NCBI GenBank assembly: GCA_964408995.1
Contig: CAYPBP010000001.1
Location: 74,823 to 138,822, forward strand
Direction of reading: 5' to 3'
Length of the DNA stretch: 64,000 bases
Origin: an uncultured Gammaproteobacteria bacterium
GTDB lineage: Bacteria; Patescibacteriota; Microgenomatia; UBA12405
In this document: piece by piece, positions 1-64,000 of the stretch
Layout: each line of letters opens with the position of its first letter
How positions within the stretch are numbered: the first letter of the stretch is position 1
Notes under the pieces: model-generated
Seen by the model: only the letters and a program-made list of their open reading frames with translations
Database searches by the model: none
What the model was told of the DNA's origin: nothing
Position numbers and translations under genes: made by a program

Positions 1-22
1 CGAGCCATGTTATTCCAATAAT

Positions 23-568
23 ATGATTAAAAAATCATTGATTATTCTTTTTTGTCTTTTTAATATTTGGGCTATTGCTTATTTAATTAGCCCAACTCCA
101 ATTCCTCCAGACCTTATTAATAGTGTTAAATCAGATGAACCAGGGGACACCATTCAAATGAAAAATGTTTCTGCTTATTACACCAATATGACTCGAGCTG
201 AAGTTATGGATTTCTACAAAGAATACTATAATGGCCCTTTTAGAATTATTATCAATCATCCACCGGAAAGATCAAAAGAAATAATTAAAAACACCATGCA
301 AAGTTATTACTTAGAAGAATATATTTTGCCTTTCAAGGAGTCCCTTTATGTAAATGGTTTTGAATGGGAAAACGACGTCTTCACCAAACCTGAAAAAAGA
401 ATTAAAAATAAATTATTCTTTCAAGGCAAAGAGTATAAAACTAAAGTTACTCTTAAAACTTTCCCAACTTCAGTTCCTAAAAGAATTTTTGCTTTCTTAT
501 TTACCCAATCAGCTATTATTTTTGGTTTTTATCTTTACAAATCATTTTTATCTAAAAATAATGATTAA
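23..568 (+). CDS. hypothetical protein with N-terminal hydrophobic segment
   Basis: 181-aa ORF with a signal/TM-like N-terminus (LIILFCLFNIWAIAYL). I recognise no family. Confidence 0.35.
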   Translation: MIKKSLIILFCLFNIWAIAYLISPTPIPPDLINSVKSDEPGDTIQMKNVSAYYTNMTRAEVMDFYKEYYNGPFRIIINHPPERSKEIIKNTMQSYYLEEYILPFKESLYVNGFEWENDVFTKPEKRIKNKLFFQGKEYKTKVTLKTFPTSVPKRIFAFLFTQSAIIFGFYLYKSFLSKNND

Positions 569-1526
569 ACCTGTCCTTTCTATAATTATAGTTTCCTACA
601 ATACCAGTAAAATAACCTTAGACTGCCTAAAATCAATTTTAAAAGATAAAGGTCTTACTTTTGATTTGACCAAAATTAATAATAAAAATTTAGTTCCAAC
701 TGAAATTATTATTGTCGATAATGATTCAAAAGATAATTCTGTTGCTCAAATTAGAAAATTTATATCCGCCTATGGCGGACAACTTATCGCAAATAAGTTT
801 AATGCTGGTTTTGGAAAAGCTAATAATCAAGCTTTAAAAATAGCCAAAGGTAATTACATTTTATTTTTAAATTCTGACACTTTAATTCTTCATTCAGCCA
901 TTAGTCAAAGTTTAAATTGGCTCTGTTCTCATCCAGAGGCTTCTACTTGCACTGCTCAATTATTAAACTTGGACAAAACTATTCAAGCTTCTGGTGGCTT
1001 TTTCCCAAATTTAGCAAATGTCATTGCCTGGTGTTTAAACTTAGATGATCTTCCTTTGGTAAATAAAATAATCAAACCCCTCCATCCTCATACCCCCGAC
1101 TTTTACACTCGAGATAAATTTTATTTAAAAGACCGACAACTTGATTGGGTTACCGGTGCTTTTATGATGGTTAGAAATTCGCAATTAAAAATTACCAATG
1201 GTTTTGATGAAAATTATTTTATGTACGGAGAAGAAGTTGAACTTTCTTATAGAATTAAAAAAAATTATCCTAAATCTCAAACTTGGTATTTAGTCGGACC
1301 TCAAATAATTCACCTAGGTGGTGCTTCTGCTAAAAACAGAATTGACCCAATTTTAAATGAATACTTAGGCATTTTAGCTTTCTTCAAAAAACACAAAAAT
1401 AACTTGTCTTATCACTTGGTAAAATTTTTAGTCAAAATTAATGCTTTTAACCGTAGTATCATATACTTTATTAGAGGCAATAAAGTCAGTGCTTCAATCT
1501 ACCTTCAAACATGTTCAAAAATATAA
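561..1526 (+). CDS. family 2 glycosyltransferase
   Basis: The N-terminus SIIIVSYNTSKITLDCLKSI...IIIVDNDSKDNS is a typical GT2 DxD region. The ORF track starts at 354, but the in-frame ATG at 561 immediately follows the upstream stop, so I use it. Confidence 0.75.
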   Translation: MIKPVLSIIIVSYNTSKITLDCLKSILKDKGLTFDLTKINNKNLVPTEIIIVDNDSKDNSVAQIRKFISAYGGQLIANKFNAGFGKANNQALKIAKGNYILFLNSDTLILHSAISQSLNWLCSHPEASTCTAQLLNLDKTIQASGGFFPNLANVIAWCLNLDDLPLVNKIIKPLHPHTPDFYTRDKFYLKDRQLDWVTGAFMMVRNSQLKITNGFDENYFMYGEEVELSYRIKKNYPKSQTWYLVGPQIIHLGGASAKNRIDPILNEYLGILAFFKKHKNNLSYHLVKFLVKINAFNRSIIYFIRGNKVSASIYLQTCSKI

Positions 1527-2899
1527 ACATCTTCAGACCAATAATTGCTGTTTTAATTCTTTTTATTCCTCTCTATCCTAAATTCCCACTAGAAAGTGTT
1601 ACTGGCACTTATGTGGCTATTAGAATTGATGATATTGTTATCGCTATTGCTATTTTGTTTTGGTTAACTCATCAAATAATTCATAAATTTCCTGTTTTTA
1701 AAATAAAGATAACTAAATTCTTTTTAGTCTATTTCATGGCTATTATTGCTAGTTTTGTAACTGCTTTTTTGATTTACCAAACTGAATCAACAAATATCCT
1801 TATTCTTCACCTGCTTCGTCGTTTTGAATACATGTCTCTTTTCTTTATCGCTCTTAATAGTATTAAAAGTATTTCCGATTTTAGATTTAGTTATATTTTT
1901 CTTTTAATCTCTACTTTTTTTATTAGTGTTTATGGTTATGGTCAAAAATATCTCCAATTTCCAGTGATTTCCACCATGAACTCAGAATTTTCTAAAGGTC
2001 AGTTACTTCAAATGAATGTTTGGACTAGAATCAACTCAACCTTTGCTGGCCATTATGATTTAGCTGCTTTTTTGAGTGTTGTTTTGATTATTATTGCTCT
2101 TGTTTTTATTTTAAACAAAAACATCTGGGTAAAATTATCTAGTTTAATCGTCTGGATAACCGCTTATCCTATTTTTACTTTCACAGCTTCGCGTGTTTCT
2201 ACTTTTGCTTTCTTGGGTGGAATTTGTTTAACTCTTTTTGCCTTAAAAAAATATTTGTGGATTATCCCTTTTATCATTCTGGTCGGCTTTAGTATTTTTA
2301 ATTCAAAAGATTTAAATCAAAGACTTTTAGCCACCATTCCTGCTTTTCAAAAACAGATTAATAACAATGAGAAAGTAACTCCTCCTACTCCAACTATAAT
2401 TTCTGTCACCCCAATACCAACCCTTGCTATTTTAAAACCAACTCCCAGTATAATCCGTCACAAACTAGTAGACATTTATCCCACAGCCGATGCTGATGCT
2501 GGAGTTGCCAGATCAGGAGAAATTCGTTTTAATATTGAATGGCCCCGAGCTATTAATGCTTACAAAAAAAATATCATTACTGGTAGTGGTCTTGGATCAA
2601 TAACCTTAGCAACTGACAATGATTATTTAAGATTACTTGGTGAAAGTGGTATTTTGGGTTTTGTTTCATTTATGGCCATAAATTTATTTTTTGTCATAAA
2701 AACCATTCCTTTAATTTTCAAAAAGAAATTTACGACCTACAATCAATTATCTATCATCTTTCTTGGGGGATTATTTACTATGCTAGCTAATGCTATTTTT
2801 ATAGACGTCTTTGAAGCTTCAAAAACAGCTTATCCGTTTTGGATAATGATGGCTTTCTATTACCAAAGTTTAACTTTAAAAGATAAAAATTTAAAATAA
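1511..2899 (+). CDS. O-antigen ligase/polymerase (Wzy_C)-like polytopic membrane protein
   Basis: More than 10 predicted TM segments, an internal PT-rich loop, and a position inside a glycosyltransferase cluster. Confidence 0.55.
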   Translation: MFKNINIFRPIIAVLILFIPLYPKFPLESVTGTYVAIRIDDIVIAIAILFWLTHQIIHKFPVFKIKITKFFLVYFMAIIASFVTAFLIYQTESTNILILHLLRRFEYMSLFFIALNSIKSISDFRFSYIFLLISTFFISVYGYGQKYLQFPVISTMNSEFSKGQLLQMNVWTRINSTFAGHYDLAAFLSVVLIIIALVFILNKNIWVKLSSLIVWITAYPIFTFTASRVSTFAFLGGICLTLFALKKYLWIIPFIILVGFSIFNSKDLNQRLLATIPAFQKQINNNEKVTPPTPTIISVTPIPTLAILKPTPSIIRHKLVDIYPTADADAGVARSGEIRFNIEWPRAINAYKKNIITGSGLGSITLATDNDYLRLLGESGILGFVSFMAINLFFVIKTIPLIFKKKFTTYNQLSIIFLGGLFTMLANAIFIDVFEASKTAYPFWIMMAFYYQSLTLKDKNLK

Positions 2900-2906
2900 A
2901 AAAAAT

Positions 2907-4121
2907 ATGACCAAAAGAAAAATACTAATGATCACTCCTTATATCCCCAGACTCTCTCAATCTGGTGGTCAAAATAGTTCTTTTTATTCCATCAAATATC
3001 TTTCACCCAATAACGATATTACTTTAATCTGCCTTAGCCCTGATGAAGAAGGTCTTGATGATGTAAAAAAATATTGTTCTAAAGTTATTGTTATTAAACG
3101 CGGGAAAACATGGGATCCTAAAAAAATCATTTTAACTGGTTTTAGTCCTTATCCTTTTTTGGTGATGAAACATATTAATAAAGATTTTCGTCAAGCCATT
3201 CAACAAGAATTAGAAACTAACTCTTTTGATCTTATCCACTGCGATTGTTTTTACCCAATGCCCAATATCCCAAAAACTAAAGTTCCTATAGTTTTAGTCG
3301 ATTTAACAGTTGAATATGGAGTTTACGAACACTACGTTAGAACTCTTACTGGTTGGAAAAAACTTTTTGCTCCACTTCTTTGGATTGATGTTTTAAAACT
3401 AAAATTTTGGGAAACATATTATTGGAAAAATACCCACACTGTTATTGCCTTTGCCCATGAAGACCAAGAATTAATTTCTAAAATAACTAAAAGAAATGAT
3501 ATTAAACTTTTTCAAAATGGAGTTGATAGTAAATTTTTTGAATCTAAGCTAAAAACTAAAAAAAGTCCTTTTCCTTCTATTTTGTTTGGTGTTTCTAATA
3601 TGAAATGGATGCAAAACAGAGAATCAGTTGAAATGATAATGAAAGACGTTTGGCCAAAAGTTAAAAAAGAAATAGCAAATTGTAAACTTTATATTATTGG
3701 TCGACATGCCCCTGATTATTATGGTCATTATGCTAGCAATGACATCATTGTCAAAGAAGCCGATTTTGATGGTGAAAAACATGATCCAATTTATTATTAT
3801 CAATACTGTTGGTGTTTAGCTGCTCCAATGGGCAGTGGGGGAGGAACTCGTAATAAATTCCTTGAAGCCATGGCTTGTAGATTACCTATTATTACTACTC
3901 CAGAAGGAATGGGTGGTATCAAAATTGAAAATTACAAACAATCAATTATTTGTAAATATAATCAAATAGCTTCCAACACTATTAAGCTTTTAAAAGACAA
4001 AAATAAAAGAGTTTACATGGGTAATGAAGCTAATAAACTCATTAAAAGCAAATACTCTTATGAGAATAGTGTTAATGATTTAAATCAAATTTATCAAGAA
4101 ATTACTGATAAAAATAAATAA
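2907..4121 (+). CDS. family 4 (GT-B) glycosyltransferase
   Basis: The C-terminal region EAMACRLPIITTPEGMGGI is typical of GT4 retaining glycosyltransferases. Confidence 0.7.
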   Translation: MTKRKILMITPYIPRLSQSGGQNSSFYSIKYLSPNNDITLICLSPDEEGLDDVKKYCSKVIVIKRGKTWDPKKIILTGFSPYPFLVMKHINKDFRQAIQQELETNSFDLIHCDCFYPMPNIPKTKVPIVLVDLTVEYGVYEHYVRTLTGWKKLFAPLLWIDVLKLKFWETYYWKNTHTVIAFAHEDQELISKITKRNDIKLFQNGVDSKFFESKLKTKKSPFPSILFGVSNMKWMQNRESVEMIMKDVWPKVKKEIANCKLYIIGRHAPDYYGHYASNDIIVKEADFDGEKHDPIYYYQYCWCLAAPMGSGGGTRNKFLEAMACRLPIITTPEGMGGIKIENYKQSIICKYNQIASNTIKLLKDKNKRVYMGNEANKLIKSKYSYENSVNDLNQIYQEITDKNK

Positions 4122-4122
4122 T

Positions 4123-5034
4123 ATGGATTTATCAATCATCATTCTTAATTACAATTCCAGAGATTATCTAAAAAAATGTGTTGAAAGTATTGCAAAATCA
4201 AACATTGGTAATTATCAGTACGAAGTTGTCGTAGTTGATAATTGTTCCACTGATAATAGCGTCCAATTGGCCAAGCAATCAAAAGTACCAAATACTAAAT
4301 ACTTAATACTTAATACTAACCAAGGCTTTGCTCATGGTAACAACCAAGGCTTAAAAGAAATTAATCCTAAAACCAGATTTGTTTTATTTTTAAATCCAGA
4401 TACTATAGTGCTAAAAAATACTTTCAAAAAAATGATTGAATTTTTTGATACAAATAAAGAAGTTGATGCTGCTACCTGCCAAATTGATTTAGCCTTAACT
4501 GGAAAAATGCAACTAGAATGTCACCGAGGTTTTCCAACTCCTTGGAATTCTTTATGTCATTTTAGTGGCTTATCAAAAATGTTTCCCAATTCAAAAATAT
4601 TTTCCGGTTATTTTCTTGGCCATCTAGATAAAAGTGTTCCACATCAAATTGATGCTTGTGTTGGGGCTTTTTTGATGGTCAAAAGGGAAGTTGGTAACAA
4701 AGTTAAATGGTGGAACGAAAAATATTTCTTTTATGGAGAAGACATTGATTTTTGTTATCAATTAAAACAACAAAAGTTTAATTTATATTTCAATCCAAAT
4801 TGTAAAATAACTCATTTTCAAGGAGTTTGTTCTGGATTAATCAATAAAAGTAAACATCTATCAAAAGCTTCTAGAGAAACAAAAGTAAAAGTAGCCAAAG
4901 CCAGCACTCAGGCCATGCGTATTTTTTATCAAGAAAATTTATTTAAAAACTATTCACCATTCACCAGAGGATTAGTTATGTTTGGAATTAAACTTCTAGA
5001 AATACAAAGAGTTTTTAAAGCTAAATACTTGTAA
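4123..5034 (+). CDS. family 2 glycosyltransferase
   Basis: LSIIILNYNSRDYLKKCVESI...VVDNCSTDNS GT2 motif. It contains an in-frame heptamer tandem repeat at 4288-4320. Confidence 0.8.
   Translation: MDLSIIILNYNSRDYLKKCVESIAKSNIGNYQYEVVVVDNCSTDNSVQLAKQSKVPNTKYLILNTNQGFAHGNNQGLKEINPKTRFVLFLNPDTIVLKNTFKKMIEFFDTNKEVDAATCQIDLALTGKMQLECHRGFPTPWNSLCHFSGLSKMFPNSKIFSGYFLGHLDKSVPHQIDACVGAFLMVKREVGNKVKWWNEKYFFYGEDIDFCYQLKQQKFNLYFNPNCKITHFQGVCSGLINKSKHLSKASRETKVKVAKASTQAMRIFYQENLFKNYSPFTRGLVMFGIKLLEIQRVFKAKYL
4288..4320. repeat. heptamer tandem repeat (AAATACT/TAATACT)n inside a GT2 CDS
   Basis: CCAAATACTAAATACTTAATACTTAATACTAAC. It is nearly identical to the repeats at 25323-25358 and 47583-47700. Confidence 0.5.
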
Positions 5035-5054
5035 AGTATGTTATTATATCAATT

Positions 5055-5327
5055 ATGAAAGCAGAAACCTTAAAAAGGTTTACAAAAATCTATGGTGAAT
5101 TTAATCCAGAACCTCCATTTGAAGCTGAAGTAATTGGTTCAACACCATACGATAATGGAAGTTCACCAGAAACATTTTCTGTCATTACTCGAGAAAAACA
5201 AAGCGGTGAGATATTTGAAGTATTTGAAACAGAAAAAAGATTAAATATCGGAGAAGAAGTTAAAGTTATCCCAATGGTCAATCGACATCAGTCTAGTGGT
5301 GGAACTATAACTTTTTATGATATTTAA
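5055..5327 (+). CDS. small hypothetical protein
   Basis: 90-aa ORF, slightly GC-richer than its neighbours. No recognisable family. Confidence 0.3.
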   Translation: MKAETLKRFTKIYGEFNPEPPFEAEVIGSTPYDNGSSPETFSVITREKQSGEIFEVFETEKRLNIGEEVKVIPMVNRHQSSGGTITFYDI

Positions 5328-5433
5328 CCTGTAGCTGAATCACCTTAGAGTTTTACTTATAATCTAGTATCTTCTAATATCTTCTAAAGAAATCATAATT
5401 CAAATTGGTGTCACTTATATTGTAAAATAAGAA

Positions 5434-6600
5434 ATGAAACATATTGTCATCGACGCTCGTCTTTATGGCCCAAAACACACCGGCATTGGTCGCTACACTA
5501 AGAATTTACTCAAAGCCTTATCTGGTCTTTCCACTTTTAAAAAAAACAAATTTACCTTAATTGTTTATCAAGACTTAAAAGAGGAAATTAAAAAAGATTT
5601 AGGAAATAATTTTAATTATTGTTCCACCAATATTCGCCATTATTCACTTCAAGAGCAACTTTTCTTACCATTTGTAATTTACAAACTAAAACCAGACCTA
5701 GTCCATTTTACCCATTTCAATAAACCCATTTTATATTTTGGCAAATCAGTGGTGACTATTCATGATCTAATCAAACATTTTTTTAAAGGAAAAGACACTA
5801 CCACCCACAATCAATTTCTTTACAACATTAAACATATTGCCTATCTTCTTTTAATTCAATTAATTATCAAAAGAAACCAAATTATTGTCCCTAGTAATTT
5901 CTGGCGTGATTATTTAATCAAAAATTTTAATCTAAAAAACAAACAAGTTATCACCACTCACGAAGCCGTTGACCCAACTTTTTTACCTGCCCGCCAAGAC
6001 TGCCTGCCCGCAGTGTCTTCGACACAGTCGATGCAAGCGGGCAAAGCTGTCGCCGGGCCAACAACCCCCAATTATTTAATCTATACCGGCAATCTTTATC
6101 CACATAAAAATATTCAAGTTGTTTTAAAAGCTATCAAAAATATACCAGATGTTAAATTAAAAATTATTTGTGCTCGTAACTTTTTTAGTGAAAAATTAAA
6201 ACAACAAATTGATAATCTTGGTATTAAAAAACAAGTAGAATTTTTAGGCTTTTTAGATGACTTGGAATTTAAAAATGTCTATCATCAAGCCCTTGCTTTA
6301 GTTCATCCATCTTTAATGGAAGGTTTTAGTCTGACTGGACTTGAAGCCATGGCTCTAAACTGTCCTGTCATCTCTTCTAATGCTAGTTGTTTACCAGAAA
6401 TTTATGGCCAATCTGTTCTTTATTTCAATCCTCATAATTCAAAAGATTTAGTCAAAAAAATAAACGAATTAAAAAATAATCCAATACTTCGTCAAAAATT
6501 AATCAATCTTGGTCATCTACAACTCAAAAAATATTCTTGGACAAAAACTGCCAAATTAACCATGGCTGTTTATCAAAACTTATTATGCGAAGCAAAGTGA
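5434..6600 (+). CDS. family 4 glycosyltransferase carrying an in-frame GC-rich insert
   Basis: GT4-like C-terminal half (EGFSLTGLEAMALNCPVISS). A GC-rich palindromic segment of about 84 nt lies in-frame at 5986-6069. Confidence 0.75.
   Translation: MKHIVIDARLYGPKHTGIGRYTKNLLKALSGLSTFKKNKFTLIVYQDLKEEIKKDLGNNFNYCSTNIRHYSLQEQLFLPFVIYKLKPDLVHFTHFNKPILYFGKSVVTIHDLIKHFFKGKDTTTHNQFLYNIKHIAYLLLIQLIIKRNQIIVPSNFWRDYLIKNFNLKNKQVITTHEAVDPTFLPARQDCLPAVSSTQSMQAGKAVAGPTTPNYLIYTGNLYPHKNIQVVLKAIKNIPDVKLKIICARNFFSEKLKQQIDNLGIKKQVEFLGFLDDLEFKNVYHQALALVHPSLMEGFSLTGLEAMALNCPVISSNASCLPEIYGQSVLYFNPHNSKDLVKKINELKNNPILRQKLINLGHLQLKKYSWTKTAKLTMAVYQNLLCEAK
5986..6069. repeat. GC-rich palindromic element inserted in-frame in a GT4 gene
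   Basis: CCTGCCCGC occurs twice as a direct repeat. GTGTCTTCGACAC is a palindrome. GCAAGCGGGCA is an inverted repeat of CCTGCCCGC. The segment is over 65% GC against about 28% nearby. Confidence 0.5.
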
Positions 6601-7697
6601 AGTCCGCCTCTGGCGGAACACCAAAAGTTGCTCTATTCTACGACTGGTTAAACCAGTGGGGTGGAGCTGAAAAAGTCTTATTGGACTTAATCAAAATTTA
6701 TCCAGACGCTCCAGTTTATACTCTAATTCACGATCCTAAAAAAACTAAATGGTTGCCGGCTAAAACAAAAATTATTACTTCTTTTATTCAAAAGTTGCCC
6801 TTTGCCAAAAATAATCCTTTCTTTTACACTCCACTCTATTCAATCGCCTTAGAACAATTTGATTTTTCTGCTTTTGACATTGTTATCTCTACCACCTCAA
6901 CTGTTGGCCATTGTTTGTTAACTCAACCAAATTCCATTTTTATTTGTTATTTTCATAATGTAAATCGTCACATTTATCAAAAAAAACATTTCTGGCCCAT
7001 CAGTCAATTAATTTCTAATTACAAAAAAAGTGATTACATTTTTGCCATTAGACCCGATTATTTATTTTGTAATTCCAAAACTGTTCAAAAAAGAATTGAA
7101 AATATTTATAAAAGAAAAGCTAAAATAATTTATCCTGGAATTGACACCTCCTTTTTTATGCCCTCAATTGTAAAAGCAAAAGAAAAATATTTCTTAACAG
7201 TTTCTAGGTTAGTTGCTCACAAAAAAATAGAATTGGCTATTAAAGCTTGTCATCAATTACATCAAAAACTCTATATTGTTGGTACTGGTCGAGATAAAAG
7301 TAAATTAACCAAATTGATAAAATCCATAAAAGATCCCAATATAAAACTATTAGGAAAAGTTGATGATAATCAATTATTAAATCTTTATCAAAATTGTCAG
7401 GCCTTAATTTGTCCTCAACTTGAAGACTTTGGTTTAACTCCACTTGAAGCTCAATCTTGCGGCAAGCCAGTTATCGCTTATCAAAAAGGCGGTTTAACTG
7501 AAACTGTAATCAACCATAAAACTGGTATTTTTTTTCAATACCAAACAGTAAAAAGTCTAGTTTTAGCCATCAAAAAATTTGATAAAAATAAATTTTTAAC
7601 CGAATCTTGTCGATTAAGAGCAATCAGTTTTTCCAGTAGCAACTTTATGCTAAACTTTAAAAAAGAAACTGACATTATATGGAAGAATCATCAATAA
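6585..7697 (+). CDS. family 4 glycosyltransferase
   Basis: VALFYDWLNQWGGAEKVL N-terminus and EDFGLTPLEAQSCGKPVIA are typical GT4. The start is uncertain: ATG 6585 overlaps the upstream gene and GTG 6597 is an alternative. Confidence 0.7.
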   Translation: MRSKVKSASGGTPKVALFYDWLNQWGGAEKVLLDLIKIYPDAPVYTLIHDPKKTKWLPAKTKIITSFIQKLPFAKNNPFFYTPLYSIALEQFDFSAFDIVISTTSTVGHCLLTQPNSIFICYFHNVNRHIYQKKHFWPISQLISNYKKSDYIFAIRPDYLFCNSKTVQKRIENIYKRKAKIIYPGIDTSFFMPSIVKAKEKYFLTVSRLVAHKKIELAIKACHQLHQKLYIVGTGRDKSKLTKLIKSIKDPNIKLLGKVDDNQLLNLYQNCQALICPQLEDFGLTPLEAQSCGKPVIAYQKGGLTETVINHKTGIFFQYQTVKSLVLAIKKFDKNKFLTESCRLRAISFSSSNFMLNFKKETDIIWKNHQ

Positions 7698-8773
7698 AAC
7701 ATTATATTTTAATCCTCTGTGGTGGCACTGGACCAAGACTTTGGCCATTATCAAGAAAACATAACCCAAAACAATTTTTATCTTTTTTTAGTAAAGACTC
7801 CGTTTTGGAACAAACTATTAAAAGAGCTCAACGGACTGTTGATGTTGAAAATATTTACATTGTTTCAACCGGTAATTACTTAAATAAAATTATTAAAATT
7901 GCTCAAAAATTTAATTTAACTAAAAATATAATTATTGAACCAGATAAAAAAAATACCGCTCTGGCTATTCTTTATGCCACTACCAGAATAAAACAAATTG
8001 ATCCAAATGCTGTTATCAGCACTTTGCCATCAGACCATTACATTAAAAATGTTCTCCGTTTTAAGCAAACTTTGAATAAAGCCAAAAGAATAGCTTGGCA
8101 AACCGAAACCATTGTTACTATTGGTATTAAAGCAACTGGCCCCAACCCTTCTTATGGTTATATTTCGACTAAAAAAAAGATTGAAGATCACTACACAGTT
8201 TCTAAATTTGTTGAAAAACCAAAACCCAAAAGAGCTTTAAGACTAATTGAACAAGGTGCTCACTGGAATTCAGGTATCTATACTTTTAGTATCCCCACTT
8301 TAATATCTGAATTTGAAAAACTACAACCAGAATATTTCCAAACTTTTAAAAAATTAGAAGCTAACTTAGATTATCCTAAAAAAATTGCTCAAATATATAA
8401 ACAATCACCTGATCTCCCCATAGATAGAGCCATTTCTGAAAAATCATCAAAAATGACTATGCTTCCAGCTACCTTTGATTGGAGTGACATTGGCGAATGG
8501 AAAGCTATTTTTTTAAATTCTAATAAAACAAAAGATAATCTTGCTATCCTTGATTCAAAAACCCAATTTCTAAGCACTGGTTCTCAAAACTGTTTGGTCT
8601 CTGGAACAGAGGACAGATTAATCGGTTTAGTAGGTGTGGATAATTTGGCTATTATTGACACTCCAGACGCTTTGTTAGTTTGCAATTTAGACTCTAGTTT
8701 TAATGTTAGAGATTTAGTAAGCTTGATGGTGAAACATAAAAAATATAAATCATACTTTTTGGGTAAAAAATGA
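7679..8773 (+). CDS. manC: mannose-1-phosphate guanylyltransferase-like nucleotidyltransferase
   Basis: ILCGGTGPRLWPLSR is the GMP/NTP-transferase signature. Confidence 0.7.
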   Translation: MEESSIKHYILILCGGTGPRLWPLSRKHNPKQFLSFFSKDSVLEQTIKRAQRTVDVENIYIVSTGNYLNKIIKIAQKFNLTKNIIIEPDKKNTALAILYATTRIKQIDPNAVISTLPSDHYIKNVLRFKQTLNKAKRIAWQTETIVTIGIKATGPNPSYGYISTKKKIEDHYTVSKFVEKPKPKRALRLIEQGAHWNSGIYTFSIPTLISEFEKLQPEYFQTFKKLEANLDYPKKIAQIYKQSPDLPIDRAISEKSSKMTMLPATFDWSDIGEWKAIFLNSNKTKDNLAILDSKTQFLSTGSQNCLVSGTEDRLIGLVGVDNLAIIDTPDALLVCNLDSSFNVRDLVSLMVKHKKYKSYFLGKK

Positions 8774-9408
8774 AAAAAATATTATTCGCTATTTTCAAAA
8801 GAACAATCGATATTGTTGGCTCACTGATTCTTCTTATTTTGTTTTCAGGAATTATGCTTGTAACCATGATTTTAATTAAATTAAGCTCACCTGGACCTAT
8901 ATTTTTTAAACAAAAAAGAGTTGGTAAAAACAATAAAGAATTTTGGATGTATAAATTTCGATCAATGTACACTGGCGACAATGATAAAAGACTAAAAGAT
9001 AATTACCCAAAATTATGGGAAAAATATAAAAATAATGGCTGGAAATTACCTATGTCAGAAGATCCTCGAATTACTCCAATTGGTAAAAAAATTAGATCTT
9101 TAACTATTGATGAATTCCCTCAATTAATAAATGTTTTAAAAAGTGAAATGAGTTTAGTTGGACCAAGAGCTTATCGAGATGAAGAACTTAAAGAACAAGA
9201 AATTAAATATCCAAAAACTAAAAAATATATTGAAATTATAAGATCAGCCAAACCTGGTATCACTGGTGTTTGGCAAACTTCAGGTAGAAATGATATCTCT
9301 TTTGAACAAAGAGCTAAAATGGATGCTGAATATATCCAAAAAAAATCATTCATTGGAGAAATAATGGTAATTTTAAAAACTCCAATGTCTATGTTGTCTC
9401 GATGGTAA
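8770..9408 (+). CDS. polyprenyl-phosphate sugar phosphotransferase (bacterial sugar transferase family)
   Basis: SPGPIFFKQKRVGKNNKEFWMYKFRSM...DEFPQLINVLKSEMSLVGPR is the Bac_transf catalytic domain. Confidence 0.8.
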   Translation: MKKILFAIFKRTIDIVGSLILLILFSGIMLVTMILIKLSSPGPIFFKQKRVGKNNKEFWMYKFRSMYTGDNDKRLKDNYPKLWEKYKNNGWKLPMSEDPRITPIGKKIRSLTIDEFPQLINVLKSEMSLVGPRAYRDEELKEQEIKYPKTKKYIEIIRSAKPGITGVWQTSGRNDISFEQRAKMDAEYIQKKSFIGEIMVILKTPMSMLSRW

Positions 9409-9427
9409 TTTTAGTTTAAACTTAAAT

Positions 9428-11398
9428 ATGGACCAAATAATATCAAAAGAAACTAAAGAAACAATTGACCCCGTTTCAACTGTTGAAACAAAAACTAGAA
9501 TGAAATTTAATTTCAAAAAATTAGATAAAAAGAAACTATATTCAATCCTTTCAATTGTCTTAATTGTTTTTTCTGTAATCGCCATTTTATTTTTCTTTTT
9601 TGTTTTTGTCCCTGGAAATAAAATATTAAGTCAAATTAAAAACATTCAAAAATCAGTTCCCATTATTCAACAAGCTATTAGTGATAAAGATTTAGATAAA
9701 GTTAAAGAAGAATTAGCTACTCTCAAAAATCAAACTAAATTATTAGAATCAAATTATAAAAAACTTGGCTATACCAAATATATACCTGTTGTTGGTAATT
9801 ACTATAAAGATGGCCAACAATTTTTAATCATCGGTAAAGAGGGAATCGAACTTGGTAATATTTTACTTGAAGCTATTGACCCTTACAAAGATTTCTTGGG
9901 TGCCAAAGGTTCTTCCACTAGTAACGAAAAAACTACTCAAGATCGTATAACTTTTTTGACTGAATCAACTGCTGGATTACTCCCTTATATGAGTCAAATC
10001 AAAGAAAAAATAGTTATCATTCAAACAGCATCAGATAAAATCGATCCAAAACGTTATCCAGAAGAATTTAAGGGTTATCAAATAAAATCAAATATATTAA
10101 AACTTAAAGAGAGTCTTACTCAGGGTCAAGAAATTATCCAAAAGCTTGAACCAATTATTGAAAAAATACCTTGGCTTCTTGGTAAAGATAGTCCTCGTAA
10201 GTACTTAATGATTTTTCAAAATGATGGAGAACTAAGACCTAGTGGTGGTTTTTGGACAGCTTACAGCACTCTAACAATTAAAGATGGAAAAGTTACCCCA
10301 GGCACAGCTAGTAATATCTACGACCTTGATGACAAAATTGCCAGTAGAGTTCCGGCTCCACGTTTAATCAAAAGTTACCATATAGGAGTTCCTTATCTTA
10401 ACCTTCGTGATAGTAATCTTTCACCAGATTTCCCAACTAATGCTCAAATTTTTTTAGACCAATATACTAAAGCTACCGGTAAAAAAGATAGTTTTGATGC
10501 TGTTATTGCTATTGATACAAAAATTTTGGTTGACATGGTTAAAATTTTAGGCAAATTAGACACCAGAGTTGGAACTTTCACCTCAGAACCAGACAAAAGA
10601 TGTTGGGGTTGTCCTTCAATAATTTACGATATGTCTTGGATTTCTGGACGTCCCAGAAATTATATTGAAAAAAACAGAAAAGATTTTATGAATCCTCTTA
10701 TGTCTGCTTTGTTAGCCAATATAATGGGTTCCGAAAAAACAAAAATGGCCCCAATAATTGAAGCCTTCTTTAAAAATGTTAATGAAAAACATGTTTTAGT
10801 TTATTTTCCAGATGAAGAAATGCAAAAAATAGGAAATCTAGCCAATATTACTGGCAAAATAGTTGATGTAGAAAATGATGTGGATTATTTTCATTTAAAT
10901 GATACTAACTTTGCTAGTGCTAAAAGTAACTTTTTTATCACTCAAAAAATTAAACATGAAATAGATATTAAAAACAATGTTGCTGAACATAAAGTTTCTG
11001 TTACCTACACCAATCCCAATCCAGCCTCCAATTGTAATTTAGAAAAAGGGGATCTCTGTCTTAATGCTGCTAGATACCGTGATTTATTTAGATTTTATCT
11101 TCCAATTGGTTCTCAACTTACCAAGATGACTGGATCTGAAGTCGAAGCTGTTAAATATGAAGAGTTAAACAAACAAGTTTTTGAAGGTTTTTATGGCAAT
11201 AAATATGCCCTAAATGCTCAATCGAATATTAAAACTTCTATTCAATATACTTCTGGAGCAAAAATTGGTTCAACTTATAATCTATTACTCCAAAAACAAG
11301 CAGGAACTAAAGCAGTCGAATATGAATTAATAATCAATGGTCAAAAACAAGAAATATTTGATTGGGTGGCTGATAAAAACATCAAATTTTCTTTATAA
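9428..11398 (+). CDS. membrane-anchored DUF4012-like protein
   Basis: N-terminal TM then a large extracytoplasmic domain. This family is commonly found beside sugar transferases in glycan loci; family assignment is from memory. Confidence 0.45.
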   Translation: MDQIISKETKETIDPVSTVETKTRMKFNFKKLDKKKLYSILSIVLIVFSVIAILFFFFVFVPGNKILSQIKNIQKSVPIIQQAISDKDLDKVKEELATLKNQTKLLESNYKKLGYTKYIPVVGNYYKDGQQFLIIGKEGIELGNILLEAIDPYKDFLGAKGSSTSNEKTTQDRITFLTESTAGLLPYMSQIKEKIVIIQTASDKIDPKRYPEEFKGYQIKSNILKLKESLTQGQEIIQKLEPIIEKIPWLLGKDSPRKYLMIFQNDGELRPSGGFWTAYSTLTIKDGKVTPGTASNIYDLDDKIASRVPAPRLIKSYHIGVPYLNLRDSNLSPDFPTNAQIFLDQYTKATGKKDSFDAVIAIDTKILVDMVKILGKLDTRVGTFTSEPDKRCWGCPSIIYDMSWISGRPRNYIEKNRKDFMNPLMSALLANIMGSEKTKMAPIIEAFFKNVNEKHVLVYFPDEEMQKIGNLANITGKIVDVENDVDYFHLNDTNFASAKSNFFITQKIKHEIDIKNNVAEHKVSVTYTNPNPASNCNLEKGDLCLNAARYRDLFRFYLPIGSQLTKMTGSEVEAVKYEELNKQVFEGFYGNKYALNAQSNIKTSIQYTSGAKIGSTYNLLLQKQAGTKAVEYELIINGQKQEIFDWVADKNIKFSL

Positions 11399-11959
11399 AT
11401 GGATAAATACCAAAACACTCTTGGCATAGTAATCAACAAAAAAACTGTTAAGGAAACTGATTTATTGATTACTCTATTAACCCCCAGAAATGGCAAAATA
11501 GTTGCCCTGGCAAAAGGTGCCAAAAACATTAAAAGCAGTCGTCTAAGCTCTCTTCAGCTAGGTAATACTATTAAAGCTCAAATATATAAAAAAAATGATT
11601 ATCTATGGTTATCTGAATCTCAAACCATTATTCCTTTTTTACAACACGATAAAAATTTAACTCAATTAAACTTACTCTTTTATTTTTTGGAAGTTTTAAA
11701 TCGTTTAGTTGCTGAAAATCAACAAATTGAAAGTATTTATAAAATATCTCAAGAAATTATTGACGCTATAAACCACAATCAACTTAATCGTTACATAAAA
11801 AACGAAATTCTATTTTTAGAACAAATCGGTTTTGGTATCCCCAGTGAAATAGAAAAATATTTTCAAAAAAAAGATTACAAAACCACTCAACAACTAATAA
11901 AAGGCTTCTTTGAATCAATTATTGAAAAACCATTAGAAAGTAATAAATTGTTTAAATAA
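11399..11959 (+). CDS. recO: DNA repair protein RecO-like
   Basis: The N-terminal OB-fold pattern GIVINKKTVKETDLLITLLTPRNGKIVALAKGAKNIKSSR resembles RecO. Confidence 0.5.
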   Translation: MDKYQNTLGIVINKKTVKETDLLITLLTPRNGKIVALAKGAKNIKSSRLSSLQLGNTIKAQIYKKNDYLWLSESQTIIPFLQHDKNLTQLNLLFYFLEVLNRLVAENQQIESIYKISQEIIDAINHNQLNRYIKNEILFLEQIGFGIPSEIEKYFQKKDYKTTQQLIKGFFESIIEKPLESNKLFK

Positions 11960-11974
11960 CGGTATAATTGAGAC

Positions 11975-13090
11975 ATGAATTCAAAAAGCAAATCCCTAAG
12001 CTATAAGTCTACTGGAGTAAATTACAATATAATGGATCCAATTAAAAAGTTAGCCCAATCTTCCGCCAAAGAAACTGCGTTTAATCTCCTCCCTTTAAAT
12101 ATGTCTGAAAAAACTGAAAGTAGAGGAGAATCAGCCTATGTTTGGGAAGAAAAAGACTCGTATCGAGCTTTTGTCGTCGAAGGTTTAGGTACTAAAAATA
12201 TAGTTGCCGATGAAACTAGTAAAATAACCAAAAAAGATTACTATCAACATATTGCTCAAGACACTGTGGCTATGATCATCAACGACTTAATTGTCGTCGG
12301 AGCCAAACCCCAAGTATTAAATGCCTATTTCGCCGTTGGCTCATCTGATTGGTTTTTAGATACTAAAAGAGCCACTAACTTAATTAAAGGTTGGAAAAAT
12401 GCTTGTAACCTTTCTGGTGCAGTTTGGGGTGGGGGAGAAACTCCAACTCTAAAAGGTATTGTCGCTCCAGAAACTATTGATCTTGGTGGATCTGCTGTTG
12501 GCATAATTAAACCAAAAAAAAGATTAGTTTTAGGAAATAAATTAGCCTCAGGTGACACTATTTTATTATTAGAAAGTAGTGGTATCCATGCTAATGGTTT
12601 AACCCTAGCCAGATTAATTGCTGATAAATTACCTAAAGGCTATGCTACAAAATTAGACAACGGACAATTATATGGAGAAGCCTTATTAGCCCCAACCCAT
12701 ATCTATGCCAAAATAGTCAATGAACTTTTAGATAAAAATATTGATATTCATTATATGGTCAATATCACTGGACACGGTTGGAGAAAATTAATGAGAGCCA
12801 CCAAAAAATTTAGTTACATTATTGATCAAATACCACCCACACCACCAATTTTTGATTTTATCCAAAAACATTCAGGCAATGACGACCAAGAAATGTATGG
12901 CAACTTTAACATGGGTGCCGGTTTTGCTATTTTTGTGCCTGCAAAAGATGCTAAAAAAGCTCAACAAATTATCAAAGACAAATCAAAGTTTAAAGTTTGG
13001 CAAGCCGGTGTTGTCAAAGCGGGAGACAAGCAAGTGGTCATTAAACCAAAGAATATAACTTTCAGTGAAAAAACTCTTGAAGTCAGATAA
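11975..13090 (+). CDS. purM: AIR synthase (PurM)-related protein
   Basis: SLSYKSTGVNY matches the PurM N-terminus SLSYKDAGVDI. Adjacent to purT/purQ/purL. Confidence 0.6.
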   Translation: MNSKSKSLSYKSTGVNYNIMDPIKKLAQSSAKETAFNLLPLNMSEKTESRGESAYVWEEKDSYRAFVVEGLGTKNIVADETSKITKKDYYQHIAQDTVAMIINDLIVVGAKPQVLNAYFAVGSSDWFLDTKRATNLIKGWKNACNLSGAVWGGGETPTLKGIVAPETIDLGGSAVGIIKPKKRLVLGNKLASGDTILLLESSGIHANGLTLARLIADKLPKGYATKLDNGQLYGEALLAPTHIYAKIVNELLDKNIDIHYMVNITGHGWRKLMRATKKFSYIIDQIPPTPPIFDFIQKHSGNDDQEMYGNFNMGAGFAIFVPAKDAKKAQQIIKDKSKFKVWQAGVVKAGDKQVVIKPKNITFSEKTLEVR

Positions 13091-13097
13091 TTTTAAC

Positions 13098-14381
13098 TCA
13101 GGCAAAAATATGTTTTTCTTTTGATTCTTGTTTTTTCCACTTTGGATTTTGACAAGTAGCTATTTCTATTTTATGAGCTGCAATTTCTGCTTTCTCTTTT
13201 GCCTTTTTAACATTCTTATCAGTAGCCAAAACTATTCCCAAACGTCTATTAACATGGGCTTCATTCTTACCAAAAAGTAAAATTGTAACTCCTGATTCAT
13301 TTAAAGCTTTTGAAACATTTTTATAACCTGGATCGAAACCATCAGTTGGTGACAAAATTACATGAGAAGCTGCTGGAGTCAAAATTGGTATTACATCAAA
13401 ACCTAAATGTTTTTCGGTTGGAATTGGTAATCCTGTTATCGCTTTAACATGTAAAGCTGCCTGGGAAAACCCAATTTGCTGTGAAGCAAAAGTAACCATT
13501 CCTGTATCATGTGGACGAGGACTACATTCATTGGCCCAGACCATATCACCCTTGATAAATAACTCACAACCAAAGACTCCAACTCCACCCAAAGCGTCAG
13601 TAATTTTTTTAGCAATTTGATAAACCTTCTTTTCTGCTTTTGGACTAATGTCAGCCATTTGCCAACTAGAATGATAATCACCACCCCTTGTTTGATATTG
13701 GCCAATAGGATGGCAAAAAGATGTTTTTATTTTATTATTTTCATAATGTCTAACTACCAATTCAGTTACTTCCGTATCAAAATCAATATTTTGCTCAACA
13801 ATCAATTTATCAGATGATCCACGGGCTTCCAAGTGGGCTTTTTCATATGCCGCCTCAACTTCTTTCTCTGTTTTAACCTTACTTGAACCACTACCAGAAG
13901 AATCTTGAATAGCCTTAACCCAACAAGGATAACCAGTTTTTTTACAAGCTTCTTTTAGTTCTTCAAGAGAACTGACATAGAAATATTTAGACACTGGAGC
14001 TCCAGTTTTAACAATCATTTCCCTAATTCGTTCACGCTGCATGGCTGTATAAGTCGCCTTAGCATTAGGAACAATATTAAAACCTTCCTTTTCTAAATCA
14101 AATAACAAATCCAAATTAATAGCTTCAATTTCTGGCACAATATAATCTGGTTTTTCTTTTTCAATTATTGACCTCAAAAAACCCTCATCTTTCATGTTTC
14201 CAGTGTAAGAGCGATGAGCCACTTGTTGACCAGGCGCACCTTCATAACGATCCACTGCAATTGTAAAAAATCCCAATCTCATTGCTTCTATAATCACTTC
14301 TTTACCTAATTCACCAGATCCTAAAAGCATTATTTTTGTTGCTTTGTTACAAAGCGGGGAAAAAAGAGTATCTCGTTTCAT
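13098..14381 (-). CDS. purT: phosphoribosylglycinamide formyltransferase 2 (formate-dependent GAR transformylase)
   Basis: KIMLLGSGELGKEVIIEAMRLG...YIVPEIEAI...ECSPRPHDTGMVT aligns closely with PurT. Confidence 0.85.
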   Translation of the reverse strand: MKRDTLFSPLCNKATKIMLLGSGELGKEVIIEAMRLGFFTIAVDRYEGAPGQQVAHRSYTGNMKDEGFLRSIIEKEKPDYIVPEIEAINLDLLFDLEKEGFNIVPNAKATYTAMQRERIREMIVKTGAPVSKYFYVSSLEELKEACKKTGYPCWVKAIQDSSGSGSSKVKTEKEVEAAYEKAHLEARGSSDKLIVEQNIDFDTEVTELVVRHYENNKIKTSFCHPIGQYQTRGGDYHSSWQMADISPKAEKKVYQIAKKITDALGGVGVFGCELFIKGDMVWANECSPRPHDTGMVTFASQQIGFSQAALHVKAITGLPIPTEKHLGFDVIPILTPAASHVILSPTDGFDPGYKNVSKALNESGVTILLFGKNEAHVNRRLGIVLATDKNVKKAKEKAEIAAHKIEIATCQNPKWKKQESKEKHIFA

Positions 14382-14411
14382 ATTTGTATTATATAACTAA
14401 ATATTTTTTAC

Positions 14412-15212
14412 TTATTTAAAATAATTAATTGCATTCTTAAAAATTTGCAATGGCTTTGCATATTCAGGCAATTCTAATCCTTCTCTTAAATATTTTTCTT
14501 TTAATAATTCCCAGTTTGGAAATTGATTAAAAAAGATAGCTCTTTCAGGGTGGGGCATTAGTCCCAATATTCTGCCACTTTCATCAGTAATTCCAGCAAC
14601 ATCCTCTAAAGATCCATTTGGATTGGCTTCTAAATTTTGATAATCACAAATTTCTCCCTTTATATATTTCAAAGCAATTATATTTTTCTTTTTCAACTCT
14701 TCTAAAACTGATTTATCAGCATAAAATTTTCCCTCACCATGGGCAATTGCCACAGAAATTGTATCTATATCTTTCAACCAAGGAGAATCATTGGTCACTT
14801 TCAAATCCACCCATCTAGTTTTATATCGAGCTGAATTATTGTGCAACAAAGTTATTTGTTGACTTCCGTATTTTCCCTTCAAAGCTGGTAATAACCCCAA
14901 ACGAGTTAATATTTGAAAACCATTACAAATCCCAATTATCAAACCTCCATTTTTAATAAATTTTTCCAAATCTTTCCATAAATGATTTTTAATTTTACTA
15001 GCATAAGCATTGCCAGAACCCGTATCATCACCATAAGAAAACCCACCAGGAATGGCAAGAATTTGATAATCATTAAGACTTTTTGTTTTATCAATTAAAT
15101 CGTTAATATGAACAATGTCAGCACTACCTCCAGCCAAATCAAAAGCGAATTTAGTTTCCTCCTCACAATTCAAACCGTAACCAGAAAAAACTAATACTTT
15201 AACTTTTTTCAT
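14412..15212 (-). CDS. purQ: phosphoribosylformylglycinamidine synthase glutaminase subunit
   Basis: Class I glutamine amidotransferase motifs (GGFSYGDD, GICNGFQIL), about 266 aa, upstream of purL. Confidence 0.8.
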   Translation of the reverse strand: MKKVKVLVFSGYGLNCEEETKFAFDLAGGSADIVHINDLIDKTKSLNDYQILAIPGGFSYGDDTGSGNAYASKIKNHLWKDLEKFIKNGGLIIGICNGFQILTRLGLLPALKGKYGSQQITLLHNNSARYKTRWVDLKVTNDSPWLKDIDTISVAIAHGEGKFYADKSVLEELKKKNIIALKYIKGEICDYQNLEANPNGSLEDVAGITDESGRILGLMPHPERAIFFNQFPNWELLKEKYLREGLELPEYAKPLQIFKNAINYFK

Positions 15213-15213
15213 A

Positions 15214-18144
15214 TTAATAATTTTTAAATGTTGATTTATAAGCTTTTAACATTTCTTTAACATTAGTTTTAATTATTTCTTTTTTATTAATTCCCTTAAC
15301 CACAAAATCACTACCTTCCAAAACTTTACCAATCAAAGAAATTTTATTACCTTTCATCATTTCTTCAAATTTATTTTTATTAGCTGGATTTATTGATACC
15401 ACTATTCTTCCCTGTGTTTCAGAATATAAAGCACTATAATCACTGTTTATTTTGCCAGCTAATTTATTTAAGTTAATTAGAGCTCCAAGCATTCCTCCCA
15501 TGGTCGTCTTTGCTAAAGCCACTAATAAACCACCTCTGTTAACACTAATTGATGAAGCGATTAATTGTTTATTTACACATTTATAAAAATCTTTATATAA
15601 TTTTTGATTCTTTTTTGTATCAACTTTTGGAACTACACTTCCAAACTCATTAAAAGTCTCACCCAAAACATAAATTAAATCGCCAGCAAATTTCAAATCC
15701 AAAGAAACCGTTTTATTAATGTCATCCATTACCGATATGGCAGAAATTAATAAAGTTGGAGGAATTGAAATTTTTAATTGTTTACCTTTGGCATCATAAC
15801 CAGAAAAGTCATTAAACATACTGTCTTTCCCAGAGATAAAAGGTGTTCCAAAAGCAACCCCAAAATCATAACAAGCTTGAGTTGCTTGTTTTAATTGCCA
15901 TAATCTTTTCGGATTTTTAGAATCACACCAACAAAAATTATCTAGAATTGCAATTTTTTCTGGGTCAGCTCCAGCCGTTACTGCCATTCTAATAGCAGTA
16001 TCAATAGAACAGGCTGTCATCAAATAAGAATCTTTATTACTATATTCTGGATATAAACTAGCTGATAAAATTACCCCTTTTTTAGAATCTAGCACTGGTT
16101 TAAAAACTGAAGCATCACCATTTATTAAACCTCTACCTTGCAATGGTTTTAAAACACTACCTCCTTGAACTTCATGATCATATTGAGATGATAAAAATTC
16201 AAAACCAGCAATATTATTGCTACTCAAAGTTTTTAATAAATTTTTTGTAAAATCTTTTATTTCTGGCACCACTAATTTCTCGTTAGTTTTTTTAATTACT
16301 TCCGAAACCATTGGTCTTGGAGGTAAACCTTTATGTAAAAACTCCATTTCCAAATCTAAAATAACTTTACCTTTATAAGTTCCCACACATTTACCCGACT
16401 TAGTAAATTTTCCAATCACAGTTGCTTCTACTCCTCGTCTCTTCATTAACTCATTAAATTTATTCCATTTTGTTGGTGGCACTGCCAAAGTCATTCTTTC
16501 TTGAGATTCTGAAATCCAAATTTGCCAAGGCTCTAAACCAGGATATTTTAATGGCACCTTATCTAATTCAACTAAACATCCACCGGATTCATTAGCCATT
16601 TCAGCTACTGATGAAGACAAACCACCAGCTCCATCATCGGTAATACTTCTGTATAAATTTAAATCTCTAGCTTCTTTTATAATGGCATCGCTCATTTTTT
16701 TCTGAGTTATTGGATCACCAATTTGAACTGCGGTAGCTGGACTACCAGAATCTAGAGATTCTGAAGAAAAAGTAGCTCCATGAATTCCATCTTGTCCCAC
16801 TTTTCCACCAGTCATTACAATAAAATCACCGGGCTTAGCATTTTTAAAATCAGCTCTTTTACCCTTAATTTTTCTTGGAATTAAACCAACAGTTCCACAA
16901 AAAACTAATGGTTTACCTCTGTAATCATCATCAAAATACAAAAATCCAGAAGAAGTTGGAATCCCAGATTGATTACCACCACTATTAACTCCAGCAATTA
17001 CTCCATCCATTATTCTTCCAGCTGAAAGCATTTTTTGTTTTAAACCAGCATCTCTAAATAAATCAGTTTTATTTTTTGGATCAGCCAAACAAAATCCATA
17101 AACATTAGCAACAGGCTTAGCTCCCATTCCAAAACCCATGGCATCTCGATTCACTCCCACAATTCCAGTAATCGATCCACCAAAGGGATCCAAAGCCGAA
17201 GGACTATTATGAGTTTCCACTTTATGGGTAATTAAATATTTTTCATCAAAATCAATTCCTCCAGAATTATCGCTAAAGACTGACACACAAAAATCTTTCT
17301 TACCTTTTTCTTTTCTAATTCTTTCAGTAGCTGCTTTTATATGACTTTTAAATAAACCTTTTTCAATTTCATCAATCTTGTTAGCAAAAATTGTATGTTT
17401 ACAATGCTCTGACCATGTTTGAGCAATAGTTTCCAATTCAATATCGGTTGGCTTCCTGCCAATTTTATTAAAGTATTTTTTAATCGCTTGCATGTAAGTT
17501 AAATCCAAAGCCAAAGGACCTCGACTTAATCCATTTTTATCAATAATTCCCACCTTACCTAATTTAGTTAACTCATCATCACTAATATTTAAATCGATTT
17601 CTAAAACTTTAAAACTATTACTTAAATTAACTTTTGGAATATTTATTCCCATTCCTTTATCTTTTTTATATTCAACAAAACTCTTTATTATTACCCTTTG
17701 AATTAATGGATTGTATAAAGTAGCTGCTATTGTTTGGATATCTTTTTCAGATATTTTTCCACTAAAAAAACTAATTTGAGAAGTATAAACTCCCTCATTA
17801 GATTTAAATTTAGTTTTTAATAAATCCTCAACAATTTCTTTGGTACTAGTTGCCACATTATCAGTTACTCCTGGCAAAAATCCCACTTCCACTGCCCAAG
17901 AAAAATTATCAGGAGCCATGTTTTTACCAGTTTTTTGAGACACCAAATCAGCCAAAGTTGAAGATATTAAAGAAACTTGTTTAGTATCTAATTTTTTATC
18001 CAAAGTATATACATCAACAATAGTTATTTCTTTTATCTGAGATTTAATATCCAAAACTTCCAATTTATTTTTTCTGACCAAAGCCCTAGCATCAATTACT
18101 TTCGAAATTATTTCAATTCTTACTGCCATTTCCCAATTATACAA
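15214..18144 (-). CDS. purL: phosphoribosylformylglycinamidine synthase II (PurL) with N-terminal extension, possibly fused PurS-like
   Basis: ELETIAQTWSEHCKHTIF and the downstream AIRS domains match PurL. About 190 extra N-terminal residues precede the PurL core. Confidence 0.85.
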   Translation of the reverse strand: MYNWEMAVRIEIISKVIDARALVRKNKLEVLDIKSQIKEITIVDVYTLDKKLDTKQVSLISSTLADLVSQKTGKNMAPDNFSWAVEVGFLPGVTDNVATSTKEIVEDLLKTKFKSNEGVYTSQISFFSGKISEKDIQTIAATLYNPLIQRVIIKSFVEYKKDKGMGINIPKVNLSNSFKVLEIDLNISDDELTKLGKVGIIDKNGLSRGPLALDLTYMQAIKKYFNKIGRKPTDIELETIAQTWSEHCKHTIFANKIDEIEKGLFKSHIKAATERIRKEKGKKDFCVSVFSDNSGGIDFDEKYLITHKVETHNSPSALDPFGGSITGIVGVNRDAMGFGMGAKPVANVYGFCLADPKNKTDLFRDAGLKQKMLSAGRIMDGVIAGVNSGGNQSGIPTSSGFLYFDDDYRGKPLVFCGTVGLIPRKIKGKRADFKNAKPGDFIVMTGGKVGQDGIHGATFSSESLDSGSPATAVQIGDPITQKKMSDAIIKEARDLNLYRSITDDGAGGLSSSVAEMANESGGCLVELDKVPLKYPGLEPWQIWISESQERMTLAVPPTKWNKFNELMKRRGVEATVIGKFTKSGKCVGTYKGKVILDLEMEFLHKGLPPRPMVSEVIKKTNEKLVVPEIKDFTKNLLKTLSSNNIAGFEFLSSQYDHEVQGGSVLKPLQGRGLINGDASVFKPVLDSKKGVILSASLYPEYSNKDSYLMTACSIDTAIRMAVTAGADPEKIAILDNFCWCDSKNPKRLWQLKQATQACYDFGVAFGTPFISGKDSMFNDFSGYDAKGKQLKISIPPTLLISAISVMDDINKTVSLDLKFAGDLIYVLGETFNEFGSVVPKVDTKKNQKLYKDFYKCVNKQLIASSISVNRGGLLVALAKTTMGGMLGALINLNKLAGKINSDYSALYSETQGRIVVSINPANKNKFEEMMKGNKISLIGKVLEGSDFVVKGINKKEIIKTNVKEMLKAYKSTFKNY

Positions 18145-18172
18145 ACAAACAATTAAAATTTATACTATATAT

Positions 18173-18580
18173 TTAATCCCAAAAAAAATCATCTTCACTG
18201 TAATTCAATTTGAAAGTCATATACAAAAAATCTTCCTTAGTGTCATTAACAACTATATGTTTATCGAATGGTTCGACAACCAAAACATCATCAACTTCAA
18301 CATTTATTTTTTCTCCATTAATAATAAAATATCCATTTTTATTTAAAAAATAAAAAATTTCTGTTTGTATTTTATGAGAATGTGATTTCACTGTTTCTCC
18401 GGGTTCTATTTTAAGTTTTTGGACCAAACTTCCTTTTACTCCTAAATCTTCATCAGTCAAATAAACTTTTTTACTATATCCATCTTTCTTTAACCAACTA
18501 TTAGGCTCTGATTTAATTAATTTCATAAAATGAATTATACCAATATACGCTATAATACTTTCATGGCCCAAAACAATCAA
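18173..18580 (-). CDS. cupin domain protein
   Basis: GETVKSHSHKIQTEIFYFL...GEKI is a cupin beta-barrel motif. Confidence 0.45.
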   Translation of the reverse strand: MIVLGHESIIAYIGIIHFMKLIKSEPNSWLKKDGYSKKVYLTDEDLGVKGSLVQKLKIEPGETVKSHSHKIQTEIFYFLNKNGYFIINGEKINVEVDDVLVVEPFDKHIVVNDTKEDFLYMTFKLNYSEDDFFWD

Positions 18581-19885
18581 AACGAATTAGTCAGCAAAAT
18601 AGTTAGTCTTTGTAAAAGACGAGGAATAATTTTTCAAAATTCAGAAATATACGGCGGAGTCCAAGGTTTCTATGACTATGGTCCAATTGGATCATTAATG
18701 AAAATAAATTGGAAAAATATTTGGTGGACTGATAATGTTGTTAAACGCCGTGATGTGGTTGGTATTGACGGTTCAATCATTACTCACCCAACTGTCTGGC
18801 AAGCATCTGGCCATATCAAAAATTTTGCCGATATTATGGTCGAATGCAAATCTTGCCACAAAAGATTTCGTCCAGATTTGCTCGAAGATGATTCGAAATG
18901 TCCAGAATGTGGTGGTCAATTTACCGAAGGTCGAAAATATAATATTTTATTTGAAACTGAAATTGGTGTCATTGAAGGTGAAAAACAACATGCTTATCTA
19001 AGAGGAGAGGCTTGTCAAACTATTTATCTAGATTTTAAAAATATTGTCGATTCTTGCCGAGTTAAAATTCCTTTTGGTATTGCTCAAATTGGAAAAGCCT
19101 TTAGAAACGAAATCACTCCTAAAAATTTCCTTTATCGAACTCGTGAATTCGAACAATGGGACATTCAATATTTTGTTCATCCTTCTAAAATGGACGAATG
19201 GTACGAATATTGGAAAGAAAACAGAATGGAATGGTATAAAAAACTTTTCAATAATCCAGAAAATCTAAGATTTAGACAACACGAAAAAGATGAGTTAGCT
19301 TTTTATGCCAAAAAAGCTTTTGACATTGAATACAATGCTCCTTGGGGCTGGGCCGAAATGGAAGGAATTCATTGGCGCTCAGATTATGATTTAACTCAAC
19401 ACTCTAAATTTAGTGGTGAAGACCTAACTTATTTAGATCCAGTCACTCAAGAAAAATATCTTCCACACATCACTGAAACTTCTGGTGGAGTCGATCGTAG
19501 TTTCTTTTTTATGCTTCTAGATGCCTATAAAGAAGAAAAAAATGAATCAGGTGAAATTAGAACTGTTCTTCAAATTAAACCTCAAGTGGCTGCTTATAAA
19601 ATGGCCATTCTTCCTCTTGCTGCTAATAAACCAGAACTGATTGAAAAAGCTGAATCCATATACCAAACACTAAATACTAAATATTCAGTTGACTGGGACG
19701 ATTCTAGTAATATTGGTAAAAAATATCGTCGTCAAGATGAAATCGGAACTCCTTGGTGTTTAGTTGTTGATTATCAAACTATGGAAGACGACACTGTTAG
19801 TATTCGTGACCGAGACACCATGGAACAAATCAGAATAAAAAGCAAAGAAGTTGACAGTTGGTTAGAAAAACAGTTAAATAAGTAA
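18563..19885 (+). CDS. glyQS: glycine--tRNA ligase (alpha2 dimeric type)
   Basis: FQNSEIYGGVQGFYDYGPIGSLMKINWKNIWW is the class II GlyRS N-terminus. ATG at 18563 chosen as start. Confidence 0.9.
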   Translation: MAQNNQNELVSKIVSLCKRRGIIFQNSEIYGGVQGFYDYGPIGSLMKINWKNIWWTDNVVKRRDVVGIDGSIITHPTVWQASGHIKNFADIMVECKSCHKRFRPDLLEDDSKCPECGGQFTEGRKYNILFETEIGVIEGEKQHAYLRGEACQTIYLDFKNIVDSCRVKIPFGIAQIGKAFRNEITPKNFLYRTREFEQWDIQYFVHPSKMDEWYEYWKENRMEWYKKLFNNPENLRFRQHEKDELAFYAKKAFDIEYNAPWGWAEMEGIHWRSDYDLTQHSKFSGEDLTYLDPVTQEKYLPHITETSGGVDRSFFFMLLDAYKEEKNESGEIRTVLQIKPQVAAYKMAILPLAANKPELIEKAESIYQTLNTKYSVDWDDSSNIGKKYRRQDEIGTPWCLVVDYQTMEDDTVSIRDRDTMEQIRIKSKEVDSWLEKQLNK

Positions 19886-19886
19886 T

Positions 19887-20591
19887 ATGAAAAAAATAAT
19901 ACCTATCGTAATTGCAGTCGTTATTGTTATCTCTTTAATTTTATTTTTTGTATTGACTCGCGACAAAAAAACGACCACAAATCCAAATGCTAAAAATACC
20001 CAAGTTTCAAAAGAAATAGCATTAACAGCAGATGAATTACCAACTATTAGTCTTATTCCAAGAGCCGACGGTCATGAATTAAAATTTAAAGTAGCTAATA
20101 TCTCACCAAAATTTTCAACTGCCGAATACGAACTGATTTATACAGCAAAAGATGGTGAGCTAGAAATTGACAAAGGAGTCGGGGGCACTATAGAACTTGA
20201 TAGTAATAACTTTGAAAAAGATCTCTTGTTAGGCACTTCTAGCTGCACTAATGGCTGTAAATATAAATACGACGAAGGCATTGTTGGTGGAAATCTTACC
20301 TTAACTTTAACCACTGACAATAATGAATACTACACTTTTGAAACTCCCTTCGTTTTAAAAACATCAGCTGAAATTAATAAAGAAAAAGGCCTTAGCTTAA
20401 TTGAAGAAAACTTTTCTATTAAAGGCACTGTTACTAGTAAAAGTGACTTCTTTATCGCCATTAAAAATGCTAAACCAGTTTATTCAGTTTTTTCAAGTGG
20501 CAACGGTAACGGTAAAATTACCTCAATTGAACCAACCACTATCACTAAAACTAGTTTAACTTCTTTTGTTGGTGATTATCTTATTCCCTAA
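19887..20591 (+). CDS. hypothetical secreted/membrane-anchored protein
   Basis: N-terminal TM/signal. No family recognised. Confidence 0.35.
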   Translation: MKKIIPIVIAVVIVISLILFFVLTRDKKTTTNPNAKNTQVSKEIALTADELPTISLIPRADGHELKFKVANISPKFSTAEYELIYTAKDGELEIDKGVGGTIELDSNNFEKDLLLGTSSCTNGCKYKYDEGIVGGNLTLTLTTDNNEYYTFETPFVLKTSAEINKEKGLSLIEENFSIKGTVTSKSDFFIAIKNAKPVYSVFSSGNGNGKITSIEPTTITKTSLTSFVGDYLIP

Positions 20592-21476
20592 ATGGAATTT
20601 CATACCCCAGTTTTATTAAAAGAAACTATCGACCTTTTAAACGTCCAAAAAGACCATCTTTATATTGATGGCACCCTTGGTCATGGCGGTCACACTTTAG
20701 AAATTTTAAAAAATGGTGGTATAGTTTATGGCTTTGACCAAGACCCAAACAACCTAAAAATTGCTAAGAATAGAATTCAAGAAGCTGGTTTTGATAAACA
20801 GTTCTTTCCAATTCATGGCAATTTTAATCAATTAGAAAAAATTGTCACCACTAAAATCTTAAAAAAAGCTGATGGCTTACTAATTGATTTAGGCTTAAGT
20901 CAAAATCAACAAACAGCACAAGATAGGGGATTTTCTTTTAATGACAATAATTCTCTTGATATGCGTCTAGACCCAGAAAACCAAGAATTAACCGCCGAAG
21001 AAATTATTAATACTTATGACTATGACCAACTTTACGAAATTTTTAGCAAATATGGTCAAGAAGTCTACAGTAAACCAATAATTCTAAAAATAATAAGACA
21101 ACGCCAAAAATCACCAATTCAAACAGCCACCAGATTAGCTGATATTGTTAGAGAATTTTATAAAGAACGCCATATTAGATCAAAAATAGATCCTAGTACT
21201 AAAATATTTTTAAGTCTAAGAATTATTGTTAACGAGGAATTTAATAATTTAAAAGATATCCTAAATCAAAGTCTAAAAATTGTTAAACCAGATGCTAATG
21301 TTTGTATCATCACTTTCCATTCAGGTGAAGACAGGATTGTTAAACAATTTATCAAAGATAATTCTTTACAAAAGAAGATAATTGAAAATAAAAAACCAAT
21401 TAAAGCCAGCTTTGAAGAAATCAAAAAAAATCCTCTATCTCGCTCTGCCACCCTAAGATCTTATAGAATCGTATAG
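20592..21476 (+). CDS. rsmH: 16S rRNA (cytosine1402-N4)-methyltransferase
   Basis: HTPVLLKETIDLL...YIDGTLGHGGHT is the RsmH/MraW signature. It sits at the head of the dcw cluster. Confidence 0.9.
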   Translation: MEFHTPVLLKETIDLLNVQKDHLYIDGTLGHGGHTLEILKNGGIVYGFDQDPNNLKIAKNRIQEAGFDKQFFPIHGNFNQLEKIVTTKILKKADGLLIDLGLSQNQQTAQDRGFSFNDNNSLDMRLDPENQELTAEEIINTYDYDQLYEIFSKYGQEVYSKPIILKIIRQRQKSPIQTATRLADIVREFYKERHIRSKIDPSTKIFLSLRIIVNEEFNNLKDILNQSLKIVKPDANVCIITFHSGEDRIVKQFIKDNSLQKKIIENKKPIKASFEEIKKNPLSRSATLRSYRIV

Positions 21477-21488
21477 AATAGTATAAGG

Positions 21489-21746
21489 ATGTTAAACAAA
21501 CCATTTTTTTTAATTCTATTTTTATTAGTCATTATTCAAGTTCTCTTTTCCTTTTATTATTCTAGTGAAATCATTAATCAAAATAATTTAATAAACAAAA
21601 ATAAAACAATTCTAGAAACATTAGAAATAGAAAACCAAGACCTAGAAGAAAAATTTGCTTCAGCATCTTCACTAAGACAAATTGAATCTTCTATTAACCA
21701 AAAAAATTACATTAATTTAAAAGAAAAATTAAATCTTCAAAATTAA
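21489..21746 (+). CDS. ftsL: FtsL-like small membrane cell-division protein
   Basis: 85 aa with one TM and a coiled-coil, located between rsmH and ftsI. Called by position and topology. Confidence 0.4.
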   Translation: MLNKPFFLILFLLVIIQVLFSFYYSSEIINQNNLINKNKTILETLEIENQDLEEKFASASSLRQIESSINQKNYINLKEKLNLQN

Positions 21747-21747
21747 A

Positions 21748-23400
21748 GTGTTAAAACAAAGATCAAAAATATTATCTATCACTCTAACTTTTTGTTTTGT
21801 TGTTGTTTCTTTTAGACTTTTTTATTGGCAAATAATAAAAGGTTATGAATTAAGTGAAAAAGCCAAAAACCAAACTTACAAACTAGAAAAAATAATCCCT
21901 AAACGAGGTCAAATATATTCATCGGACAATTTTCCTTTAGCTTTAAACAAAACTAGTTACCAGCTTTCCATTTACAAACCAAATTTAAAAGATAACTTAG
22001 ATAATGTTATTAATAATATCGACCAAGTTGTCCCCAATTTCAAACTTGAAAATAATATATCAATCGATAATATAAAGAATAATCCCAATCAAAAATGGAT
22101 GACTTTTAACTCTCTTTTAAATGAATTTCAGAAAGAACAATTAGAGCTCCCTGGTATTGAATTTCAAAAAATTGAAAAAAGATATTACCCAGAAGAACCA
22201 ATGGCCAAAGATATTATCGGTATAATTGGAAAAAACTATGAAGGTTCACCAATTGGCTATGGGGGACTTGAAGCTTTTTATCAAAAAAAACTAAAGGGTA
22301 AAACTGGTTTTGTTTGGGCTCCGCAAGATGCCGTTGGAAAAACCGTTTTAAACAAAAAAAGTTGGAGTTCTGAATCAGTAAGTGGTAGAAACATTTTTAC
22401 TTATATTAATCGCAGTGCTCAATTTTATGTTGAAAAATTACTTAAAGAAGGTATCACTCAATTTTCAGCTGATTCTGGATCGATAACAGTTATAGATCCC
22501 AAAACTGGAGCTATTATCGCCATGGCTTCTTTGACTAGCACTAGTTCGGCCACACCTAGTTCCAATATCAGAAACCCAGCTATTTCTGATCTATTTGAAC
22601 CAGGCTCAATTTTTAAACCAATTATAGTTTCTATGGCACTCGACGCCAAATCAATTGACACTGATTACATTTGCACCCAATGTGATCGACCAAATGTAAT
22701 TGGTAAAGATAACATCAGTAACTGGGATGGGGCACTTCACCCTAACTCCAGTCTTCAAGATATTATAAAAAATTCTGATAATATCGGCATGAGTCATATT
22801 ATTAGTAAACTTGGTCTTAAAAATTTTTTAAGTTATTATCAAAAACTTGGTCTTAGTCAAAAAACCGGTATCGATCTTCAAGGAGAATCTAAAGCATCTT
22901 TAAAAACGAAATGGCCAGACATAGACTTAGCCACTGCTTCCTTTGGTCAAGGTATAGTTGTCACTCAAATAAATATGCTTCAAGCTTTTAATGTCATTGC
23001 TAATGATGGTGTTTTGGTTAAACCAAAAGTTGCTAATTATTTTACCGAAGAAGATAAGATTATAAAAAATAAAAACCAAACAGAAACTCAAATTTTCAAA
23101 CCAGAAACTATAAAAAATATGAAAGACATTTTGAAATATTCAGTTGAAAATGGAGTTATTGCCAAACTAAAACCAAAAGATATTGAGGTTTGTGCCAAAA
23201 GTGGTACCGCCCAAATAGCTGTTAAAGGTAAATACTCTGATTCTTCAACCATTGCTTCTTACATTGGTTTTTCTCCATGTATTAACCCTAAGTTTACGAT
23301 GATTGTCACTATTAACAATCCTAAAACTTCTCCTTGGGGATCAAGTACGGCTGCCCCAATTTGGTATGATTTGGCCTCAAAGCTAAACTATTTGTTATAA
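21748..23400 (+). CDS. ftsI: penicillin-binding protein transpeptidase (FtsI/PBP2-like)
   Basis: N-terminal TM, a dimerisation domain, and a transpeptidase KSGTA (KTG-type) motif. Confidence 0.8.
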   Translation: MLKQRSKILSITLTFCFVVVSFRLFYWQIIKGYELSEKAKNQTYKLEKIIPKRGQIYSSDNFPLALNKTSYQLSIYKPNLKDNLDNVINNIDQVVPNFKLENNISIDNIKNNPNQKWMTFNSLLNEFQKEQLELPGIEFQKIEKRYYPEEPMAKDIIGIIGKNYEGSPIGYGGLEAFYQKKLKGKTGFVWAPQDAVGKTVLNKKSWSSESVSGRNIFTYINRSAQFYVEKLLKEGITQFSADSGSITVIDPKTGAIIAMASLTSTSSATPSSNIRNPAISDLFEPGSIFKPIIVSMALDAKSIDTDYICTQCDRPNVIGKDNISNWDGALHPNSSLQDIIKNSDNIGMSHIISKLGLKNFLSYYQKLGLSQKTGIDLQGESKASLKTKWPDIDLATASFGQGIVVTQINMLQAFNVIANDGVLVKPKVANYFTEEDKIIKNKNQTETQIFKPETIKNMKDILKYSVENGVIAKLKPKDIEVCAKSGTAQIAVKGKYSDSSTIASYIGFSPCINPKFTMIVTINNPKTSPWGSSTAAPIWYDLASKLNYLL

Positions 23401-23414
23401 TCAAATACTAGAAA

Positions 23415-24716
23415 ATGATACAGAAAATTAAAAACAACTTCTGGCATCTGCCTAAAAACTTTTTATTGAATATTAAATACGGTTTTCCCTCCAAAAAACT
23501 TATTTTAATTGGCATCACCGGCACAGATGGTAAAACTACCACTTGTACTCTTATTCATGAAATTTTAAGGAAATCTGGTATAAAAGCAGGTTTAATCAGC
23601 ACTATTTGTGCCAAGATTGAAGATAAAGAAATAAGCACTGGTTTACACACCACTTCTCCAGATCCAAGTCTAATTCAAAAAATTTTTATTGATATGATAA
23701 AAGCTGGTGTCACCCACGTTGTTTGTGAAGTAACTTCTCATGCTTTAGATCAAAATCGTTTTTTTGGTTGTAAATTCGAAGTTTCTGGTATCACTAATGT
23801 TTCCCATGAACATATGGATTACCATAAAACCATGACCAATTATATAAATGCTAAAGCTAAACTTTTTTCCATGTCAAAAAGTGCTATTTTAAATAAAGAT
23901 GATCAATCTTTTAATTTAATTAAAAAACAAATCAAAGTTCCCTTTAAAACATTCAGTATCAAAGATGATTCTGATTATCAAGCCAAAAAAATTAAATTAG
24001 ACGAAAATTCACTTAGTTTTGAAGTTAATGATCAAAAATTCATCACCGATAGTAACCAAGAATATCAAGTCTATAATATTTTATTAACTCTCGGCATTTG
24101 TCAAAAATTAAAAATAGATACTAACATAATTCAAGAAGTTATCAAAAAATTTCCCGAAACCAGAGGTCGACGTGAAGAAGTTGAGAATAATCTTAAGATA
24201 AAAACTATTATTGATTTTGCTCATACTCCAAACGCTCTATCTTCATCACTATCATCACTTAAAAAAACAACTAAAGGAAATCTTGTCGTTATTTTTGGAG
24301 CTACCGGAGGTAGAGACCAAAGTAAAAGGCCTAAAATGGGTGAAGTTGTTTCCAATATAGCCAATATTGCCATAATTACTTCAGATGATACTCGAAATGA
24401 AAAGATAGAAAACATTAATAAACAAATAATTAGTGGTATAGATCAAAAAAAATCAGAACTAATTGATCATCAAGAAATTAAAAATAAAAAACATCTTCAA
24501 AAAATAATTGAATTATCAAAACATAAATTTGTTTATTTTAATGTTCCCAATCGTCAAGATGCTTTCACTTTAGCTGTCAAACTAAGTCAACCTAGTGACA
24601 CTATTATTGCTTGTGGCAAAGGACACGAAAAAACTATCCTTCATGGCAATACTGAATATCCTTGGTCTGAAGCAGAAGCTTTTAGAACTGCTTTTAGACT
24701 TAGAAAAAATAAGTAA
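23415..24716 (+). CDS. murE: Mur ligase, probably UDP-MurNAc-L-Ala-D-Glu:diamino-acid ligase
   Basis: LIGITGTDGKTTT is the Mur-ligase P-loop. It follows ftsI, as murE does in dcw clusters. Confidence 0.65.
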   Translation: MIQKIKNNFWHLPKNFLLNIKYGFPSKKLILIGITGTDGKTTTCTLIHEILRKSGIKAGLISTICAKIEDKEISTGLHTTSPDPSLIQKIFIDMIKAGVTHVVCEVTSHALDQNRFFGCKFEVSGITNVSHEHMDYHKTMTNYINAKAKLFSMSKSAILNKDDQSFNLIKKQIKVPFKTFSIKDDSDYQAKKIKLDENSLSFEVNDQKFITDSNQEYQVYNILLTLGICQKLKIDTNIIQEVIKKFPETRGRREEVENNLKIKTIIDFAHTPNALSSSLSSLKKTTKGNLVVIFGATGGRDQSKRPKMGEVVSNIANIAIITSDDTRNEKIENINKQIISGIDQKKSELIDHQEIKNKKHLQKIIELSKHKFVYFNVPNRQDAFTLAVKLSQPSDTIIACGKGHEKTILHGNTEYPWSEAEAFRTAFRLRKNK

Positions 24717-24717
24717 T

Positions 24718-25314
24718 ATGAGTCAATTCAATATAAAAAACGATCAAAATATAGATAATAATTATCAAGCTGGTTTTCTTCCCCAAAGAAATGACAAGAA
24801 CTTATTTTATTTTCAAAGCAGTTGCCGTTCTAATTTAAACAACTTTAAGCTTAGCTCTGAGAATCGTCGAATTATTAATAAAACAGATAATTTTACTTTT
24901 GAAAAAATTGCCATCAATAATTTTGATTACAACTTTAAAATTCAAAAAGAAATTAACACTTGGGTAAAAAATTTAAAGTGGGATTTTCCTATAAGTTCAA
25001 TTAAAAACGTTTTTACTAATCATATTTTCAATTATGTTTATGTTTGGAAAAATGAGAATAATCAAATAATTGCTTATTCTCTCTGTTATTTTTCCCAAAA
25101 GATAAGTCACATTGCTTATGTTTTTTATAACCCAGATTGTGCTCATGGAAATTTACCAATCAGACTTGTCCTTCAAACTATTATTGATAGTCAACAATTA
25201 GGGCTTGAATATTGTTATTTAGGTCGTTTCTCAAAAGAAACTGGTTATTACAAAAGAAACATGCCTGGTTTTGAATATTTCGAAAATCAAAACTGGATTA
25301 AATATGAAAAATAA
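24718..25314 (+). CDS. Bpt/Ate1-like aminoacyl-tRNA--protein transferase family (GNAT fold) protein
   Basis: C-terminal YLGRFSKETGYYKRNMPGFEY resembles the ATE_C/Bpt motif (GYY...YK..F.P.E). Start set at ATG 24718, just after the murE stop. Confidence 0.4.
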   Translation: MSQFNIKNDQNIDNNYQAGFLPQRNDKNLFYFQSSCRSNLNNFKLSSENRRIINKTDNFTFEKIAINNFDYNFKIQKEINTWVKNLKWDFPISSIKNVFTNHIFNYVYVWKNENNQIIAYSLCYFSQKISHIAYVFYNPDCAHGNLPIRLVLQTIIDSQQLGLEYCYLGRFSKETGYYKRNMPGFEYFENQNWIKYEK

Positions 25315-25322
25315 ATTAATTT

Positions 25323-25358
25323 TATACTTAATACTTAATACTAAATACTAAATACTTT
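25323..25358. repeat. heptamer tandem repeat (TAATACT/AAATACT)n, intergenic, upstream of murC
   Basis: TATACTTAATACTTAATACTAAATACTAAATACT. Confidence 0.5.
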
Positions 25359-25359
25359 T

Positions 25360-26733
25360 ATGCATATACACATCTTAGGAATTGCTGGAACCATGACCGC
25401 CTCTCTGGCTGTAGCCCTTCAAAAAGAAGGTCACACCATCACTGGTTCTGATCAAGACAAAATTTATCCACCAGTAAGCACTATTTTAAAAAAAGCTAAT
25501 ATAGATATAAATTCTACTAAGATAAATAAAAATATAGATTTAGCTATAATCGGTTCTTCTTTTTCTAGTTTTCAAAAAACTAAAGAAGAATTTGAACAAA
25601 TTAAAAAACTAAAAATCAAATATATTTCAGCAAGCGTTTTTATTGCTCAAAATTTAATCAAAGAAAATTCTATTCTTATTGCTGGGACTTATGGCAAAAC
25701 CACTATCTCATCTTTAGTCTCTTGGGTTTTTAATCAATCAAATCTAAATCCCAATTATATGTTTGGTGGAGAAGCTATTAATCGCTTTCCAGCCACTAAC
25801 ATTTCATCCTCAGATTGGTCAATAATCGAAGCTGATGAATCAATTCATGGTTTAGATACTAAAGCCAAATTTCTTTATTACCCAGTTAAATACTTATTAT
25901 TAACCAGTGCCGATTGGGAACATAAAGATTCTTATAAAACTGAAATCGACAATTTTAATGCCTTTAAAGAATTGATTACCAATATCCAAAAAGATGGAAT
26001 TTTATTTATAAATTCCAATGGTTTTCATACCAAAGAATTAAGTCTTTATTCAAATTCAAAAATTATTACTTACAATTCCCCAACATCTGACTATTTTATT
26101 AAAAATATAAAAATTAAAAAGAATTACACTCTTTTAAATATTAGTACACCAAGGGAAATTATCCAAATTAAAACCAAGTTAATTGGTGATTTTAATTTTG
26201 AAAATATTTTAGCTGCCATTGCCATTACTGATACTTTTAATTTAAAACTAACCAACATCAAAAAAGCTGTTTTAAGTTTTAAAGGAATCAAACGTCGAAT
26301 TGAAAATGTCTCAACTAAAAATAATATTTTAATATTTGATGATTTTGCCCAATCAGCCAACCGAGTAGAATCAACCCTAAAAGCTATTCATTCTCACTTC
26401 CCTAAAAAAAATATTAAAGTTTTATACCAAGCTCATGCTTCTTTTATTCAATATAAAGAAAGTCTAAAAGATTTTAAAAATGCTTTTTTAAAAGCATCCC
26501 AAGTAGTTTTAACTCAATTAAACTATCAAAAAAATATAGATAAAAATCAACGAACTACAGTTAAAGATTTTAAAGAAACTATCGGAAACAAACTTGTATA
26601 TTTACCAACCGATAAAGAAGTCGTTGAGTTTTATAAAAAAAACCTAAACAAAAATGATGTTTTGATAAACATGAGTTCTGGTGGCTTTTATGGAAATAAA
26701 ATGATTAAATCTATTATCAACTCTTTAAAATAA
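25360..26733 (+). CDS. murC: Mur ligase, MurC/Mpl-like
   Basis: MHIHILGIAGTMTASLAVAL..GHTITGSD matches the MurC/Mpl N-terminus, and AGTYGKTT is the P-loop. Confidence 0.65.
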   Translation: MHIHILGIAGTMTASLAVALQKEGHTITGSDQDKIYPPVSTILKKANIDINSTKINKNIDLAIIGSSFSSFQKTKEEFEQIKKLKIKYISASVFIAQNLIKENSILIAGTYGKTTISSLVSWVFNQSNLNPNYMFGGEAINRFPATNISSSDWSIIEADESIHGLDTKAKFLYYPVKYLLLTSADWEHKDSYKTEIDNFNAFKELITNIQKDGILFINSNGFHTKELSLYSNSKIITYNSPTSDYFIKNIKIKKNYTLLNISTPREIIQIKTKLIGDFNFENILAAIAITDTFNLKLTNIKKAVLSFKGIKRRIENVSTKNNILIFDDFAQSANRVESTLKAIHSHFPKKNIKVLYQAHASFIQYKESLKDFKNAFLKASQVVLTQLNYQKNIDKNQRTTVKDFKETIGNKLVYLPTDKEVVEFYKKNLNKNDVLINMSSGGFYGNKMIKSIINSLK

Positions 26734-26736
26734 AAT

Positions 26737-28065
26737 ATGCCCAAATATATAATCAACGGTGGTAAAGAATTAAAAGGTGAAGTTTCTATAAGAGGAGCTA
26801 AAAATGCCAGTTTTAAGCAAGTAATTGCTTCAATGCTAACGGACCAAAAAGTCATTTTAAATAACGTACCTCAAATATCAGATGTAAAAATTACTACCAG
26901 TATTGCCAAAAGTCTTGGTTGTAATGTCCAGCAAACTGGGGAACATGGTCTTGAATTAACAACCCAAAAAATCACCAATTCTGTTGTCCCAACTGGAACT
27001 GGAGAAAAATCTAGAACTTCTTTTATGTTTGCCGCTCCATTATTAACCAGAACCGGCAGTGCTATTGTCCCAGTCCCAGGTGGAGATAAATTAGGTGACC
27101 GACCACTAAATCGTCTTTTTGATTGTTTTTCTAAAATGAACATTAAAACTGTTGAATCAGAAAAAACAATAACTTTTAATACTGACAAAATTGTAGGAAC
27201 TCATTACACTTTTTCAAAACCATCACACACTGTAACTGAAGTAGTTTTAATGACCGCAGCCCTGGCCCAGGGTGAAACCATTCTTGATAATGCCGCTCTA
27301 GAACCAGAAATTGATGACTTAATTTTAATGTTAAATAATATGGGTGCCAAAATTCAAAGAGATACTGCCAATGAAAAAAGAATTATAATTCAAGGAGTTT
27401 CTTCCCTAAAAGGTGTCCAACACGACATAATCTGTGACCGCAATGAAATAATAACTTTTGCTTGTGCTGCTTTGGCGACCAAGGGTTCTATTTGTATTTT
27501 AAGAGTCAAACCAGAAATTGTTAGTACTTTTTTAGAAACTATAAAAACCATGGGGGCTGAAGTAAGAACTGGTAAAGATGAACTCTGTGTCAAATGGGTG
27601 AAGCCGTTAACTGGTGTCAACATTGAAACTGGCCCAGAACCTATGTTTATGACCGATTGGCAGGCTATTTTTACAGTTCTTTTAAGCCAAACTGTGGGTT
27701 GTAGCTCAATTATTGAAAGAGTCTATCCAAACCGATTTCAACATATAGAAAACTTAATAAATATGGGAGTAAAAGTAAAATTTTTCAATCCAGAAATAGC
27801 TAACCCAGATGATTATTACCAATTTAATAAAGAAAGTGATCGACCAGAATACTTTCATGGAGTTAAAATTTACGGACCAAGCAAGCTTAAACCTACTAAT
27901 TTTACTATCAATGATCTTCGATCCGGAGCTTGTGTCACTATAGCCGCCCTAACAGCACCAGGTGAATCAGTTATTAATGGTGTTGAATATATTGAAAGAG
28001 GCTATGAAAAACTGGCCGAACGTCTTTGGTCTTTAGGTGCTAATATAGAGTATATAAAAACCTAA
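26737..28065 (+). CDS. murA: UDP-N-acetylglucosamine 1-carboxyvinyltransferase
   Basis: INGGKELKGEVSIRGAKNA N-terminus and EPT-fold length. Confidence 0.9.
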   Translation: MPKYIINGGKELKGEVSIRGAKNASFKQVIASMLTDQKVILNNVPQISDVKITTSIAKSLGCNVQQTGEHGLELTTQKITNSVVPTGTGEKSRTSFMFAAPLLTRTGSAIVPVPGGDKLGDRPLNRLFDCFSKMNIKTVESEKTITFNTDKIVGTHYTFSKPSHTVTEVVLMTAALAQGETILDNAALEPEIDDLILMLNNMGAKIQRDTANEKRIIIQGVSSLKGVQHDIICDRNEIITFACAALATKGSICILRVKPEIVSTFLETIKTMGAEVRTGKDELCVKWVKPLTGVNIETGPEPMFMTDWQAIFTVLLSQTVGCSSIIERVYPNRFQHIENLINMGVKVKFFNPEIANPDDYYQFNKESDRPEYFHGVKIYGPSKLKPTNFTINDLRSGACVTIAALTAPGESVINGVEYIERGYEKLAERLWSLGANIEYIKT

Positions 28066-28069
28066 TTTT

Positions 28070-29104
28070 ATGATGCAATTATATCTAGGACTCCTACTTT
28101 TTTCATTTTTAATTACTAGTATTTTAGTAGTTCCATTTATCAATCTGCTTTATAAACTAAAATTTCAACGCCAACTTCAAAAAACAACTGATTTTCAAAA
28201 CAATAGAACTCCTATTTTTGATAAATTTCATAATCAAAAACAAGGTACACCTGTTGGTGGGGGTTTATTAGTTATTGTTTCTGTCTGTATTATTTTTGCC
28301 TTTCTTTTCCCAATTTTAAAGTTTTCTAACCTTTTTATTTCATCTAACTACAATATAACTCACGAATTAACTATTTTATTTTTTACCTTTATTAGTTTTG
28401 GGTTACTAGGTCTTTACGATGATATTTATAAATTCTTTGGTTTTAGTAAAACTGGTTTCTTTGGTCTAAAAATGTTTTATAAATTAGTTTTACAACTAAT
28501 TTTAGCTTTAATTATTTCTTCAATGATTTATTTTCAACTAGGTACTGATTTCATTTACATTCCTTTCTTAGGCATCATTAAACTAGGAATTTTCTTTATC
28601 CCTATTTCCACTCTTATCATTGCTGGTTTTGCTAATTTCTTTAATATTACCGACGGTCTAGATGGTCTTTCCTGTGGTTTATTAATGATTTCTCTCTTTG
28701 CTTTTTGGATACTAGCCAGCACTTCAATGGATACAGTCATTTCATCATTTCTTGCTCTCTGGATTGGCGCTTTAATCGCCTTTTTATATTTCAATGTTCA
28801 TCCGGCTAGAATTTGGTTAGGAGATGTTGGGGCCCTATCTTTTGGTGCCACTTTTGCAGTCATTGCTCTTTTGCTTGGCAAAATAGTTCCTTTAATTATT
28901 GTTGGAGCTCCTTTCCTAGTCGAAGGACTTTCCAGTGCCATTCAAATTCTTTCAAAAAAATTCTTAAAAAGAAAAATATTTCCAGCTGCTCCAATTCATT
29001 TAACTCTTCAACACCTTGGTTGGGAAGAAGATAAAATTGTTTTTAGGGCTTGGCTAGCTGGTATTATGTTAGCTATATTTGGACTATGGTTGGGAATAAA
29101 TTAA
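28070..29104 (+). CDS. mraY: phospho-N-acetylmuramoyl-pentapeptide transferase
   Basis: Polytopic, with the MraY motifs ITDGLDGL and GDVGALSFGA. Confidence 0.9.
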   Translation: MMQLYLGLLLFSFLITSILVVPFINLLYKLKFQRQLQKTTDFQNNRTPIFDKFHNQKQGTPVGGGLLVIVSVCIIFAFLFPILKFSNLFISSNYNITHELTILFFTFISFGLLGLYDDIYKFFGFSKTGFFGLKMFYKLVLQLILALIISSMIYFQLGTDFIYIPFLGIIKLGIFFIPISTLIIAGFANFFNITDGLDGLSCGLLMISLFAFWILASTSMDTVISSFLALWIGALIAFLYFNVHPARIWLGDVGALSFGATFAVIALLLGKIVPLIIVGAPFLVEGLSSAIQILSKKFLKRKIFPAAPIHLTLQHLGWEEDKIVFRAWLAGIMLAIFGLWLGIN

Positions 29105-29628
29105 CACAACTTAAAAAAGAAATTGAACATTATATTGGTTTGCCATATAGTAAAAATATTCTTAAAGATGGCAAAATAATCAAAGAACAATTTCTTGGGG
29201 GTAAGGGCAACTGTCGTCAAATTGCTACTGAAACCATTAGACTTGCCCAAAAACAAAAAATAGACCTACTCAAATTAACTAATCAAGAATTCTACAATTT
29301 TCAAAAAAAGAATCATCTTGGTATCGATTGTTCTGGTCTTGTTTGCCAACTACTCAATTTTTATTTTGAAACCAATTTAAATCCACGTAAAAACTCGGCT
29401 AACATGCTCACTTCTGCTCCACTTTCAAAAGAAATAAAAGAAGAAGATATTAAAACAGGGGATTTAGTTAGACAAAAAAACGGTCATCACGTTTTATTTA
29501 TAATTGAAAAACAAGGCAATATTATCAAATACGTTGATAGCTCTCGTGAAAACAGAGGAGTCAAATACGGTCAGTTTGACCTTCAAGACAAAACCTTTAA
29601 ACACCTTGGTTTCTATCGATTAAAATAA
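29086..29628 (+). CDS. NlpC/P60-family cysteine peptidase-like protein
   Basis: GIDCSGLVCQ catalytic Cys motif followed by a downstream His (GHHVLFI). The ORF track starts at 29050, inside mraY; a later start is more likely. Confidence 0.5.
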   Translation: MVGNKLTQLKKEIEHYIGLPYSKNILKDGKIIKEQFLGGKGNCRQIATETIRLAQKQKIDLLKLTNQEFYNFQKKNHLGIDCSGLVCQLLNFYFETNLNPRKNSANMLTSAPLSKEIKEEDIKTGDLVRQKNGHHVLFIIEKQGNIIKYVDSSRENRGVKYGQFDLQDKTFKHLGFYRLK

Positions 29629-29640
29629 ATTCACAAATGT

Positions 29641-29662
29641 ACCCCCGCAGCTGCGGGGGTAC
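29641..29662. terminator. perfect 20-bp GC-rich palindrome (ACCCCCGCAGCTGCGGGGGT), a candidate bidirectional terminator between the convergent P60 gene and the lysW-like gene
   Basis: The perfect hairpin is visible directly in the sequence. It is GC-rich in a roughly 28% GC background, and the flanks are moderately T-rich on both strands. Confidence 0.45.
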
Positions 29663-29676
29663 ATTTAATTAATTAC

Positions 29677-29835
29677 TTATTTTTCTTCAACCAACTCTCT
29701 ATATTTCAAAGGATCTAAAGATATAATTTCCACTTCAGTGCCACATTCAAGGCATTCAACTATATCTCCAACCATAGTTTCTTTTTGTAATTTAATTTCA
29801 GATTTACAATCTGGGCAAACAACTTTATCGTTCAT
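29677..29835 (-). CDS. LysW-like zinc-ribbon amino-group carrier protein (52 aa)
   Basis: This ORF is absent from the six-frame track because it is under 60 aa. Translation: MNDKVVCPDCKSEIKLQKETMVGDIVECLECGTEVEIISLDPLKYRELVEEK. The CPxC...GD-VEC-EC...E-E pattern matches LysW/ArgW, e.g. Thermus ...GELVVCEDCGAELEVVGLDPL..., and the tail is acidic. Confidence 0.55.
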   Translation of the reverse strand: MNDKVVCPDCKSEIKLQKETMVGDIVECLECGTEVEIISLDPLKYRELVEEK

Positions 29836-29875
29836 GTTTTATTAAAATTAATAACTAGTATAATTAAGCTATTAT

Positions 29876-30697
29876 ATGGCAAACACACCTTTAATTAAAT
29901 TAGAGAATATATATTTCAAAAGAGAAGATTTAAATGAAACTGGCTCAGCCAAAGATAGGGCTATTATTTTTCAAATAGAAAATCTAAAAAAACAAGGCTA
30001 TAAACAAGCTGTAATTTCTAGTACCGGCAACGCCGCCATCTCCGCTTCCTATTTTTGCCATCTAAATAATATCGAATTAACTGTCTTTTTATCTCCCAAA
30101 GTCAACCAAAACAAATTAAACCTAATTAAAAAATACCCTTGCCAAATAATTTTTTCCAAAAAAGCCATCAGTGACGCTATAAAATTTTCTAAAAAAAATA
30201 ACAGTTATCTGCTTCGCCAATCAACCGATCCTAGTGCCTTAATTGGTTATCAAGAAATTGGTAAAGAATTATTAAAAGAATTACCTCAAATCACCAGTGT
30301 TTTTGTTCCAGTTGGTAGTGGTGCTACTCTTTTAGGAATTTCCCAATCCTTAAATCCATCAGTTAAAATTTTTGCCATTCAACCAGCCAGTAATTGCCCT
30401 TTATCACAATATTTTGATAAAGATTATGAAAAAGAAACAGAAAATATCACTGACGCCATTTCTGTAAAATACCTACCTCTTAAACCACTTATTATTTCTA
30501 CCATCAAAAATAGCCAAGGAAATGGATTAATTGTTAAAAACAAAAATATTTTAGAAGCTCAAAAAGAACTAGAAACAAATCAAATTAAAACTTCTCTTGA
30601 AGGAGCCATGGCTTTTGCTGGCCTAAAAAAAGCTATTGATAACAAATTAGAAATAGGCAATTACCCAGTCATACTTTTAACCGGATGTCAAAGATAA
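29876..30697 (+). CDS. PLP-dependent fold-type II enzyme (threonine synthase/cysteine synthase-like)
   Basis: KREDLNETGSAKDR is the PLP-lysine motif N-P-T-G-S-x-K-D-R. STGNAAIS and VGSGATLLGI are the phosphate-binding loops. It is short at 273 aa. Confidence 0.6.
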   Translation: MANTPLIKLENIYFKREDLNETGSAKDRAIIFQIENLKKQGYKQAVISSTGNAAISASYFCHLNNIELTVFLSPKVNQNKLNLIKKYPCQIIFSKKAISDAIKFSKKNNSYLLRQSTDPSALIGYQEIGKELLKELPQITSVFVPVGSGATLLGISQSLNPSVKIFAIQPASNCPLSQYFDKDYEKETENITDAISVKYLPLKPLIISTIKNSQGNGLIVKNKNILEAQKELETNQIKTSLEGAMAFAGLKKAIDNKLEIGNYPVILLTGCQR

Positions 30698-31797
30698 ATT
30701 TAGAAACTATTATTAACGAGTCTCCATATGTTTTTTATTTTTTAGTTGTCGATAAGTTTTTAGACATCAGTTTACCTCAACTTAAAAATTTTCATAAAAT
30801 TTATCTTTCTGATTATCCATCTATAAAAATTAAAAACAGTGGCAAACTTTTGGCAAACCAACAGGTTAAAGAATATATAAAATTAACTTCAAAGTCATTA
30901 ACTCCAGTTATAATTCCCTTTAAACCATCGGCAAAAATTGATATTTTATGTCAAAAAAATAATTGGATTAACGCCAGTAATCCTGGCCCAATTAATCGAT
31001 TTTTAGAAGATAAAATTAAATTTGCTAAACTCTGTCAAAATAAAAAACTCCCAACCCTTCCTTTCTCTCTTGACACTTTTTCTGAAAATAACTTTCTAAA
31101 ATATCAAAAAAAATACAATCAAAAATTAGTTATTCAAACTCATTTTGGTTGGGCAGGGAATAGTACTTTTTCAGCCTCATCTTGGGATGAAATAAAAGAT
31201 AAGATAGAAATCGACACTATGGTTAAATATAGCCCATTTATTGAAGCTTCCTATTCTCTTTTAAACAATTGCTGTCTAACTAAATTTGGATTAATTCAAA
31301 GTCCAATAGCTCTGCAATACACTGGCATCAAACCTTTCACTAAAAATCCTTTTACTACTGTTGGTCGTCAATGGCCTTGTTTTGCTCCACCAAAAATAAT
31401 TAAAAAAACTCAAAAAATAACTCAAAAGTTTTCTAAAATTTTAAAAGAAATTGGCTATAAAGGCTTCTTTGGACTCGACTTTTTAATTAATAAAAACCAA
31501 GTCTTTTTATTAGAATGCAACCCCAGGTTAACTGCTTCTTTTGCTTTTTATACCCAACTAGAACAACTTCAAAACATTAATCCTCTTTTCTATTTTCATT
31601 TAGTCGAATTTTTAAAAATTAATTATCGTCCAAATATAAAATTCGAACAATCTCGTTTTAAAAATAAAAAAATTATTGGTTCTGAACTTACAATTAAAGA
31701 TAAAAATAATAATACCAAAAAGAAGCTTAATTTCTTTTATCCTTTGTCTCTCACCAACAATCCTATTTCTATTTCTCTAAATTTAAATGAAAAATAA
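30685..31797 (+). CDS. ATP-grasp family ligase of unknown specificity
   Basis: GFFGLDFLINKNQVFLLECNPRLTAS is an ATP-grasp C-terminal motif. It overlaps the PLP gene by 13 nt, so the two are likely translationally coupled. Confidence 0.55.
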   Translation: MSKINLETIINESPYVFYFLVVDKFLDISLPQLKNFHKIYLSDYPSIKIKNSGKLLANQQVKEYIKLTSKSLTPVIIPFKPSAKIDILCQKNNWINASNPGPINRFLEDKIKFAKLCQNKKLPTLPFSLDTFSENNFLKYQKKYNQKLVIQTHFGWAGNSTFSASSWDEIKDKIEIDTMVKYSPFIEASYSLLNNCCLTKFGLIQSPIALQYTGIKPFTKNPFTTVGRQWPCFAPPKIIKKTQKITQKFSKILKEIGYKGFFGLDFLINKNQVFLLECNPRLTASFAFYTQLEQLQNINPLFYFHLVEFLKINYRPNIKFEQSRFKNKKIIGSELTIKDKNNNTKKKLNFFYPLSLTNNPISISLNLNEK

Positions 31798-32962
31798 TAA
31801 ATCACCATTATTATTTTTAGTCTTTAGTTTAATTTTCATTGGCATTATTTTTATTTCCGTATCTTCACTTGGTGAAGCTAGTTCCACTGTTGGCGATAAA
31901 TTTTTATTCATAAAAAAACAAGCATTTTGGCTTACCTTGGGAATAATTTGTTATTACATAACTTCAAAACTAAAAATCGAAACTATAAAAAAATTTGCTT
32001 TCATTTTTTATGCTATTTCCATATTAGGATTAATATTAGTATTAATTCCTGGTTTTGGTAACGAAGCTCTAGGCGCCAAACGTTGGCTTAATTTAGGTTT
32101 TACCAGTATTCAGCCATCAGAAATAGTAAAACTTAGCTCTATTATTTATTTTTCTTATCTTTTTGCCAAAGAAGAAAAACGTCATATAAAAAATCTTATT
32201 TTTTATTTAGGAATTCCTTTTCTTTTGATTATAGTTGAGCCAAATTTAAGTACTGCTATTTTAGTTTCAGCCATCGTTGGTTCAATTTATTATCTTTCGG
32301 GTGGTGAAGTATTTCCATTATTAGGTATGGTTGTTCTAATTTTATTATTAAGCATTCCTCTAATCTTTTTATCTCCCTATCGATCAGCCAGATTAAAAAC
32401 TTTTTTAGAACCACAACAAAACCAAAGTGGTGCTTCCTATCATAGTAATCAAATCATACTAACCCTTTCCTCTGGAGGACTTTTTGGAAAAGGTTTTGCC
32501 AACTCAGACCAAAAATATAAATTTTTACCCAAAATATCAACTGACTCAATTCTGGCCGTAATTGGTGAAGAAATTGGTTTTGTCGGTATTTTTGTAGTTC
32601 TTTTAATTTATCTTTCTTTGATAAATTATCTTCTTAAATTTTCTCAAACTATAGACGATCCATTTCAAAGTTTATTAGTCTCGGGAACTGCTTGTTGGAT
32701 TGCTTATCAAAGCTTAATAAATATTTCTGCTATTGCCGCTCTAATTCCTTTAACTGGAGTTCCTCTTCCTTTTATTTCCTATGGTGGATCATCTCTTCTA
32801 ACTCTTTTTATTGCCATTGGTTTGGTTAGAAATGTCGAAAAAAATCAAAAAACACTGATATACTTAAAGGGTGATCAGCACCAAAATCAAAAAAACAATC
32901 ATCATCACCGGGACTCATCTCACTCCAGCCCTAGAACTCATCAGACAATTACAAAAAGATAA
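31787..32962 (+). CDS. ftsW: SEDS-family cell division protein FtsW
   Basis: Polytopic FtsW/RodA-family protein lying between mraY and murG. It has a His-rich C-terminal tail. Confidence 0.8.
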   Translation: MKNNKSPLLFLVFSLIFIGIIFISVSSLGEASSTVGDKFLFIKKQAFWLTLGIICYYITSKLKIETIKKFAFIFYAISILGLILVLIPGFGNEALGAKRWLNLGFTSIQPSEIVKLSSIIYFSYLFAKEEKRHIKNLIFYLGIPFLLIIVEPNLSTAILVSAIVGSIYYLSGGEVFPLLGMVVLILLLSIPLIFLSPYRSARLKTFLEPQQNQSGASYHSNQIILTLSSGGLFGKGFANSDQKYKFLPKISTDSILAVIGEEIGFVGIFVVLLIYLSLINYLLKFSQTIDDPFQSLLVSGTACWIAYQSLINISAIAALIPLTGVPLPFISYGGSSLLTLFIAIGLVRNVEKNQKTLIYLKGDQHQNQKNNHHHRDSSHSSPRTHQTITKR

Positions 32963-33971
32963 TAAAATAGATTGGCAAATAAATTATATTGGTCGAAAAT
33001 ATAATTCTAGTGTTGACCAAACTCCTTCTATAGAATCCAAAGTAATTCCCAGTTTAGGTATAAACTTTTATTCAATTGACTGTGGCAAATTAGACAGAAG
33101 GTGGATTCCCAACACCATCAAAGGTCTCCCTCAAACTTTTAAATCAATTTTCAAGGCTTCTAAATTAATAAAACAAATAAAACCAGATGTTGTGCTTTCT
33201 TTTGGTGGTTATGTTTCTGTCCCTGTTGTTATCCAAAGTTTTTTAAAAAAAATTCCATCAATTACCCATGAGCAAACATTAACCAATAGTTTAACCACTA
33301 AAATAAACAGTTTTTTTGTCAGTAAAATTGCTTTATCTTTTGACAACAAAAATCAAAAAGAAAAACTGCCTAAAAATAAAATTGTAATTACCGGTAATCC
33401 CCTAAGAAACGAACTTTTTAATCCTCAAAAGTCAAAGACAGGGGACAGTCTTCAAAAGATTAATAAACCAGTTATATATATTACCGCTGGAAACCAGGGC
33501 TCACAAATCATAAACTCATTAATTAAAAAAATATTACCTAATTTGAAAAATTACTTTGTAATCCACCAAACTGGTAAAAACGATTTTCTAGATTTTAAAA
33601 AATTAATCAAAAAATATTCTAATTACAAAGCTTTTGATTATATAGACTCAAACGATCTTAGTCATATTTTTAAAAAAGCAGAATTAATCATAAGTCGATC
33701 AGGAGCTAATACTAGTCAAGAAATTATGGCTTTAAATAAAAAATCAATTTTAATTCCTCTAAAGGTTAGCCAACAAGATGAACAACTCTTAAACGCTCTT
33801 TTAGTAAAAGAAAAGCTTCCAAAATTAACAGAAATTATTGAAGAAAAAGATTTAAACAAATCTCAACTTTTAGACAGAATCTATAAATTAATTTCAATAA
33901 ATACAAAAAAAATAGATTTAAAAGACTCAGTTAACCTCAAATTGCTTAATTTAATCCATGAAATTATTTAA
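32871..33971 (+). CDS. murG: UDP-GlcNAc:undecaprenyl-PP-MurNAc-pentapeptide GlcNAc transferase
   Basis: GT28 architecture, about 366 aa, positioned after ftsW. Motif recognition is only moderate. Confidence 0.7.
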   Translation: MISTKIKKTIIITGTHLTPALELIRQLQKDNKIDWQINYIGRKYNSSVDQTPSIESKVIPSLGINFYSIDCGKLDRRWIPNTIKGLPQTFKSIFKASKLIKQIKPDVVLSFGGYVSVPVVIQSFLKKIPSITHEQTLTNSLTTKINSFFVSKIALSFDNKNQKEKLPKNKIVITGNPLRNELFNPQKSKTGDSLQKINKPVIYITAGNQGSQIINSLIKKILPNLKNYFVIHQTGKNDFLDFKKLIKKYSNYKAFDYIDSNDLSHIFKKAELIISRSGANTSQEIMALNKKSILIPLKVSQQDEQLLNALLVKEKLPKLTEIIEEKDLNKSQLLDRIYKLISINTKKIDLKDSVNLKLLNLIHEII

Positions 33972-34338
33972 ATTATTTTTATTTACTATTTTCTTTTTTG
34001 GATTATTACTTTCCGTTTATAATCTAAACAATTCCTTTGGAAAAAAGATAAATCCAAACTCTAATAAAAATAGTTTTTACCTTGAATTAGACAATATTTT
34101 AATCAAAGCTCAAATAAAAACGGTAAAAAACAATATTAGGGATTATCAAAATCAATTTGAATTCTATATAATTAATGAAAGCAACCCAATTAAAGTTATT
34201 TTATCAACCAAAAAGAACCCTTATTGGCAAATTGCTTCTTTACAAGAAATTTTAAAAAAAGCTAAAATTAATAATAAACAACTGCAATTAGTTGACCTAA
34301 GCATCAACCATCCATATGCAACATTCAAAAATAATTAA
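33958..34338 (+). CDS. small FtsQ/DivIB-like membrane protein (positional call)
   Basis: 126 aa with one N-terminal TM, immediately upstream of ftsA. Confidence 0.3.
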   Translation: MKLFKLFLFTIFFFGLLLSVYNLNNSFGKKINPNSNKNSFYLELDNILIKAQIKTVKNNIRDYQNQFEFYIINESNPIKVILSTKKNPYWQIASLQEILKKAKINNKQLQLVDLSINHPYATFKNN

Positions 34339-35566
34339 CATAATAGACATCGGTACTTCAAAAGTTACTACTCTTGTTGGTCAATATTTTGATACTGAAG
34401 ATAAATTTAATATCGTGGCTGTTTCTTCAATTCCATCTCTTGGTTTCAGAAAAGGTCAAATAATAAACCTAGAACAAGCCTCTCACACTATCACTCAAAG
34501 CGTAGAAGCTGCCGAAAGAATGGCTGGATTTCAAATAAATAGTGCTCATGTTTCAATTTCGGCTCCCCACATTGAATCTATAAATTCACATGGCGTGGTA
34601 GCTATCAGTAATCCCAATGGTGAAATAGATGAAAACGACATTAACCGAGTTACTGAAGCAGCCAAAGCTATTTCCCTGCCAACTGGCAAAGAAATAATTC
34701 ATATTATTCAACGAAAATTCACTGTCGATGGTCAAGAAGGAGTAGTTGATCCAATTGGAATGAATGGAATCAGATTAGAAGTTGAAGCTCACTTAATTCT
34801 AGCTTCTAGCCCTGCCTTAAAAAATCTTAAAAAATGTCTTGAAGATATTGGTATCAAAATTGAATCATTAACTTACGCTGGATTAAGCACAGCCACAGCC
34901 GCCCTAACTGACACCGAAAAAGAACTTGGTGTCGCTCTGGTGGACATTGGTGGCAGTGTTACCAATATAACTATCTTTATAGAAGGCTCACCCGTATTTT
35001 CTTCAGTAATTCCTATTGGAGCCAACAACGTCACTAACGACATTGCTATTGGTCTTAGATTCTCAATAGAGGATGCTGAAAAAATAAAACTAAAGTTAAC
35101 CAAATTAGCAGAAAGCAAAAAATTCGAAGATGAAATTGAAGTTTCTCATTTTGATATTCAAACTGATGACAAAAAGAAAATTTCTCTTCAAACAGCCATT
35201 AATGGCATTGTTAAGCCTCGACTAGAAGAAATTTTTAGTTTAATTTATTCCCAGATAGAAGAAAGTGCTTTTCATCAATCAATTCCAGCCGGAATTGTGT
35301 TAACTGGTGGGGGAGCCATGACCGTCAATGCCAAAGAAATTTGTAATAAAGTTATTCCTTTACCTTTAAGAATCGCTACTCCTCCAAAAGTCGGTGGCAT
35401 AGTTGATGATATTCTAAATCCAGCTTATACTAGCACTATTGGACTTTTGATTCATAATAAAAATACTAATAAAAAAGGTGGTGGATCAAGCATTAAAGCT
35501 CCAAAAATTTCCATGGGAGGTTTTTTAAGTAAAATAAAAAATATGCTTGAACCTCTTTTACCATAA
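34316..35566 (+). CDS. ftsA: cell division protein FtsA
   Basis: Actin-like ATPase: IIDIGTSKVTTLVG...VDIGGSVTNITIF. Confidence 0.9.
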   Translation: MQHSKIINIIDIGTSKVTTLVGQYFDTEDKFNIVAVSSIPSLGFRKGQIINLEQASHTITQSVEAAERMAGFQINSAHVSISAPHIESINSHGVVAISNPNGEIDENDINRVTEAAKAISLPTGKEIIHIIQRKFTVDGQEGVVDPIGMNGIRLEVEAHLILASSPALKNLKKCLEDIGIKIESLTYAGLSTATAALTDTEKELGVALVDIGGSVTNITIFIEGSPVFSSVIPIGANNVTNDIAIGLRFSIEDAEKIKLKLTKLAESKKFEDEIEVSHFDIQTDDKKKISLQTAINGIVKPRLEEIFSLIYSQIEESAFHQSIPAGIVLTGGGAMTVNAKEICNKVIPLPLRIATPPKVGGIVDDILNPAYTSTIGLLIHNKNTNKKGGGSSIKAPKISMGGFLSKIKNMLEPLLP

Positions 35567-35570
35567 AATT

Positions 35571-36752
35571 ATGGGATTAATTAAAACTCTAACAGGACAA
35601 TTTGCCAGAATAAAAGTCATCGGTATTGGTGGTGGTGGTAATAATGCTATCAATTCAATGATTAATGAAGATGCCATAAAAGGTGTCGATTTTATTGCTG
35701 TTAACACCGATTCACAGGCTTTATTAAGCTCTAAAGCTTCAGTAAAAATTCAAATTGGAGAAAAATTAACCAAAGGCTTAGGGGCTGGGGGTAATCCTCA
35801 AATAGGTCAAAAAGCTGCTGAAGAATCAAAAGAAAGAATAAAAGAGGTTCTTGAAGGTACTGATATGGTTTTTGTTACTGGTGGTATGGGAGGTGGCACT
35901 TGCACTGGAGCTGCTCCTGTAATTGCTCAAATTGCCAAAAAAGAATTAGGGATTTTAACTATTGGAGTGGTCACTAAACCATTTTTATTTGAAGGCACCA
36001 GACGTATGACCAATGCCGAAGATGGTATTGCTCAATTAAGAGAAAATGTTGACACCCTTATTGTGATTCCAAACCAAAAAGTTATGGAAGTTGTAGACAA
36101 TAAAGCCACTTTATTAAAAGCTTTTGAAATTGCTGATTCTGTTTTAAGTAAAGGTACCAAAGCTATCGCTGATTTGATTACCATCCCTGGTTTAATTAAT
36201 CTAGATTTTGCCGATATTAAAGCCGTTATGAGCAATGCTGGCACAGCTTTGATGGGAGTAGGCGAGGCAGAAGGTGAAAACAGAGTTCAAAAAGCAGTTG
36301 AAGATGCTATTTATTCTCCATTAGTTGAAGTTAATATCGAAGGTGCCAGAGGAGTTTTAATAAACATCACTGGTGGACCAGATATCACTATGGCTGAAAT
36401 TGAAGAAGCTGCCCAAGCCATAACTGAAAGAACTGCCCCAGATGCCAATATTATTTTTGGTGCCACTATTGAAAATGAATTAAAAGGTAAAGTAAAAATT
36501 TCAGTTATTGCCACTGGTTTTGACACTAGTCGAGCCGGTCTTTATCAACATCTCAAAAAACCACAACCAACTTTAATGCGCATGCCAGATAAAGCCAAAG
36601 AAGAACCGGAAGAAACTACAAGTAGTATTACCGAGCCCTCACAATTAAGTGAAAACCAAATCAAAGAATTTATGGAAAACAAACAAGTTCCAGAAGGAAT
36701 TGATATCGTTGACGAGTACGACATCCCTGCGTTTTTAAGAAAAAATAAATAA
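35571..36752 (+). CDS. ftsZ: cell division GTPase FtsZ
   Basis: [15 protein letters not shown] and the GGGTGTG tubulin signature. Start set at ATG 35571, after the ftsA stop. Confidence 0.95.
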
Positions 36753-36755
36753 AAA

Positions 36756-37007
36756 CTAACAATAAACTTCTCTTCTGTGTCCAACTTTTAAAATATAAAT
36801 CTTATTACCTTTTATTTCAAAAATAACTCGATAATTATTTATTCGATATCTGTACTCACCTAATTTAGAATTAATTAATTTTTTAGAAATTTTTAAAGGA
36901 TCTTTTTCTAACAACAATATCTTTTTACCAATCTTTTTTTTAACCACTGCATCAAGTTTTTTAATCTGACTAACTGCTTTTTTTGTAATTAAAATCTCAT
37001 ATTCCAC
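36756..37007 (-). CDS. type II toxin, RelE/ParE family
   Basis: 83 aa. The ...RYRINNYRVIFEIKGNKIYILKVGHRREVY ending is typical of RelE/ParE. Confidence 0.7.
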   Translation of the reverse strand: MEYEILITKKAVSQIKKLDAVVKKKIGKKILLLEKDPLKISKKLINSKLGEYRYRINNYRVIFEIKGNKIYILKVGHRREVYC

Positions 37008-37087
37008 AACTTTTTCAAGAAATCAAATAATTATTATATTAATTATAAACAAAGCGAAACAAAAATTACAAATTTAATTTGTAATTT

Positions 37088-37336
37088 TTATATTTTGCCA
37101 AAAATTTCATCAAAAGGATAGACCTCACCTTTTTCAATATTCTTTCTGGCATCTTCAATATCTTTTTTATATTTAGAATTCGCCAAAGCTAATAAATCTT
37201 CCAACATATCAATATTCACAATGGCTGACTTAATTTTTCCACGACTAGAGATTAAGATAAAATCTTTTTTATTTTCCACTAAATCTAGTGTATCTGCTAA
37301 GTTATTTCTTAATATTGTACTTGTTACTGTATTCAT
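37088..37336 (-). CDS. type II antitoxin, Phd/YefM family
   Basis: MNTVTSTILRNNLADTLDLVENKKDFILISSRGK is a Phd/YefM N-terminus. Directly upstream of the toxin. Confidence 0.7.
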   Translation of the reverse strand: MNTVTSTILRNNLADTLDLVENKKDFILISSRGKIKSAIVNIDMLEDLLALANSKYKKDIEDARKNIEKGEVYPFDEIFGKI

Positions 37337-37384
37337 AACTACAAATGTACATCTTAATTGTACAATTGTCAACATTTAATTTTA

Positions 37385-37480
37385 AAATATAATTTTTTTC
37401 CAAAAAATGACGGCCAACTAACTAAAAAACAAAATACACAAATGTGCACTCGGTTGTTTAGCTCGTGGCCGTCGTTTTAT
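37385..37480 (-). terminator. long-loop hairpin (GACGGCCA...TGGCCGTC) with T-tracts on both sides, a candidate terminator for the minus-strand gene at 37519-38046
   Basis: The inverted repeat ATGACGGCCAAC...CGTGGCCGTCGTTTTATTCTTTT is visible in the sequence. The loop contains the tRNA-Val 5'-end copy. Confidence 0.3.
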
Positions 37481-37518
37481 TCTTTTGCTTTAGGATTTTT
37501 TGGAGTCTGAAATGATAG

Positions 37519-38046
37519 TTATGGTTTAAGTTGTTTAAATCTGTAGATAATATAATCTTCGCCAAAAATGGTTTCCAAAAGTTCTTCTTGATCTGCTGTC
37601 GGAGAAAATGTGCCTTCAATATGAAGCTTATCTTTAAAAAGGACACACTTCGTATTTGCTATAACCAACATGTTTTTTGTGGTTACATATGGACTTCCCA
37701 ATGTTTCATTTTGTTTTTTATGAATTCCCTCACTCTCGCCTCCGTCTTCAGCCTCATAGGCTAAACCAATTATGACTGTTCCTTTCGGAACCTTCATGTG
37801 CTCACCTGAAAACAAAACAGTTATTGCTGTTTTTGTCGCCGGTCTTGGATAATTATCCAAAATAGAATTAAGAACAATAGCTCCAACGACAATGCCGATG
37901 ATGAGACCAATAATAATACCGACATATAAATATGTCTTCCTTTTTGGCAGCTTCGTTTGCGGTGTTTTTTGTGTTTCTGTTTTTTTCGGGAAATTCGGAG
38001 GGGTGACTATAACTCCTTTGAACGGTTTATCATTTTCGTTTAACAT
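37519..38046 (-). CDS. hypothetical membrane-anchored protein (GC-richer, strong SD)
   Basis: N-terminal TM (YVGIIIGLIIGIVVGAIVL) and a canonical AAGGAG SD 9 nt upstream of ATG. Local GC appears higher than the flanking genes. Confidence 0.4.
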   Translation of the reverse strand: MLNENDKPFKGVIVTPPNFPKKTETQKTPQTKLPKRKTYLYVGIIIGLIIGIVVGAIVLNSILDNYPRPATKTAITVLFSGEHMKVPKGTVIIGLAYEAEDGGESEGIHKKQNETLGSPYVTTKNMLVIANTKCVLFKDKLHIEGTFSPTADQEELLETIFGEDYIIYRFKQLKP

Positions 38047-38287
38047 TTCTTTTTTCTCCTTCACTTAATAAATTATTTTTTTCGACCTTGACATACCCAA
38101 TTGAACTTCCTCTAAAGCAAAATTTTAAGGTTCTAAACCTTGGCTATATTAAAAAACCTAGACGCATCGTCCAGGGATAGAAAAGATTTAATGTTTCAAT
38201 GATTCACATCATGAAAACGTCCTATAATATCAATACATCTCCAAAAAGTCAAGTATTTAGTCCTCATTATGCTATATAATAAAATCA

Positions 38288-39283
38288 ATGTCTAGATCCT
38301 TGTGGCTACCAACTCTAATCAGCTTAACCGTTTTCTTTTCTATCAACATTCTAATGGTAGCTTCTGTTGCTCCAAATTCAGTTTTAAAACAATTAGCCGC
38401 TTGGGTAATTGGTTTAATTTTATTTTTCATCGGCAAACAAATCAATTTAAAACAACTTGGTTCATATAAATGGCCAATTTTTATCGCTTGTTGTGTTTTA
38501 CTTCTAATTCCAATTTTGTTTAACAGTGTTACTCGCGGATCTCGACAATGGATTTATATTGGTAATCAAAGTATCCAACCATCAGAAATAGTTAGACCTT
38601 GGCTAATGTCTTTTTTGGCTACCACTAATCTTCCTTTTCTACATGCAATTCCAGTAGGCATAATCATGGGCCAACCAGATTTTGGCAGTGCTATTTCTGT
38701 TTTCTTTTTAATTATCCCTGTAATTTTGTATAACAAAAAATTACTTAAAATATCTATCTTGATTGGACTTATTTTTATTTTAATTTCTCCCTTAATTTAT
38801 AAATATGGCCTTCGCAGTTATCAACAAAATCGAATTTTAACTTTTATAGACCCGAAAGCTGATCCACTGGGTAAAGGTTACAACGTTATTCAATCTCAAA
38901 TTGCCATTGGTTCTGGTGGTTTCTTTGGCAAAGGTTGGAAAAAGGGGACTCAAGGACAATTATTATTCTTACCCGAAAAACACAGTGATTTTATGTTTGC
39001 TACTACCGCCGAAGAACTTGGTATAGTTGGCATCTTAATTGTTTTATCTGCCTACTATTTATTAATCAGCACCCTTTTTAATAAAGCTTTTTCCACTAAA
39101 AACCGAGCCCTATTTATTTTTACTCTTGGCATTGCTATTCAAATTTGGATGCAAACTTTTGTCAATATTGGAATGAACATTGGCATCTTACCAGTCACTG
39201 GAATTCCTCTTCCTTTTATCTCTGTTGGCGGATCATCTTTAATGACTTTTCTTTTTTCATTAGGTATTGCCTATTCATCATAA
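38288..39283 (+). CDS. rodA: SEDS-family protein RodA-like
   Basis: Second FtsW/RodA-family polytopic protein. The C-terminal GIPLPFISVGGSSL motif is shared with ftsW. Confidence 0.75.
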   Translation: MSRSLWLPTLISLTVFFSINILMVASVAPNSVLKQLAAWVIGLILFFIGKQINLKQLGSYKWPIFIACCVLLLIPILFNSVTRGSRQWIYIGNQSIQPSEIVRPWLMSFLATTNLPFLHAIPVGIIMGQPDFGSAISVFFLIIPVILYNKKLLKISILIGLIFILISPLIYKYGLRSYQQNRILTFIDPKADPLGKGYNVIQSQIAIGSGGFFGKGWKKGTQGQLLFLPEKHSDFMFATTAEELGIVGILIVLSAYYLLISTLFNKAFSTKNRALFIFTLGIAIQIWMQTFVNIGMNIGILPVTGIPLPFISVGGSSLMTFLFSLGIAYSS

Positions 39284-39327
39284 ATATTTGCTTGTTTAGA
39301 AAATTTACTATGCTATAATCGAAAGGT

Positions 39328-39642
39328 ATGAAATACGCTGTTATTGCCATTTCTGGCACTCAATATCAAATCGAAGAAAATCAAACAATTACCGTTGATT
39401 TATTAGATCTTAAAGAAGGTGAAAAATCTTCAACTGATCAAGTTTTATTAACTGTTGACGGAGATAAAGTTAAAGTTGGCACTCCAACCGTAAAAGACGC
39501 TTCTGTTGAATTCAAAGTCATCAAACATTATCAAGGTAAAAAATTAAAAGTTTTCAAATATAAATCAAAATCACGTTATCGTAAAACAACTGGTTTTCGA
39601 GCTCAATTAACTGATATACAAATATTAAAAATTAACTTTTAA
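39328..39642 (+). CDS. rplU: 50S ribosomal protein L21
   Basis: MKYAVIAISGTQYQIEEN... matches the L21 N-terminus. Confidence 0.9.
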   Translation: MKYAVIAISGTQYQIEENQTITVDLLDLKEGEKSSTDQVLLTVDGDKVKVGTPTVKDASVEFKVIKHYQGKKLKVFKYKSKSRYRKTTGFRAQLTDIQILKINF

Positions 39643-39678
39643 TCTACGATCTAACATCTAAGATCTAATAACTAATTT

Positions 39679-39948
39679 ATGGCACATACAAAATCACAAG
39701 GCAAAACAAATCAAAAATCTAACCGTCCTGGGCAAAGAAGGGGAGTTAAAGTTTTTGGTAGCCAAACCATCAAAGTTGGTGAAATAATCGTCAGACAAGT
39801 TGGTTCTAGTTTTCATGCTGGTAAAGGTACTAAAACTGGTAAAGATTTCACTATCTATGCTATGAGACCTGGTATTGTAAAATTCTTCAAAAAATTTGGT
39901 AAAAACATTGTTTCTGTTATCAAGGCTGAAACAAAAAAAAACGAATAA
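39679..39948 (+). CDS. rpmA: 50S ribosomal protein L27
   Basis: MAHTKSQGKTNQKSNRPGQRRGVKVFGSQ. Confidence 0.95.
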   Translation: MAHTKSQGKTNQKSNRPGQRRGVKVFGSQTIKVGEIIVRQVGSSFHAGKGTKTGKDFTIYAMRPGIVKFFKKFGKNIVSVIKAETKKNE

Positions 39949-39949
39949 A

Positions 39950-40006
39950 TAAAGTCGCCCTGTCAAGGGAGATTTCGGTTTATCCGGAGAGGGTTTTTCT
40001 TTTTGA
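39950..40006 (+). terminator. candidate rho-independent terminator after rpmA
   Basis: Hairpins CCCTGTCAAGGG and TCCGGAGAGGG followed by TTTTTCTTTTT. Confidence 0.3.
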
Positions 40007-40066
40007 TTTAGTTTGAATCATTTTTGCTCACTTTTTTCACATGTGTTTTCATAGTAACCTATTACT

Positions 40067-40906
40067 ATGATGAAACAAGTCAGTCAAATCCCAACCAACC
40101 AATTAGAACCAAACCCACTCCAACCTCGAGGCATAATCAACAATGAATCAATTTTAGAGTTGATTGAATCGATTAAAGAGCATGGAATATTAGAACCATT
40201 GATAATTGCTAAAACTCCAGCCGGATATCAAATAATTGCCGGAGAAAGGCGCTGGCGAGCTGCTAGAGCCCTTAAACTAGAATATGTTCCAGCCATAATA
40301 AAAGAAACCACTCCTCAACAAATGTTGGAAATGGCTATCGTTGAAAATGTTCAACGAAAAGATTTAAATCCAATGGAAAGGGCTAAGGCCTTTTTAAGAC
40401 TCAAAGAAGAATTTGATTTTGATAATAACCAAATTGCCAAAAGAGTTAGTAAAAGTGTTCCTTATGTCATTAATTGTCTTAAACTTTTAACTCTTCCAGA
40501 TGCCATCAAGGATGGACTTTTATCTGGACTAATCAGTGAAGGTCACGCCAGAGCTTTATCTGGAATAGGTGATATTCGATTAATGATTGAAGCTTATAAA
40601 ATAATTCTAAAAGAAAAAGCTTCTGTTCGCCGAGCCGAAGATATTGCTAGAAGAATGAGAAAAAAGATTGAAGAAGGGGATGTGCCAATTACTAAAGAAA
40701 ATTTACCTCAATTCTTAAAATCAAAAATTGATAATATTAGCCAAGATTTAGAATCTTTTTTTGATAATAAAACCACGTCAGTTAAAATTGTTCAAACTAA
40801 TATTTTAACTAAAGTAACTTTTCAGTTTAAAGGACCAATTGACCAAAGGTTCGATGAATTGAAAACTCTCTATAAACAAATCTGTAAAAAAGATCTTCAA
40901 AATTAA
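40067..40906 (+). CDS. parB: ParB/Spo0J chromosome partitioning protein
   Basis: LEPLIIAKTPAGYQIIAGERRWRAA is the ParB box. No parA gene lies adjacent in this window. Confidence 0.85.
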   Translation: MMKQVSQIPTNQLEPNPLQPRGIINNESILELIESIKEHGILEPLIIAKTPAGYQIIAGERRWRAARALKLEYVPAIIKETTPQQMLEMAIVENVQRKDLNPMERAKAFLRLKEEFDFDNNQIAKRVSKSVPYVINCLKLLTLPDAIKDGLLSGLISEGHARALSGIGDIRLMIEAYKIILKEKASVRRAEDIARRMRKKIEEGDVPITKENLPQFLKSKIDNISQDLESFFDNKTTSVKIVQTNILTKVTFQFKGPIDQRFDELKTLYKQICKKDLQN

Positions 40907-41493
40907 AAAGTAACTTTTGGAATAAAACCAAAATCAGATACTGGCCAATACCTAAGTAAAACTTTTCCTATAATTAAATCTTTATTAATTGGACCAAATT
41001 CTCGACCATCTCTTGAATGTTCTCTATTGTCACCAAAACATAAATATTGACCATCTGGAACAATCTGTTCAACTCCTTCTTGATTAAATTCACCAGGATC
41101 AGTCACATAATCACTTGGTAAAAAACTTTGATCTACCATTTTTCCATTGACATAAACTTGACTATCTTTAACCATCACAGTGTCACCAGGAACTCCAATT
41201 ACTCTTTTAATATATTCACAACCATCAACAGCACATTGTTCACCAGCAGGAGCCTTAAACACCACCACATCACCACGTTGCGGTTCTCCTAATTGATAGG
41301 ATATTTTTTCAGTTAATAAATATTGTTTATCAACAAAATTGGGAAACATTGAACTTCCACTAACTTGATTTGGCTGAGCCACGAAAAGATATAGAAGAAC
41401 AAAAACCGCCATAGCCAAAACAATTGATTGAATAAAATCTAAAATTACACCACCAATTGAACCCGTTTGATTTTTATATTTTTCTTTTACCAT
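40903..41493 (-). CDS. lepB: signal peptidase I
   Basis: GSSMFPNF (catalytic Ser) and GDNREHSRDGR (box E). Confidence 0.85.
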   Translation of the reverse strand: MVKEKYKNQTGSIGGVILDFIQSIVLAMAVFVLLYLFVAQPNQVSGSSMFPNFVDKQYLLTEKISYQLGEPQRGDVVVFKAPAGEQCAVDGCEYIKRVIGVPGDTVMVKDSQVYVNGKMVDQSFLPSDYVTDPGEFNQEGVEQIVPDGQYLCFGDNREHSRDGREFGPINKDLIIGKVLLRYWPVSDFGFIPKVTF

Positions 41494-41525
41494 ACTGCAT
41501 CATTATAGAGTAAATTCTTTTGACT

Positions 41526-41534
41526 TGGTATAAT
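41526..41534 (+). promoter_or_regulatory. extended -10 element (TGGTATAAT) upstream of tRNA-Val
   Basis: TGnTATAAT lies 12 nt upstream of the tRNA 5' end. Confidence 0.3.
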
Positions 41535-41545
41535 CTAATTCATTC

Positions 41546-41619
41546 GGTTGTTTAGCTCAGTTGGTTAGAGCGTTCCGTTCACATCGGAGAGGTCACAGGT
41601 TCGAGTCCTGTAACAACCA
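41546..41619 (+). tRNA. tRNA-Val (anticodon CAC)
   Basis: Manual cloverleaf: acceptor GGTTGTT/AACAACC, D-arm GCTCAGTTGGTTAGAGC, anticodon loop TTCACAT, T-arm ACAGGTTCGAGTCCTGT. No encoded CCA. Confidence 0.85.
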
Positions 41620-44130
41620 CTTTCTCATTGAATTAAAATTAAAGCTTTTAATTAATACTTCATTTCCATAATTCATAGCCACAAAATTATTAGCACAAAC
41701 ATTTGAATAATCTTTTTTGTTTATATTAATTTTGTTAGTTTTTAAAAGATCATCCATATCTTGATAACTCATAGCCACCATTTCACTATTAATAATCTTT
41801 TTACTATTTAAGCTAATTAAAAATCCAATTACCCCTTGGTAATCACTAATTTTTTTAAAACCATAATTAGCTAAATTTTTTGAACAAGTATTTGTCAAAG
41901 ACATCCAAATAGTTGAATTATCAATAATTTTTTGACTAACAATTCTTTCATTTTTCCTTAATCTAAAATTAAAAATACTTCCAATTAAAAGTCGTGATTG
42001 ATTCTTGTCTAAAAATTTTAAAGCATTTTTTAAATCAATATCGTTTTTATTAGAAACTAATAATGATTCAATATCCGATTTAATCATTGATTTCAAAAAT
42101 AAAACATTATTTTTTTCATTAATAATTTGTCCATCAATAGCATCAATTTTTATAGTCCCAATTTCTCCATTAACAACATTCTTTTCCCAATAAGACCAAT
42201 TATTATCATTAGTATTACCTGCCACCACATGCATCAAACCATTTCCAGTCCCAATAAAGTTAATATTACAATATTGGTAATTCTTATTCTTAATAATTAC
42301 AAAACCATCCTTTTCTAAAACAGGGGAATCATTACCACACTTAACTGAGTAATTAACTGGTGAACCCACAAAAACAACTACACTATTAGTTAAATCCTGA
42401 TTCTGAGTAATTACATTAACCTGACTTAACCCAATTTCTATCATTACCTGGTTAACAGTTTTATCAACAATATCACCATGATTACTATTAATCTCTATAA
42501 AGTTATTTCCTTTATAGTTAGCACTTTTAGTTAAAACTGTGCCATCACCGTTATTTGTATGTAAAATATTTTTAATTCTTCCATCTGGCCAAATTCCTAA
42601 AATTTTATCAAAAATACTATTATTTGTAAGTTCAACAGAACTCATAGTTTTATAATCTTTTCCAGAAAATAATTTAATCCCCGAAATTGAAGCAACTTGA
42701 TTTTTACTCATTAAAAAATTATTTTTTGTTTCCAACTTACTATTAGATAAAACAACTCCATTCTTTTTAACAAAATCAAAAGTTGGCAATAAATCTTTTA
42801 TTATTGGAGAATATTTTCTGGCTGCTGCCATATCACTTTTTTGATTTAAACCTTGAATCTTTAATAAAATTTTAAAAGCAATTGAACTAATATTAGACAA
42901 ATCAGAAATTTGACCACCATTCCAAACCTCATAACCATCAACTGATCCCAAATGTGGACTTCCAAGAGTTATAACCTTTTCTAATCTAGAATCATTTCTA
43001 TTATCTTCAGCCCAAATTCTAGAAGTCACTCCACCAAGACTATGACCAACTAAAATAACTTTTTCATTTGATGTAACTTTTTGATTAATAAAAATATTTA
43101 AATTAGCTACAATATCAACCAAAGGTTTTCTCCAATCATAATTCCAAACATAAAAATCTTCATTTTCCTTTAAACCATTTTGTTTTAATCCATTTATCAA
43201 CGCATCATAATTTGTTACAAAAGGTGTCATTTTCCATTTATCATTACCAACTGATTTATTGTAAACAATCGCATCCGAATTCCAACTAGCTCCCAACCCT
43301 GGAACAATAATAATTTTTGTTTTTGGGGTAGGAATTGGTGTAGGTGTTGGAGTTGGAGTTGGAATTATTGTTGGAGTAGGAGTAGGTGTGGGGGTGGGAG
43401 TGGGAGTAAAGGTTGGTGTTGGGGTAGGAGTTGGTGTTGGGGTAGGAGTTGGTGTTGGGGTAAGAGTTGGAACATTAAAATCACTAACAATCAAATTATC
43501 GAATAAATTTTTAGTCGATCTCTTAGAATAGTCACCTCCCCAATTAAAAAATCCAAAACTCCCAGCTAAAATAGGATTTTCATCATCAAAATCAATTATC
43601 AAAACTGAATCAAAATATATTTTGATATTAGAATCATCAACTTTAATTTCAACCAAATGAAACTGATTCTGAGTTAATTTATTTTCAAAATCATCAAAAG
43701 AATCTAATATTGTATAACCTGAAGCATAATTATATTTCATCAAAACAATCTTGCCACCATCTTGGGGCCAATAAGGATCTTTGTATCTTACACCTAATAT
43801 ATAATATTCTTTTCTATCCTCAGAAACTCTAAAAACAATATTTTGATCTACCCCAGTCTCATTTAGAGCATCAACTTTTATATAATAATTAGATAAATTC
43901 CAAAAAGATTTCGCTAACAAAAAAGAAGATCCTCCACGACTTACTTCTCCTACAAGTTTATTATCAACAATTTTCCAACCATCTGGATTAGAATTAGCAT
44001 TAATAAAAATCCAATTATCTAAATTGTTTTGATCAAAATTATCAAAAAAATAATTAACTCCAAGAACTGAATTAACATTAAATATAAATGTTAAAATTAG
44101 AATAGATATAAATAATATTTTTGTTTTCAT
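41593..44130 (-). CDS. large secreted protein with an N-terminal LamG/DUF1080-like domain, a (PT)n linker and an alpha/beta-hydrolase (lipase/LCAT-like) domain
   Basis: Signal peptide MKTKILFISILILTFIFNVNS. PTPTPTPTP linker of about 45 residues. GHSLGG nucleophile elbow. The C-terminal 9 codons are antisense to tRNA-Val. Confidence 0.55.
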   Translation of the reverse strand: MKTKILFISILILTFIFNVNSVLGVNYFFDNFDQNNLDNWIFINANSNPDGWKIVDNKLVGEVSRGGSSFLLAKSFWNLSNYYIKVDALNETGVDQNIVFRVSEDRKEYYILGVRYKDPYWPQDGGKIVLMKYNYASGYTILDSFDDFENKLTQNQFHLVEIKVDDSNIKIYFDSVLIIDFDDENPILAGSFGFFNWGGDYSKRSTKNLFDNLIVSDFNVPTLTPTPTPTPTPTPTPTPTFTPTPTPTPTPTPTIIPTPTPTPTPIPTPKTKIIIVPGLGASWNSDAIVYNKSVGNDKWKMTPFVTNYDALINGLKQNGLKENEDFYVWNYDWRKPLVDIVANLNIFINQKVTSNEKVILVGHSLGGVTSRIWAEDNRNDSRLEKVITLGSPHLGSVDGYEVWNGGQISDLSNISSIAFKILLKIQGLNQKSDMAAARKYSPIIKDLLPTFDFVKKNGVVLSNSKLETKNNFLMSKNQVASISGIKLFSGKDYKTMSSVELTNNSIFDKILGIWPDGRIKNILHTNNGDGTVLTKSANYKGNNFIEINSNHGDIVDKTVNQVMIEIGLSQVNVITQNQDLTNSVVVFVGSPVNYSVKCGNDSPVLEKDGFVIIKNKNYQYCNINFIGTGNGLMHVVAGNTNDNNWSYWEKNVVNGEIGTIKIDAIDGQIINEKNNVLFLKSMIKSDIESLLVSNKNDIDLKNALKFLDKNQSRLLIGSIFNFRLRKNERIVSQKIIDNSTIWMSLTNTCSKNLANYGFKKISDYQGVIGFLISLNSKKIINSEMVAMSYQDMDDLLKTNKININKKDYSNVCANNFVAMNYGNEVLIKSFNFNSMRKWLLQDSNL

Positions 44131-44163
44131 AAACACAGTTTAAATGTAAATTATTTACTAAAT

Positions 44164-45015
44164 ATGTCAATAGGCAAAATTACTTTAATAATTGTTAATT
44201 ATAATTCTTCAGAAAATACCAATAAATTATTGTCATCTATCAAGAAATATATTTATGAAAATATCGATGAAACAATAATTATTGATAATAATTCCAATGA
44301 TATTAAAAAACTAAATGTTAAAGATAATAAAATAAAATTAATTATAAACAACAAGAATTTAGGTTTTGCTAAAGCAGTTAATCAAGGAATAGATAAATCA
44401 AAAAATAAATTTATTATTTTATTAAATCCAGACACCACTGTAATCGATAAATCTATTTCAGAAACTATCAACTTAATAATTAAAGATAACAACATAGGTG
44501 TAATAGGTGGAAAAATAAAATATAAAAATAAAAAAATATTTTCTGCGAACAACAAACCAACATTTCTAACTGGTCTTTTTGAATTTACTAACCTTAAAAA
44601 GGTATTCCCAAACAATAAATATACATTAAAATTCTGGCCAGAAAAAAATAATAAAATAACAAGGTTAATTGAAGTATTTGGAATCTGTGGAGCTTATATG
44701 ATTTTCAGAAAAAATGATAAAAAAGGTAAAATAAATTATTTTAATGAAAATTATTTTTTATACTTAGAAGACTTGGATTTTTGTTTAGATATGAAAGCGA
44801 AAGGTTTTAAAATTATTTTTGACCCAAAATCAACAATACTGCATATTGGAGGTGGTAGTAGTAACAATAAGTACAATATGGCATTAAATTATTGGTATAA
44901 ATCAAGAAAAATATTTTTCAAAAATCATCTAAACAAATGTGAAGGTATAATACTAAATATAATATTCACAATAGAAGAGTTACTTTTAAAAACACGTCTT
45001 CTTATAAAACCATGA
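44164..45015 (+). CDS. family 2 glycosyltransferase
   Basis: ITLIIVNYNSSENT...IIIDNNSND is a GT2 motif. Confidence 0.75.
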   Translation: MSIGKITLIIVNYNSSENTNKLLSSIKKYIYENIDETIIIDNNSNDIKKLNVKDNKIKLIINNKNLGFAKAVNQGIDKSKNKFIILLNPDTTVIDKSISETINLIIKDNNIGVIGGKIKYKNKKIFSANNKPTFLTGLFEFTNLKKVFPNNKYTLKFWPEKNNKITRLIEVFGICGAYMIFRKNDKKGKINYFNENYFLYLEDLDFCLDMKAKGFKIIFDPKSTILHIGGGSSNNKYNMALNYWYKSRKIFFKNHLNKCEGIILNIIFTIEELLLKTRLLIKP

Positions 45016-45785
45016 TTAAACATCCACACATATCCATCCTACTTCTTTCCCATAATGAAGAAAAGAATCTTCAAAAATATTGGACATGGATTGATAGATG
45101 TAAAAGAATAAACGAAATAATTGTTATTGATGATAATTCCGATGACTCTACTCAACAAATATTAAAAAATCTAGAAACTTCAAAAGTTAAAGTTAAAATT
45201 TTTGAAAGGGAATTGAATAATAATTTTTCTGACCAACGTAATTTTGGTATCACCAAATGTACTAACAATTGGATTCTTTGGCTTGACGCTGATGAAAAAC
45301 CAAGCGGCAGTTTAATCCGATTTTTGAATCATATCGATAATCTTGAATATAAAAACTATGCCTTTAAAAGGCACGATATCTTTATTGGCAACGAGCTTAA
45401 GCATGGCGAAAACGCCAATCAATATTTCTTAAGATTTTTTAATAAAAAATATGGTCGCTTCACTGGCGCTGTTCATGAAGTTTGGCAAAGTCCAAAAGAA
45501 ATTTCATACAAAAAATTTCACATTCACCATTATCCTCACACATCTCTAAAATCATTTATCAAGAAACTGAATTTTTATTCAGACATCAGAGCTCAAGAAC
45601 TTTTTGATCAAAACCAAAGCAGTAATTTATTTGAAATAATTTTTTATCCAATGGGCAAATTTATCCAAGATTACTTTTTCAAACTAGGCTTTCTAGATTC
45701 CACCCCGGGCATAATCATGGCCCTTGGCATGAGTTTTCATTCATTTTTAGTTAGAGCCAAATTATGGCATTTATCACATCAATAA
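45012..45785 (+). CDS. family 2 glycosyltransferase
   Basis: ISILLLSHNEEKNL...IVIDDNSDDST...WLDADE (DxD). Confidence 0.75.
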   Translation: MIKHPHISILLLSHNEEKNLQKYWTWIDRCKRINEIIVIDDNSDDSTQQILKNLETSKVKVKIFERELNNNFSDQRNFGITKCTNNWILWLDADEKPSGSLIRFLNHIDNLEYKNYAFKRHDIFIGNELKHGENANQYFLRFFNKKYGRFTGAVHEVWQSPKEISYKKFHIHHYPHTSLKSFIKKLNFYSDIRAQELFDQNQSSNLFEIIFYPMGKFIQDYFFKLGFLDSTPGIIMALGMSFHSFLVRAKLWHLSHQ

Positions 45786-46840
45786 TTTATTTATCCACAA
45801 TTATTGTCTTCTTTTTTGGACAATTATTAAGAATTGAAATAATTAATATTTCATTTCCCGTCATTGATATTTTAATAGCTATTGTCTTTTGTTTTAATAT
45901 TTTCCAAAAAGTAAAAAATAAGGATTTTAAGGTAAAAAATAAATATTTACTTTATTTTTTAATTTTCGCTTGGCTTATTTTTTGGTTTAATTATTTTCGA
46001 TATCAATTTGATTTTATTAAGCCAATTTTATATTTATTTAGACTAACTTTTTTATTCTCTTTTCTAACTTTTCCACCAACAATACCTCAAAATTTAAAAA
46101 AAATATTTCACTTAATTATTTTTAGCAATATTATTTTTGGTCTAATTCAATATCTTATTTGGCCAAATTTTACTTACTTTAATTCTTTAAACTGGGATCC
46201 TCATTTATATCGTTTAGTCAGTACTTTTTTTGATCCAACTTTCACTGCTTTAATCTATTTATCTTTAATAATAATTGCCTTCTTGGACAAAAAATTTCCT
46301 CTAAGAAAAACCGTTTTAGCAATTTCTTATCTAGCTATGGTATTAACTTATAGCCGTTCCACTTATCTTTCTTTTTTAATTGCTTTTACTTTTATTTCTT
46401 ATCAAAAAAGAAATTTAAAAATCTTTATTTTAAGTTTAGTTTTAATTACTTCAACTGTTTTTTTCTTACCTAGACTTGAAGGCGAGGGGACTAAATTAGA
46501 GAGAACCTCGTCTATTAAAGCTAAAATTGAAAATTATAAAGAAGCTTTTAACTTATTTCTAAAAGCTCCAGTCATTGGACATGGATACAATAATCTTTCT
46601 TATCTCCGATCCATTACAAATCAGGATTCTCATGCTAATTCAGGCTTTGACGGCTCTTTGATGACCATTTTAACTACCACTGGCACTATAGGATTATTTT
46701 TATTTGTTTTGGGATTTAAAAAAACATTTAATCAAAGCAATTTAACCAAAAAAACAATTTTAATTTCCATCTTTTTTCATTCTCTTTTTGCCAATTCTCT
46801 TTTGTATCCCTTCATATTATTATTACTAATTTTTATTTAG
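45764..46840 (+). CDS. O-antigen ligase/polymerase-like polytopic membrane protein
   Basis: More than 9 TM segments and a Wzy_C-like periplasmic loop, located beside the GT2 genes. Confidence 0.55.
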   Translation: MAFITSIIYLSTIIVFFFGQLLRIEIINISFPVIDILIAIVFCFNIFQKVKNKDFKVKNKYLLYFLIFAWLIFWFNYFRYQFDFIKPILYLFRLTFLFSFLTFPPTIPQNLKKIFHLIIFSNIIFGLIQYLIWPNFTYFNSLNWDPHLYRLVSTFFDPTFTALIYLSLIIIAFLDKKFPLRKTVLAISYLAMVLTYSRSTYLSFLIAFTFISYQKRNLKIFILSLVLITSTVFFLPRLEGEGTKLERTSSIKAKIENYKEAFNLFLKAPVIGHGYNNLSYLRSITNQDSHANSGFDGSLMTILTTTGTIGLFLFVLGFKKTFNQSNLTKKTILISIFFHSLFANSLLYPFILLLLIFI

Positions 46841-47547
46841 TAAGTAATTGATATATTTTTTCTAGTTTCATTTAAAGCTACATCTCTGGCCACTATTTCA
46901 ATATCATTTTTACCAGAATTTAACTGCATTTTAAATTTAAAATTACCATCATCATTAACAATTGCTACTTTACCATTAACTAAAACACTAACCCCAGGTT
47001 CACTTTTTCCGATAATATCAAAATCTGCAAAATCAACAGTCAGCTTATCTTCAGCAGGATTCGTTATTGTTAACTCTGGGCCTTTATTGTCAAAAATAAC
47101 AATTATTGGTTTAGATGCTTGACTACTTCCATTTTTATCTTTTATAGCTACAGCTGAAAAACTATTATCACCGTCACTTAACTCAATATTGTCAAAAGAA
47201 AAGTCACCTTCTTCATTCACATCTACCTTTCCTACTGATTCTTCATTTTTAAGTAATTGAACCATCGACCCAGACTCAGCAAAACCACTAATTTTAATTT
47301 TACTACTATTTGTAGCTTCAAATGGAACTACTAATCTTGGAGCTAATGGAGCTAAAACATTATCATTGTTTGTATCTTTATTACTTTTTGTATTACCTAA
47401 AAGAATTGAAAATCTAATTAGTATAGGCAAACCAAAAACAATAATTAAAATTAAAATTGAAATCGTCAAAAAACCCAACCAAACGGTTTTCTTAGTTACT
47501 TGTTCTTCTTTTTTTCTTTCTAATCTCGATCTTTTAAAATCTGCCAT
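46837..47547 (-). CDS. membrane-anchored protein with bacterial Ig-like domains
   Basis: N-terminal TM, then beta-rich repeats (SGSMVQLLKNEESVGKVDVNEEGDFSF / GVSVLVNGKVAIVNDDGNFKF). Confidence 0.4.
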   Translation of the reverse strand: MADFKRSRLERKKEEQVTKKTVWLGFLTISILILIIVFGLPILIRFSILLGNTKSNKDTNNDNVLAPLAPRLVVPFEATNSSKIKISGFAESGSMVQLLKNEESVGKVDVNEEGDFSFDNIELSDGDNSFSAVAIKDKNGSSQASKPIIVIFDNKGPELTITNPAEDKLTVDFADFDIIGKSEPGVSVLVNGKVAIVNDDGNFKFKMQLNSGKNDIEIVARDVALNETRKNISITY

Positions 47548-47582
47548 AGGCCTGTCTATTATAACAAAAACATTTTTAAATT

Positions 47583-47700
47583 TATAAAATACTAAATACT
47601 AGCTATCAAATACTGATTTCAAAGGCCGAAATAAAAAGGTATTTTTATTTTTAATTTATATACCAAATACTTAATACCAAATACTAAATACTGATTTCAA
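47583..47700. repeat. heptamer repeats plus a 21-nt direct repeat that overlaps the tRNA-Thr 3' end
   Basis: AAATACTAAATACT and ACCAAATACTTAATACCAAATACTAAATACT. The direct repeat ATACTGATTTCAAAG[G/A]GCCGAA occurs at 47610-47630 and at 47688-47708. Confidence 0.5.
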
Positions 47701-47701
47701 A

Positions 47702-47774
47702 GAGCCGAAGGGGAGAGTCGAACTCCCGACCCCAGCTTTACGAAAGCTATGCTCTACCAACTGAGCTACTTCGG
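47702..47774 (-). tRNA. tRNA-Thr (anticodon CGT)
   Basis: The reverse complement folds with acceptor GCCGAAG/CTTCGGC, D-arm GCTCAGTTGGTAGAGC, anticodon loop TTCGTAA, T-arm GGGAGTTCGACTCTCCC. Confidence 0.85.
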
Positions 47775-47782
47775 CATCATAG

Positions 47783-47853
47783 GAGCGGCTAGAGGGAATC
47801 GAACTCTCGACCTATCCTTGGGAAGGATATGTTTTACCACTAAACTATAGCTG
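47783..47853 (-). tRNA. tRNA-Gly (anticodon CCC)
   Basis: The reverse complement has acceptor GCAGCTA/TAGCCGC (one A-C mismatch), D-arm GTTTAGTGGTAAAAC, anticodon loop TTCCCAA, T-arm GAGAGTTCGATTCCCTC (one mismatch). Confidence 0.7.
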
Positions 47854-47874
47854 CAGCCGTTTATTTTACCACGT

Positions 47875-48426
47875 CTATAGCTTTGGAATCTTGATTGTCA
47901 TTCCAATTTCCAATAATCCTGGATTACTGATTGCAGCCTTATTTTCTTGCCAAATCTTAGTCCATTTATATCCATCACCATAAGCCCTAACTGCAATTTT
48001 CCATAAACTATCATTTCTAACAACTTTGTATTCTCCTTGATCAATTTTATTTTCAGTCTTAGTAGCAGCTACTATCTTTGCTTCCACCACTGGCATTTTT
48101 AATTTTTGACCAGTATAAATAATTGAAACATTTTTAATATTATTTTCTTTGGCAATTTTTACCCAAATATAACCATCATTATATTGACTTTCAGCAATTT
48201 TCCACAAACTATCACCTTTTTTAACCACATATTCTCCTGATTTCTCACCAATATTTTCTGATAAATTTATATTAGTTGAACCAGGAACACCTATCGTCCC
48301 TTTCTTTCTTTGAACAAAATTAAAAATTAAAGAAACTATCACTACCACAATTGCTAACCCCAACAACATACTAACCAACTCTTCAGAAGATTTAATATAT
48401 TTTTTACCTGCTTTAATTAAAAACAT
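47875..48426 (-). CDS. LysM-domain peptidoglycan-binding protein
   Basis: N-terminal TM plus two LysM motifs (VKKGDSLWKIAESQY, YKVVRNDSLWKIAVRAY). Confidence 0.7.
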   Translation of the reverse strand: MFLIKAGKKYIKSSEELVSMLLGLAIVVVIVSLIFNFVQRKKGTIGVPGSTNINLSENIGEKSGEYVVKKGDSLWKIAESQYNDGYIWVKIAKENNIKNVSIIYTGQKLKMPVVEAKIVAATKTENKIDQGEYKVVRNDSLWKIAVRAYGDGYKWTKIWQENKAAISNPGLLEIGMTIKIPKL

Positions 48427-48506
48427 ATATTTATAAACAGCAACTAATAATTTTTTGCTGACTTATAATACTCTACAAAATAAAAACCAAATAGTCAATC
48501 GATTTG

Positions 48507-48809
48507 TTACTTTCTAACTCTAATTTTCATCTCACCAATAACATCTTTATCGAATATTCCAATAAAATCATCTATATTTTTAGCGAAAGCTTTGAGTGTT
48601 TCCATGTTTAACCTATAAATTCTTTGTTTTCCAAAAATTCTATTTTCAACCAAACTTGCTTTTTTTAAAATAGACAAATGATTTGATAAAGTTGCTTGAG
48701 TTATCTCAAAATTTTTTAACAATTCATTCACTGACATTTCTCCATTTTTTAATAAAGTTAAAATCTTTCTTCTGTTAATATCCGCCATCGCTTTGAATAT
48801 TTTGTCCAT
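48507..48809 (-). CDS. ArsR/SmtB-family transcriptional regulator
   Basis: ADINRRKILTLLKNGEMSVNELLKNFEITQATLSNHLSILKKASLV is the winged-helix ArsR signature. Confidence 0.8.
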   Translation of the reverse strand: MDKIFKAMADINRRKILTLLKNGEMSVNELLKNFEITQATLSNHLSILKKASLVENRIFGKQRIYRLNMETLKAFAKNIDDFIGIFDKDVIGEMKIRVRK

Positions 48810-48861
48810 AAATATATTATATCGACAAACATCAATATGTTCAATCTTAAAGACTAATTGT

Positions 48862-48972
48862 GTAGACGCGCCGCTGACGTGTATCTAAAATATATTAATA
48901 AACACAGCGCATCTATACATATTTTTAATAAACACCAATAGATACGCCACGCAACCGCGGGGCGTATCTATA
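48862..48972. promoter_or_regulatory. GC-rich palindromic operator-like repeats in the arsR/ndk divergent intergenic region
   Basis: ATAGATACGCC-N12-GGCGTATCTAT is an 11-bp inverted repeat. The related half-sites CGTGTATCTA and GCGCATCTATA lie upstream. The region is GC-rich against an AT-rich background. Confidence 0.4.
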
Positions 48973-49019
48973 GTTCATCAACTTGATTATTTTTTAAATT
49001 TCAGAGAAAATAGACCAAT

Positions 49020-49631
49020 ATGAAAAACTTTGATAACAAACAAGAACAAACACTCGTATTAGTTAAACCAGACGGTGTTCAAAGAGGTTTAATTGGTGAA
49101 GCCATTAAACGGTACGAACAATGTGGTCTTAAATTAGTTGCTATTAAAATGGTTCTTCCAAATAAAGAAATGGCCTTAACCCATTACTCAGTAGATCCAG
49201 AATGGCCTTTAAAAACAGGTACTAAAGCCATTGAAGCATGGAAAGCTAAAGGTCTTACTCCTCCAACAGAAGACCCAATTGAATTAGCCGAAGGTGTCCG
49301 CCAAACTCTAATTTCTTTTCTTACTAGTGGACCAGTTGTCGCTATGGTTTGGCAAGGTATGAACGCTGTTGGAGTTATTAGAAAAATTACTGGTAGTACT
49401 GAACCATTAACTTCTGCTCCAGGAACTATTCGTGGTGATTACACTATTGATTCATATCAAGCTTCAGATATAGATAAAAGATCAGTCAGAAATATAATTC
49501 ATGCTTCTGGCTCAGTTGAAGAAGCTCAAAAAGAAATGCCAATTTGGTTTAAACCAGAAGAAATTATCAACTATCGATTACTTAGTGAAGCTATTATTTA
49601 CGATGTAAATCTTGATGGAATTCTAGAGTAA
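49020..49631 (+). CDS. ndk: nucleoside diphosphate kinase (extended form)
   Basis: LVLVKPDGVQRGLIGEAIKRYE and the NIIHASGS active-site His. At 203 aa it is about 50 aa longer than a typical Ndk. Confidence 0.85.
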   Translation: MKNFDNKQEQTLVLVKPDGVQRGLIGEAIKRYEQCGLKLVAIKMVLPNKEMALTHYSVDPEWPLKTGTKAIEAWKAKGLTPPTEDPIELAEGVRQTLISFLTSGPVVAMVWQGMNAVGVIRKITGSTEPLTSAPGTIRGDYTIDSYQASDIDKRSVRNIIHASGSVEEAQKEMPIWFKPEEIINYRLLSEAIIYDVNLDGILE

Positions 49632-50411
49632 ATCTTTTTGAGCCATCAAAGTTTCATAACCCAAATCAATTAGTTTTTGGTAATTCTTTTTTCTAAAGTC
49701 AAGAATAAAAGTTTTGTTTTCTTTCATATTCAAATAAACAATTTTTCTTCTTTTAAAAAAACTAATTTTTTGCATACTAATAATTTGCTGCATTAAAGCC
49801 ACTGAAGAATATAAAACATTAGCAGCAGAAGTTTTTTCATCTATTTTTTTTATTGGACCAGTAATATCAGACACAATAATTTTGGAAACTGGTGGTAAAA
49901 GCAAAATAGGAACATTGTTAATAACCCCTCCATCAACCAAAAAACGATCACCAATCTCAACAGGATGAAAAATACCTGGAATAGAAACTGAGGCTACTAA
50001 AGCTGGAAAAAGTTTGCCTTTATTAAAAACTACTTCTTTTTTTCGATTAACATCAGTCGCATTAAAAACCAAAGGAATCTTAAGATCTAAAAAATTATCA
50101 ACCTTGAGGTAATTTCTTAAAAAATTCTCGATACTATTTTTATAATTATTTCTGGTAGCCAAAAGTAAAGCTTTTGACAATTTCAAAAAATCAATTTCTC
50201 TAGAAATTTTTTCAAAATCAACTTGTGGATCAGCTGCATAAACAGCCCCAACCACAGCTCCAATCGAAGTTCCAGAAATATAATCAATTTTTATATTTAA
50301 TTCTTGTAAAGCCTTGATTACTCCCATATGAAAAAAACCTCTAGCTCCACCACCGCTCAAAACCAAGCCAACTGATTTTCTTTTATAAAAAAGATTAGCC
50401 AAAATATTCAT
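49623..50411 (-). CDS. patatin-like phospholipase
   Basis: GLVLSGGGARG oxyanion motif, GTSIGA nucleophile elbow, and a DGG aspartate. Confidence 0.8.
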   Translation of the reverse strand: MNILANLFYKRKSVGLVLSGGGARGFFHMGVIKALQELNIKIDYISGTSIGAVVGAVYAADPQVDFEKISREIDFLKLSKALLLATRNNYKNSIENFLRNYLKVDNFLDLKIPLVFNATDVNRKKEVVFNKGKLFPALVASVSIPGIFHPVEIGDRFLVDGGVINNVPILLLPPVSKIIVSDITGPIKKIDEKTSAANVLYSSVALMQQIISMQKISFFKRRKIVYLNMKENKTFILDFRKKNYQKLIDLGYETLMAQKDLL

Positions 50412-50675
50412 ATCTAATTATACGCCAAAATGAATCTATTTTTTAGTCCTATAGTTTGATTTTCCCCTTATTATTGATATAATCTGAACAATTTTATTAA
50501 TTAATCTAAAGCAGATTAAATTAATAAAAATGTACTTTAACAATCAATAAACTCAAACAATTTATATTGCTGCAATGCATCTCTTTGTGCCAAAATCTTT
50601 GACCCAAAGCGATGTATTGTTAACAATATATTGTAAGAATAAAGACGTATAAAAAGAAAGGGAAGGTTGTTTATC

Positions 50676-51278
50676 ATGAAAGGATGGGTATTTGCCAGTA
50701 TCTGCAAAAACTTAACGGATGAGGAGCAAGATTATGAGATTCTAACAGGATCGAATGAATTGGCCGAATTCGTTAAACCAGACAATTCAACAACTATAAC
50801 AATCGTAAGAAAAGACGGGGTTGGTTATCTGTACACAGGCGAAATTAAGAAAAAGCTTCCTTGCATAAGCGGATTTATGGTTGAAAAAGTCTACAGGTTG
50901 AATTTTATACTCGACAAGAACAAAATGGTTCTCTTGTCACTAACCAAAGAAGGGGCTAAGTTGTTTCCCGATGGAATAGCATCACAAATGCGATTTTTTT
51001 GGATCGAAAATATAGCCGAATGTCCAATGAATACCGCAAGACCTATTCTTGAAGGATGGTGGTTCGACGATATCTGTAATGATCCAACAATACTTAAGGG
51101 AAAACCTAACAGCGAAATCGGCTGGCCGACAGACATCAACATTAACGAATATCAAGAAATAGATCACAATGAGAGAATACATCTGATTAAAGAGCTCAAT
51201 AAGCTTGCTGACGCTAACCCCAACTGCCAACAAGAAATATTGCAAATGATTAAAAAAAACAGAAAGGAGGATGACTAA
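50676..51278 (+). CDS. hypothetical protein (cassette gene A, about 200 aa, no recognisable family)
   Basis: ATG preceded by the AAGGGAAGG SD. GC content is visibly higher than the host genes. The ORF track start at 50667 is a TTG; I prefer the ATG. Confidence 0.5.
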   Translation: MKGWVFASICKNLTDEEQDYEILTGSNELAEFVKPDNSTTITIVRKDGVGYLYTGEIKKKLPCISGFMVEKVYRLNFILDKNKMVLLSLTKEGAKLFPDGIASQMRFFWIENIAECPMNTARPILEGWWFDDICNDPTILKGKPNSEIGWPTDININEYQEIDHNERIHLIKELNKLADANPNCQQEILQMIKKNRKEDD

Positions 51279-51280
51279 TC

Positions 51281-51562
51281 ATGGATAAAACAAAAAACAT
51301 CTATAAACAAGCTTTCAAACCAACCACCGGCGCCGACATATTATTAGCCATCGAAAAGCTTCTTAATCCGGAAAAACCAATCGTTATTTGTATAAATAGC
51401 GAGATACTTGACCCCAACCATACAAATTTAGTAGCCAACAGAATTCAAGTTGGTATTGTAACTAACAACGAAACTAAGGAAGAAAGTATCATTATCGGCA
51501 ATTTGGACAACTTCTGCAGAAACAAACAATACACCTTAAAAAAATCCGAAACACCGCAATAA
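51281..51562 (+). CDS. hypothetical protein (cassette gene B, 93 aa)
   Basis: Strong SD AAAGGAGGA 7 nt upstream. It starts 2 nt after the gene A stop, so the two form an operon. Confidence 0.45.
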   Translation: MDKTKNIYKQAFKPTTGADILLAIEKLLNPEKPIVICINSEILDPNHTNLVANRIQVGIVTNNETKEESIIIGNLDNFCRNKQYTLKKSETPQ

Positions 51563-51660
51563 GAGTTTATTGATTGAAATAGGGGAGCAGTAATATGCAA
51601 GCAAACACAAATGCATAATACCTAGCTCCCCTTTTCAATGCCAAAAATTTATTTGTTCAT

Positions 51661-51693
51661 TAAAAAATCCCCAAAGATAGGGGATTTTTGTTT
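51661..51693 (+). terminator. rho-independent terminator
   Basis: AAATCCCCAAAGATAGGGGATTTTTGTTTTT is a 7-bp GC stem plus a U-tract. A longer hairpin (GGGGAGC...GCTCCCC) lies upstream at 51583-51640. Confidence 0.6.
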
Positions 51694-51698
51694 TTAAG

Positions 51699-51772
51699 CG
51701 GGTCTGATGGGATTCGAACCCACGATCTTCCGCGTGACAGGCGGATGTGCTAGACCGCTGCACCACAAACCC
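51699..51772 (-). tRNA. tRNA-Asp (anticodon GTC)
   Basis: The reverse complement has acceptor GGGTTTG/CAGACCC (one G-U), D-arm GTGCAGCGGTCTAGCAC, anticodon loop CTGTCAC, T-arm GTGGGTTCGAATCCCAT. Confidence 0.85.
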
Positions 51773-51893
51773 TTGGTCTATTATTTATCTTGATACTATA
51801 CCAAAACTTGTCACAACAAACAACAAATTGTTTTTATAAAAAAGGAAAATTAAAAAATGTTATACTGAAATAATTAAAAATTAATTTAAAAAA

Positions 51894-52472
51894 ATGATTT
51901 ATCCAATTATCTTAATTGCCGCTTTAGCTTTTTATATTTTTGCCTTTTTTAATAAATTAAAAACACTTCAAGTCAGAATTAAAGCCTCTATTCAAGAAAT
52001 CGGTAACCAACTTAAACGTCAAGCCAATTTAATTCCAAATCTAGTCGATTCTGTTAAGGGTTATATGAAACATGAAAAAGGTATTTTTGACCAACTTACA
52101 GAAGCCAGAAAATCAGTCGAAGCTGCTGTCAAAACTAATGATCCAAAAGCTATGGATAAATCTCAAGAATTAATCAATAAAGCCCTTGGTTCGATTAATG
52201 TCGTTATGGAAAGCAATCCAGAAATTAAAGCCTCAAATCTTGTTTCTGATTTAATGAACGAGCTTCGAGACACTGCTGATAAATTAATGTATGCCAGACG
52301 CACTTTAATTGATCTTGCTGCTGATTTTAATACTTCTATTTCTATAATTCCAGGAATTTGGATTGCTCCAATATTAGGATTTAAAGAAGAAAAAGGTTTA
52401 GAAACTCCTGTGGAAAGCGAACAATTAAAAGTTTCCGAATCAGAAACTAAAAATCCTGAAGTTAAACTATAA
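51894..52472 (+). CDS. lemA: LemA family protein
   Basis: N-terminal TM plus the LemA core (IPNLVDSVKGYMKHEKGIFDQLTEAR). Confidence 0.8.
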   Translation: MIYPIILIAALAFYIFAFFNKLKTLQVRIKASIQEIGNQLKRQANLIPNLVDSVKGYMKHEKGIFDQLTEARKSVEAAVKTNDPKAMDKSQELINKALGSINVVMESNPEIKASNLVSDLMNELRDTADKLMYARRTLIDLAADFNTSISIIPGIWIAPILGFKEEKGLETPVESEQLKVSESETKNPEVKL

Positions 52473-52475
52473 TTT

Positions 52476-53360
52476 ATGATTAATATTTACGAACAAGTTG
52501 GTCGTAACAAATTTAAATCAAGCTTAATAATAATCCTATTTATTGGCTTTATTTTAACCGCTACTTATTTTATTTCCCAAGCTTTCGGTTATGGCAATCA
52601 ACTTATGTTCTTTGCTCTAATTATTTCTCTCTCTACTTCTGGTGTCAGTTATTTTTGGGGTGACAAAATAGTTACCACCTTAAATGGTGCTCGTCTTGCC
52701 AATCGTAAAGAATTTTTTGATTTCTACACTGTCACCGAAAATTTAAGTATGGCAAATAGCACTCCCATGCCCAAAGTCTATGTAATCGACACCGAAGCTA
52801 TGAATGCTTTTGCTACTGGTCGAGATCCAAAACATGCCTTAATTTGCGCCACAACCGGTCTTTTAAATAAACTAAATCGCACTGAACTTGAAGCAGTTAT
52901 TGCTCATGAACTTTCTCATATAAAAAATTACGACATTAGATTAATGATGATCGTCAGTATGTTGGTTGGCACTTTGTCTCTTATTATCAACATGACTACT
53001 AGAGCTTCTTTTCTAGGTGGTAGAGATAGAGATAACGATGATAATAACCCAGTATTTTTAATAATTGGCATTGTCTTAATTATTTTTGCCCCTATTATTG
53101 CCAAGTTAATTCAACTCGCTATTTCTCGTCGTCGCGAATTTTTAGCTGATGCTTCAGGAGTAAAACTGACTCGTCAACCTCAAGGTCTAATTGATGCACT
53201 AGAAAAAATATCAAATGATCCCAATAAATTTGAAACTGCCTCCACCGCTACTGCCTCTTTATACATTAGTAATCCTTTTAAGGGTAATAAAATAGCCAGT
53301 CTTTTTTCCACCCACCCCCCAGTCGAAGACAGAATTAAAGCACTTCAATCTATGCTTTAA
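52476..53360 (+). CDS. htpX: M48-family zinc metalloprotease HtpX
   Basis: HELSHI (HExxH) and a four-TM architecture. Confidence 0.85.
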   Translation: MINIYEQVGRNKFKSSLIIILFIGFILTATYFISQAFGYGNQLMFFALIISLSTSGVSYFWGDKIVTTLNGARLANRKEFFDFYTVTENLSMANSTPMPKVYVIDTEAMNAFATGRDPKHALICATTGLLNKLNRTELEAVIAHELSHIKNYDIRLMMIVSMLVGTLSLIINMTTRASFLGGRDRDNDDNNPVFLIIGIVLIIFAPIIAKLIQLAISRRREFLADASGVKLTRQPQGLIDALEKISNDPNKFETASTATASLYISNPFKGNKIASLFSTHPPVEDRIKALQSML

Positions 53361-53416
53361 TTTTGTTTTTACTTTTCAACTTTATAAACTTTATAAACTT
53401 GATAAACTACTAGTAT

Positions 53417-56400
53417 ATGTCTTTCGTCCATCTACATGTTCACACTGAGTATTCCCTCCTTGACGGTCTCACTAAAATCAAAAAACTTGTTTCCACTGTT
53501 AAAGAAATGGGGATGGATTCTATTGCTATAACTGATCATGGCAACATGTATGGTGCTGTCGAATTTTTCAAAACCTGTAAAAAAAATGACATCAAACCAA
53601 TTATTGGCTGTGAAGTTTATTTAGCTCCAAATGGTCGATTAGATAAATCAACTGCCAATCGTCGTAACTATCATTTAATTCTATTAGCTAAAAATGAACA
53701 AGGTTATAGAAACTTAATGAAACTAGTTAGTATTGGTCAACTTGAAGGTTACTATTATAAACCGCGAATTGATTGGGAAACTTTACAACTTTACCACGAA
53801 GGACTAATCTGTAATAGTGCCTGTGTTGAGGGAGAAATTGCTCAACTAATTTTAGACGATAATTACCAGAAAGCTAAAAAAAGAGCCAAAGACTATCAAA
53901 ATCTTTTTGGTGAAGACTACTACCTAGAAATTCAAAGACACCCTGGCTTAAAAGATCAAGATACCGCAAATATTGGTTTAATCAAAATTAGCCGAGAATT
54001 AGGTATTCCTCTTGTGGCTGCCAACGATGCTCACTACTTAAAAAAAACTGACGCTTTTGCTCAAGATGTTTTATTGATGATTAATACTCAAACAACTATT
54101 AATGATGAAAAAAGAATGAGTATGTTGGCTTATCCTGATTTTTATATTAAATCTCCAGAAGAGATGCAAGAGCAATTTTCTGATATTCCGGATGCTCTAG
54201 AAAATACTCTAAAAATAGCCAAAAAATGTAATTTTGAAATGGAATTAGGTAACTGGTATTTTCCAAAATTCAAACTTCCTAAAGGTAAGACTCCAGAAGA
54301 TGCTTTAAAAGAATTAGTTTATAAATGTGCCAAAGAACATTATGGTAAATTAACTCCAGAAATTACTGACCGTCTTGAATATGAACTTGACGTTATTAAT
54401 CCAAAAGGTTACGCCGCTTACTTCTTAATCATGTATGATTTTATTAAATGGGCAGAAAAAAATGACACTCCAACTAATACTAGAGGTTCTGCTGGTGGTT
54501 GTTTAGTTGCCTTTACTTTAGGTATTACTTCTGTTGATCCTTTAATTTATCAACTACCTTTTGAAAGATTTTTAAACAAAGATCGTCCTTCACCTCCAGA
54601 TATAGATTTAGATATTGCTGATGATAAACGACAAGGCATGCTCCACCACATCATTGAACAGTATGGCAAGGACGCTGTGGCTCAAATTTGTACTTTTGGA
54701 CGTATGATGGCTAAAAGTGCAGTTCGCGACACTGCGCGCGTCTTAGCTTATGAATATGCTATTGGTGACAAAATTAGTAAACTCATCCCTCTTGGCTCTC
54801 AAGGTTTCCCTATGTCTATCGATAAGGCCATTGACCAAACTCCAGAATTAAAACGACTTTATGAAACCGATCCAGATTCTAAAAAAATAATAGAAGCCGC
54901 TAAACAAATTGAAGGCTGTGCTCGTCATATCAGCGTCCATGCTTGTGCTATCGTTATTTCTCCAACAGCTATCACTGATTTCTCTCCAGTCCAAATAGAA
55001 ACTGGTGGAGATAAAATCATTACTCAATACGAAATGCATGCCTGTGAAGATGTTGGTTTAATTAAATACGATATTTTAGGAATAAGAAATCTATCTTTTT
55101 TAGGACAATCAGTTTTAAATGTTAAAAAAAATCATAATATTGATATTAATTTAAGAAAAATTCCTCTTGATGATAAAAAAACTTTCGAAATGCTTTCCCG
55201 AGGTGACACTATGGGAGTCTTTCAACTTGCCGGAGAAGGGATGACTAAATGGATTAAAGAATTAAAACCAAACAGAGTTGAAGATTTAATGGCTATGGTG
55301 GCTCTTTACCGACCAGGACCAATGGCTATTATTCCAGAATACATTGCTCGCAAAAATGGCACTTCTGAAATCACTTTTATCGATCCTAAAATGGAAAAAT
55401 TCCTAGATAAATCTTATGGTCTTTTAGTTTACCAAGACGACTGTTTATACACCGCCATTGAACTAGCTGGCTACAATTGGACTGAAGTCGATAAATTTAG
55501 AAAGGCTATTGGTAAAAAAATTCCAGAAGAAATGGCTCTTCAAAAAGAAAAATTTATTAAGGGTTGTATTAATAACGGTTATACCCAAGAGAAAGCTAAG
55601 GAAATTTTTAGTCTTATTGAACCATTCACTTCCTATGGTTTTAACAAGGCTCACGCCGCTTCCTACGGTATGTTGGCCTATCGTACTGCTTACATGAAAG
55701 CTAATTATCCAGTTGAGTATATGTGCGCTTTACTTACTGCCGAATCTGATGATGCTGAAAAAATTACCGACGGCGTCAATGAATGCCGATACTTAGGTAT
55801 AATCATTAGTCCTCCAGATATAAATAAGTCATCTAGTGGTTTTGAAATGGAAGAAAACAAGGAATCACTTGAAAAATTAGCTATCCGATTTGGTTTAAGT
55901 GCTATCAAAAATGTTGGCACTGCTGCTATTGATAATATTATTAACGAAAGAAATACTAATGGTCCTTTTCTTAGTTTTGGAGATTTCTGTCTTCGAACTG
56001 ATTCTCAAAAAATAAACAAAAGAGTTTTCGAAAGTTTAATCAAAGTCGGAGCCATGGATCAATTTGGTGAAAGAAACGCTATTTTAGCTTCATTAGAAAA
56101 AATTAGACTTGACTGTGACAAATTAAATAATAAAAAAAATAATGGCCAATCTGGACTTTTTGATGATCCTAGTCAAAAAAACGCTAAAATAATGGCTCCA
56201 CCAGATAATTTTGTCGACACCACTCCAATGACTGAACATGAACGACTTGCCTTGGAAAAAGAACTTCTTGGTATTTTTGTTACCGAAAACCCAGTCAGCA
56301 AAATACTTGCTCCTTTCCAAACTTTAGGACTCCCCAAAATATCAGAAATACTCAAAAAAGACGCTGATATTCCTATTAAAATAGCCGCTAACTTAACTAA

Positions 56401-56836
56401 AATAAAATTAATAAGAACTAAAAAAAATAATGCTAAAATGGCTTTCTTAAGTTTAGAAGATGAAACTGGCAAAATAGAAGCTGTTTTGTTCCCAAAAACT
56501 TTTGATACTATTGAAAAAATCCTGACCGAAAATAAACCATTCTATATCGAAGGTAAAACTAACCTAAGAGAAGGTAATTTATCAATTTTAATTGATTCTC
56601 TTAGTATGGAGGCACCTAATACTTCACCAAAATATGATTTTGTCATTACAGTTCCTAAATCTGCCAACCAAACTCAATTAATGGACTTAAATAATCTGCT
56701 CAAAAAAAATCCTAATGGTCACAGAGGTTTGATAATTTTGCCTAATGGTAAGAATATCCCACTTAATTATGGCGTAGCTTACAACCAAAAGCTTCAAAAA
56801 GAAATTGATAATATCTTATTGCCAAATAAAAATTAG
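53417..56836 (+). CDS. dnaE: DNA polymerase III alpha subunit
   Basis: MSFVHLHVHTEYSLLDG is the PHP domain start. 1139 aa. Confidence 0.95.
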   Translation: MSFVHLHVHTEYSLLDGLTKIKKLVSTVKEMGMDSIAITDHGNMYGAVEFFKTCKKNDIKPIIGCEVYLAPNGRLDKSTANRRNYHLILLAKNEQGYRNLMKLVSIGQLEGYYYKPRIDWETLQLYHEGLICNSACVEGEIAQLILDDNYQKAKKRAKDYQNLFGEDYYLEIQRHPGLKDQDTANIGLIKISRELGIPLVAANDAHYLKKTDAFAQDVLLMINTQTTINDEKRMSMLAYPDFYIKSPEEMQEQFSDIPDALENTLKIAKKCNFEMELGNWYFPKFKLPKGKTPEDALKELVYKCAKEHYGKLTPEITDRLEYELDVINPKGYAAYFLIMYDFIKWAEKNDTPTNTRGSAGGCLVAFTLGITSVDPLIYQLPFERFLNKDRPSPPDIDLDIADDKRQGMLHHIIEQYGKDAVAQICTFGRMMAKSAVRDTARVLAYEYAIGDKISKLIPLGSQGFPMSIDKAIDQTPELKRLYETDPDSKKIIEAAKQIEGCARHISVHACAIVISPTAITDFSPVQIETGGDKIITQYEMHACEDVGLIKYDILGIRNLSFLGQSVLNVKKNHNIDINLRKIPLDDKKTFEMLSRGDTMGVFQLAGEGMTKWIKELKPNRVEDLMAMVALYRPGPMAIIPEYIARKNGTSEITFIDPKMEKFLDKSYGLLVYQDDCLYTAIELAGYNWTEVDKFRKAIGKKIPEEMALQKEKFIKGCINNGYTQEKAKEIFSLIEPFTSYGFNKAHAASYGMLAYRTAYMKANYPVEYMCALLTAESDDAEKITDGVNECRYLGIIISPPDINKSSSGFEMEENKESLEKLAIRFGLSAIKNVGTAAIDNIINERNTNGPFLSFGDFCLRTDSQKINKRVFESLIKVGAMDQFGERNAILASLEKIRLDCDKLNNKKNNGQSGLFDDPSQKNAKIMAPPDNFVDTTPMTEHERLALEKELLGIFVTENPVSKILAPFQTLGLPKISEILKKDADIPIKIAANLTKIKLIRTKKNNAKMAFLSLEDETGKIEAVLFPKTFDTIEKILTENKPFYIEGKTNLREGNLSILIDSLSMEAPNTSPKYDFVITVPKSANQTQLMDLNNLLKKNPNGHRGLIILPNGKNIPLNYGVAYNQKLQKEIDNILLPNKN

Positions 56837-56895
56837 ATTGCTAGACTAGCCAAGTTTACTTTGATATAATTTCAAAGCACAAATTTAACAAAAAT

Positions 56896-57210
56896 ATGTC
56901 ATTAAAATTTACACTAAACGAACAAGATTTTTCAGTTGGCGATTCCGTCAAGGTCAATTACAAAATCAAAGAAAAAGATAAAGAAAGATTACAAGCCTTT
57001 GATGGTGTCATTTTGGGTATCACTGGAACCGGTGAAAACAAAAATTTCATCGTTCAAAAAATCGCTTCTGACGCAGTTAAGGTTGAAAGAATTTTTCCTG
57101 TTAATTCACCATGGATCGACAGTATTAAAAAACTAAGAGGACCTAAGAGCAAAATTCGACGTGCTAAATTATATTATCTACGTAACGATAAAGTTCGTAA
57201 AACCGCTTAA
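56896..57210 (+). CDS. rplS: 50S ribosomal protein L19
   Basis: 104 aa ending ...PWIDSIKKLRGPKSKIRRAKLYYLR. Confidence 0.9.
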   Translation: MSLKFTLNEQDFSVGDSVKVNYKIKEKDKERLQAFDGVILGITGTGENKNFIVQKIASDAVKVERIFPVNSPWIDSIKKLRGPKSKIRRAKLYYLRNDKVRKTA

Positions 57211-57216
57211 CAATCA

Positions 57217-57330
57217 GGGTCTTTAGCCCCGCCTGCAGAAGCTATCGCTTCAGCGATTGCGGGCAGGTCAGTTGGTAGATCCGCCAACCGGCGGACTTTT
57301 AAGCAATTTATTGCTTCGTTATTTAAAAAC
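57217..57330 (+). pseudogene. degenerate tRNA-Lys-like fragment interrupted by GC-rich palindromic inserts
   Basis: It shares GGGTCTTTAGC, TCAGTTGGTAGA and CTTTTAAGCAAT blocks with the intact tRNA-Lys immediately downstream. It carries inserts CCCCGCCTGCAG...CGATTGCGGGCAGG and TCCGCCAACCGGCGGA. I cannot fold it into a cloverleaf. Confidence 0.4.
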
Positions 57331-57332
57331 TT

Positions 57333-57405
57333 GGGTCTTTAGCTCAGTTGGTAGAGCAGTTGCCTTTTAAGCAATTGGTCGCGGGTTCGAGTCCCGCAGG
57401 ACCCA
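57333..57405 (+). tRNA. tRNA-Lys (anticodon TTT)
   Basis: Acceptor GGGTCTT/AGGACCC, D-arm GCTCAGTTGGTAGAGC, anticodon loop CTTTTAA, T-arm GCGGGTTCGAGTCCCGC. Confidence 0.9.
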
Positions 57406-57463
57406 CTTTCATATATTGATTTGTTTTAATCCCTTGTAATTTTTCTGAAAAGATAAATATTAT

Positions 57464-58000
57464 TTGCTATACTTTTTTATGGAAACAGACAAAAGACCAC
57501 TTTATCTCAAATGGATGCTATTAATTATAAATATAATTCCGGTATTAATAATACTAACATCTTATGTCTCGTTTTTATTACAAAGGATAAGCTCATCTTC
57601 AATAGTATCATGGCCTATGACAACAGGATTTTTTATAATAGGACCAACTCTTTTAATTTCAGTTTTACCTGTTCTAATCTCCACATCAAATAGTAAATCT
57701 AAAAATATTTTTGGTTATGGTATTCCATTACTAATGCTATTAATAGTAATCTATGCTATCTGGCATGCTTCCGTTTGTACAGGCAAAATGTGTAGCTTAG
57801 GAGACGCAGCTTTAATCACATTCTTGACCCCATCGTTAGTAATTTTTACATTTTTTTACATACTTGGTAGTAATATTAAAAAATGGACAGAAAAAACATA
57901 TCGTAATTTATTTATATTAGAAATAGTAATTTTACTTTGTCTATATTTTTTACCTCTCATGTTATTTATGTACAAAAAATCTATTAGTATTAATAGATAG
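57464..58000 (+). CDS. hypothetical polytopic membrane protein
   Basis: Five or six hydrophobic segments. No family recognised. Confidence 0.35.
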   Translation: MLYFFMETDKRPLYLKWMLLIINIIPVLIILTSYVSFLLQRISSSSIVSWPMTTGFFIIGPTLLISVLPVLISTSNSKSKNIFGYGIPLLMLLIVIYAIWHASVCTGKMCSLGDAALITFLTPSLVIFTFFYILGSNIKKWTEKTYRNLFILEIVILLCLYFLPLMLFMYKKSISINR

Positions 58001-58011
58001 AATCAATTAAT

Positions 58012-58686
58012 TTACTTTAGAACATTATATCCAACAATTTCGAAATCACTTTGATTATTGTTAGCCATAAAGAATAAATAATCTGGAGTTATCATATCTG
58101 GAATATTTTGAATATTTACTATATTTTCACTAAACAATTGTTTAAAAATAAGATCAGCACAAGTTAATTTTTTATTTTCTTTTTTAGGAATTCCAAAAAT
58201 ATAATCCTTATCTTGGGCAATATTTATTAAGTTATTTTTTATAATATCTAACTTATTATTGTAATTTTTAGGTCTAACAATAACAAAATTATTCATATCA
58301 AAATTAAACCAATCACTTTTTGATAATTTTTCTATTTTAATATCATCATCACGATTTTTTTCTTTACCAACCGCTTGCACTATTTGATCATCACCTAAAT
58401 AAAAAGCTGAATGTGTAAAATAAGGATTAGCTAATTTGTTAAACAAAAATGTACGTTGAGTAATATATCTACGAATCAAAATATCACCAGGTAATAATTT
58501 ACATTCAATTATTTTTACACACTGAAATACATCATTTGTTAATGAATTTGTAACTTCATCATAAGAAAGTCTAAAAATTTTTTTATAAAAATTTAAACTT
58601 AAAACATAAACACCTAGTATAATAAGAAATAAAGATATTCCAGTCGTAAATATTATTAATAATCTTAATTTACGATTATTATTCAT
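58012..58686 (-). CDS. YiiX/YaeF-like permuted papain-fold (NlpC/P60 superfamily) protein
   Basis: N-terminal TM. His precedes Cys (HSAFYLGDDQIVQAVGK ... LTCADLIFKQL), as in the permuted papain family. Family assignment is tentative. Confidence 0.4.
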   Translation of the reverse strand: MNNNRKLRLLIIFTTGISLFLIILGVYVLSLNFYKKIFRLSYDEVTNSLTNDVFQCVKIIECKLLPGDILIRRYITQRTFLFNKLANPYFTHSAFYLGDDQIVQAVGKEKNRDDDIKIEKLSKSDWFNFDMNNFVIVRPKNYNNKLDIIKNNLINIAQDKDYIFGIPKKENKKLTCADLIFKQLFSENIVNIQNIPDMITPDYLFFMANNNQSDFEIVGYNVLK

Positions 58687-58713
58687 ATATAAACATTATA
58701 GATTAAAAACACT

Positions 58714-59361
58714 ATGTCAATCTACGGCCTAATTATCGGCATTTGTTTCGTAATTGGAATCACTTTTTTTCAAAAAAACAATAAAATTGTTCCCAAAGAT
58801 AAAGAAAATATTTTTATTTTTTTGTTTTTAATTTTTGCCATTATTGGCGCTCGACTTTATTCTATTATTAACTATTGGAATTATTTTTCTCTAAATCCAA
58901 TTCAAATCTTGAATCTTCGCGGTGGGGGATTAGGCATCATCGGTGGTCTTTTTTTTGGTCTAATTTTTACTTTTATTTTTTCAAAAATTAATAAACTATC
59001 TTTTTTAAAAATTACCAATACAATTGTTCCTATAATTCCTTTATGTCAAAGCCTTGGCCGATTTGGAAATTTTTTTAATAAAGAAATATATGGCATTAAC
59101 AATCAACCTGTTTGGCTCTATGAATCAATTTTAATGTTTATCTTATTTTTAATTTTCAAGAAAATTAAAATCCATCAAAGCGCTTTCTTTTTAATTTATT
59201 ATGGAATTGTTAGATTTTTATTAGAATTTATCCGTTTAGATACAATTCCTATCCACTTTTTAAGCCTAGGACAAATTTTAAGTCTTTCTTTTATCTTAAT
59301 AGGCTTTATAATCATCAAATATGAAAGTTCTCGTAATAAACCCAGGGTCAACCACCACTAA
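58714..59361 (+). CDS. lgt: prolipoprotein diacylglyceryl transferase (short form)
   Basis: Polytopic, with the Lgt signature CQSLGRFGNFFNKEIYG. Confidence 0.7.
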   Translation: MSIYGLIIGICFVIGITFFQKNNKIVPKDKENIFIFLFLIFAIIGARLYSIINYWNYFSLNPIQILNLRGGGLGIIGGLFFGLIFTFIFSKINKLSFLKITNTIVPIIPLCQSLGRFGNFFNKEIYGINNQPVWLYESILMFILFLIFKKIKIHQSAFFLIYYGIVRFLLEFIRLDTIPIHFLSLGQILSLSFILIGFIIIKYESSRNKPRVNHH

Positions 59362-60403
59362 AATCGCTATTTTTGAAGATCAAGATCTTGTTTTTGAACA
59401 AAAAATTGATCATGCTCAAGATGCTGATTTTCAACAAAAATTTAGCCGTCCAGGTAACGTTTTGGACCAATTTGAACATCGTTCAAAAGATATTGAATTT
59501 GTTTTAAAAGACAATCAAATCACTCAACTAGACGCCGTTGTTGGTCGAGGCGGCATGATACCTCCTGTTGTTTCTGGAACTTATCAAATCAATGACAAAA
59601 TGATTGATGATCTTGAAAACCGACCAATGGCCAACCATGCTTCCAATCTTGGTGCCCCGCTAGCCAAACAAATTGCCAAAGATTATAAAATTGAATATAA
59701 AGCTTTTATTGTTGACCCAGTTACCACCGACGAAATGGAACCAAAACATAAACTTACTGGCATTCCAGAAATCAAGCGATATGCTGGTTGGCATGCTCTT
59801 AACCAAAAAGCAGTTTGCAGAGAATATGCTGGATTAATAGGTAAAAAATACGAAGATTTAAACTTAATTGTGGCTCATTTTGGTGGAGGATCTTCTTTTG
59901 GTGCTCACAAAAAAGGTAAAACAGTCAATGTTATTAATGCTCTTTCAGGAGAAGGTCCATTTACCCCAGAAAGATCTGGAACAATCCCAGCTCAAGATTT
60001 AATTGAACTCTGTTTTTCCAAAAAATATTCAAAAGAAGAACTTTTACATAAAGTTTTAGGCGGTGGAGGAATTTTTGCTCATCTAAATACGAAAAACTTA
60101 AAACAATTAGAAATTGACTATCCTAGTTTAAATAAAGACAAAAAAGATGTTGTTGATGCCATGCTTTCTGGTTTTTCCAAATATATCTGCTCTGCTGTTT
60201 CCGATTTCGAAGGTGAAATAATCGATCAAATCATAATAACTGGTGGAGTTGCTCGTTGGCCTCTGGTAATTGAAACTGTTAAAAGAGATTGTCAAAACCT
60301 AAACATTGGCATTACTGTTATCCCTGGTGAAAAAGAATTAGAAGCTTTAAGAGATGGTGTTCTTAGAGTTTTAAATGGTCAAGAGAAAGTCAAAGAATAT
60401 TAA
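59321..60403 (+). CDS. buk: butyrate/acetate kinase family enzyme
   Basis: MKVLVINPGSTTTKIAIF N-terminus. The ASKHA fold and length of about 360 aa fit buk. Confidence 0.7.
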   Translation: MKVLVINPGSTTTKIAIFEDQDLVFEQKIDHAQDADFQQKFSRPGNVLDQFEHRSKDIEFVLKDNQITQLDAVVGRGGMIPPVVSGTYQINDKMIDDLENRPMANHASNLGAPLAKQIAKDYKIEYKAFIVDPVTTDEMEPKHKLTGIPEIKRYAGWHALNQKAVCREYAGLIGKKYEDLNLIVAHFGGGSSFGAHKKGKTVNVINALSGEGPFTPERSGTIPAQDLIELCFSKKYSKEELLHKVLGGGGIFAHLNTKNLKQLEIDYPSLNKDKKDVVDAMLSGFSKYICSAVSDFEGEIIDQIIITGGVARWPLVIETVKRDCQNLNIGITVIPGEKELEALRDGVLRVLNGQEKVKEY

Positions 60404-60407
60404 AATT

Positions 60408-62453
60408 CTATTCGTATCTCAAAGCATTAAGGGCTGATATTTTAGTAGCTCTTTTAGCTGGAAAATAACCAGTCAACATACCCACAAATATAGACAATAA
60501 TAAAACTGTAAACACTAAAGTTGGTGGAATATAAGAAACATTAACCATTCCCACCCCTTTAACTACCGAAAAAACACTTAACAATAGACTAACTATCTGA
60601 CCCATAACAGCACCTGCAATAAGACCAAGTATCCCTCCAAAAAATCCCATAATCATCGATTCAGTCAAAAATAATTCCTTAACTTCACTCGATTTCATTC
60701 CCATTGCTTTCATTAAACCAACTTCTCTAGTTCTTTCCAATAAAGACACTGTTAAAGTATTAAACATTCCCAATGCTGCCACAGCCAAAGCCACTGTTCC
60801 CAAAATTGCTAAAACTAATCTAAGACTCACAAACAGTTTATCAATTTGAGCCACTGTATCCGCCACTGACACTGTGGCATAACCATTAGCACCTAAAGTA
60901 GCTCTCACCTTAGCTAAGTTAACTGGATCATTTACCACTAATTTAATTTGAGAAAAACGATTTACACCCAAAGATCTTATATCAATAAAAGGAACATAAA
61001 TTACTGGAGTGCCCTCATCTGGATTAACTCCAATTATTGTATATTCCACCAAAGCTGATTGTAGTTTTTCATTTTGATCTTCCATTAATTCACCTAAAAC
61101 CACAAAAGAGAGAGATATCTTTTTACCAACAGCTTCAGACTCAGATAAATTCAAAACTTTAAGTACAGCTCTATTAACCAAAGCTACTTTTTTAGCTTGG
61201 CTTGATATCTCTACTAATTTATTTTCACTTTCAACCTGTACGGCTGATTCACTAGCAATCTCAACCACTGGCAATGAACCAGTCATGCTTTCAGTTGTAA
61301 TACCCAAAACACTCCCACTATCAGTATTTGCAACAACTTTCATTGAAATCTCAGCCATATATCCTTCTATTTGTTTTTGACCACCAGTATCATCCATTAT
61401 TGGCACGTAATTTCCATCTTCACAAGCTGAATTTATATTTTGGTCACATATTTCTTTTTGCCAAATTGGAACTTTAGTTTTAATCCATTTACTTAATTTA
61501 TTTCCATTGTCATCTACTAAGTTGGTATTTAAATCATCAGACTCTGGATAATAATTACCAACAAACTCCACTCCCAATTGTTTTCCTTCAACTTTTCGAG
61601 TATATCCAATTAATTTAGATTTAGAAGAACTGTCTTCTCGTACTTTAACCCAAGTCGATGGTTCAATTTGATATTCCACCTTACCTAGCTCATCTCCACT
61701 ACTAACCGTTTTGTTTTCTGTCATTACACCAGCCACCTGTCCAGCTTCTTGAGAAGAAACTAAAACTGAAATGTTATTGGCATCATTAAAAATTTTCCCC
61801 TTAACTGGTTGAATAGCCGAATTCTTTAAATAATCAGTTGTTACTCCATAAACAGCCATATCTGAAACTGATTGGTTATAAGAAACTTTGCCCACTACTG
61901 CAATTACTGGTGTTAATGCTTTAACATTAGGAATCTTAGAAAATTTAGACATTGTTTCTTCGGTTAAAGCCAAATCATCTCTTAAACCAGGTAAAGCATC
62001 TGCTTGTTTTAACTCATCCAATCTAGCAACTCTTGAAACCACTAATTTCTGTAACCCATAACCAATTGAAACTAGAAACACAATAAAAGCAATTCCAATA
62101 GCCATACCTCCCATGGTCACAATGGTTCTTGTTTTTTTTAATTTCATGTTTTGTATTGACAACTCAACCAAATAAGAACGATTAAAACTAGAGCATTTTT
62201 CTGGATCAATAACATTCATTATTTTCGTATTTACTTGATCAACTCTCAAAAGCCACTTTCGGCCAAAATTTTTTGGTATAAAGTGAAAGTTCAATATCCT
62301 ATTTATTATTTTATTAAAAACATACAAAAGCACTACTGCCATAAAAACAAAAATCGAAGCAATTTTTTTGAAAAGCGAATCAACTTTAGGTGACAAACAA
62401 TCTTTTACTTTATTTAGTTTGGAATAATTAATTTTATAAAAATCTTTTTTCAT
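60408..62453 (-). CDS. ABC transporter permease, FtsX/MacB-like with a large extracytoplasmic domain
   Basis: N-terminal TM, a periplasmic domain of about 450 aa, and a C-terminal FtsX four-TM bundle. Adjacent to an ABC ATPase. Confidence 0.75.
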   Translation of the reverse strand: MKKDFYKINYSKLNKVKDCLSPKVDSLFKKIASIFVFMAVVLLYVFNKIINRILNFHFIPKNFGRKWLLRVDQVNTKIMNVIDPEKCSSFNRSYLVELSIQNMKLKKTRTIVTMGGMAIGIAFIVFLVSIGYGLQKLVVSRVARLDELKQADALPGLRDDLALTEETMSKFSKIPNVKALTPVIAVVGKVSYNQSVSDMAVYGVTTDYLKNSAIQPVKGKIFNDANNISVLVSSQEAGQVAGVMTENKTVSSGDELGKVEYQIEPSTWVKVREDSSSKSKLIGYTRKVEGKQLGVEFVGNYYPESDDLNTNLVDDNGNKLSKWIKTKVPIWQKEICDQNINSACEDGNYVPIMDDTGGQKQIEGYMAEISMKVVANTDSGSVLGITTESMTGSLPVVEIASESAVQVESENKLVEISSQAKKVALVNRAVLKVLNLSESEAVGKKISLSFVVLGELMEDQNEKLQSALVEYTIIGVNPDEGTPVIYVPFIDIRSLGVNRFSQIKLVVNDPVNLAKVRATLGANGYATVSVADTVAQIDKLFVSLRLVLAILGTVALAVAALGMFNTLTVSLLERTREVGLMKAMGMKSSEVKELFLTESMIMGFFGGILGLIAGAVMGQIVSLLLSVFSVVKGVGMVNVSYIPPTLVFTVLLLSIFVGMLTGYFPAKRATKISALNALRYE

Positions 62454-62457
62454 TATT

Positions 62458-63216
62458 TTATTTGTCTAATTTAACTCTTTTTAATCCTGAGGTTTTACTT
62501 TTAACAAACTCTACTGGATCTGTTATTTCTTTTATAATCCTACCATTAAACATTTCTATTGCTCGATTAGCAAAAGTCAAATATTCCAAATCATGAGTAA
62601 CCATAATAATTGTTTTACCTTCTTTATTAAGGTTTTGTAATAATTTCATTAATTCTTGCCCTGACTCAAAATCTAAGTTTCCAGTTGGTTCATCAGCAAT
62701 TAGAATATCCGGATTAGTAACCATAGCCCTTGCTAAAGAGACTTTTTGTTGTTGACCAGAAGATAATTCTCCTGGAGCATAATTAGCCCATTGTTCCATT
62801 CCTACCATTCTTAAAATATCATTTGCTTTTTCTATGACATCTTTTTTTGGACAACCATTTAAACGCAAAGCAAAAACAATATTATTACGAACCGATAAAG
62901 CTTTAATCCAATTAGGCTGTTGATACACCATTCCAATATGACCTTTCCTAAATTCGGTTCGCATATCCTCATCCATTTTGTCGTAAATCATCTCACCTAA
63001 AAAATTTACACTTCCACTAGTTGGTCCTTCCAATCCTAAAAGAATATGTAGCAAAGTTGATTTACCACATCCAGATGGTCCAAAAAGAACCAAAAAATCA
63101 CCTTTATAAACAGACATAGAAATATCAAACAATACTTTAATTTCTTGTTCTGTTTTATAAAAAGTTTTAAAAACTTTTTCTACTTTTATAATAGTTTCTT
63201 TATTTTGTTTTTTCAT
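62458..63216 (-). CDS. ABC transporter ATP-binding protein (MacB/LolD-type)
   Basis: Walker A GPSGCGKST, signature LSGGQQQKVSLARA, Walker B ILIADEPT. Confidence 0.9.
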   Translation of the reverse strand: MKKQNKETIIKVEKVFKTFYKTEQEIKVLFDISMSVYKGDFLVLFGPSGCGKSTLLHILLGLEGPTSGSVNFLGEMIYDKMDEDMRTEFRKGHIGMVYQQPNWIKALSVRNNIVFALRLNGCPKKDVIEKANDILRMVGMEQWANYAPGELSSGQQQKVSLARAMVTNPDILIADEPTGNLDFESGQELMKLLQNLNKEGKTIIMVTHDLEYLTFANRAIEMFNGRIIKEITDPVEFVKSKTSGLKRVKLDK

Positions 63217-63221
63217 ATAAT

Positions 63222-64000
63222 TTATTTACTAATCAAACTAAAGAAACTAAATGCTTCTGATAAATTCTTAACCACTAAATCCAAAGCTGATTTAGTTGCC
63301 TTAGAAGCAATAATCACATTATCAATACCCTTGGTTTCATTCCCAGCTTTATCTTTTGAAATTACTCTTAAATGATAAACCTGGCTAGGAGTTAAGTTGG
63401 AAATAATAACTGTGTGATTGTTGGTCAAATTTCCATCTTCTTGAGTTTTTTGAGAATAGCTTGTTCCAGCTCCTTGGCCAAATTCTACTTGTGAAGTTGC
63501 TGGCTCGTCAGTATCCCAACTTACAATTATTTGAGAAGTAATTTCTCCAGCCACAAATCCCACTGGTGGAATAGTTCCCGTTATTAATTTCAAATTCATT
63601 ATTTGTGGTGGTCTAGTATCAGTAGCTGTAGTAAATCTTTGAGCATCAGACACAGCTTCATTACCCAATTTATCCCTACCTTTAACCGTCAAAATATAAT
63701 TAGTTTCTGGTAACAAACCTCGAACAACCATGGTGTGTACTCCTTTTTCTAAAACCACTCTTACATCATCTTTAATTGCTCCTCTATCATTTTCTGGATA
63801 ATAGGTAACTATTGAAGAAACTTCAGTATTAGTTGTCCAAGAAACTCTAACTGTAGTTTGAGCCGTATTTGCCACTTGTTCTAATCTAACCCCTGAAATT
63901 TTAGGGCGAGGGAGAGTAGAAAAGTCCAAAGTTGTTCCCTCATATTCACTGCCATCACTATCCAAAGTATTAATTTTATAATAATATTTAGTTCCATCTA
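63222..64000 (-). CDS. secreted protein with fibronectin type III repeats (partial; N-terminus lies beyond the window end)
   Basis: Two FN3-like repeats (PPQIMNLKL...; TPSQVYHLRVISKDKAGNE). The reading frame stays open through position 64000. Confidence 0.5.
   Translation of the reverse strand, partial: DGTKYYYKINTLDSDGSEYEGTTLDFSTLPRPKISGVRLEQVANTAQTTVRVSWTTNTEVSSIVTYYPENDRGAIKDDVRVVLEKGVHTMVVRGLLPETNYILTVKGRDKLGNEAVSDAQRFTTATDTRPPQIMNLKLITGTIPPVGFVAGEITSQIIVSWDTDEPATSQVEFGQGAGTSYSQKTQEDGNLTNNHTVIISNLTPSQVYHLRVISKDKAGNETKGIDNVIIASKATKSALDLVVKNLSEAFSFFSLISK

What the first reader, a model, noticed from the sequence alone, without database searches (positions are those of the whole stretch)
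50412..51698. GC-richer two-gene cassette of unknown function with strong SDs, inserted at the 3' end of tRNA-Asp
Host genes in this window mostly lack Shine-Dalgarno sequences and are about 28% GC. The two co-directional ORFs at 50676-51278 (about 200 aa) and 51281-51562 (93 aa) are visibly GC-richer (about 40%). Both have canonical strong SDs (AAGGGAAGG, AAAGGAGGA). They are separated by 2 nt, so they form an operon. They are followed by two hairpins, including a textbook terminator, which directly abuts the 3' end of a minus-strand tRNA-Asp; tRNA 3' ends are a classic integration site. Upstream lies a 255-bp AT-rich spacer with a TTGACC box and two perfect palindromes (ATTGTTAACAAT, CAATATATTG) that look like operator sites. 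I can assign neither protein to a known family. A large protein paired with a small one, in a compact horizontally acquired cassette at a tRNA, is the typical layout of toxin-antitoxin and anti-phage defence modules. No integrase is present, so it may be a remnant island.
Basis: partly seen in the sequence, partly recalled or inferred. Interest (0 to 1): 0.8.

Follow-up and report, generated by a model that had tools for sequence, protein, structure and literature searches.

The report
Hypervariable orphan two-gene cassette
Two small genes of unknown function lie between a phospholipase gene and a tRNA gene in an uncultured ultra-small bacterium, where they are a long-term resident whose sequence differs almost completely between close relatives while the DNA on both sides stays nearly identical, as happens with molecular arms-race or recognition genes.

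Summary
ORF A (50676-51278, 200 aa) and ORF B (51281-51562, 93 aa) are real genes under purifying selection. They have strong SDs, a 2-nt gap, two downstream hairpins and an abutting tRNA-Asp. Third-position GC is 0.40 against a host value of 0.20 (about 6 sd).

The "island inserted at a tRNA" reading is only partly right. There is no att repeat and no integrase. In 1.8-5.8 billion proteins the family has only 7 distinct members. Every one sits at this same patatin/tRNA-Asp locus in one narrow Patescibacteria clade.

The new result is hypervariability. Flanking genes are 85-98% identical in protein (dS 0.3-0.9). The cassette falls to 21-50% identity with saturated dS. The breaks are sharp, at the A ribosome-binding site and the B stop codon, and close alleles are mosaic. 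These are old alleles swapped by homologous recombination between conserved flanks.

A has an N-terminal domain paralogous to B, followed by a small beta-barrel and a helical hairpin. In two lineages A is split into two ORFs. Nothing matches any TA, defence, phage or other family.

Best reading, inferred: a cognate binding pair in a conflict or recognition system. Function is unproven.

The parts
50456..50483 (+). Promoter-like site TTGATT-16 nt-(TG)TATAAT for the A-B operon
   Evidence: Scores 10/12 with an extended -10 TG. The TGATATAAT core is invariant in all six aligned alleles, including those that lack the long leader. Promoter function is inferred, not shown.
50492..50529 (+). Leader hairpin 1 (AU-rich), directly downstream of the promoter
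   Evidence: Present in both the MFE and the centroid fold. Also reported as inverted repeats I1-I4. Conserved in every allele except L007.
50541..50554 (+). Left arm of a perfect 14-nt inverted repeat, CAATCAATAAACTC, that brackets the cassette
   Evidence: Pairs with 51563-51576. It is equally perfect in L006 and L054, whose A/B alleles are only 32-44% identical to the window's. Six of 2000 dinucleotide shuffles of the two spacers give a repeat of 14 nt or more. Function is unknown.
50563..50630 (+). Leader hairpin 2, a nearly invariant non-coding element that contains the TTGACC box and both palindromes
   Evidence: The consensus structure has 26 pairs. Two A-to-G changes in L054 keep their pairs as G-U; there are no double compensatory changes. 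The spacer is 94% identical between the window and L006, whereas synonymous sites of the adjacent patatin gene are only 65% identical. The hairpin is absent in L007 and L056. No Rfam family matches.
50658..50666 (+). Shine-Dalgarno sequence of ORF A (AAGGGAAGG)
   Evidence: Read from the sequence. A is one of only 4 of 56 ORFs in the window with a 5-mer SD. The identity break against L006 begins here.
50676..51278 (+). ORF A, 200 aa. N-domain (aa 1-78, 50676-50909) is B-like. C-domain (aa 79-200) is a small beta-barrel followed by a C-terminal helical hairpin.
51263..51271 (+). Shine-Dalgarno sequence of ORF B, embedded in the last codons of A (AGA AAG GAG = the conserved RKE tail)
   Evidence: Seen in the sequence and in the alignment of alleles. 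The 2-nt gap suggests translational coupling, which is an inference.
51281..51562 (+). ORF B, 93 aa, a free-standing copy of the domain that forms the N-terminus of A
   Evidence: dN/dS is 0.24-0.61. Alleles are 32-64% identical. B is present after A in L001, L002, L003, L006 and L056. In L054 it is a pseudogene with two in-frame stops.
51563..51576 (+). Right arm of the 14-nt inverted repeat, GAGTTTATTGATTG, starting at the first base after the B stop codon
   Evidence: Sequence conservation between alleles resumes at exactly this point.
51573..51639 (+). Long bipartite hairpin (GGGGAGC...GCUCCCC with an inner AUGCA...UGCAU) followed by UUUUC
   Evidence: The stem is kept through compensatory changes among alleles (GGGGAGC, GGGGGC, GGAGCAG, GGGCAGA); two pairs have double changes. 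It follows B in every allele, including L054 and L056, where another gene comes after it.
51663..51696 (.). Terminator hairpin AAAAATCCCC-7 nt-GGGGATTTTT plus a T-run, lying between the cassette and tRNA-Asp. It reads as a terminator on both strands.
51698..51772 (-). tRNA-Asp(GTC), the flanking landmark. It is not part of the cassette.
   Evidence: ARAGORN. Rfam tRNA at 67.9 bits. No second copy of its 3' end exists in the window.

Best explanation
Shown:
- The region is a resident, lineage-restricted accessory operon of one narrow Patescibacteria clade. Its parts, in order, are: promoter, structured leader, A, B, hairpin, terminator.
- It exists as deeply diverged allelic forms. The coding cassette is far older than the genome backbone around it, or has been exchanged among backbones. 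Alleles are mosaic.
- The sharp identity breaks at the A ribosome-binding site and the B stop codon show that alleles are swapped by homologous recombination, with the conserved leader and the 3' hairpin region acting as homology arms.
- A is a fusion of a B-like domain with a small beta-barrel plus helical-hairpin domain. In some lineages the two halves are separate ORFs.
- B is translated from an SD buried in the end of A.

Inferred:
- A and B form a cognate binding pair. The barrel/helix domain of A would be the active or sensing part. The B-like modules, one in cis at the A N-terminus and one in trans as B, would be its specific partners.
- Long-term balancing or frequency-dependent selection of the kind seen in toxin-immunity, toxin-antitoxin, anti-phage or self/non-self recognition loci would keep many specificities alive.
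- The invariant positions are mostly hydrophobic or glycine rather than a catalytic set. I therefore expect action by binding rather than by enzymatic activity.
For: Distribution:
- An exhaustive HMM search of 1.84 billion representatives finds only 5 real relatives. Word-indexed searches of 5.8 billion add none.
- Every member lies beside the same patatin gene, which is 85-94% identical.
- L056 shows the full shared synteny: LysM, ArsR, NDK, patatin..., A, B..., tRNA-Asp, LemA, M48, DnaE.

Hypervariability:
- Window against L006: about 92% nt identity up to 50650, about 50% from 50650 to 51562, and about 75-90% beyond.
- Patatin has dS 0.29-0.55 and dN 0.03-0.06. The A C-domain has dS 1.7-3.1 and dN 0.52-0.77. 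B has dS 1.5-4.6 and dN 0.47-0.49.
- Allele similarity does not follow backbone similarity. L007 has the closest patatin (92.6% nt) and the most distant A (28% aa).
- The closest pair switches along A/B among the window, L001 and L002, which shows intragenic mosaicism (segment dS values).
- Purifying selection acts within allele classes.

Composition: foreign-like GC3 and an SD.

Architecture:
- N-domain/B paralogy.
- Split N and C ORFs.
- Structural model.
- Invariant residues are G93, F97, F108, I110, C116, G127, I148, D153 and Y159.

Flanks: conserved, structured leader and 3' hairpin.
Against: - No function has been demonstrated, and no physical A-B interaction was tested.
- There is no similarity to any toxin, antitoxin, immunity or defence family.
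- The family is confined to one locus in one clade, unlike typical mobile conflict systems.
- B is a pseudogene in L054 while the N and C ORFs stay intact. So B is not strictly needed to neutralise A, which argues against a simple toxin-antitoxin relation.
- Saturated dS could also come from repeated import from an unsampled donor pool rather than from balancing selection.
- Only seven alleles are known, mostly on short contigs, so population-level tests were not possible.
Confidence: 0.45

Rival explanations
1. A recently acquired genomic islet integrated site-specifically at the 3' end of tRNA-Asp and later lost its integrase. It carries a TA or defence cargo.
For: GC3 is 0.40 against 0.20, the codon usage is atypical, and A carries an SD that is rare in this genome. 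The cassette is adjacent to the tRNA 3' end. The interval is a variable hotspot in relatives, holding extra SAICAR-synthetase-like, CPT-like kinase, 188-aa and HEPN-like genes in L054 and L056.
Against: There is no att-like repeat of the tRNA end and no direct repeats other than AT-rich chance matches. There is no integrase. The pair sits in the same place in all seven lineages, with conserved promoter, leader and hairpins. In L054 and L056 another gene separates B from the tRNA side. No homologue exists outside this locus in any collection.
Confidence: 0.1
2. A canonical type II toxin-antitoxin module. A or its C-domain is a growth-arresting toxin. B is a labile proteic antitoxin that also represses the operon at the leader palindromes.
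For: Two small, tightly coupled genes. Palindromes lie in a conserved leader. Rapid co-diversification is typical of cognate pairs. MazF and CcdB-class toxins are also small beta-barrels, which is general knowledge. Weak Foldseek rows hit CptN and MazF at E 0.6-1.6.
Confidence: 0.15
3. A non-conflict accessory function. These would be lineage-specific small beta-barrel proteins, for example RNA-, ribosome- or RNA-polymerase-binding regulators. They would have diverged fast because they are young orphan genes under weak constraint, or because a divergent copy was imported once or twice.
For: The best fold neighbours are nucleic-acid or RNAP-associated SH3-like barrels: L19, the UvrD/PcrA Tudor domain, CarD, KOW and Sm-like proteins. 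The strongly conserved, structured 5' leader suggests regulated expression. There are no catalytic invariant residues. B is dispensable in L054.
Against: Weak constraint cannot explain saturated synonymous divergence beside near-identical non-coding flanks with sharp breaks. It also cannot explain dN/dS of about 0.2 within allele classes. At least five deeply distinct allele classes occur among backbones that differ by only 7-13% nt in patatin, and the alleles are mosaic.
Confidence: 0.2
4. The pair works with the divergently transcribed patatin-like phospholipase, for example as a sensor or regulator of a lipase effector, as in patatin-containing defence systems.
For: Every A homologue lies next to this patatin gene, and the two share an intergenic region. 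The patatin protein hits PADLOC 'phospholipase effector' models at E 1.7e-9.
Against: Co-occurrence is confounded by the single-clade distribution. Patatin orthologues of 54-66% identity in other Patescibacteria have no A/B. Unrelated genes are inserted between patatin and A in L054 and L056. Patatin is a slowly evolving core-like gene with dN 0.03-0.06, not a co-diversifying partner. The PADLOC hit is generic patatin-domain similarity.
Confidence: 0.05
5. The 14-nt inverted repeats mark an invertible (phase-variable) DNA segment, or a 5'-3' mRNA pairing element, that switches A/B expression.
For: A perfect 14-nt inverted repeat brackets leader hairpin 2, A and B. It is conserved in three allele classes, and 6 of 2000 shuffles reach that length. 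The promoter lies outside the left arm, so inversion would switch the genes off.
Against: All recovered loci have the same orientation. No recombinase is nearby. Both arms lie in flanks that are conserved anyway, and there are no compensatory changes. In L056 the arms match only 12 of 14 positions and in L002 there is a bulge. The chance probability is small but not negligible in AT-rich DNA.
Confidence: 0.05

Closest known systems
Allelic specificity cassettes flanked by conserved DNA, for example the staphylococcal agr hypervariable region (agrB-D-C) and pneumococcal comC/comD pherotypes (general knowledge)
   Same: Interacting gene products are encoded by a short segment that is extremely divergent between strains, while the flanks are conserved. 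Boundaries are sharp and exchange is by recombination. Several old allele classes exist.
   Different: Those systems encode a secreted peptide with a membrane receptor and processing enzyme. A and B have no signal peptide, no transmembrane segment and no similarity to them. The A-B interaction is inferred only.
Type II toxin-antitoxin modules, for example the ParE/Phd pair at 36756-37375 of this same window
   Same: A compact two-gene operon of small cytoplasmic proteins, with tight translational coupling, palindromes upstream and rapid co-diversification.
   Different: No toxin or antitoxin family match. The order is large-then-small, and the large protein carries a copy of the small one. The pair is restricted to one locus in one clade. 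B is lost in L054 without loss of A. The bona fide TA in this window has host-like GC3 (0.16-0.20) and no SD.
Defence and accessory-gene hotspots between conserved core genes, often beside tRNA genes (general knowledge from studies of defence islands and hotspots)
   Same: The patatin/tRNA-Asp interval differs in gene content between close relatives. Extra genes include a CPT-like kinase, a SAICAR-synthetase-like gene, a 188-aa orphan and a HEPN_Cthe2314-like gene.
   Different: In typical hotspots the cargo genes are unrelated between strains. Here the A/B genes are always present and homologous but hyper-divergent. No PADLOC model matches them.
Small beta-barrel (SH3-like: Tudor, KOW, L19, Sm) domain proteins

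Membership tests
Type II toxin-antitoxin system | At least one partner belongs to a recognised toxin or antitoxin superfamily | tested here: not met
   Pfam, NCBIfam, PADLOC and PHROGs were scanned for the window proteins and 10 allelic variants, and PDB profile searches were run. There are no significant hits. The same Pfam scan detects ParE (E 5.7e-12) and Phd/YefM (E 2.9e-7) elsewhere in the window.
Type II toxin-antitoxin system | Two adjacent, co-transcribed small genes with coupled translation | tested here: met
   The gap is 2 nt and the SD of B lies inside the end of A. There is one upstream promoter-like site and terminators only after B. Co-transcription itself is inferred.
Type II toxin-antitoxin system | The antitoxin is indispensable while the toxin is intact | tested here: not met
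   In L054 the B gene carries two in-frame stop codons while the N and C ORFs of A are intact. This rests on one lineage and a Logan assembly.
Type II toxin-antitoxin system | Toxicity of one partner is neutralised by direct binding of the other, with autorepression at operator palindromes | not testable with these tools
   This needs expression, binding and footprinting experiments. Palindromes exist at 50616-50633 but lie inside a predicted RNA hairpin.
Known anti-phage defence systems (PADLOC-DB v2) | A protein matches a defence-system HMM, with the system's partner genes present | tested here: not met
   No PADLOC hit for A, B or their variants. Only the neighbouring patatin gives a generic phospholipase-effector hit.
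tRNA-targeted integrative island | A direct repeat of the tRNA 3' end (attL/attR) bounds the insert | tested here: not met
   The 23-nt tRNA-Asp 3' segment occurs once in the window even when 3 mismatches are allowed. No meaningful direct repeats exist in 49500-52000.
tRNA-targeted integrative island | An integrase or recombinase gene or remnant, and presence/absence polymorphism among close relatives | tested here: not met
   There is no such ORF between patatin and LemA. The cassette is present in all 7 related lineages. No empty site was found, but relatives of intermediate distance have lost synteny, so the test is incomplete.
Hypervariable allelic cassette maintained or exchanged by homologous recombination | Divergence of the cassette, including synonymous sites, far exceeds that of the flanks, with sharp boundaries | tested here: met
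   Flank dS is 0.29-0.93 and cassette dS is 1.5-4.6. The spacer is 94% identical to L006 and the cassette 53%.
Hypervariable allelic cassette maintained or exchanged by homologous recombination | Phylogenetic incongruence or mosaicism | tested here: met
   The nearest-neighbour pair switches along A/B among the window, L001 and L002. A-allele distances do not track patatin distances.
Hypervariable allelic cassette maintained or exchanged by homologous recombination | Several alleles co-exist within populations (balancing selection) | not tested
   This needs read-level analysis of the source metagenomes (SRR8925755, SRR8925793, ERR7570004, ERR3687825 and others).
Rfam cis-regulatory RNA (riboswitch or leader) for the 5' leader | Match to a curated covariance model | tested here: not met
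   Only the tRNA passes. Nothing in 50412-50675 scores better than E of about 9.

The most novel reading that the evidence does not exclude
A/B would be the first described member of a new kind of allelic specificity module in Candidate Phyla Radiation bacteria. An effector or sensor barrel (the A C-domain) would be gated by interchangeable copies of one small domain, one fused in cis and one free in trans. Many mutually incompatible specificities would be kept by frequency-dependent selection, for example against CPR phages or in strain or partner recognition. The whole coding unit would be exchanged between strains through a dedicated conserved frame: promoter plus structured leader on the left, and the 14-nt inverted-repeat arm plus bipartite hairpin on the right.
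Probability: 0.15. Interest if true: 0.7.

Novelty: new variant of a known kind. Interest (0 to 1): 0.42.

Why it matters
Patescibacteria (CPR) have tiny, streamlined genomes, and little is known about how they deal with phages, competitors or their host cells. A locus kept at one chromosomal position while its two genes are replaced by deeply diverged alleles is a clear mark of ongoing molecular conflict or recognition. The proteins form a family with no known relatives. Their duplicated-domain architecture, with a B-like module both fused to A and free-standing, suggests a testable binding logic. If confirmed, it would add a new protein family to the catalogue of conflict systems and give a strain-typing marker for this clade. 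If not, it remains an ordinary fast-evolving orphan operon in a variable region.

Tried and rejected
- Family assignment. Pfam, NCBIfam, PADLOC and PHROGs were scanned for A, B and ten variants. PDB sequence-profile searches were run with three alignments. Nothing was significant. The weak rows (alpha-glucosidase MalA, SecB, ALG13, HtrA1, ComC) are noise.
- Mobile-element origin. No att repeat. No hit in IMG/VR contigs, by protein patterns for A and B or by leader DNA. No hit in GenBank phages or PLSDB plasmids.
- Empty-site comparison. Patatin-anchored scans of genome and metagenome contigs returned relatives of 66% identity or less that have lost the patatin/tRNA-Asp synteny. No informative empty site was found.
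- Leader peptide. The 25-codon ORF at 50575-50652 is disrupted by a 1-nt indel in L006, and its changes in L054 are non-synonymous and end in an early stop. It was rejected as coding.
- Co-evolving unit. I tested whether the A C-terminal helices and B travel together. Breakpoints fall between them: L001 and L002 are closest in the A tail, while the window and L001 are closest at the start of B. Not supported.
- P0008 (746 aa, 9 repeats), from the exhaustive search, is a low-complexity repeat artefact and not a relative.
- From memory, the 'IGN..EN' motif of B recalls the phage YopX family. No Pfam or PHROG hit supports this, so it was dropped.
- One literature search (Patescibacteria, hypervariable, strain) returned nothing relevant.
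Full report
**1. What is there**

The window is an AT-rich (30.8% GC) stretch of a Patescibacteria (CPR) genome. The nearest named relatives of its patatin gene are Candidatus Shapirobacteria MAGs, at only 54-55% identity.

Two co-directional ORFs lie between a minus-strand patatin-like phospholipase gene (49623-50411) and a minus-strand tRNA-Asp(GTC) (51698-51772). A is 50676-51278 (200 aa) and B is 51281-51562 (93 aa). They are 2 nt apart. Both have strong SDs. The SD of B (AAAGGAGGA) is formed by the last codons of A, which encode the conserved RKE tail.

A 264-bp, 25%-GC spacer lies upstream. Downstream are a long bipartite hairpin (51573-51639) and a terminator hairpin (51663-51689) that reads as a terminator on both strands. 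The 3' region folds with z = -6.4.

The compositional anomaly is real but is best seen at third codon positions. GC3 of A+B is 0.403. Contiguous 293-codon host chunks have mean 0.203, sd 0.033 and maximum 0.297, and the codon preferences differ. Only 4 of 56 ORFs carry a 5-mer SD. Twenty of 56 have a TATAAT-like box within 22 nt of the start, so this genome mostly uses short or absent leaders.

**2. Are they genes, and who else has them**

Both are under purifying selection against alleles of about 80% identity. dN/dS is about 0.2 for A and 0.24-0.61 for B.

The family is extraordinarily small. A word-indexed search of 5.8 billion proteins found two relatives of A and none of B. An exhaustive HMM search of 1.84 billion cluster representatives added four more real ones and one repeat artefact. 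A profile search with all of them added nothing. There are no hits in IMG/VR contigs, GenBank phages or PLSDB plasmids. No Pfam, NCBIfam, PADLOC, PHROG or PDB-sequence family matches any allele.

**3. Context in relatives**

Every family member sits next to the same patatin gene, which is 85-94% identical in protein.

L056 (NCBI GCA_019248215.1) is collinear with the window from the LysM gene through ArsR, NDK and patatin, and again from tRNA-Asp through LemA, M48 peptidase and DnaE. So the pair is a resident of this locus throughout a narrow clade and not a fresh insertion.

No repeat of the tRNA 3' end and no integrase is present. Patatin orthologues of 66% identity or less have lost this synteny and have no A/B, so no empty site could be examined.

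The interval is nevertheless a variable spot.
- L056 has an extra SAICAR-synthetase-like gene and a 188-aa orphan.
- L054 has a CPT-like P-loop kinase, the same 188-aa orphan, a HEPN_Cthe2314-like gene and a 257-aa gene.

**4. The main result: hypervariability in a conserved frame**

Between the window and L006, nucleotide identity is about 92% through NDK, patatin and the spacer up to about 50650. It drops abruptly to about 50% from the A ribosome-binding site to the B stop codon. It returns to about 75-90% from 51563 onward.

| Region | dS | dN |
|---|---|---|
| Patatin (window vs L006, L007, L054, L056) | 0.29-0.55 | 0.03-0.06 |
| NDK, LemA, M48, DnaE (window vs L056) | 0.48-0.93 | 0.03-0.09 |
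| A C-domain | 1.7-3.1 | 0.52-0.77 |
| B | 1.5-4.6 | 0.47-0.49 |

The adjacent non-coding spacer is 94% identical between the window and L006, more conserved than the synonymous sites of patatin (65%).

Allele distance does not track backbone distance. L007 has the most similar patatin (92.6% nt) and the most divergent A (28% aa). Among the closer alleles (window, L001, L002) the nearest pair switches along the genes, which shows intragenic mosaicism.

In-situ mutation, relaxed constraint or positive selection alone cannot produce saturated synonymous divergence beside near-identical non-coding DNA. The alleles must be much older than the backbones, or drawn from a diverged pool, and moved by homologous recombination that uses the conserved flanks.

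The GC3 excess holds for the C-domain and B in most alleles (0.29-0.41). It does not hold for L007 (0.20) or for the separate N ORFs (0.18-0.22).

**5. Protein anatomy**

In L054 and L056, A is encoded as two ORFs: N (72-81 aa) and C (127-128 aa). Both lineages are split at the same point, so A is a two-module protein.

The N module is homologous to B.
- hhalign gives E 1.2e-5 and score 32 over 65 collinear columns. Thirty column-shuffled controls reach at most 15, and C against B reaches 21.
- blastp of N against B from the same locus gives E 2.5e-4 for L056 and 3e-3 for L054.

The invariant residues are mainly glycine and hydrophobic ones (G93, F97, F108, I110, C116, G127, I148, D153, Y159). 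That points to a binding protein rather than an enzyme, which is an inference. Neither protein shows a signal peptide or a membrane segment on inspection. A is acidic (pI about 5) and B is neutral to basic.

In L054, B has two in-frame stops while N and C are intact.

**6. Non-coding anatomy**

A promoter-like TTGATT-16-TGATATAAT (50456-50483) is invariant in all alleles. Most alleles then carry a leader of about 190 nt with two hairpins, at 50492-50529 and 50563-50630. It is nearly invariant. Its only two stem changes, in L054, are A-to-G changes that keep G-U pairs. There are no double compensatory changes, and the fold z-score is a modest -2.4. It is missing in L007 and L056. No Rfam family matches.

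A perfect 14-nt inverted repeat brackets hairpin 2, A and B. Its arms are CAATCAATAAACTC (50541-50554) and GAGTTTATTGATTG (51563-51576). It is perfect in three allele classes and degraded in L002 and L056. Six of 2000 dinucleotide shuffles reach that length. Its role is unexplained; it could be mRNA 5'-3' pairing, a recombination or inversion site, or chance.

The 3' bipartite hairpin is kept through compensatory changes.

**7. Interpretation**

Well supported: this is a resident, clade-restricted, hypervariable allelic cassette exchanged by homologous recombination.

Inferred: A and B are a cognate binding pair. The A barrel/helix domain would be partnered by B-like modules in cis and in trans, under the long-term diversifying or balancing selection typical of conflict or recognition systems. 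I give this combined reading about 0.45.

| Rival | Weight | Main objections |
|---|---|---|
| Classical type II TA | 0.15 | No family match; B is dispensable in L054; the module is not mobile. The window's genuine ParE/Phd pair at 36756-37375 is readily detected and has host-like composition. |
| Non-conflict small-barrel regulator | 0.2 | Does not explain the saturated dS beside conserved flanks. |
| Recent tRNA-integrated islet | 0.1 | See sections 3 and 4. |
| Functional coupling to patatin | 0.05 | See the rival entry. |
| IR-mediated switch | 0.05 | See the rival entry. |

**8. Novelty and score**

The proteins form a new, tiny family with an unusual duplicated-domain layout. The phenomenon itself, a strain-variable cassette in a conserved frame beside a tRNA, is a known kind. 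Function is unproven. I rate interest at 0.42 and novelty as a new variant of a known kind.

Noticed in passing
window 36756-37375 (minus strand): A bona fide type II toxin-antitoxin pair. ParE/RelE-like toxin of 83 aa (PF05016, E 5.7e-12) and Phd/YefM antitoxin of 95 aa (PF02604, E 2.9e-7). GC3 is host-like (0.16-0.20) and there is no SD. It serves as an internal positive control for TA detection.
   Followed up: partly
window 37519-38046 (minus strand): A 175-aa orphan ORF with one hydrophobic segment, a strong SD (GAAGGAG) and raised GC3 (0.30). It has no Pfam family and lies directly upstream of the ParE/Phd pair. It is a second compositionally atypical gene in the window.
   Followed up: partly
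whole window: Translation and transcription signals are unusual. Only 4 of 56 ORFs of at least 100 aa have a 5-mer SD, while 20 of 56 have TA[TA]AAT within 22 nt of the ATG. The patatin gene, for example, has TATAAT 8 nt before its ATG. This implies widespread leaderless or very short-leader mRNAs.
   Followed up: partly
L054 3626-3910: The B homologue in this relative carries two in-frame stop codons (TAA and TGA), while the split N and C ORFs of A remain intact. Either B is a pseudogene or the assembly has errors.
   Followed up: partly
L056 7045-7611 and L054 4085-4651: A conserved 188-aa orphan with host-like GC3 (0.13-0.16) lies downstream of the post-B hairpin. In L056 it sits between that hairpin and tRNA-Asp; no tRNA was found on the L054 contig. 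It is absent from the window and has no family hit.
   Followed up: partly
L054 2265-2750 and L021 216-698: By eye, a CPT-like P-loop kinase (PF07931) appears nearly identical in two contigs whose patatin genes are both only about 65% identical or less to the window's. This suggests a horizontally mobile accessory gene that lands next to patatin. The identity was not computed.
   Followed up: no
L054 4734-5321 (minus strand): A HEPN_Cthe2314-like protein (PF18730, E 3.1e-7) sits in the variable interval of one relative. HEPN domains are common in defence and TA contexts.
   Followed up: no
window 44164-46840, 58012-58686 and 33958-34338: Markedly low-GC genes (21-24% GC), including family-2 glycosyltransferases at 44164-45785. 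This may be a variable surface-glycan region of different origin.
   Followed up: no
window 50541-50554 and 51563-51576: A perfect 14-nt inverted repeat brackets the cassette and is conserved across three allele classes. Six of 2000 shuffles reach that length. No mechanism has been established.
   Followed up: partly
Genome-contig loci L008-L010: The closest patatin relatives in the species-representative genome set are MAGs labelled 'uncultured Gammaproteobacteria'. Their gene content and AT-richness look Patescibacteria-like, so the taxonomic labels are probably wrong.
   Followed up: no

Follow-up and report, generated by a model that had tools for sequence, protein, structure and literature searches.

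At 57217-57332 of the 64-kb window (i.e.: the whole stretch of DNA that was analysed) lies what, judging from sequence, is with a probability of roughly 70% a 'solo' left arm, devoid of the nuclease, that derives from a small selfish cassette of Patescibacteria tRNA genes. The cassette is widespread at tRNA genes of these ultra-small bacteria, and the host of the window is a Candidatus Shapirobacteria bacterium. The segment separates rplS (56896-57210, plus strand), encoding the 104-aa ribosomal protein L19, from an intact, functional-looking tRNA-Lys(UUU) gene (57333-57405/6, plus strand; ARAGORN; Rfam RF00005, 76.3 bits). L19 was recognised from its translation, from homologues (87-88% identity to those of Ca. 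Shapirobacteria MAGs) and from a Pfam Ribosomal_L19 match on an identical protein. Also neighbouring the tRNA gene in the window are dnaE, two unknown ORFs downstream of it, with no match in Pfam or PHROG, and lgt.

Direct reading and a repeat search resolved 57217-57308 into a pseudo-copy of three plus-strand blocks, colinear with and 100% identical to the adjacent tRNA-Lys. The first block, GGGTCTTTAGC (57217-57227), exactly repeats 57333-57343, i.e.: nt 1-11 of the tRNA (the 5' strand of the acceptor and the start of the D stem). It is followed by a GC-rich nested hairpin of 40 nt, H2 (57228-57267), inserted between tRNA nt 11 and 12, with an outer stem CCCGCCTGC/GCGGGCAGG and an inner stem ATCGC-TTCA-GCGAT. 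The second block, TCAGTTGGTAGA (57268-57279), repeats 57344-57355 (nt 12-23, D stem and loop) and leads into H1, the 16-nt signature palindrome TCCGCCAACCGGCGGA (57280-57295; TCCGCC-AACC-GGCGGA). This palindrome is not a pure insertion: it is a substitution for 8 nt of the tRNA, GCAGTTGC (nt 24-31). The third block, CTTTTAAGCAATT (57296-57308), repeats 57364-57376 (nt 32-44) and covers the anticodon loop, the 3' anticodon stem and 1-2 nt more, where tRNA homology stops, as it does in nuclease-bearing cassettes. An AT-rich plus-strand spacer of 24 nt (57309-57332) then reaches the intact gene; it pairs with 57301-57307 into a small hairpin, AAGCAAT-TT-ATTGCTT, and occupies the position at which full cassettes hold their nuclease ORF. 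The 10 nt with which it ends, TTAAAAACTT, repeat in diverged form the leader motif TTAACAATCA (57207-57216), within which the rplS stop codon TAA lies (57208-57210). Since the 10 nt preceding both copies are similar, the duplicated unit included the tRNA leader.

A preliminary description of this locus had proposed a degenerate partial duplicate of tRNA-Lys upstream of the functional gene, starting 6 nt after the rplS stop. The blocks and the start at 57217 agree with this, and a gapped local alignment of pseudo-copy and tRNA-Lys scored 49, compared to 20.9 +/- 4.0 in 500 shuffles (maximum 37.5). Both of its GC-rich interruptions are present, yet the first measures 40 nt rather than 41, because its first C belongs to the tRNA block, and the intact gene does follow the copy, but only after the 24-nt spacer that begins past nt 44. 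The claim that no cloverleaf can form was confirmed: the copy lacks the T arm and the 3' strand of the acceptor, 57217-57332 gave no ARAGORN call and no Rfam match even at E<=10, and RNAfold predicts three separate hairpins (-39.1 kcal/mol, z = -2.67). No partial copy of any of the remaining four tRNA genes occurs in the window.

The same junction recurs far beyond this locus. The metagenome search pattern TAGA-TCCGCC-N4-GGCGGA-CTNTTAAGCA retrieved the arrangement "…GGTAGA | TCCGCC-N4-GGCGGA | CTNTTAAGCA" at 99 places on 83 metagenome contigs, to which four Shapirobacteria loci are added. The tRNA-Lys bodies and acceptor stems of these 83 contigs differ widely, and both anticodons are present. 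In all 85 cases analysed the palindrome stands in for GCNNNNGC (nt 24-31); these class A palindromes were gathered by an exact-stem pattern, which in part predetermines how conserved their sequences look. In upstream pseudo-copies, nt 1-23 are followed by the palindrome and then by nt 32 to about 44 (the right-hand match has a median of 13 nt, and is 13 nt in the window), and junctions look alike with and without a nuclease ORF. The anticodon of the pseudo-copy equals that of the local tRNA in 79 of 85 cases. The loop of the palindrome, for its part, does not track the local 8-mer that is replaced, and the palindrome is therefore not derived from it. Within nt 24-31 no I-TevI-like CNNNG cleavage motif was seen by eye. 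As a side observation, CTCAG at nt 11-15, the site of H2, fits this motif, too weakly to be of use.

An ORF of about 85 aa encoding a GIY-YIG nuclease (jackhmmer; Pfam PF01541, E = 1e-17) lies within a few hundred nt of the junction in 53 of the 83 contigs, and nearly all of these, where long enough to show one, carry an intact tRNA-Lys on the same strand. A full cassette spans about 0.35 kb, with the ORF between one intact tRNA-Lys and at least one disabled partial copy on the same strand. Several orders occur (HP* being a palindrome-bearing pseudo-copy): HP*-GIY-tRNA, GIY-tRNA-HP*, tRNA-GIY-HP* and GIY-HP*-HP*-tRNA. The nuclease family comprises 295 clusters of 82-109 aa, mostly labelled Patescibacteria where the source is named. 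Its members consist of the GIY-YIG catalytic domain only, and their ORFs are intact, conserving both Tyr of the GIY and YIG motifs, R..RHN and RE; in cassettes the ORF often overlaps the tRNA. When family members were picked by protein similarity alone, seven of seven were found in a cassette, six at tRNA-Lys and one at tRNA-Asn, and one of the seven bore a compensatory palindrome variant, CCCGTC-AGCT-GACGGG. A second palindrome (class B) accompanies a second nuclease clade at a second fixed site, nt 28-42. Both situations are found at the very genomic site of the window: one locus (L075) reads rplS-[GGGTCC + H2-like palindrome]-GIY-HP*-HP*-tRNA-Lys-lgt, and two others (L056 and L028), with the second clade and the second palindrome, read rplS-pseudo-copies-tRNA-Lys-GIY-3' pseudo-copy-lgt.

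Nowhere in the 64-kb window is there a GIY-YIG gene or a recognisable remnant of one. The link to the nuclease thus comes from homology of the scar and not from a local ORF, and the element of the window is a remnant instead of a complete member of the free-standing homing-endonuclease cassettes. An endonuclease ORF beside its presumed target, missing here, is present elsewhere (the 53 of 83 contigs, the seven protein-side cassettes and L075). The cassette was overlooked in the preliminary description because it is not visible from the window alone.

One can suspect a simpler history, in which leader and tRNA-Lys underwent a plain tandem duplication, the decaying copy was colonised independently by mobile or expanding GC-rich palindromes general to these AT-rich genomes, and GIY-YIG genes merely share a preference for the neighbourhood of tRNAs. 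The inclusion of the leader in the duplicated unit and the lack of a nuclease in the window fit such a history, as do palindromes in other contexts. The hairpin families of the pseudo-copy recur at 765 and 6603 of the window (TCCGCC-N3-GGCGGA), as well as in many other Patescibacteria contigs; the two window sites, TCCGCCTATGGCGGA and TCCGCCTCTGGCGGA, are in frame (SAYGG and SASGG) within two glycosyltransferase ORFs. A GC-rich stretch at 5981-6071 adds about 15-17 residues to a hypervariable glycosyltransferase linker compared to most homologues, and six loci hold intergenic palindromes away from tRNAs (L093, L099, L124, L131, L136 and L142). Outside the tRNA context the flanks of the palindrome are not conserved. 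As it is also found away from tRNAs, the palindrome may be an element in its own right, one that simply builds up in tRNA copies that are dispensable. Hairpins of the H2 type occupy different positions in different pseudo-copies: a blastn-short search for relatives found the outer stem of H2 in the D loop of a pseudo-tRNA (L028), in another D loop (L097), in a T loop (L082) and in L122, L123, L127 and L153, the relative in L123 having a compensatory inner stem, GAAGC/GCTTC. Against this, exactly nt 24-31 are replaced in 85 of 85 cases and in unrelated tRNA-Lys backgrounds, the pseudo-copy stops at about nt 44 with or without an ORF, such copies flank every nuclease gene sampled by protein alone, and the second clade pairs with its own palindrome at its own fixed site. 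We consider this history improbable, albeit deserving of consideration, and favour the solo arm of a cassette. The earlier suggestion of a tRNA copy disrupted by a mobile GC-rich hairpin family holds insofar as the duplicate is non-functional and carries recurring hairpin families; it is also, in a loose sense, a mobile-element scar.

We also compared the locus among strains and relatives. Three contigs that differ by 0-1 mismatches across 1.7 kb of dnaE-rplS show three different states: no pseudo-copy (L151), the window allele (L152) and a third allele (L153). Some pseudo-copy is present in about a fifth of Shapirobacteria loci and none in the remainder; in most relatives, which lack the segment, the tRNA starts 5-12 nt after rplS. 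Cassettes with one and the same nuclease differ in pseudo-copy number between samples (L209/L211 vs L210). Presence/absence polymorphism at an otherwise conserved site and a patchy distribution, as are typical of a homing cassette, are thus both observed.

These data bear on the possibility that the segment is a functional structured RNA, either a 3' UTR that stabilises the mRNA of rplS, or else a leader of the tRNA-Lys precursor or a platform for its processing, the latter having been put forward in the preliminary description. The sole good promoter-like site that a promoter scan found in the region lies upstream of rplS (56842-56870); since none lies between rplS and tRNA-Lys, the pseudo-copy is probably co-transcribed with both. 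An RNA function would also agree with the three stable predicted hairpins and with compensatory stem changes between genomes (TCCGCC/GGCGGA vs CCCGTC/GACGGG; TCCCGA/TCGGGA vs TGCCGA/TCGGCA vs TGTCGA/TCGACA; the inner stems of H2 too). In full cassettes, moreover, the pseudo-half follows the tRNA promoter and precedes the nuclease ORF, and so would serve as the 5' UTR of the latter. Compensatory changes, however, are equally expected of a palindromic protein-binding site or of a DNA hairpin, and a structure that is missing from most relatives, that is present, absent or replaced in strains with identical flanks, and whose copy number, position (before or after the tRNA) and inserts vary freely among cassettes behaves poorly as a functional RNA. 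Rfam, at gathering and permissive thresholds, returned bona fide tRNAs only for the window and 20 related loci; the pseudo-copies matched no intron, T-box, tmRNA or any other family. Taken together, a dedicated RNA function is quite unlikely, and the scar in the window probably has no function of its own.

Two related ideas were dropped. TCCGCC..GGCGGA followed by CTTTT could have been the terminator of rplS, and was discarded because a scan of 56700-57600 found no intrinsic terminator. A group I intron in the anticodon loop of a tRNA was rejected as neither the window nor any of 20 cassette loci matched an intron family. Every cassette adjoins an uninterrupted tRNA, and its non-coding DNA amounts to about 20-60 nt only, which leaves no room for a ribozyme.

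Genomic islands and prophages classically integrate in tRNA genes, after which one tRNA copy is complete and another partial (PMC9897764), and a strain-specific segment of 1.3 kb lies directly downstream of this tRNA-Lys. The segment could then be the att-site scar of an integrase-type element once inserted in tRNA-Lys and later lost, as the preliminary description had also considered. The geometry speaks against it. Scars of that kind share with our locus partial tRNA genes beside a complete one (PMC9897764). As a rule, however, they are 3' fragments, with a recombinase-bearing element of kilobase scale between them and the intact gene. The window has a 5' half, upstream and 24 nt from the intact gene, with no integrase nearby, and the 3' end of the tRNA occurs in it just once. 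Fragments of the window and cassettes may be 5' or 3', and they lie tens of nt from the gene, bear palindromes and are nuclease-associated; what homologous structures elsewhere enclose is only the ORF of about 85 aa, and no recombinase. Viral contigs gave no match to the class A junction nor to that of class B. The bare 16-mer palindrome had 55 matches among them, mostly in GC-rich phages without tRNA context, which we take as chance; there is hence no evidence among viral contigs that phages carry the cassette. An att scar is accordingly very doubtful.

An assembly artefact, i.e.: a chimeric or mis-joined repeat, comes to mind because the source is evidently a metagenome-assembled genome with short repeats at this locus, where contigs from other samples break (those of L151 and L152 end inside it). 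It is hardly credible: the window allele was assembled independently in L152, dozens of independent assemblies, made with various assemblers, contain homologous structures, and repeats of only 11-13 nt are too short to mislead a k-mer assembler.

How a cassette could generate such an arm can be outlined. The putative nuclease would break a naive tRNA-Lys gene, and the break would be repaired from a cassette-bearing copy, with homology arms supplied by the tRNA and its flanks. Repair would copy in the ORF and leave a partial duplicate of the tRNA, the palindrome marking a copy that could no longer be cut, folded or recombined. Repeated rounds of break and repair, or slippage between repeats, may then yield tandem pseudo-halves and eventually deletion of the ORF, giving scars like that of the window, into which the second hairpin family would have inserted later. 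Maturation of the tRNA by RNase P would remove the scar from the co-transcript. The arm could also have become solo through co-conversion or local duplication, in which case this lineage need never have had an ORF here. Next to the ORF, the functional tRNA does not differ from the naive tRNA-Lys genes of relatives (L056 vs L045/L050) and should therefore stay cleavable, a point that a simple 'immunity' model leaves unaccounted for. The palindrome could be the recognition or immunity module of the nuclease, or a device against recombination or misfolding.

A broader proposal, to which we give somewhat less than even odds, is that Patescibacteria harbour an undescribed class of ultra-compact selfish element. 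A catalytic-domain-only GIY-YIG nuclease of about 85 aa would be nested between the promoter and the gene of a tRNA (Lys, also Asn, probably Glu), borrowing the tRNA promoter and, as its stop codon, nt 8-10 (TAG), and spreading by breaking and repairing tRNA genes, while in each spare copy a cognate 16-nt palindrome takes the place of a fixed tRNA segment. The pseudo-tRNA of the window would be the ORF-lost stage of an ongoing cycle of invasion and decay within a single population. Full-text searches of a literature collection with few subscription journals returned no description of a GIY-YIG/tRNA/palindrome cassette in Patescibacteria. If the proposal is right, a minimal nuclease element would recurrently attack essential single-copy tRNA genes of the smallest bacterial genomes known, and the odd 'degenerate tRNAs' and tandem tRNA-like repeats of these genomes would be its footprints. 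This would affect tRNA annotation in metagenome-assembled genomes, where pseudo-copies and ORF-tRNA overlaps are easily mis-called, and would bear on strain-level variation and assembly breaks at tRNA loci. A homing enzyme of 85 aa without DNA-binding domain, together with its cognate palindrome, would represent a new solution to target recognition or self-protection, and possibly a source of very small sequence- or structure-specific nucleases.

Among known systems, the closest in lifestyle are the free-standing GIY-YIG and HNH homing endonucleases of T4-like phages, i.e.: the Seg and Mob proteins of 'intronless homing', with SegB located in the tRNA gene cluster of T4. Shared features are a small nuclease gene free of intron and intein beside its presumed target, patchy presence and absence, linkage to tRNA genes and, as we propose here from the DNA alone, propagation through repair of double-strand breaks, in which flanks are co-converted. 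Unlike the Patescibacteria nuclease (about 85 aa, the catalytic domain alone), Seg proteins have DNA-binding domains. The Patescibacteria cassette differs further in being chromosomal and not found in viral contigs, in its flanking partial target duplicates with their signature palindrome, in the frequent overlap of ORF and tRNA, and in being known from sequence alone. In a paper of 2026, SegB is reported to promote segmental amplification of anti-defence loci (PMC13096335), a process reminiscent of the tandem pseudo-halves of the cassette.

A literature search on GIY-YIG ORFs paired with palindromes mainly returned papers on fungal mitogenomes. Fungal mitochondria harbour the atp6-associated mobile ORF of Allomyces, double-hairpin elements and the GC clusters of yeast. 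The likeness lies in an AT-rich genome with short GC-rich hairpins inserting into genes and spacers, some of them in frame within coding sequence, and in an endonuclease ORF by or in an essential gene, with a duplicated gene piece becoming a pseudogene fragment. Here, by contrast, the host is bacterial, the target is a tRNA gene, one palindrome takes the place of a defined 8-nt segment and the nuclease is far smaller. Our results also suggest that GC-rich palindromes in the AT-rich genomes of Patescibacteria have an ecology like that of organelles, the candidate in-frame protein inserts included.

Lastly, dispersed short GC-rich palindromes, some beside a gene for a small DNA-cleaving protein, recall REP/RAYT elements and Rickettsia palindromic elements (RPE). 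REP/RAYT systems rely on an HUH (Y1) transposase and a conserved guide tetranucleotide of the GTAG type, and RPE are about 100-150 nt long with a conserved sequence. The partner protein in our case is a GIY-YIG nuclease, copies are few per 64 kb and there is no GTAG-type tetranucleotide; membership in REP/RAYT is ruled out by this partner and by the non-conserved palindrome flanks outside the tRNA context. The in-frame palindromes in protein genes at 765, 6603 and 5981-6071 may be RPE-like insertions; Patescibacteria palindromes are 15-40 nt long.

The rplS gene (56896-57210) is followed, after a CAATCA linker, by a disabled partial copy of tRNA-Lys (the pseudo-copy, 57217-57308) and, past a 24-nt AT-rich spacer, by the intact tRNA-Lys(UUU) at 57333-57405. 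Three plain blocks of the pseudo-copy match this gene exactly and in order: GGGTCTTTAGC (tRNA nt 1-11), TCAGTTGGTAGA (nt 12-23) and CTTTTAAGCAATT (nt 32-44). A 40-nt GC-rich hairpin (57228-57267) separates the first two, and a palindrome, TCCGCCAACCGGCGGA, the last two. The alignment score of 49, against 20.9 ± 4.0 for 500 shuffles, confirms the preliminary description of a degenerate tRNA-Lys duplicate upstream of the functional gene; a 10-nt leader was duplicated along with it. Both GC-rich inserts noticed there are present, and strongly conspicuous because the genome has only ~30% G+C, but the first is 40 nt long rather than 41, and the second is no pure insertion: it replaces 8 nt of the tRNA (GCAGTTGC, i.e. 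the end of the D-stem, nt 26 and the 5' anticodon stem). The T arm and the acceptor 3' strand have no counterpart after the third block. That the segment forms no cloverleaf also held: ARAGORN and Rfam call the intact tRNA-Lys as the sole gene of the region and nothing on the pseudo-copy, whose predicted RNA fold consists of three independent hairpins. Since the only good promoter-like site of the region lies upstream of rplS, and no terminator was predicted in a scan of the rplS/tRNA-Lys region, the pseudo-copy is probably part of an rplS-tRNA-Lys co-transcript.

The L19 protein is 87-88% identical to that of several MAGs of Candidatus Shapirobacteria (Patescibacteria/CPR), the group in which it places the window. 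Of the 60-odd related loci, most have an intact tRNA-Lys that starts 5-12 nt past the rplS stop and leads directly into lgt; about one-fifth carry at least one degenerate tRNA-Lys copy at this spot. These copies come in two designs, each with its own palindrome at its own site. Class A is the design of the window, ...GGTAGA-TCCGCC-ARCY-GGCGGA-CT(T/A)TTAAGCAAT (loci L017, L025, L030, L040). In class B (L007, L012/L026, L028, L047, L053, L056) the anticodon arm (nt 28-42) has become TCCCGA-TTTA-TCGGGA, with compensatory stem variants TGCCGA/TCGGCA and TGTCGA/TCGACA, and L056 bears three perfect tandem units. Every pseudo-copy agrees with its own adjacent tRNA in the D-loop variant. The 40-nt hairpin of the window recurs in L028, elsewhere in the D loop, and a shorter relative, CCTGCCTGCCGGCAGGCAGG, occupies the window's hairpin position there.

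Three contigs whose L19 is identical to that of the window match its flanking DNA over up to 1.7 kb with 0-1 mismatches, and diverge exactly at the pseudo-copy spot. L151 is an empty site in which rplS runs directly into the intact tRNA; L152 carries the same allele as the window; in L153, a third allele combines a long insert of AT-rich and hairpin sequence past nt 8 with the 40-nt type of hairpin in the D loop (its inner stem being the class B motif), and lgt stands immediately past the tRNA. Assembler confusion is an unlikely cause of these differences because the repeats are just 11-13 nt long. The polymorphism argues for a rapidly turning-over element and against a conserved functional RNA. 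A second strain-level indel is found at the same tRNA-Lys: between it and lgt, the window holds a 1.3-kb segment (57406-58713) with two ORFs (57464-58000, forward; 58012-58686, reverse) that have no match in Pfam or PHROG, unlike L153, whose rplS DNA is identical, and most relatives, where lgt directly follows the tRNA.

Scanning metagenomes with the pattern TAGA-TCCGCC-N4-GGCGGA-CTNTTAAGCA yielded 99 sites on 83 contigs, in very different tRNA-Lys bodies with both anticodons. About half of the contigs have, no more than a few tens of nt past the 5' pseudo-half, an ORF that begins MF.VY.I.N...KIYIGQT..L..RL.RHN. It is ~85 aa long, consists of a GIY-YIG catalytic domain alone (Pfam PF01541, E = 1e-17) and is weakly similar to the I-TevI catalytic domain and to UPF0213 structures. 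A profile search located it in 53 of the 83 contigs (many of the others being too short to reveal one) and in eight Shapirobacteria loci, and found none in the whole 64-kb window. All parts of the cassette lie on the same strand. The commonest order is pseudo-copy, nuclease, tRNA, the ORF then usually extending into the first tRNA nucleotides; others are nuclease-tRNA-pseudo-copy, tRNA-nuclease-pseudo-copy, nuclease-pseudo-copy-pseudo-copy-tRNA, and ORF-less pairs with the pseudo-copy on either side of the tRNA. Upstream pseudo-copies comprise nt 1-23, the palindrome and nt 32 to ~44, and downstream ones reach the tRNA 3' end. The palindrome takes the place of GCNNNNGC in 85 of 85 cases, the local anticodon is present in 79 of 85, and the junctions of the window element are exactly those of the metagenome pseudo-copies.

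As a palindrome search could have biased this picture, we used the nuclease protein as the query instead. It retrieved 295 clusters of 82-109 aa, those with a named source being mostly labelled Patescibacteria, and all seven members whose genomic context we checked, picked without regard to DNA, lie in a cassette. Copy number varies between samples in P0168 (pseudo-copy, nuclease, one or two pseudo-copies, tRNA-Lys); in P0202 the ORF continues through the tRNA 5' half and stops at the anticodon-loop TAA; P0239 has the junction unaltered, with two compensatory pair changes giving the variant palindrome CCCGTC-AGCT-GACGGG. The pseudo-copies of P0187 and P0234 are 3' ones, P0140 has a 3' remnant into which a large GC-rich stretch is inserted, and P0224 sits at tRNA-Asn, where the palindrome follows the acceptor 5' strand (cf. 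L216, 570-1015). The cassette design recurs at a tRNA-Glu (L057, 4100-4660), where three pseudo-copies with the anticodon arm changed to TCCGCCTTTGGCGGA accompany a GIY-YIG ORF. No intron families were detected in a search of cassette loci. In L209 and L216, promoter-like TTGACT-17-TATAAT boxes, read by eye, precede the 5' pseudo-half; the element would thus borrow the tRNA promoter, and the nuclease mRNA would have the pseudo-half as its 5' UTR. In many cassettes (L084, L089, L212, L213, L217) the nuclease ORF lacks a stop codon of its own and ends at the TAG of tRNA nt 8-10 or, in some, at the anticodon-loop TAA. The stop would thus be lost once RNase P cleaved the precursor, and we speculate that the resulting non-stop mRNA could hold nuclease levels low.

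Complete cassettes also occupy the window's own site in relatives. The Shapirobacteria-type contig L075 reads rplS, GGGTCC with a nested palindrome resembling the 40-nt hairpin, nuclease, two pseudo-copies, tRNA-Lys, lgt. In L056 and L028 the order is rplS, pseudo-copies, tRNA-Lys, a nuclease of a second clade (MAWVYILRLSN.KFYIGST), a 3' pseudo-copy with the class B palindrome, and lgt, which the disabled copy directly abuts, as the tRNA does in empty loci. The window arrangement has this structure but lacks the ORF. Separately, a third GIY-YIG subfamily (...GKV.ATKNRRP...) lies downstream of tRNA-Lys in some Shapirobacteria (L024, L039, L043), preceded by another hairpin pair, CCGCGTCAAACGCGG ... 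GTCACGTTTGACGTGAC, in place of tRNA pseudo-copies.

The full element would act in the manner of a free-standing homing-endonuclease cassette, and its combination of ORF and GC clusters resembles the ecology of fungal mitochondria. Without the ORF, the window copy is not a complete cassette and is filed as a remnant; tRNA, group I intron, integrase att scar and REP/RAYT element were each rejected. This decayed scar, modest by itself, reveals a widespread, apparently undescribed element: we found no description in the literature of GIY-YIG cassettes at Patescibacteria tRNA genes, and only sparse GIY-YIG ORFs are reported from CPR rRNA insertions (PMC11270868).

Beyond the architecture, nuclease association, same-site occurrence and polymorphism that we observed, we infer spread by break and repair, by analogy with phage Seg/Mob intronless homing and with mitochondrial mobile ORFs, which bring along a piece of their host gene. 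The nuclease would cut a naive tRNA gene, and a cassette-bearing template would repair the break, one arm being the upstream flank plus the tRNA 5' part and the other the tRNA plus the downstream flank. Repair would install the ORF and leave the partial duplicate behind; further breaks and repair, or slippage among repeats, would give tandem pseudo-halves and finally ORF deletion. The palindrome has three candidate roles. It may destroy the nuclease site in the spare copy, in keeping with each of the two nuclease clades having its own palindrome at its own fixed site; against a simple form of this idea speaks the functional tRNA next to the ORF, which shows no change (L056 vs L045/L050). It may split the homology into stretches no longer than 23 nt, slowing ORF loss by recombination between repeats, and prevent the spare half and the real tRNA from mispairing within the co-transcript. 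Or it may be what a dimeric, domain-less nuclease binds.

The 'mobile GC-rich hairpin family' of the preliminary description is real as a recurrent, dispersed family. TCCGCC-TAT-GGCGGA (765-779) and TCCGCC-TCT-GGCGGA (6603-6617) lie in-frame in two glycosyltransferase ORFs, encoding SAYGG and SASGG; the latter falls within the N-terminal extension MRSKVKSASGGTPK of the ORF starting at 6585, and P0064, a homologue of the neighbouring gene, has a similar N-terminus, MRSKTKSASGKK. Three such stems per 64 kb of 30% GC DNA are far above chance, and the palindrome occupies many non-tRNA sites in other contigs. This dispersal outside tRNAs, glycosyltransferase genes included, is our main reason for keeping the improbable explanation that hairpins and nuclease are independent of one another. 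Nested GC-rich hairpins (CCTGCCCGC twice, GCGGGCA) also lie at 5981-6071 in a GT4 glycosyltransferase ORF (5434-6600), adding ~15-17 residues relative to most homologues in a hypervariable inter-domain linker (alignment A1); other homologues have other inserts at this point, and one has a similar MRSKTKSASG N-terminus.

Further recurrent hairpins occur within pseudo-copies of L012/L026, L043, L153 and L221, namely TCAGCC-NNN-GGCTGA and TCCCGAT-GAGACTTTAGTCGA-ATCGGGA, an expanded class B hairpin. L012/L026 and L153 share an 80-90-nt AT-rich insert past tRNA nt 8, with L19 only 79% identical. In the window, an isolated GC-rich palindrome, ATAGATACGCC...GGCGTATCTAT, lies at 48933-48974, and a perfect one, AAATGTACCCCCGCAGCTGCGGGGGTACATTT, at 29630-29663 has the CAGCTG centre of the commonest tRNA-associated palindrome.
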